A stretch of DNA of 32,000 nt from Wolbachia endosymbiont of Cimex lectularius (GTDB lineage: Bacteria > Pseudomonadota > Alphaproteobacteria > Rickettsiales > Anaplasmataceae): positions 330,001-362,000 of the forward strand of contig NZ_AP013028.1 in NCBI RefSeq assembly GCF_000829315.1, written 5' to 3'. The position numbers and the translations under genes are program-made. The notes beneath the pieces are model-generated. The model did not search any database. It was not told where the DNA came from and saw only the letters and a program-made list of their open reading frames with translations. This document shows, in pieces, positions 1 to 32,000 of the stretch; position 1 is the first letter of the stretch; every line of letters starts with the position of its first letter.

Positions 1-852
1 CTACTACTAAATAATCAAGAGCAATCTGTAAAAGAAAAAAAGTTAGAGGAGTTAACTTTGTCCTATAGTGATCAAGTACATCAGATTGCAGGCTTACAAG
101 CAGAAAATCTCTCGTTAGAAGTGAAGAATGGAAAATTGCTATCTGTGATTGAACGATCTATAACAGAGGAAGCTGAAGTGAAGAAAATGGATGAAAAAGT
201 AAGGCAAAATCAACATAAATTAATCGATCAAATAAAAAAATTGGAAGAAGCATTGAAAGAAAAAGACGCTCAGTACAAAGAGCAATTAAATGAAAATCAA
301 CATGCATTAGGGAACTTAGAATATAAATTAGAGAGCTTAGAAAGTCAAAGCACTACGGCAAAAATGCAACAACGGAAAGATAGCTCCCACCAAGCGAATA
401 TGAAATCAATGGCCAAAAGTGAAGCTGATTTATTTCAAAAAAATAAAGGAAGATTGGATAAACAGTTACAAAAAACAAAAAAAGAACCAGTTGAGCAGCC
501 AAATGAAAAACTTACACCCAATGCTTTCATGAGTTGCACTAGCAGTACTACAAGATTAAAGAATAATTTGACTACTGAGAAAAAAGCAAGTGTTGTTAAG
601 AAGCATATAAATAATCTATGTAATGAAAAATTTGTGCAGTCCTATACAAATTCTTTACCTGAAGATGCTCTGGAAAAGTCAATAAAAACTAAAGCAAAAT
701 CCTTAGACTCAAGTAATGTTCAAAAACTGGCAAAAAATATAAGCAATGAATTTACGTTACCAAAAAATACAAACAGCATACCTAACTCTTTTCTGAGCCG
801 CACTAGCAGCACCGCAAGCATAAACTCATTGAACGTTAGAGTAGGTTCTTAG
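1..852 (+). CDS. hypothetical coiled-coil protein, 5' partial (enters from upstream of window)
   Basis: The reading frame is open from nt 1 (LLLNNQEQSVKEKKLEELT precedes the TTG used by the ORF caller). The sequence is E/K/Q/L rich and heptad-like. Two copies of an F-x-S-x-TSST motif sit near the C-terminus. No family recognised. Confidence 0.5.
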   Translation, partial: LLLNNQEQSVKEKKLEELTLSYSDQVHQIAGLQAENLSLEVKNGKLLSVIERSITEEAEVKKMDEKVRQNQHKLIDQIKKLEEALKEKDAQYKEQLNENQHALGNLEYKLESLESQSTTAKMQQRKDSSHQANMKSMAKSEADLFQKNKGRLDKQLQKTKKEPVEQPNEKLTPNAFMSCTSSTTRLKNNLTTEKKASVVKKHINNLCNEKFVQSYTNSLPEDALEKSIKTKAKSLDSSNVQKLAKNISNEFTLPKNTNSIPNSFLSRTSSTASINSLNVRVGS

Positions 853-2005
853 CATAAAGTAACAACTCCTCTTTCGTTAAGGAATAGGAGTTATCTCCCC
901 AATGTTGCTTTAACAACTCTAAACTTCTACCTAAACTTTTCCCCGACTGATAACCTATATTTATCAAATCATCGCCAGATAAAGGAAATTTCGGGATATC
1001 GAACACCTTAGCAAATGAGATGTATTCATCAACATTTGTTCCAGACTCAACACCACAGATTTTGACCAAATCACAATATAATTCCCTACCAAACAAGGAT
1101 ATGTATTTTTCTTGCTCCTTTTCTGAAAGCTCTGTTTTGATATCATTGGACAGTAAAAATAGCAGCTTTTTCCTTTGCTTGTTTGAAAGGCGTAAAAACT
1201 TGCTTATGTATTCTCCAAGGTTTTGCCTGTCTTCGGTAGTTTTAAGGAGCAACGCTAATTTTATTATCGCATCAGTACCAAAAAGAAGCGGTGAGGACAG
1301 AATTTTGCATTTTACTTCTTTTGGAATAATTTTTTGCAAAACATCAGATTTTTGCATGCTCTTAAGCGTTGGAGCGGGGTCATCACACTCTAGCAATTTA
1401 AACATTTCGTCTCTTATTCTCTCTCCAGAGAGGTTTTGGATCATGTGCGAATGCTTTTTGCATACGTCCAATATTTCATCACTCAAATTTCCAACGCATA
1501 TTTTTGCGTGAAAACGAAACACTCTTAAAATACGTAGATAGTCTTCCTTAATTCTATCTTCAGCATTACCTATAAAGTTTAACCTTCGCGCTTTTAAGTC
1601 CTGAGTACCACCAAAGTAGTCATATATATGGCCGTACTTGTCTGCATATAGGGCGTTAAACGTGAAGTCGCGCCTTGAAGCATCAGCTTGCCAATTGTTG
1701 GTAAACTCCACTTTCGCATGTCTACCGTCGCATTGAGTATCATACCTTAGCGTTGTGATCTCAAAAGATCTTTGGTTTAAAACTGCAGTGATAGTTCCAT
1801 GCTTTAAGCCAGTTGGAATAGTTTTTATATTGCGAAGTTTGAGCGCTTCAATCGCTTGATTAGGCAGTAGATTGGTAGCAAGGTCAATGTCGTGAATGTC
1901 ACACTGCAGAATCGAGTCCCTTACACACCCACCGACAAGCCTTGCCTCACTACCAAACTTCTCTATGGCATCAATGATTAAACTAGTTTCATGGTCAACT
2001 TGCAT
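836..2005 (-). CDS. cca: CCA-adding tRNA nucleotidyltransferase / poly(A) polymerase family protein
   Basis: 389-aa ORF with the LVGGCVRD...DIDLAT nucleotidyltransferase head motif and the RRDFTFNAL motif of class II CCA-adding enzymes. Confidence 0.85.
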   Translation of the reverse strand: MQVDHETSLIIDAIEKFGSEARLVGGCVRDSILQCDIHDIDLATNLLPNQAIEALKLRNIKTIPTGLKHGTITAVLNQRSFEITTLRYDTQCDGRHAKVEFTNNWQADASRRDFTFNALYADKYGHIYDYFGGTQDLKARRLNFIGNAEDRIKEDYLRILRVFRFHAKICVGNLSDEILDVCKKHSHMIQNLSGERIRDEMFKLLECDDPAPTLKSMQKSDVLQKIIPKEVKCKILSSPLLFGTDAIIKLALLLKTTEDRQNLGEYISKFLRLSNKQRKKLLFLLSNDIKTELSEKEQEKYISLFGRELYCDLVKICGVESGTNVDEYISFAKVFDIPKFPLSGDDLINIGYQSGKSLGRSLELLKQHWGDNSYSLTKEELLLYAKNLL

Positions 2006-2055
2006 TTAGGTTAGTATGTATTGCAGCTCATATTACATGAAATGCAAAGCTTTTG

Positions 2056-2086
2056 CAAAAAGCCCTATATAAAAACATACAGGGCT
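2056..2086 (-). terminator. possible intrinsic terminator downstream of the OTU gene
   Basis: On the minus strand, AGCCCT (2086-2081) pairs with AGGGCT (2066-2061) and is followed by TTTTT (2060-2056). The 14-nt loop is large, so this is weak. Confidence 0.3.
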
Positions 2087-2094
2087 ATGAAGAT

Positions 2095-2988
2095 TTATTT
2101 TACAAGTGGTGATATTTGCTGCTGGCAAGATGTTACCCTTGTTTCTTTCATACCACACCTTGGTAAACTTGAAGGGCTTTGCTCTTCAGAGCGTTGAATA
2201 CATTGCTTTATATTACTAACGCACTGCTCTACAACATCACTAATTTTTCCATCAGCATTTTTTGCCAATAGCTTATCAAATGTCTTTTCAACCTCTTCTT
2301 TCTTAGGACTGTCTTTTGAGATATTACAATATCCTAAGATCTCATCTAACTGAAGTTTTTTTGCTAATAGGAAGTCTTCTTGCTCTTGTTTTGCTAAACT
2401 TTTTTTCCTATCAAGCAGTGGCTCGAAATGACTTTCACCATTATTTATTATATGTATTGTATTAACTTCATTATATTTTATATCATTTACAGGTTCAGAC
2501 TTTGACTCATTTACAATTTGATTAGTCCATATTTCTTGCCCTTCTACACTATATTTTTCAACAACGTGCAATTTTACATTATACTTCTCACAAAGTATTC
2601 TACCTTCAATGTCAGGATCACCCCATCTATTACTGTCCACAATGTTTACTACATAGTCATTTACAGTTTCATTACGACGCTGACTATTGTTATCATAACT
2701 GTTGGCAATTGCATTTGTAAACCATTCTGGCGGATTGTTTTGTGCAAATTCCCTACAACCATCTCTTAACTGCTCTACAGTAACTTTTATTCCTGTCTGC
2801 TGTTCCAGGCCTTGCCTGAATGAGTCAAAAAAACAGCTTCCATCACCAATTGCTTGTCCTACATGAAAATTATCAGGGTAAGGTTTACTACTTAAAGGAG
2901 CTATTTCTTGCCCTGAACTCTTGAGTCTTTTCGCGCTTTCAACATCGTAGAAATCACTTGGTAGTTTCCGTTTTCTAGGTGCAGCCAT
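2095..2988 (-). CDS. OTU-like cysteine protease (putative deubiquitinase), candidate secreted effector
   Basis: 297 aa. Cys box GDGSCFFDSF (D49, C52). Central W-G-D/E segment. His box NNGESHFEPLL (H187). N-terminal PRKRKLP...KRLK basic clusters. EQEDFLLAKKLQLDE motif after the His box. Confidence 0.6.
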   Translation of the reverse strand: MAAPRKRKLPSDFYDVESAKRLKSSGQEIAPLSSKPYPDNFHVGQAIGDGSCFFDSFRQGLEQQTGIKVTVEQLRDGCREFAQNNPPEWFTNAIANSYDNNSQRRNETVNDYVVNIVDSNRWGDPDIEGRILCEKYNVKLHVVEKYSVEGQEIWTNQIVNESKSEPVNDIKYNEVNTIHIINNGESHFEPLLDRKKSLAKQEQEDFLLAKKLQLDEILGYCNISKDSPKKEEVEKTFDKLLAKNADGKISDVVEQCVSNIKQCIQRSEEQSPSSLPRCGMKETRVTSCQQQISPLVK

Positions 2989-3105
2989 AGCCTTTACCTC
3001 AATTTAGTTATATACTATTATATCAACAAAATTGTTAATAAGTAACTAATTAAGTATAGCAAAAATTTTTAAATTATGCAAGAATTATAAATTTATATAG
3101 TGAAT

Positions 3106-4200
3106 ATGAGCTTTAACTGTGGCATAGTAGGACTACCAAACATAGGAAAATCAACTTTATTCAATGCACTTACACAATCAAGTGCAGCCGAAGCTGCAAA
3201 TTATCCTTTTTGTACAATCGAACCAAATATTGGCAAAGTGCCAATAAGAGATCAACGCTTGAAGCAAATCGCAGCAATTGCCGGCTCGGAGAAGATAATT
3301 TACAATCAATTAGAGGTTGTAGATATTGCAGGCCTGGTAAAAGGTGCAAGCAAAGGTGAAGGGCTCGGTAATAAGTTTTTAAGTCATATTAGAGAAGTTG
3401 ATGCTATCGTTCATTTACTCAGATGCTTTACAGATGATGATATCAGCCACGTACATAATAAGATAGACCCAATATCAGATGCTGAAGTAGTGGAAATGGA
3501 ACTAGTCCTAGCTGATATTGATAGCATAGAAAAAAGGCTACCTCAGTTGGAAAAGAAAGCAAAGCAAGGTGATAAAGAACTAAAGAGACAACTTGATTTA
3601 ATGCAAGAAGTCTTAGCTACTTTAAAACTCGGTAAACCTGCAAGAAGCTTAGAACATATCGATAAAGATGAGATGAAGTTGCTTCAATTGCTGACAACAA
3701 AGCCCGTTATGTACGTCTGTAATGTCGAAGATACAAATATCCTAGCTGGCAATGAACTATCTAAAAAGGTAGAAAAGATGGCAGAAGAGAACAAGAGCAA
3801 ATTTTATTGTATCTCAGCAAAACTTGAAGCAGAGATTGCAAATCTTGAAGACGAAGAAGAAAAACAGAGTTTTCTGTCAGAGTTTGGCTTGCAAGAGTCA
3901 GGGCTCGATGGAGTAGCGCGCATTATGTATGAAGTGCTGAGTATGATAACTTTCTTTACCGTAGGGCCAAAAGAAGCACGTGCATGGCCAGTAAAGATAG
4001 GATCAACAGCTGATAAAGCGGCAGGTGTAATTCACACTGATTTCGAGAAAGGCTTTATAAAAGCAGAAACGATAAGCTTTGCAGACTATGTAAAATATGG
4101 AAGCGAATTAGCCTGCAAAGATGCAGGAAAAATTCGCTTCGAAGGCAGAGATTATATCGTACAAGATGGCGACATAATGCACTTTAGGTTTAATGTGTAG
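3106..4200 (+). CDS. ychF: redox-regulated ATPase YchF (Obg-family GTPase/ATPase)
   Basis: MSFNCGIVGLPNIGKSTLFNALT P-loop N-terminus, the coiled-coil insert and the TGS-like C-terminus (FIKAE...DGDIMHFRFNV) are colinear with YchF. The ATG at 3106 is preferred over the GTG at 3100. Confidence 0.9.
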   Translation: MSFNCGIVGLPNIGKSTLFNALTQSSAAEAANYPFCTIEPNIGKVPIRDQRLKQIAAIAGSEKIIYNQLEVVDIAGLVKGASKGEGLGNKFLSHIREVDAIVHLLRCFTDDDISHVHNKIDPISDAEVVEMELVLADIDSIEKRLPQLEKKAKQGDKELKRQLDLMQEVLATLKLGKPARSLEHIDKDEMKLLQLLTTKPVMYVCNVEDTNILAGNELSKKVEKMAEENKSKFYCISAKLEAEIANLEDEEEKQSFLSEFGLQESGLDGVARIMYEVLSMITFFTVGPKEARAWPVKIGSTADKAAGVIHTDFEKGFIKAETISFADYVKYGSELACKDAGKIRFEGRDYIVQDGDIMHFRFNV

Positions 4201-5230
4201 CGGACCTACCATTACCAACAGCAGTCTCTTTCTGAGGAGAAGGAACTTTTTTCTCTACAGTTACTTGCTTATCAAAAGCTGAACTAGGTGCATCAACAAC
4301 GATATTCTCGCGTGGCTGTGTATTTTCCTTCTCCTCACATGGTGTTTGCTGGACTAAGCATTCTCCTAAGACTTCATGTAAAGCTTTACCCCCTATAAGT
4401 ACAGCCTCGTTTTGCTTAGCTAGTTCTAAAATTTCCTTCGGTTCAACATTGCTACCGTCAATAGTTGATTTTTTAATACTAATTTGACCAGAATTTATAC
4501 TTAGAACAATAACACAGCTAAGGTCTTTCTCTGAGGTATCTTTTGCATTCCAACTGATTTCAATGTCGCATACTGCAAGCTTTGTAAAGGAGTAGTTCCT
4601 CTGTTGTTTCTCATTCTTCTCAATTGTTACTACTCTTTTGCCATTGCTATATATTTTTGCTCTTTTTACTTCGCTTTTTTCTTCTTCAATTCTTTTAATC
4701 TTTTTGCTAAAAAAGCTGCTGGTTTCCAAAGTCTGTCCAGGTTTAGTAATGTTAATATTAAGGTTCTCATGAATATTGCGGTCGTGCCCTGGACATGCTA
4801 CATGATATCCATTAAAGAAAGCTGTCAGATCACTATTTAAAAACTCTTTCGCATCATTTATCCCTTGCCCAATTCTATCTAAATATGTATTCATCCTCCC
4901 TACAAACTTCTCTTTAGCTTGATCATCACATTTCTTACTTATTATATTAATTATCTTTTCTGATTGTTTCTTGTCTTGCAGCATGGCAATAAAAAGAAAA
5001 ACGTTCTTACTTCTTCCATAGTACTTTGCTATTTTATCAAACGGATTTGCCTCTTTACCTTCATTGTAATTCATATCATATAAATGGTGGTTAAATGGCC
5101 CACCTGAGAAATCCAAACTATCAAAATCCGATAATATGCTTTGTACCTCAGGATCGTCATCAAATTTATGCTCGTCCTGAAAAATTCCCTGTACAATTAC
5201 CTTTTCTTGAGAACGTGATGAATTGAACAT
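4190..5230 (-). CDS. hypothetical protein (orphan, 346 aa)
   Basis: Long ORF with no competing frame and no motif I recognise. Its 3' end overlaps the ychF stop by 11 nt (convergent). Confidence 0.5.
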   Translation of the reverse strand: MFNSSRSQEKVIVQGIFQDEHKFDDDPEVQSILSDFDSLDFSGGPFNHHLYDMNYNEGKEANPFDKIAKYYGRSKNVFLFIAMLQDKKQSEKIINIISKKCDDQAKEKFVGRMNTYLDRIGQGINDAKEFLNSDLTAFFNGYHVACPGHDRNIHENLNINITKPGQTLETSSFFSKKIKRIEEEKSEVKRAKIYSNGKRVVTIEKNEKQQRNYSFTKLAVCDIEISWNAKDTSEKDLSCVIVLSINSGQISIKKSTIDGSNVEPKEILELAKQNEAVLIGGKALHEVLGECLVQQTPCEEKENTQPRENIVVDAPSSAFDKQVTVEKKVPSPQKETAVGNGRSATH

Positions 5231-5312
5231 TATACCCCCTTAACATTTCCAATATAAAAGTAGTATATTTAATGTTTGTATTCTGTAAAGCTAAAATTTA
5301 GTTATGTCAACA

Positions 5313-6263
5313 CTAATAGCATAAATTCTGTGTTGTTTGCAGCTTTATCAGCTTGTTAGGCAGTATTATTAAAGAATTAGTTGAACAGACGTTATGACTA
5401 AATTTAACTCCATCTACAAGTTCACCACTTGTTACTCCAGTTGCAATGAACACTGATTCGCCTCTTGCCATATCTTTTATAGTGTAGATTTTTTCTGGGT
5501 CATCAATATTCAAACTTTTTGCTCTTTCTTTTAACTGATCCGTGTCAAATATTAATCTTCCCTCCATCTGTCCACCGATTGAGCTCAACGCTGCAGCCGC
5601 AAGCACTCCTTCTGGTGCTCCCCCAATGCCAATGTACGTATCATGATTGCCATTCACTAGTGAAACTACAGCAGCAATATCACCATCATCTATTAGTTTA
5701 ATTTTTGCGCCTAATCTCCTGATTTTTGCTATTAATTCATTGTGCCTTTCACGTTTAAGTATAGTTACTGTCAGATCACTTACTTTACATCCTTTTGCCT
5801 TTGCTAGATTGTCTAGATTCTTCTCAATACTATTTTTTAATGAAACTACACCTTCTGGAAGATTTTTTCCTACCGCTATTTTTTCCATATAAACATCAGG
5901 TGCATATAAAAAATCACCTCTTTTTGTTGCAGCAAGAACAGACATTGCTCCTTGTTTATAATGAGCGCAAATTGTAGTGCCTTCGAGTGGGTCAACAGCA
6001 ATATCAATCTCAGGGCCACTTCCTGTGCCAACTTTTTCCCCGATATATAGCATCGGTGCTTCGTCCCTCTCCCCTTCGCCGATCACAATCGTACCATTCA
6101 TTTCCATGGAGTTTAGCACCGTCCGCATCGCATCAACTGCAACCTGATCAGCCCTTTTTTCATTACCAAAGCCTACCAACTTATGTGCAGCAAGCACTGC
6201 AGCTTCAGTCACTTTGACTAATTTGTAAGCTAAATCTTCTATCATTTGCTCGAGATAAAGCAT
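5313..6263 (-). CDS. glpX: class II fructose-1,6-bisphosphatase GlpX
   Basis: VTEAAVLAA...AVDAMR...GTIVIGEGERDEAPMLYIGEKVGTG...DIAVDPLEGTT is colinear with GlpX. An alternative start is the MIEDLAY Met at 6245. Confidence 0.9.
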   Translation of the reverse strand: MLYLEQMIEDLAYKLVKVTEAAVLAAHKLVGFGNEKRADQVAVDAMRTVLNSMEMNGTIVIGEGERDEAPMLYIGEKVGTGSGPEIDIAVDPLEGTTICAHYKQGAMSVLAATKRGDFLYAPDVYMEKIAVGKNLPEGVVSLKNSIEKNLDNLAKAKGCKVSDLTVTILKRERHNELIAKIRRLGAKIKLIDDGDIAAVVSLVNGNHDTYIGIGGAPEGVLAAAALSSIGGQMEGRLIFDTDQLKERAKSLNIDDPEKIYTIKDMARGESVFIATGVTSGELVDGVKFSHNVCSTNSLIILPNKLIKLQTTQNLCY

Positions 6264-6300
6264 TCAATATACATTATGCCACTTGAAACTGCAAGATGTC

Positions 6301-6329
6301 TTGACTGATTGCGGGGAAGTTGATATAAT
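6301..6329 (+). promoter_or_regulatory. sigma70-like promoter for the 6358 gene
   Basis: TTGACT (6301-6306), a 17-nt spacer, then TATAAT (6324-6329), lying 29 nt upstream of the ATG at 6358. Confidence 0.45.
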
Positions 6330-6357
6330 AAACTAACATATAGTAGTAGGTTTAGTT

Positions 6358-7365
6358 ATGGCATATAGTGATGATGATATTCAAGAGTTATACCAAAAGA
6401 TAGCTACAATTATACGATATGATAATAAAGGAACCGCTAGTCTTAAAGACTTACTAAAAAAGTCAAAATGGGAAGAAGTTAATTTTCAAGATAAATGTGA
6501 AGGAGGCCATTCACTAGGAAACTTACTTCTAAAATATGCAGCTGAAAATAATAACTCACGTGTTAAGAATTTTTTTCTTAACAACGGATTTACTCTTCCT
6601 GGGCAAGAACAAGTAGCTGAAGCGACGAATGAGGAAGAGGAGGAAGAGGAGCAAAAGATACCTGATATTGCAGAAAATAAAGTGGAAACCAGCTCGGAAG
6701 ACTCTAGTAACTCTAGAGATGCTCAATTTACTACATCATATGATAAGATAAAGGAAATTGTAACTCAAAACCCTAATATAACTGCTGAAGAGTTTTACGA
6801 AAAGTTAAAAAAAGAGGTAAAAGCAAGTACAGATAAAGAAAGAGATACAAAAATTTTTGATTCATTTGCAGATGCTGTCCGTTCCGGAGCGAGTATTACC
6901 GATAACCGTAGTGTATTTCTAAAGATTGCTGAATTGTTTACAGACTTAGATACTGTAATCCATTTGAAAAGTCTGGCTTTCAAGACTATATTGGATATAG
7001 CTGTAGAAAGTGAACAAGCCGATGTTGTAGAGATACTTTTAGAAAGCGGCAAGTTTAATGAAGAAGAAAAATTGCAAGCTTTGAATTCTGCTATTGTTCA
7101 AGGCAATATTCAAGGAGCTCAATCATTTTTAGGTCACATAGAATATGAAAAGACGTTAGGAGTTCTTAATACGCTGAAGACTACAGTTCTTCACAGAGAA
7201 AAAATTGAAGGTATGAGGCAGTTCTTTTCATATAACAAGAATCTAACTAAAGAAGAAAAAGCTCAGACTCTAATTGATGCTGTCATGAGTTATAATGTAT
7301 CAGAAGTTAAGCGACTTTTAGAGTATATGGTAGGCATACCAGAGACTAGTATGGAGGTCTTTTAG
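6358..7365 (+). CDS. hypothetical acidic protein with weak ankyrin-like repeats
   Basis: 335 aa with an E-rich tract (NEEEEEEEQ). Segments such as HSLGNLLLKYAAENNNSRVKNFFLNNG and LDIAVESEQADVVEILLESG resemble degenerate ankyrin repeats. Confidence 0.55.
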   Translation: MAYSDDDIQELYQKIATIIRYDNKGTASLKDLLKKSKWEEVNFQDKCEGGHSLGNLLLKYAAENNNSRVKNFFLNNGFTLPGQEQVAEATNEEEEEEEQKIPDIAENKVETSSEDSSNSRDAQFTTSYDKIKEIVTQNPNITAEEFYEKLKKEVKASTDKERDTKIFDSFADAVRSGASITDNRSVFLKIAELFTDLDTVIHLKSLAFKTILDIAVESEQADVVEILLESGKFNEEEKLQALNSAIVQGNIQGAQSFLGHIEYEKTLGVLNTLKTTVLHREKIEGMRQFFSYNKNLTKEEKAQTLIDAVMSYNVSEVKRLLEYMVGIPETSMEVF

Positions 7366-7767
7366 AAATAATGAAACAGAGGCAATCGTCACTTAAAGAA
7401 GAAGGCGGTAAATAGTGCTCAAAAACTAATGCAATAATTCGGCTACTTGAACTAGCGATAAACAAGAAAAAAGAGGAACAAAGCACAAAAGAAAACGGAG
7501 CAGCGTCCAGCAGCAATATTGGAGGCGTTGTGAGTACTGATCAAACTGACTCACTAAATATTGATAATGATGTTAAAGATTTATATGAAAGCATAAATAA
7601 AACTATAACACTTGCAATTCGCCAAGTAGTGAAGTCACTAGTCTTGAAGATTTGCAAAAGAGACTAAAGAGAAAGATTAATTTTCAAAATAAATACACAG
7701 GAAGTGATTTATCAATAGGAAACCTGCTTTTGGAGCTCGCAACGAAAAATGGTCACCCTCACGTTAA

Positions 7768-8627
7768 GAACCTGTTTAAAATCTTCGTAACAGGAGAGAA
7801 ATGAAGGAGAGGACTATCATCTGTAAGCTAGTGTTGAGCTTCCGCTCGCAATTTTTCCACAATCGCCTGCACTTTTCTAACCAGGCAAAAGAGCGTTCAA
7901 CAACCCATCTTTTTGGCAATACGACGAAAGTGTGTAACTCACTTCGCTTTATTACTTCAACAGTCGCACCAATGATAGCTTTTATTTGTGTTGCAAAATT
8001 TTCTCCTGTGTAGCCAGCATCAACCAGTATGTTTTTAACTTCAGAGAGGTTTGCTTTAGCATTTTCGACCATTTTCACAGCACTGCTACGGTCAGTTGCT
8101 TCTGCCGTTGTTACATAAATTGCATGTGGCAAACCTTGTGTATCAACTGCAATATGGCGCTTTATCCCCGAAATCTTTTTACCTGCATCATAGCCTTTTT
8201 TTTCAGCAGTATCTGCGTTTTTAACGCTTTGAGAATCAATTATACAAAAGCTAGTTTTCTCTTTCCGACCATTGCTGATACGGACCTCTCCAACTAATTT
8301 TTTTTAAGACTAATTCCAACAAGCTTGGCTCTTCTCCATTCTTTTTACTCCACACTCGAAAATAGTAATATACGCTTTCCCATCTTGGAAAACCCTTTGG
8401 TAACATCCTCCACTGACAACCACTTTTTAAGACGTACAACACCCCACAAAATACGTCATACAAATCAAGTTTTCTTGGTTTTGTTTTCTGCTTGCTACTC
8501 TCCAAAATTGGCCTGATTTTTTCAAACTGCTCTTGACTTATATTACTTGGATAACTTTTCTGCATAGACACCTCATTATTAATCTATGCTTACTTTACCT
8601 CACATTTCCAAGATTTTAAACAGGTTC
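7768..8627 (-). mobile_element. IS5-family insertion sequence, copy 1 (ISWpi1-like by recollection)
   Basis: 860 bp. Perfect 18-bp terminal inverted repeats GAACCTGTTTAAAATCTT. TAA direct duplication at 7765-7767 and 8628-8630. Removing the IS plus one TAA restores the HVKKFFLKNG frame of the host gene. Confidence 0.9.
7776..8571 (-). CDS. IS5-family DDE transposase, two frames (orfA 8571-8251, orfB to 7776) joined at an A8 run
   Basis: OrfA carries the HTH-like LYVLKSGCQWRMLP segment. The orfB frame carries IIDSQSVK, GYDAGKKISGIKRHIAVD, LVDAGYTG and VVERSFAWLEKCRRL (DDE signature of IS5). The orfB frame opens at the A8 run (8298-8305). Confidence 0.85.
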
Positions 8628-9122
8628 TAAGAAATTTTTCCTTAAGAATGGATTTACCCTTCCTCAACAAGAGCAGGTAGCTGCAGTGGCAAATGAGGAA
8701 GAGGAGCAAAAACACACCTAGTGTAAAAGAAAATAAACCAGCGCCTCCCACACCAACAGAAGAAACAGATACAGGCCCAATTCCTATATCAAGCGGTGGT
8801 AATAATTCTCACGGCTTCACAAATCCTCAATTTTCTCCGTCAAATGAAGAGGAAACTAAATATAAAGAAAGCAAGGAAAATTTTCATATCTCATTAAGGA
8901 ATGATGTTATTGGAGTTGTTATTACAGGGTTATTCATTGCTGCCGCTGTGATGGTTCCATCTATAGCTGGTGCAGCGGTTTGTGGTATTGTAGCTGCTTT
9001 AGCTCTAGTAGCTACTGGGTTACACGTAAAAGATTCTACATTGCCAAGTTATAAAGAGATGAAAGAAGTTGAACTTACGAAACAAAGTTACCGTGCTACA
9101 GTAAACAACGCTGGAATCTAAT

Positions 9123-19001: not shown

Positions 19002-20177
19002 ATGTCAGATGTGATATCAATTGCCTCAGACCACGCCGGTTATGAATTAAAATCAGAGATAAAGCTTTACCTGGAAACCTTGGGTTATACAGTGATAGAT
19101 CGTGGCTGCACTGCTGAGCAAAAGAGTGTAGATTATCCAGACTATGCTGTTAAAGTTGTAGAGGATATAACAAATAAAAAAGCAAATTATGGGATATTAA
19201 TCTGCGGTACAGGCCTCGGTATGAGTACCGTAGCGAATCGTTTTGAAGGAATTCACGCTGCTTTATGTAATAGCGTTGAGATTGCAAAATTAGCTCGCGA
19301 ACATGGCAACGCAAATATACTGTGTCTTGGTGCAGAGTTTACTGCAAGTGAATTAGCGAAAGACACAGTCAAGCAATTCCTTGAGACAGAGTTTTCAAAA
19401 GAAAGTAGACATAAAAAACGCCTCGATAAACTCAGCAATATAACTTCTTCTAGTAAGAAAAAAAAAACACAAACCTATAACGAAGATGAAGTATCAAAAT
19501 TCGCTAAAATGGCAGGAGAGTGGTGGGATGAAAATGGCAAATTCAAGCCATTGCACATGATGAATCCTGTGAGAGTATCATACATTATTGAGAAAATAAA
19601 AGAGTTAAAAAAATGCGATTTAAAGGAATTATCATTGCTTGACATTGGGTGTGGTGGCGGCATTTTGTCAGAGTCAATGGCTCGAGTTGGCATTAACGTT
19701 GTGGGAATAGATGTATGTGAAGAAAACATAAAAGTGGCACAGTCACACGCGAAAAAAGTGGGATTAAACATAGAATATACGTATACCAGCATTGAAGAAC
19801 TGAAAAATGACAAAAAATACGATGTGATTCTACTTATGGAAGTGGTTGAACATGTAGATAATTTAGAATTTTTCATGAAAAAAGCGACAGAATTGCTAAA
19901 ACCAGAGGGACTGATTTTTATATCGACAATAAATAGAACTATCAAATCCTTCTGTCTTGCAATAATTGGTGCGGAATACATATTAAACTGGCTGCCGAAA
20001 GGTACACATAACTGGAATAAATTTCTTAAGCCATCAGAAATTGCAAATCACCTAAGAGAAAATAATGTCACACTACAAAACATGGCTGGCATGGAATATA
20101 ACGTAATAAAGCGTGAGTGGAACTTAACCAAAGATGTGGATGTTAATTATATACTTTGTGGTGTAATGAATAGTTAG
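19002..20177 (+). CDS. fused ribose-5-phosphate isomerase B / ubiquinone biosynthesis O-methyltransferase
   Basis: Residues 1 to ~145 match RpiB (SDHAGYELK...GILICGTGLGMSTVANR...NANILCLGA). Residues ~160-391 match UbiG (FAKMAGEWWDENGKFKPLH...LDIGCGGGILSESMA...LMEVVEHV...VDVNYIL). The two are joined by the linker SSSKKKKTQTYN in a single frame. Confidence 0.8.
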   Translation: MSDVISIASDHAGYELKSEIKLYLETLGYTVIDRGCTAEQKSVDYPDYAVKVVEDITNKKANYGILICGTGLGMSTVANRFEGIHAALCNSVEIAKLAREHGNANILCLGAEFTASELAKDTVKQFLETEFSKESRHKKRLDKLSNITSSSKKKKTQTYNEDEVSKFAKMAGEWWDENGKFKPLHMMNPVRVSYIIEKIKELKKCDLKELSLLDIGCGGGILSESMARVGINVVGIDVCEENIKVAQSHAKKVGLNIEYTYTSIEELKNDKKYDVILLMEVVEHVDNLEFFMKKATELLKPEGLIFISTINRTIKSFCLAIIGAEYILNWLPKGTHNWNKFLKPSEIANHLRENNVTLQNMAGMEYNVIKREWNLTKDVDVNYILCGVMNS

Positions 20178-20267
20178 CTTTAAAAGCATCATCTTTTATT
20201 TCCACAGTGGCTCAGAAGGATCAACGCATTCTCTTTTATTACTTGCCACTTTGCCATCAGGACATGG

Positions 20268-20518
20268 CTACCAACTCCTCCTGTCGGGATAAACCCATCC
20301 GTTTGTACCCACAAACCAATACTCATCGGTAGCAACACATTTTCCACCTTCCATCATTTGTCCCTCATAAAGACAGCAAGCTTCTCTTCCTGTGATCTTT
20401 TTCACAACTTGAGGAGTACCAAAAAACACAGCAACAAACACACCAAGTGAAAAAAGTGCAGGCCAAGGCATTCTACCAAATATTGCAAGTAAGCTTGCAC
20501 CAATTATCACCACTGTAA
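20268..20518 (-). pseudogene. VirB2/TrbC-like type IV secretion pilin, C-terminal fragment (split by IS copy 2)
   Basis: TVVIIGASLLAIFGRMPWPALFSLGVFVAVFFGTPQVVKKITG aligns with the two hydrophobic helices, the FGR motif and the KTLTG end of Agrobacterium VirB2 as recalled. It continues in frame from 21384-21513 once the IS is removed. Confidence 0.55.
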
Positions 20519-21380
20519 GAACCTGTTTAAAATCTTGGAAATGTGAGGTAAAGTAAGCATAGATTAATAATGAGGTGTCTATGCAGAAAAGTTATCCAAG
20601 TAATATAAGTCAAGAGCAGTTTGAAAAAATCAGGCCAATTTTGGAGAGTAGCAAGCAGAAAACAAAACCAAGAAAACTTGATTTGTATGACGTATTTTGT
20701 GGGGTGTTGTACGTCTTAAAAAGTGGTTGTCAGTGGAGGATGTTACCAAAGGGTTTTCCAAGATGGGAAAGCGTATATTACTATTTTCGAGTGTGGAGTA
20801 AAAAGAATGGAGAAGAGCCAAGCTTGTTGGAATTAGTCTTAAAAAAAATTAGTTGGAGAGGTCCGTATCAGCAATGGTCGGAAAGAGAAAACTAGCTTTT
20901 GTATAATTGATTCTCAAAGCGTTAAAAACGCAGATACTGCTGAAAAAAAAAAGGCTATGATGCAGGTAAAAAGATTTCAGGGATAAAGCGCCATATTGCA
21001 GTTGATACACAAGGTTTGCCACATGCAATTTATGTAACAACGGCAGAAGCAACTGACCGTAGCAGTGCTGTGAAAATGGTCGAAAATGCTAAAGCAAACC
21101 TCTCTGAAGTTAAAAACATACTGGTTGATGCTGGCTACACAGGAGAAAATTTTGCAACACAAATAAAAGCTATCATTGGTGCGACTGTTGAAGTAATAAA
21201 GCGAAGTGAGTTACACACTTTCGTCGTATTGCCAAAAAGATGGGTTGTTGAACGCTCTTTTGCCTGGTTAGAAAAGTGCAGGCGATTGTGGAAAAATTGC
21301 GAGCGGAAGCTCAACACTAGCTTACAGATGATAGTCCTCTCCTTCATTTCTCTCCTGTTACGAAGATTTTAAACAGGTTC
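20519..21380 (+). mobile_element. IS5-family insertion sequence, copy 2 (862 bp)
   Basis: Same TIRs as copy 1. TAA duplication at 20516-20518 and 21381-21383. It is 2 nt longer because the internal A run at 20943-20952 is A10 rather than A8. Confidence 0.9.
20575..21372 (+). pseudogene. IS5-family transposase with an additional frameshift (A10 tract) in orfB
   Basis: After GATACTGCTG the run is A10. Reading then gives ...AEKKKAMMQVKRFQG* instead of ...AEKKGYDAGKKISGIKRH as in the other four copies. Confidence 0.75.
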
Positions 21381-21513
21381 TAATCATTGCTCCACCAATT
21401 CCATGAATGTAGCGTATTGAATTACACATTACATCTGTTGCTCCATCAGCGTATGTATCAAATGCGTAGAATAGGAGCAAAGCTTCAAATAGAATGGCAA
21501 ATATGTCTTCCAT
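21381..21513 (-). pseudogene. VirB2/TrbC-like pilin, N-terminal fragment
   Basis: MEDIFAILFEALLLFYAFDTYADGATDVMCNSIRYIHGIGGAMI reads from the ATG at 21513 down to the IS junction. It joins in frame to TVVIIGAS... across the single TAA target site. Confidence 0.55.
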
Positions 21514-21715
21514 TGTTCTTCTAGTGATCTTTGGTTTCGCGCTCCATTATCCCTTATTTTGATTAATTTTCAGTGAATAGTTTTTTTCCAATAAGGTTTA
21601 GTAGTATGTTCTCTGTGGTGTGGTGATACCAAATGTAATAGGACAAATTAAATTGCCAATCAACAATGGTGTCATTTCAGCGCCCCTCCTCCTGTTATCC
21701 AAGTAGCCTTTTCTT

Positions 21716-21852
21716 GTCATCCAAGTGCGTGACACTGGGATCCAGCCTTTCCATAATCATCAAAACGTCGTATTTTAACATGAAACAGCTACTTTTATAC
21801 TCACCAACTTAATAAAATTCCTGGATGCCAGTGTCAGCTACTTGCATGACAC
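21716..21852. mobile_element. MITE-like hairpin-TIR element, copy B
   Basis: TGTCATCCAAGTGCGTGACACTGGGATCCAG ... CCTGGATGCCAGTGTCAGCTACTTGCATGACA. The core is nearly identical to copy A. Confidence 0.7.
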
Positions 21853-22296
21853 CCCCCTACCCAATTCATGAATTACAATTAGCAATAAACATTAAGAAAT
21901 TTATCAAATGAGAAAAAAAGCAAAAGAAACCCTGGTCGGTAGCTAATTATTTATATGTACCTCAAATATCGGCGTTTTTATTCTCAGCGCTACGATTTAG
22001 CTACTTTTAAATGCAAATAACCAAAACTGTAAACGTTAAGAAATTTACTAAATAGGAAAAAGGGCAAAAAAACTCTAGGGCAGCTAGTATTCAAATTCTC
22101 CCTTGTCTATTTGACGTTCTATACTGTCTTAAACGACTTATAAGCGCGTTTCAGCTTGTATAGGTAAAAACCAGAAGTTTTAAAAAGACGTAAGGTGCAC
22201 ATAGTGCAAAAATTTAAACATGAGACGCCAAATACCCTAAGTTTTTTGTCATTAACCTGCACAGATTGCGAAGATAAACAAATAGCTTCAGTATTA

Positions 22297-22326
22297 TTAT
22301 AAGGGGGATTGACGAAGGTTGTCAAG
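22297..22326 (-). promoter_or_regulatory. sigma70-like promoter motif at the right edge of repeat copy B
   Basis: Minus strand: TTGACA (22326-22321), 18-nt spacer, TATAAT (22302-22297). The -35 hexamer overlaps the rluD stop codon. Confidence 0.4.
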
Positions 22327-23306
22327 TAGTTTTTTTGTTTCTATAATTTGTTATTTCTTCAAACTCATCAATTAAAGTTCTCATGTCTTGCGGTAAATCA
22401 GAGCAAAAGTCCATATATTCCTTACTCCTTGGGTGATATAATCCTAGCTTATAGGCATGTAATGCTTGTCTATTGAAGCTACGGACAAAATCGGAGCTTT
22501 TAGCGTATTTTGCACTTTTACTACTGTTTTTCCCGTAAACTTGATCACCAACAATAGAATGTCCCATGTGACTCATATGTACTCGAATTTGGTGTGTTCT
22601 GCCCGTTTCTAAAATGCATTTGACTAAGCTTACTTGTCCTATAACTTTCTGCACCGAATAATGGGTAATTGCCAGTTTTCCTATGGTTTTCACTACACAC
22701 ATCATTTCTTTATTGCCACGTTTTGGAGCAATATTAGTTTTTATTGTTCCCTGGTTAGAAGGCAATATTCCCCAAACTACTGCTAAATATTCCCGCTTTA
22801 TCTTGCGATTTGACAGTAATTCAGACAAAAAACTATGGGCTTCTTCATTTTTTGCAATTACCATCAGCCCACTAGTATCTTTATCGAGTCTATGAACAAT
22901 TCCTGGTCTTACGTGGGTATATGGAATTTTACCAAGATGAGCAATAACTGCGTTCAAGAGCGTATCATTGTTTGTCCCGGCACCTGGATGCACTGTTAAT
23001 CCACTTTGTTTATTGAGAACTATAATATCCTCATCTTCGTAGATAATATCAAGTTTTATGTCGTGATTAGGCTCGATTGATGTGGGTTCGCTAGAAGTAA
23101 GATGCACCACATACTCCTCACCTGGTTTTACCATGTGATCGTTATTAGTTATAGGCATGCCGAGTAATTTCACTTGCTCATCTTGTATCAATCTCTGGGC
23201 TTTACTGCGTGATATGTCACTTTTCAGTTATGTAGGTGTCTAACCTTAATTTTTTCCCATTATTATCAATATTTAAGGTTACATCTATTACAACTACCCC
23301 ACGCAT
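22322..23306 (-). pseudogene. rluD: 23S rRNA pseudouridine synthase RluD (RluA family) with a frameshift in the N-terminal S4 domain
   Basis: The catalytic core is intact (HRLDKDTSGLMVIAK, GRTHQIRVHMSHMGHSIVGD). Upstream, MRGVVVIDVTLNIDNNGKKLRLDTYITEK* (ATG at 23306) is one frame away from ...SDISRSKAQRLIQDEQVKLLG. The shift must lie within 23220-23227 (CTGAAAAG). Confidence 0.7.
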
Positions 23307-24898
23307 GCTGCTTTAAATGCTGCTTGAATATCTGGATCTATAAAATCAACTTCTGTACTAGGAAGATAGCCCTGTTTTTCAATATGGCAAGTTGTCTGAG
23401 AACCGTCTTTCCAGTGGATTATTATCTTGTTGTCAAGGTTCCGCAACGTTGCCTTTTCTCCTAGCTTAATGGATTCTAAAACGTAATACAAAAATTCACT
23501 TGGTTTGCCGTTGATTTTTTCTTGCCGTTCATTTGTTTCTTCTTGCTTCCTATTTATCTTTCCTTGCTCAGCAAGCTCTTTCTCTAAGTCTTTTTCTCTT
23601 TGTGTTAACTCATTACTTTCTTTTTGTAACTCCAGAGCTTTAACTCTTTTACGTTGTTCTTTTACTTTGCTTTCTAATAGATTAGCGGTGTTATCTTCAT
23701 TTTCGGAAGGAGAGCTACGACCACTGTCAGACTCAGTTGTTTGTTCATTCTCTTGTGTTTCTTGAGATTGTGTACTCGACTGTGACCGTGAGTGCCACCA
23801 TGTGCTCGGATTAAGCTTATTCGCAGCATTTTCCAGTGCAACTGCTGCATTCTTAACGGCATCCGTTGTACCATTAACATCTATTGCATTCAATTTTTCC
23901 TGCACACTTTTTTCAATCCCCTTAAACAAATAATCCGCTTTTTTTCCTGCTTCATTAACATTTCCTTTTATATTTTCCCCTACATCATCAAGCACTTCTC
24001 TAACCTTAGCATTTGCAGGTTTTAGAAAGCTATTCTCAACTAACCCCAATATTTGCGATTGTAAATCGTCCTTCTCCTTACTTTCAAATTTATTTTCGAT
24101 TACTGATACAACACTGCCTTTTCTGCATGGAAGTAGAATATCTGCACTATCGAATTTTTTAACGGTATTACATGCGTTATCTACTTCATTATTTCTTAGT
24201 TTACTTAATGTTATGCATGCACCAACAATAGCTATAACACCTACTGCTGCAATGAAAGTCCATTGTTTCCAGCTTTGAATATTGGCAAAGCCAAATTTTG
24301 CCAATGCACCAACCACAGTTAGACCACTTAGCACATATGGTACAGTAAGCAAAACAATTTTATTTCTATTCTCTTGTCTTTTGTTTTCCAATATTTCTCC
24401 CTGTTTTCCAGAAATTGGTAAGGCTATAGAAAAATTTTCTTTTTTGTTGCCTATAGGGCTCGTGTCTGGAACAATTTCTATTGTCAATGCATTTTGAGCA
24501 ATCTCATTTATTCCGTCACTTTCTCCGCCTCTAATCTCTCTATCTATTGTATTCTTGCCATTTTTTAATATTTCATCTCTTATTTCTTGCTTGTGTGCAT
24601 GCTTTATAATAAGAAAAGTTAATAAAATTGTTCCAAGAATAACAGAAGCAAGAGCATAAGCTGGCATTGCTCTTGAATTAAGAATATTTGTAATGAAGCT
24701 CATATCGTGGCTAGTTACTACGACTGCAGCAACATAGGCTAGAGAAAATTGAAGCCAAGCATTCACAGCAACTATGGGTATGGTATTATTTACAGAATAT
24801 TTCTTTGTTGCACGCCATATTCTAGTAAGGTATCCAGTAACAGCTACATCATGATTTAGCTTGAAGTTAAAAGAATTTTCTGTAGTACCTGGGTTCAT
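23294..24898 (-). CDS. hypothetical membrane protein with acidic, coiled-coil C-terminal half
   Basis: 534 aa with several hydrophobic helices (for example AVNAWLQFSLAYVAAVVV, AYALASVILGTILLTFLII, IVLLTVPYVLSGLTVVGAL, FIAAVGVIAIVGACITL). These are followed by an S/Q/E-rich tract and a K/E-rich coiled coil. No family recognised. Confidence 0.55.
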   Translation of the reverse strand: MNPGTTENSFNFKLNHDVAVTGYLTRIWRATKKYSVNNTIPIVAVNAWLQFSLAYVAAVVVTSHDMSFITNILNSRAMPAYALASVILGTILLTFLIIKHAHKQEIRDEILKNGKNTIDREIRGGESDGINEIAQNALTIEIVPDTSPIGNKKENFSIALPISGKQGEILENKRQENRNKIVLLTVPYVLSGLTVVGALAKFGFANIQSWKQWTFIAAVGVIAIVGACITLSKLRNNEVDNACNTVKKFDSADILLPCRKGSVVSVIENKFESKEKDDLQSQILGLVENSFLKPANAKVREVLDDVGENIKGNVNEAGKKADYLFKGIEKSVQEKLNAIDVNGTTDAVKNAAVALENAANKLNPSTWWHSRSQSSTQSQETQENEQTTESDSGRSSPSENEDNTANLLESKVKEQRKRVKALELQKESNELTQREKDLEKELAEQGKINRKQEETNERQEKINGKPSEFLYYVLESIKLGEKATLRNLDNKIIIHWKDGSQTTCHIEKQGYLPSTEVDFIDPDIQAAFKAACVG

Positions 24899-24959
24899 AA
24901 ACTTCCTTATATCTTAACTAAATTAATTATATACTAATAACACTGTAAAAGCAAGCTTT

Positions 24960-25203
24960 TTAACTTAAAGTCACATGCCAAGGCCTGTTGGAGCGCACTT
25001 TACTAATCTTTATGTCACTATTTGTTAACCAAATAGAATGTGTGCCATATGTCTCTAAATCGGCGTATCTAATAACTGTAGTATTACAAACTGGATAGTT
25101 GAATTTGCTTAACTGAATTATTAAGTCAACTCTGTCACAACTTTCTACAACCTCTTCTTCTTTTTTATAAGCAAGCAGCACTGATTTATTATTCCCTTTG
25201 TTA
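24960..25203 (-). pseudogene. comEC: comEC/rec2 fragment 3 of 3 (C-terminal)
   Basis: Removing IS copy 3 and one TTA joins ...KCSDYGCIY to NKGNNKSVLLAYKKEEEVVESCDRVDL... in frame. Confidence 0.7.
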
Positions 25204-26063
25204 GAACTTGTTTAAAATCTTCGTAACAGGAGAGAAATGAAGGAGAGGACTATCATCTGTAAGCTAGTGTTGAGCTTCCGCTCGCAATTTTTCCACAATC
25301 GCCTGCACTTTTCTAACCAGGCAAAAGAGCGTTCAACAACCCATCTTTTTGGCAATACGACGAAAGTGTGTAACTCACTTCGCTTTATTACTTCAACAGT
25401 CGCACCAATGATAGCTTTTATTTGTGTTGCAAAATTTTCTCCTGTGTAGCCAGCATCAACCAGTATGTTTTTAACTTCAGAGAGGTTTGCTTTAGCATTT
25501 TCGACCATTTTCACAGCACTGCTACGGTCAGTTGCTTCTGCCATTGTTACATAAATTGCATGTGGCAAACCTTGTGTATCAACTGCAATATGGCGCTTTA
25601 TCCCTGAAATCTTTTTACCTGCATCATAGCCTTTTTTTTCAGCAGTATCTGCGTTTTTAACGCTTTGAGAATCAATTATACAAAAGCTAGTTTTCTCTTT
25701 CCGACCATTGCTGATACGGACCTCTCCAACTAATTTTTTTTAAGACTAATTCCAACAAGCTTGGCTCTTCTCCATTCTTTTTACTCCACACTCGAAAATA
25801 GTAATATACGCTTTCCCATCTTGGAAAACCCTTTGGTAACATCCTCCACTGACAACCACTTTTTAAGACGTACAACACCCCACAAAATACGTCATACAAA
25901 TCAAGTTTTCTTGGTTTTGTTTTCTGCTTGCTACTCTCCAAAATTGGCCTGATTTTTTCAAACTGCTCTTGACTTATATTACTTGGATAACTTTTCTGCA
26001 TAGACACCTCATTATTAATCTATGCTTACTTTACCTCACATTTCCAAGATTTTAAACAGGTTC
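25204..26063 (-). mobile_element. IS5-family insertion sequence, copy 3
   Basis: 860 bp. TTA duplication at 25201-25203 and 26064-26066. One TIR substitution (GAACTTG at 25204-25210) and one coding substitution (T to M, ...YVTMAEA). Confidence 0.9.
25212..26007 (-). CDS. IS5-family DDE transposase (orfA/orfB joined at A8 run 25734-25741)
   Basis: Same architecture as copy 1. The second homopolymer is 8 nt, so the orfB frame is continuous. Confidence 0.85.
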
Positions 26064-26500
26064 TTATATATGCAGCCATAATCGCTACACTTTAGTTTTT
26101 TGTTTGAATTATTGTATTTGGTATGATTTAAAATTTGATTCTGCCCGTTTTGCTTTGCCCACGTTCTGACAACAAAGTTCCTATTTTTTCTAGTGAGAGA
26201 ATATAGCAAATTATCACTCTCCTTTATTGCAACATTATCAGCGCTGACTAGAATATCAGGAGTTCTATACATAGCGCTGAAGAAAATACCCAGCATAATA
26301 AAGAAAATTCCAAAGAAACGCCAATTTCTTTCCCACAAGCACAGCCACAATAACCCAAGTGTTGTTATTATAACTGATGAGACAGGGAAAGTGCGAATGG
26401 GAATAACCAAATACTGAAAACTAGCGATTGCATTTGTTATATACAAAACACTGTCAATTGGGCGCTCTATGAGCGGCGCTATAATCCACTCAATGCCTAA
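26064..26500 (-). pseudogene. comEC: comEC/rec2 fragment 2 of 3 (internal)
   Basis: GIEWIIAPLIERPIDSVLYITNAI...TLGLLWLCLWERNWRFFGIFFIMLGIFF...KLKCSDYGCIY. The first 15 and last 9 residues of ORF 26036-26542 are encoded by IS ends. Confidence 0.7.

Positions 26501-32000: not shown

Follow-up and report, generated by a model that had tools for sequence, protein, structure and literature searches.

The window analysed here is a stretch of 32,000 nt from the Wolbachia endosymbiont of Cimex lectularius. The sequences that we consider lie in a neighbourhood containing dnaG, a GTA/ORFg15-like gene, rluD, comEC, one tRNA and five near-identical copies of an IS5-family element. The RluD protein encoded in the window is 90-92% identical to those of the Mansonella and cicada Wolbachia and of termite-associated MAGs, and approximately 80-85% identical to the supergroup A / B orthologues. 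Exact matching pointed to just two assemblies, both fragmented.

A reading made from the sequence alone (hereafter, the sequence-only reading) had described three loci, A, B and C, sharing the same ordered blocks in the same orientation, and this was borne out by the repeat families present in the window (D7-D9, D11-D13) and by a three-way alignment. The same reading had treated each locus as one single module. We found that the module is instead a composite, formed by a promoter-bearing core repeat and a hairpin of the WsnRNA46 family; of 83 family members, just 32 (39%) have the hairpin behind the core. The features of the three loci are the following:

16545-16719, minus strand: copy A hairpin, WsnRNA46 family (Rfam 55.6 bits, E 7.5e-10, below the gathering score)
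16715-17071, minus strand: copy A core, a divergent 'A-type' subtype with one sub-repeat (nhmmer 57 bits)
17020, minus strand: copy A predicted transcription start, the G before AGGGTATTT, by homology to a wMel start site
17027-17055, minus strand: copy A promoter (-35 TTGACA 17055-17050, 17-nt spacer, -10 TATCAT 17032-17027)
21696-21872, minus strand: copy B long hairpin, WsnRNA46 family (Rfam 43.9 bits, E 1.4e-6, below the gathering score)
21885-22345, minus strand: copy B promoter-bearing core repeat (nhmmer 366 bits; repeat family D9)
22289, minus strand: copy B predicted transcription start, the G of GAAGCTATTT, by homology to mapped wMel start sites
22296-22325, minus strand: copy B promoter (-35 TTGACA 22325-22320, 18-nt spacer, -10 TATAAT 22301-22296)
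29186-29380, minus strand: copy C WsnRNA46 hairpin (RF02625, 67.4 bits versus a gathering score of 65.3, E 8e-13)
29391-29841, minus strand: copy C promoter-bearing core repeat (nhmmer 412 bits)
29787, minus strand: copy C predicted transcription start, by homology to mapped wMel start sites
29794-29822, minus strand: copy C promoter (-35 TTGACA 29822-29817, 17-nt spacer, -10 TATCAT 29799-29794)
29855-29871, minus strand: copy C left terminal inverted repeat (TIR; ATAGACTTTTTGCATAT), the sole TIR kept in the window

The core profile, run with nhmmer, returned exactly these three copies in the window. The core of copy A is positioned between the dnaG stop (17078) and the start of the ORFg15/GTA-like ORF (16489), the neighbouring genes being assigned by Pfam. 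For copy B, the 5′ boundary of the core was set at ATAGAAAC (22344) by comparison with rluD of other supergroups, and two internal sub-repeats were recognised within it (22075-22030 and 21931-21886). The modules of A and B had been described as starting at or just after the stop of a housekeeping gene: more precisely, the -35 of A begins 22 nt past the dnaG stop, and in B the rluD stop codon TGA (22324-22322) is contained in the -35 hexamer itself. Similarly, the positions first given for the promoter motifs stand for A and C and had to be shifted by 1 nt for B (22325-22296).

Downstream of the motif, copies B and C are 86-91% identical (repeat families D11, D12), as compared with approximately 90% estimated by eye, and the single-nucleotide indels noticed between them are seen in the alignment. 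We agree that the 68-aa ORF of copy B is non-coding, and rejected protein coding on three grounds: its start is the TTG of the -35 hexamer, it is interrupted by 1-nt indels, and no Pfam match was obtained for the ORFs within the modules. A small ATG ORF in the core was also rejected as coding, being missing from one subfamily.

The core repeat family and its promoter

A 20-mer taken from the block shared by B and C was found in at least 120 stretches of one-genome-per-species assemblies, all from Wolbachia or Rickettsiales, many of the matches being situated at contig ends. The profile of the core (~450 nt) gave at least 191 matches in tiles from nine Wolbachia genomes, mostly supergroup-F-like, with lower bounds on the copies per genome reaching 28-44; the family is present in supergroups A, B and F. 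A shared 5′ boundary, ~25 nt upstream of the -35, was found in 123 of the 191 profile matches (those starting at profile position ≤20). Toward the 3′ end the copies vary, carrying either one or two internal sub-repeats, and the body of the core is a mosaic of alternative blocks. The flanks of the copies are often occupied by other short repeats. A search of the phage and plasmid collections with the element yielded a single match, to a 91-nt promoter fragment within a wRi record labelled 'phage WO'; no plasmid matched.

All three sites of the window consist of TTGACA and a TATAAT-like hexamer 17±1 nt apart, which is the sigma-70 arrangement. Scored against the sigma-70 hexamers, they reached 11/12 (A), 12/12 (B) and 11/12 (C), and they were the top minus-strand matches of the 42 promoter-like sites obtained by scanning positions 16000-30200 (~14 kb), a number of sites equal to the shuffle expectation. 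A plus-strand site at 22319-22347, overlapping the -35 of copy B, likewise scored 11/12.

Conservation of the promoter was evaluated on 116 distinct family copies among the matches listed; since these copies share recent ancestry, the values that follow are not on their own a proof of selection. The -35 hexamer was conserved at 98% and the 12 nt upstream of it at 90%, as against a mean consensus frequency of 71% in the spacer, 70% in the discriminator and ~84% in the transcribed body. Among all 293 six-mer windows of the element, TTGACA ranked first in conservation. Along the -10, the per-position conservation was 0.98/0.96/0.84/0.59/0.96/0.91, i.e. the functional T1/A2/T6 pattern, and a 17-nt spacer was kept in 90 of the 93 copies with intact hexamers. 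The hexamers are hence better conserved than their surroundings, as the sequence-only reading had proposed from three copies; the spacers that it had called unrelated are actually homologous and only more diverged. The same promoter box is shared by several different leader types.

With respect to the adjacent genes, those upstream tend to be co-oriented with the element and to terminate at its 5′ edge (65 vs 44, p = 0.055). It had been noted that the three modules point toward accessory genes, and family-wide this is not maintained: counting ORFs of ≥150 aa, the nearest one downstream was co-oriented 32 times and opposed 36 times. With such an orientation bias absent, we discarded the view of the core as a dedicated promoter for downstream genes.

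Start sites in related strains and the WsnRNA46 hairpin

TTGACA/TATAAT is the Wolbachia promoter motif according to the Cappable-seq data of wMelPop-CLA and wAlbB (PMC12558409). At start sites reported in that work (Tables S1-S2) we found homologues of the element, matching over 50 nt upstream and 100 nt downstream:

wMel 131390 (oTSS_-_131390, tss_+1+2 = GA): B/C-type, 86.5% identical to copy B
wMel 131390, 713865 and 1067756: B/C-type, 40-69 cpm
wMel 1247436 (oTSS_+_1247436): A-type, 720 cpm, 84.7% identical to copy A
wAlbB 1119165: A-type-like

Over these 150 nt, the homologous wMel and wAlbB copies are 83-87% identical to those of the window. At all four wMel sites and at the wAlbB site the +1 is located 7 nt past the -10 of the same TTGACA/TATCAT box, so that the 5′ ends anticipated about 6-8 nt past the -10 correspond, in these homologues, to mapped 5′-triphosphate starts. 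Promoter box and leader sequence are common to these sites and to the element of the window, for which the same +1 spacing is predicted; the sites differ in that they are at other genomic locations and in other supergroups, and in that they were entered individually (as orphan, intragenic or pseudogene-associated) rather than as one repeat family (PMC12558409). Multi-mapping reads were filtered out in that work, hence only few family members were scored. Within 4 h, two of the B/C-type wMel copies went up at 34 °C and likewise at 21 °C, the rise of the wMel copies over that time after the temperature shift being 2.7- to 5-fold (PMC12558409). Judging from this homology, activity of the promoter of the element is well supported, and we infer that it is probably active in the strain of the window too. 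Identity of the element with ncrwmel01/02 or with the orphan start site at 915,471 was rejected, the sequences being unrelated.

An sRNA or leader had been put forward as a candidate for the module, and the core lends no support to a structured one. RNAalifold, applied to 38 full copies, gave a weak consensus (-23 kcal/mol over 527 columns) with a covariation term of -2.2 and compensatory changes in only 4 of 42 pairs, and the single-sequence fold had a z-score of -0.65. No terminator-like site was recognised in the core. Rfam gave no other match for the core at E up to 1 (positions 16000-30200); a group II intron or the 3′ fragment of an IS was rejected, as no intron family of Rfam was matched under the same E limit and the ORFs of the modules had no Pfam match.

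The 3′ third of the module does belong with a characterised RNA family, which the sequence-only reading had not recognised, namely Rfam RF02625 (WsnRNA46). The hairpins of A, B and C are full-length matches to the RF02625 model (positions 1-151); by their scores, those of A and B are clear relatives, below certified membership. All three match the model on the opposite strand too, so the hairpin is palindromic. The fold of the copy B hairpin has an MFE of -57.5 kcal/mol (z -4.1). Across 20 sequences, 23 consensus pairs are retained in 14-19, only 3 pairs have double changes, and the G-U pairs favour the minus (sense) strand.

WsnRNA-46 (RF02625; Mayoral et al. 2014, cited in PMC12796755 and PMC5105140) has the same long imperfect hairpin as our modules, and the arms GGTGTCAT..CCAGTG..GACACTGG..ATCCAG are common to RF02625 and to the modules. 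The window hairpin differs in being palindromic and in occurring also apart from the promoter core and within ORFs, and the promoter-bearing core upstream of the hairpin is outside the Rfam family. One third of the hairpin matches are away from any core, and an arm motif recurs inside the comEC ORF (28362-28376); the latter is consistent with secondary reports in which WsnRNA-46 is said to pair with palindromic sequences within ORFs. Compared by description, the WPE families (2005, as summarised in PMC4224334) and the Rickettsia palindromic elements are, like the hairpin, palindromic and also present in coding sequence, whereas the promoter core is not palindromic.

As only 39% of the core members carry the hairpin, its link with the core may be a chance juxtaposition of repeats. 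In the window the hairpin is downstream of the promoter at all three loci, which makes them most likely transcription units for WsnRNA46-type precursors.

Inverted repeats, occupied sites and the search for a parent element

Some copies of the core are bounded by TIRs of 15-17 nt (TAGACTTCTTGCATAA). In many copies ATAGACTTCTTGCATAA is found 45-60 nt upstream of the -35, and its reverse complement closes many of the 3′ ends. Both TIRs were found in seven copies, spanning 467-899 nt; among 121 copies, 27 had the left TIR, and among 61, 9 had the right one. In the window, there is no right TIR at copy C and no TIR at copies A and B. A TA at both ends of the TIR-bounded copies is possible as a target-site duplication, although indistinguishable from the TIR ends, and no longer duplication was seen. 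The elements are small, multi-copy, dispersed, transposase-free and devoid of a conserved ORF, as MITEs are. The suggestion of a mobile element is in keeping with a high-copy repeat that is partly TIR-bounded.

We looked for a mobilising element. Across 122 sampled loci, no transposase ORF was found after the core copies, nor an autonomous IS with the same TIRs. Wider pairs of TIRs (1.3-3.4 kb apart) were rejected as a parent IS because they enclose housekeeping genes, e.g. tatC and gapA. Shortened copies were not accepted as IS remnants, being ended by contig ends with no transposase behind. One supergroup-B genome has, near rluD, an IS630 fragment that lacks a matching TIR, and the IS5-family element of the window has different ends.

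The 3′ site of rluD is filled in the window as well as in wTis: here the repeat supplies the final codons of the gene together with its stop. It is empty in supergroup A, in supergroup B and in W. massiliensis, in which rluD ends earlier; the gene downstream is also different at these empty sites, hence a clean insertion is not proven by them. Flank BLAST among the sampled loci returned no empty sites, only orthologous filled ones. At the dnaG junction of a termite MAG, a B/C-type leader stands behind the same promoter box that in the window is followed by an A-type leader, and this swap suggests that recombination may take place between copies. Transposition would be a plausible means of spread.

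Proposed reading and alternatives

We consider the element a MITE-like repeat with a live promoter, whose non-coding transcript reads into its neighbours (in the window, the WsnRNA46 hairpin and the adjacent genes), and we assign to this reading a probability of about 0.7. Precisely, the module would be a mosaic of at least two dispersed-repeat families of Wolbachia. Its non-coding 5′ part, of ~450 nt, would be MITE-like and non-autonomous, with a near-consensus sigma-70 promoter ~25 nt inside the 5′ edge. RNA polymerase would start 7 nt past the -10 (at 17020, 22289 and 29787 on the minus strand), would transcribe the unstructured body of the element and, in the absence of a recognisable terminator, would run on into the downstream sequence. 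Lying 420-600 nt beyond the predicted start, the WsnRNA46-type hairpin would fall within this read-through, so non-coding transcripts of the repeat probably run through it; its co-transcription with the core would follow from this arrangement. Further read-through would reach the ORFg15-like gene at A, the IS element and the virB2 remnant at B, and the tRNA-fMet/comEC locus at C, and by this route the element may exert a regulatory effect on its neighbours.

A parallel is given by the Correia repeat-enclosed elements of Neisseria and by similar promoter-bearing MITEs, which are small, non-coding, high-copy and intergenic, with TIRs. Correia elements bring functional promoters to new sites, altering the transcription of the neighbours; they are ~100-155 bp long and have promoter parts at their ends. 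The Wolbachia element differs in its length (~450-650 nt), in having a single complete consensus promoter, located close to the left end and directed through the element in its full length, and in its mosaic structure; for it a TA duplication is only possible, and no mobilising transposase turned up in the 122 sampled loci.

A different history would make the repeat the decayed left end of an IS, comprising TIR, transposase promoter and 5′ UTR, in which the promoter is kept by youth and not by use or selection. TIRs together with an inward-reading promoter near the left end are the layout of many IS elements; the density of MITEs reported for Wolbachia is the highest among prokaryotes (PMC11602168); and the wMel genome paper (Wu et al. 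2004, PMC368164) lists unclassified repeat families flanked by inverted repeats. As to the origin of the element, this alternative overlaps with the proposed reading, from which it differs only in present activity. On that point we consider it unlikely: behind none of the copies in the 122 loci is there a transposase ORF, spacer and discriminator drift whereas the hexamers and the 17 nt between them are retained, one promoter box is joined to several leader types, and the promoter fires in strains of two other supergroups. Compared by description, the unclassified families of that paper are multi-copy and IR-flanked like our element; family 8 counts 45 copies, and such families are described there as unlike known mobile elements. 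They differ in that Wu et al. 2004 do not mention a promoter.

The core could also be a multi-copy gene of ~400 nt for a trans-acting sRNA, in which the RNA product is selected and the promoter conserved accordingly. Consistent with this are the promoter activity, the 90-99% conservation of transcribed blocks such as TTTTTTGCACTATGTGCAC and CAAGCTGAAACGCGCTTATAAGTCGTTTAAGAC (biased in one conserved block, which contains the 20-mer used to collect the copies), the distribution over supergroups A, B and F, and the change in expression of the wMel copies within 4 h of a temperature shift. We regard such a gene as improbable, given that the core has no conserved secondary structure by RNAalifold or by its z-score, no terminator, a variable 3′ end with a block-wise mosaic, and no Rfam match at E up to 1.

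Equally, each copy could be a genuine promoter followed by the long 5′ leader of the downstream gene, in the manner of a cis-regulatory cassette shared by accessory genes. The next protein-coding gene is indeed on the same strand at all three copies of the window, copy A stops ~5 nt short of the 962-aa GTA-like ORF, and the promoter is active in homologues. Against it are the even orientation of downstream ORFs over the family, the IS element between the module of copy B and the truncated virB2 remnant, the plus-strand tRNA intervening at copy C, and the wMel start sites, which were classed as orphan, intragenic or pseudogene-associated, none as primary. As a general explanation we give it little credit; locally, it may be valid for copy A.

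Finally, core and hairpin together might constitute a mobile cassette carrying an sRNA gene, through which dozens of self-promoted precursors of cross-kingdom sRNAs would be spread, co-regulated through their common promoter box and stress-responsive, as the rise of the wMel copies would indicate; such a cassette would have spread by transposition or recombination through supergroup-F-like Wolbachia genomes. We hold this extension of the proposed reading to be quite doubtful.

Some parts of this picture are already known: the hairpin (WsnRNA46), the wMel and wAlbB start sites as anonymous entries, and the richness of Wolbachia in MITEs and IR-flanked repeats. What is new, as judged against the literature within our reach, where we found no description of either, is the promoter-carrying repeat family and its link to WsnRNA46 loci.

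Regulators are few in Wolbachia, in which orphan and antisense transcription is nevertheless pervasive. A high-copy repeat with a near-consensus promoter is a concrete source for part of this transcription, and several of the published wMel and wAlbB 'orphan' start sites are accounted for by this family. It also suggests, in a form open to test, how transcription of the WsnRNA46-type hairpins comes about. For the annotation of these genomes, the small ORFs annotated inside the repeats are probably spurious, and some gene ends, such as the C-terminus of rluD in the window, are made of repeat sequence. A further product of the analysis is a compact promoter native to Wolbachia, which still resists genetic manipulation; homology between supergroups serves as the validation of this promoter. 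What we describe is thus a family of selfish-looking repeats from which orphan transcripts arise, and not a one-off regulatory gene.

Probable exchange between copies at the promoter box

Both the dnaG-end junction and the promoter box are common to the window (17050-17100, minus strand) and a termite MAG (L091:147). The leader that follows is A-type, the divergent transcribed part of copy A, in the window, whereas in the termite MAG it is of the type carried by copies B and C. Two leader types behind one dnaG-end promoter box imply that family members have probably exchanged sequence there, by recombination or gene conversion.

At the rluD 3′ end (22316-22345, minus strand), the final ~8 codons and the stop codon consist of repeat sequence, and the stop TGA is enclosed by the -35 hexamer of copy B; rluD orthologues outside the F-like clade have different ends, and the next gene there is dgkA or one resembling virB9. 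The wRi 'phage WO' record MN180249.1 (L123:1500-1600) carries a 91-nt fragment of the promoter-carrying family, in which the promoter box is intact and the leader is represented by its first ~60 nt. The fragment is flanked by ruvA and rnhB, lies in antisense orientation directed into the annotated rnhB 3′ end, and is identical to the wMel start-site sequence at 1067756 (published Cappable-seq, PMC12558409).

Hairpins and palindromes

The WsnRNA46-type hairpins of A and B contain promoter-like sites (GTGACA or ACGACA, N17, CATAAT) convergent with the main promoter:

16578-16606, plus strand: promoter-like site in the hairpin of A
21729-21757, plus strand: promoter-like site in the hairpin of B

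The 34-nt loop segment beside them, ATGTTAAAATACGACGTTTTGATGATTATGGAAA, is identical in A, B and C, and the stems differ. The wMel antisense start site 218317 begins within a hairpin-type repeat whose arm contributes the TTGACA.

The comEC coding sequence (ORF 27349-28911) contains, at 28328-28376, the short palindrome CCAGTGCGTGACGCTGG and the hairpin-arm motif GACACTTGGATCCAG, of WsnRNA46/WPE type and similar to in-frame palindromic insertions reported in Wolbachia genes.

Insertion sequences and short repeat modules

Five IS5-family copies of ~870 bp (mutual identity 99-100%), each with DUF4096 and DDE_Tnp_1 as split ORFs, lie in the window:

7765-8636: copy 1
20516-21384: copy 2
25184-26066: copy 3
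26497-27380 (start also given as 26498): copy 4
29915-30781: copy 5

The inverted pair 25184-26066 / 26498-27380 flanks a 431-nt segment; module C is 75 nt from a nearby copy and module B ~290 nt from another. At a comparison locus outside the window (L121), a core copy is broken up by a related IS.

An IS5-family copy directly adjoins this ORF:

20268-20513, minus strand: virB2-like ORF, 81 aa

Its match to the TrbC/VirB2 profile covers the C-terminal part alone; the ORF is probably a remnant disrupted by the IS. A TrbC/VirB2 primary start site of wMel ranks within the 20 strongest.

Next to the cores lie additional short repeat modules (21625-21700 and 29100-29186, minus strand, and many other loci):

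3′ of hairpins: tandem units GGCTACTTGGATGACAAGAAAAGGA, ~21 nt per unit
Flanking cores: IR-bounded module TTATACCAA...TTGGTAT, ~110 nt
Flanking cores: upstream module CCACTACACAGAAAGCGGACAGACAACAGTGG

The intergenic DNA in this region is a patchwork of short repeat modules.
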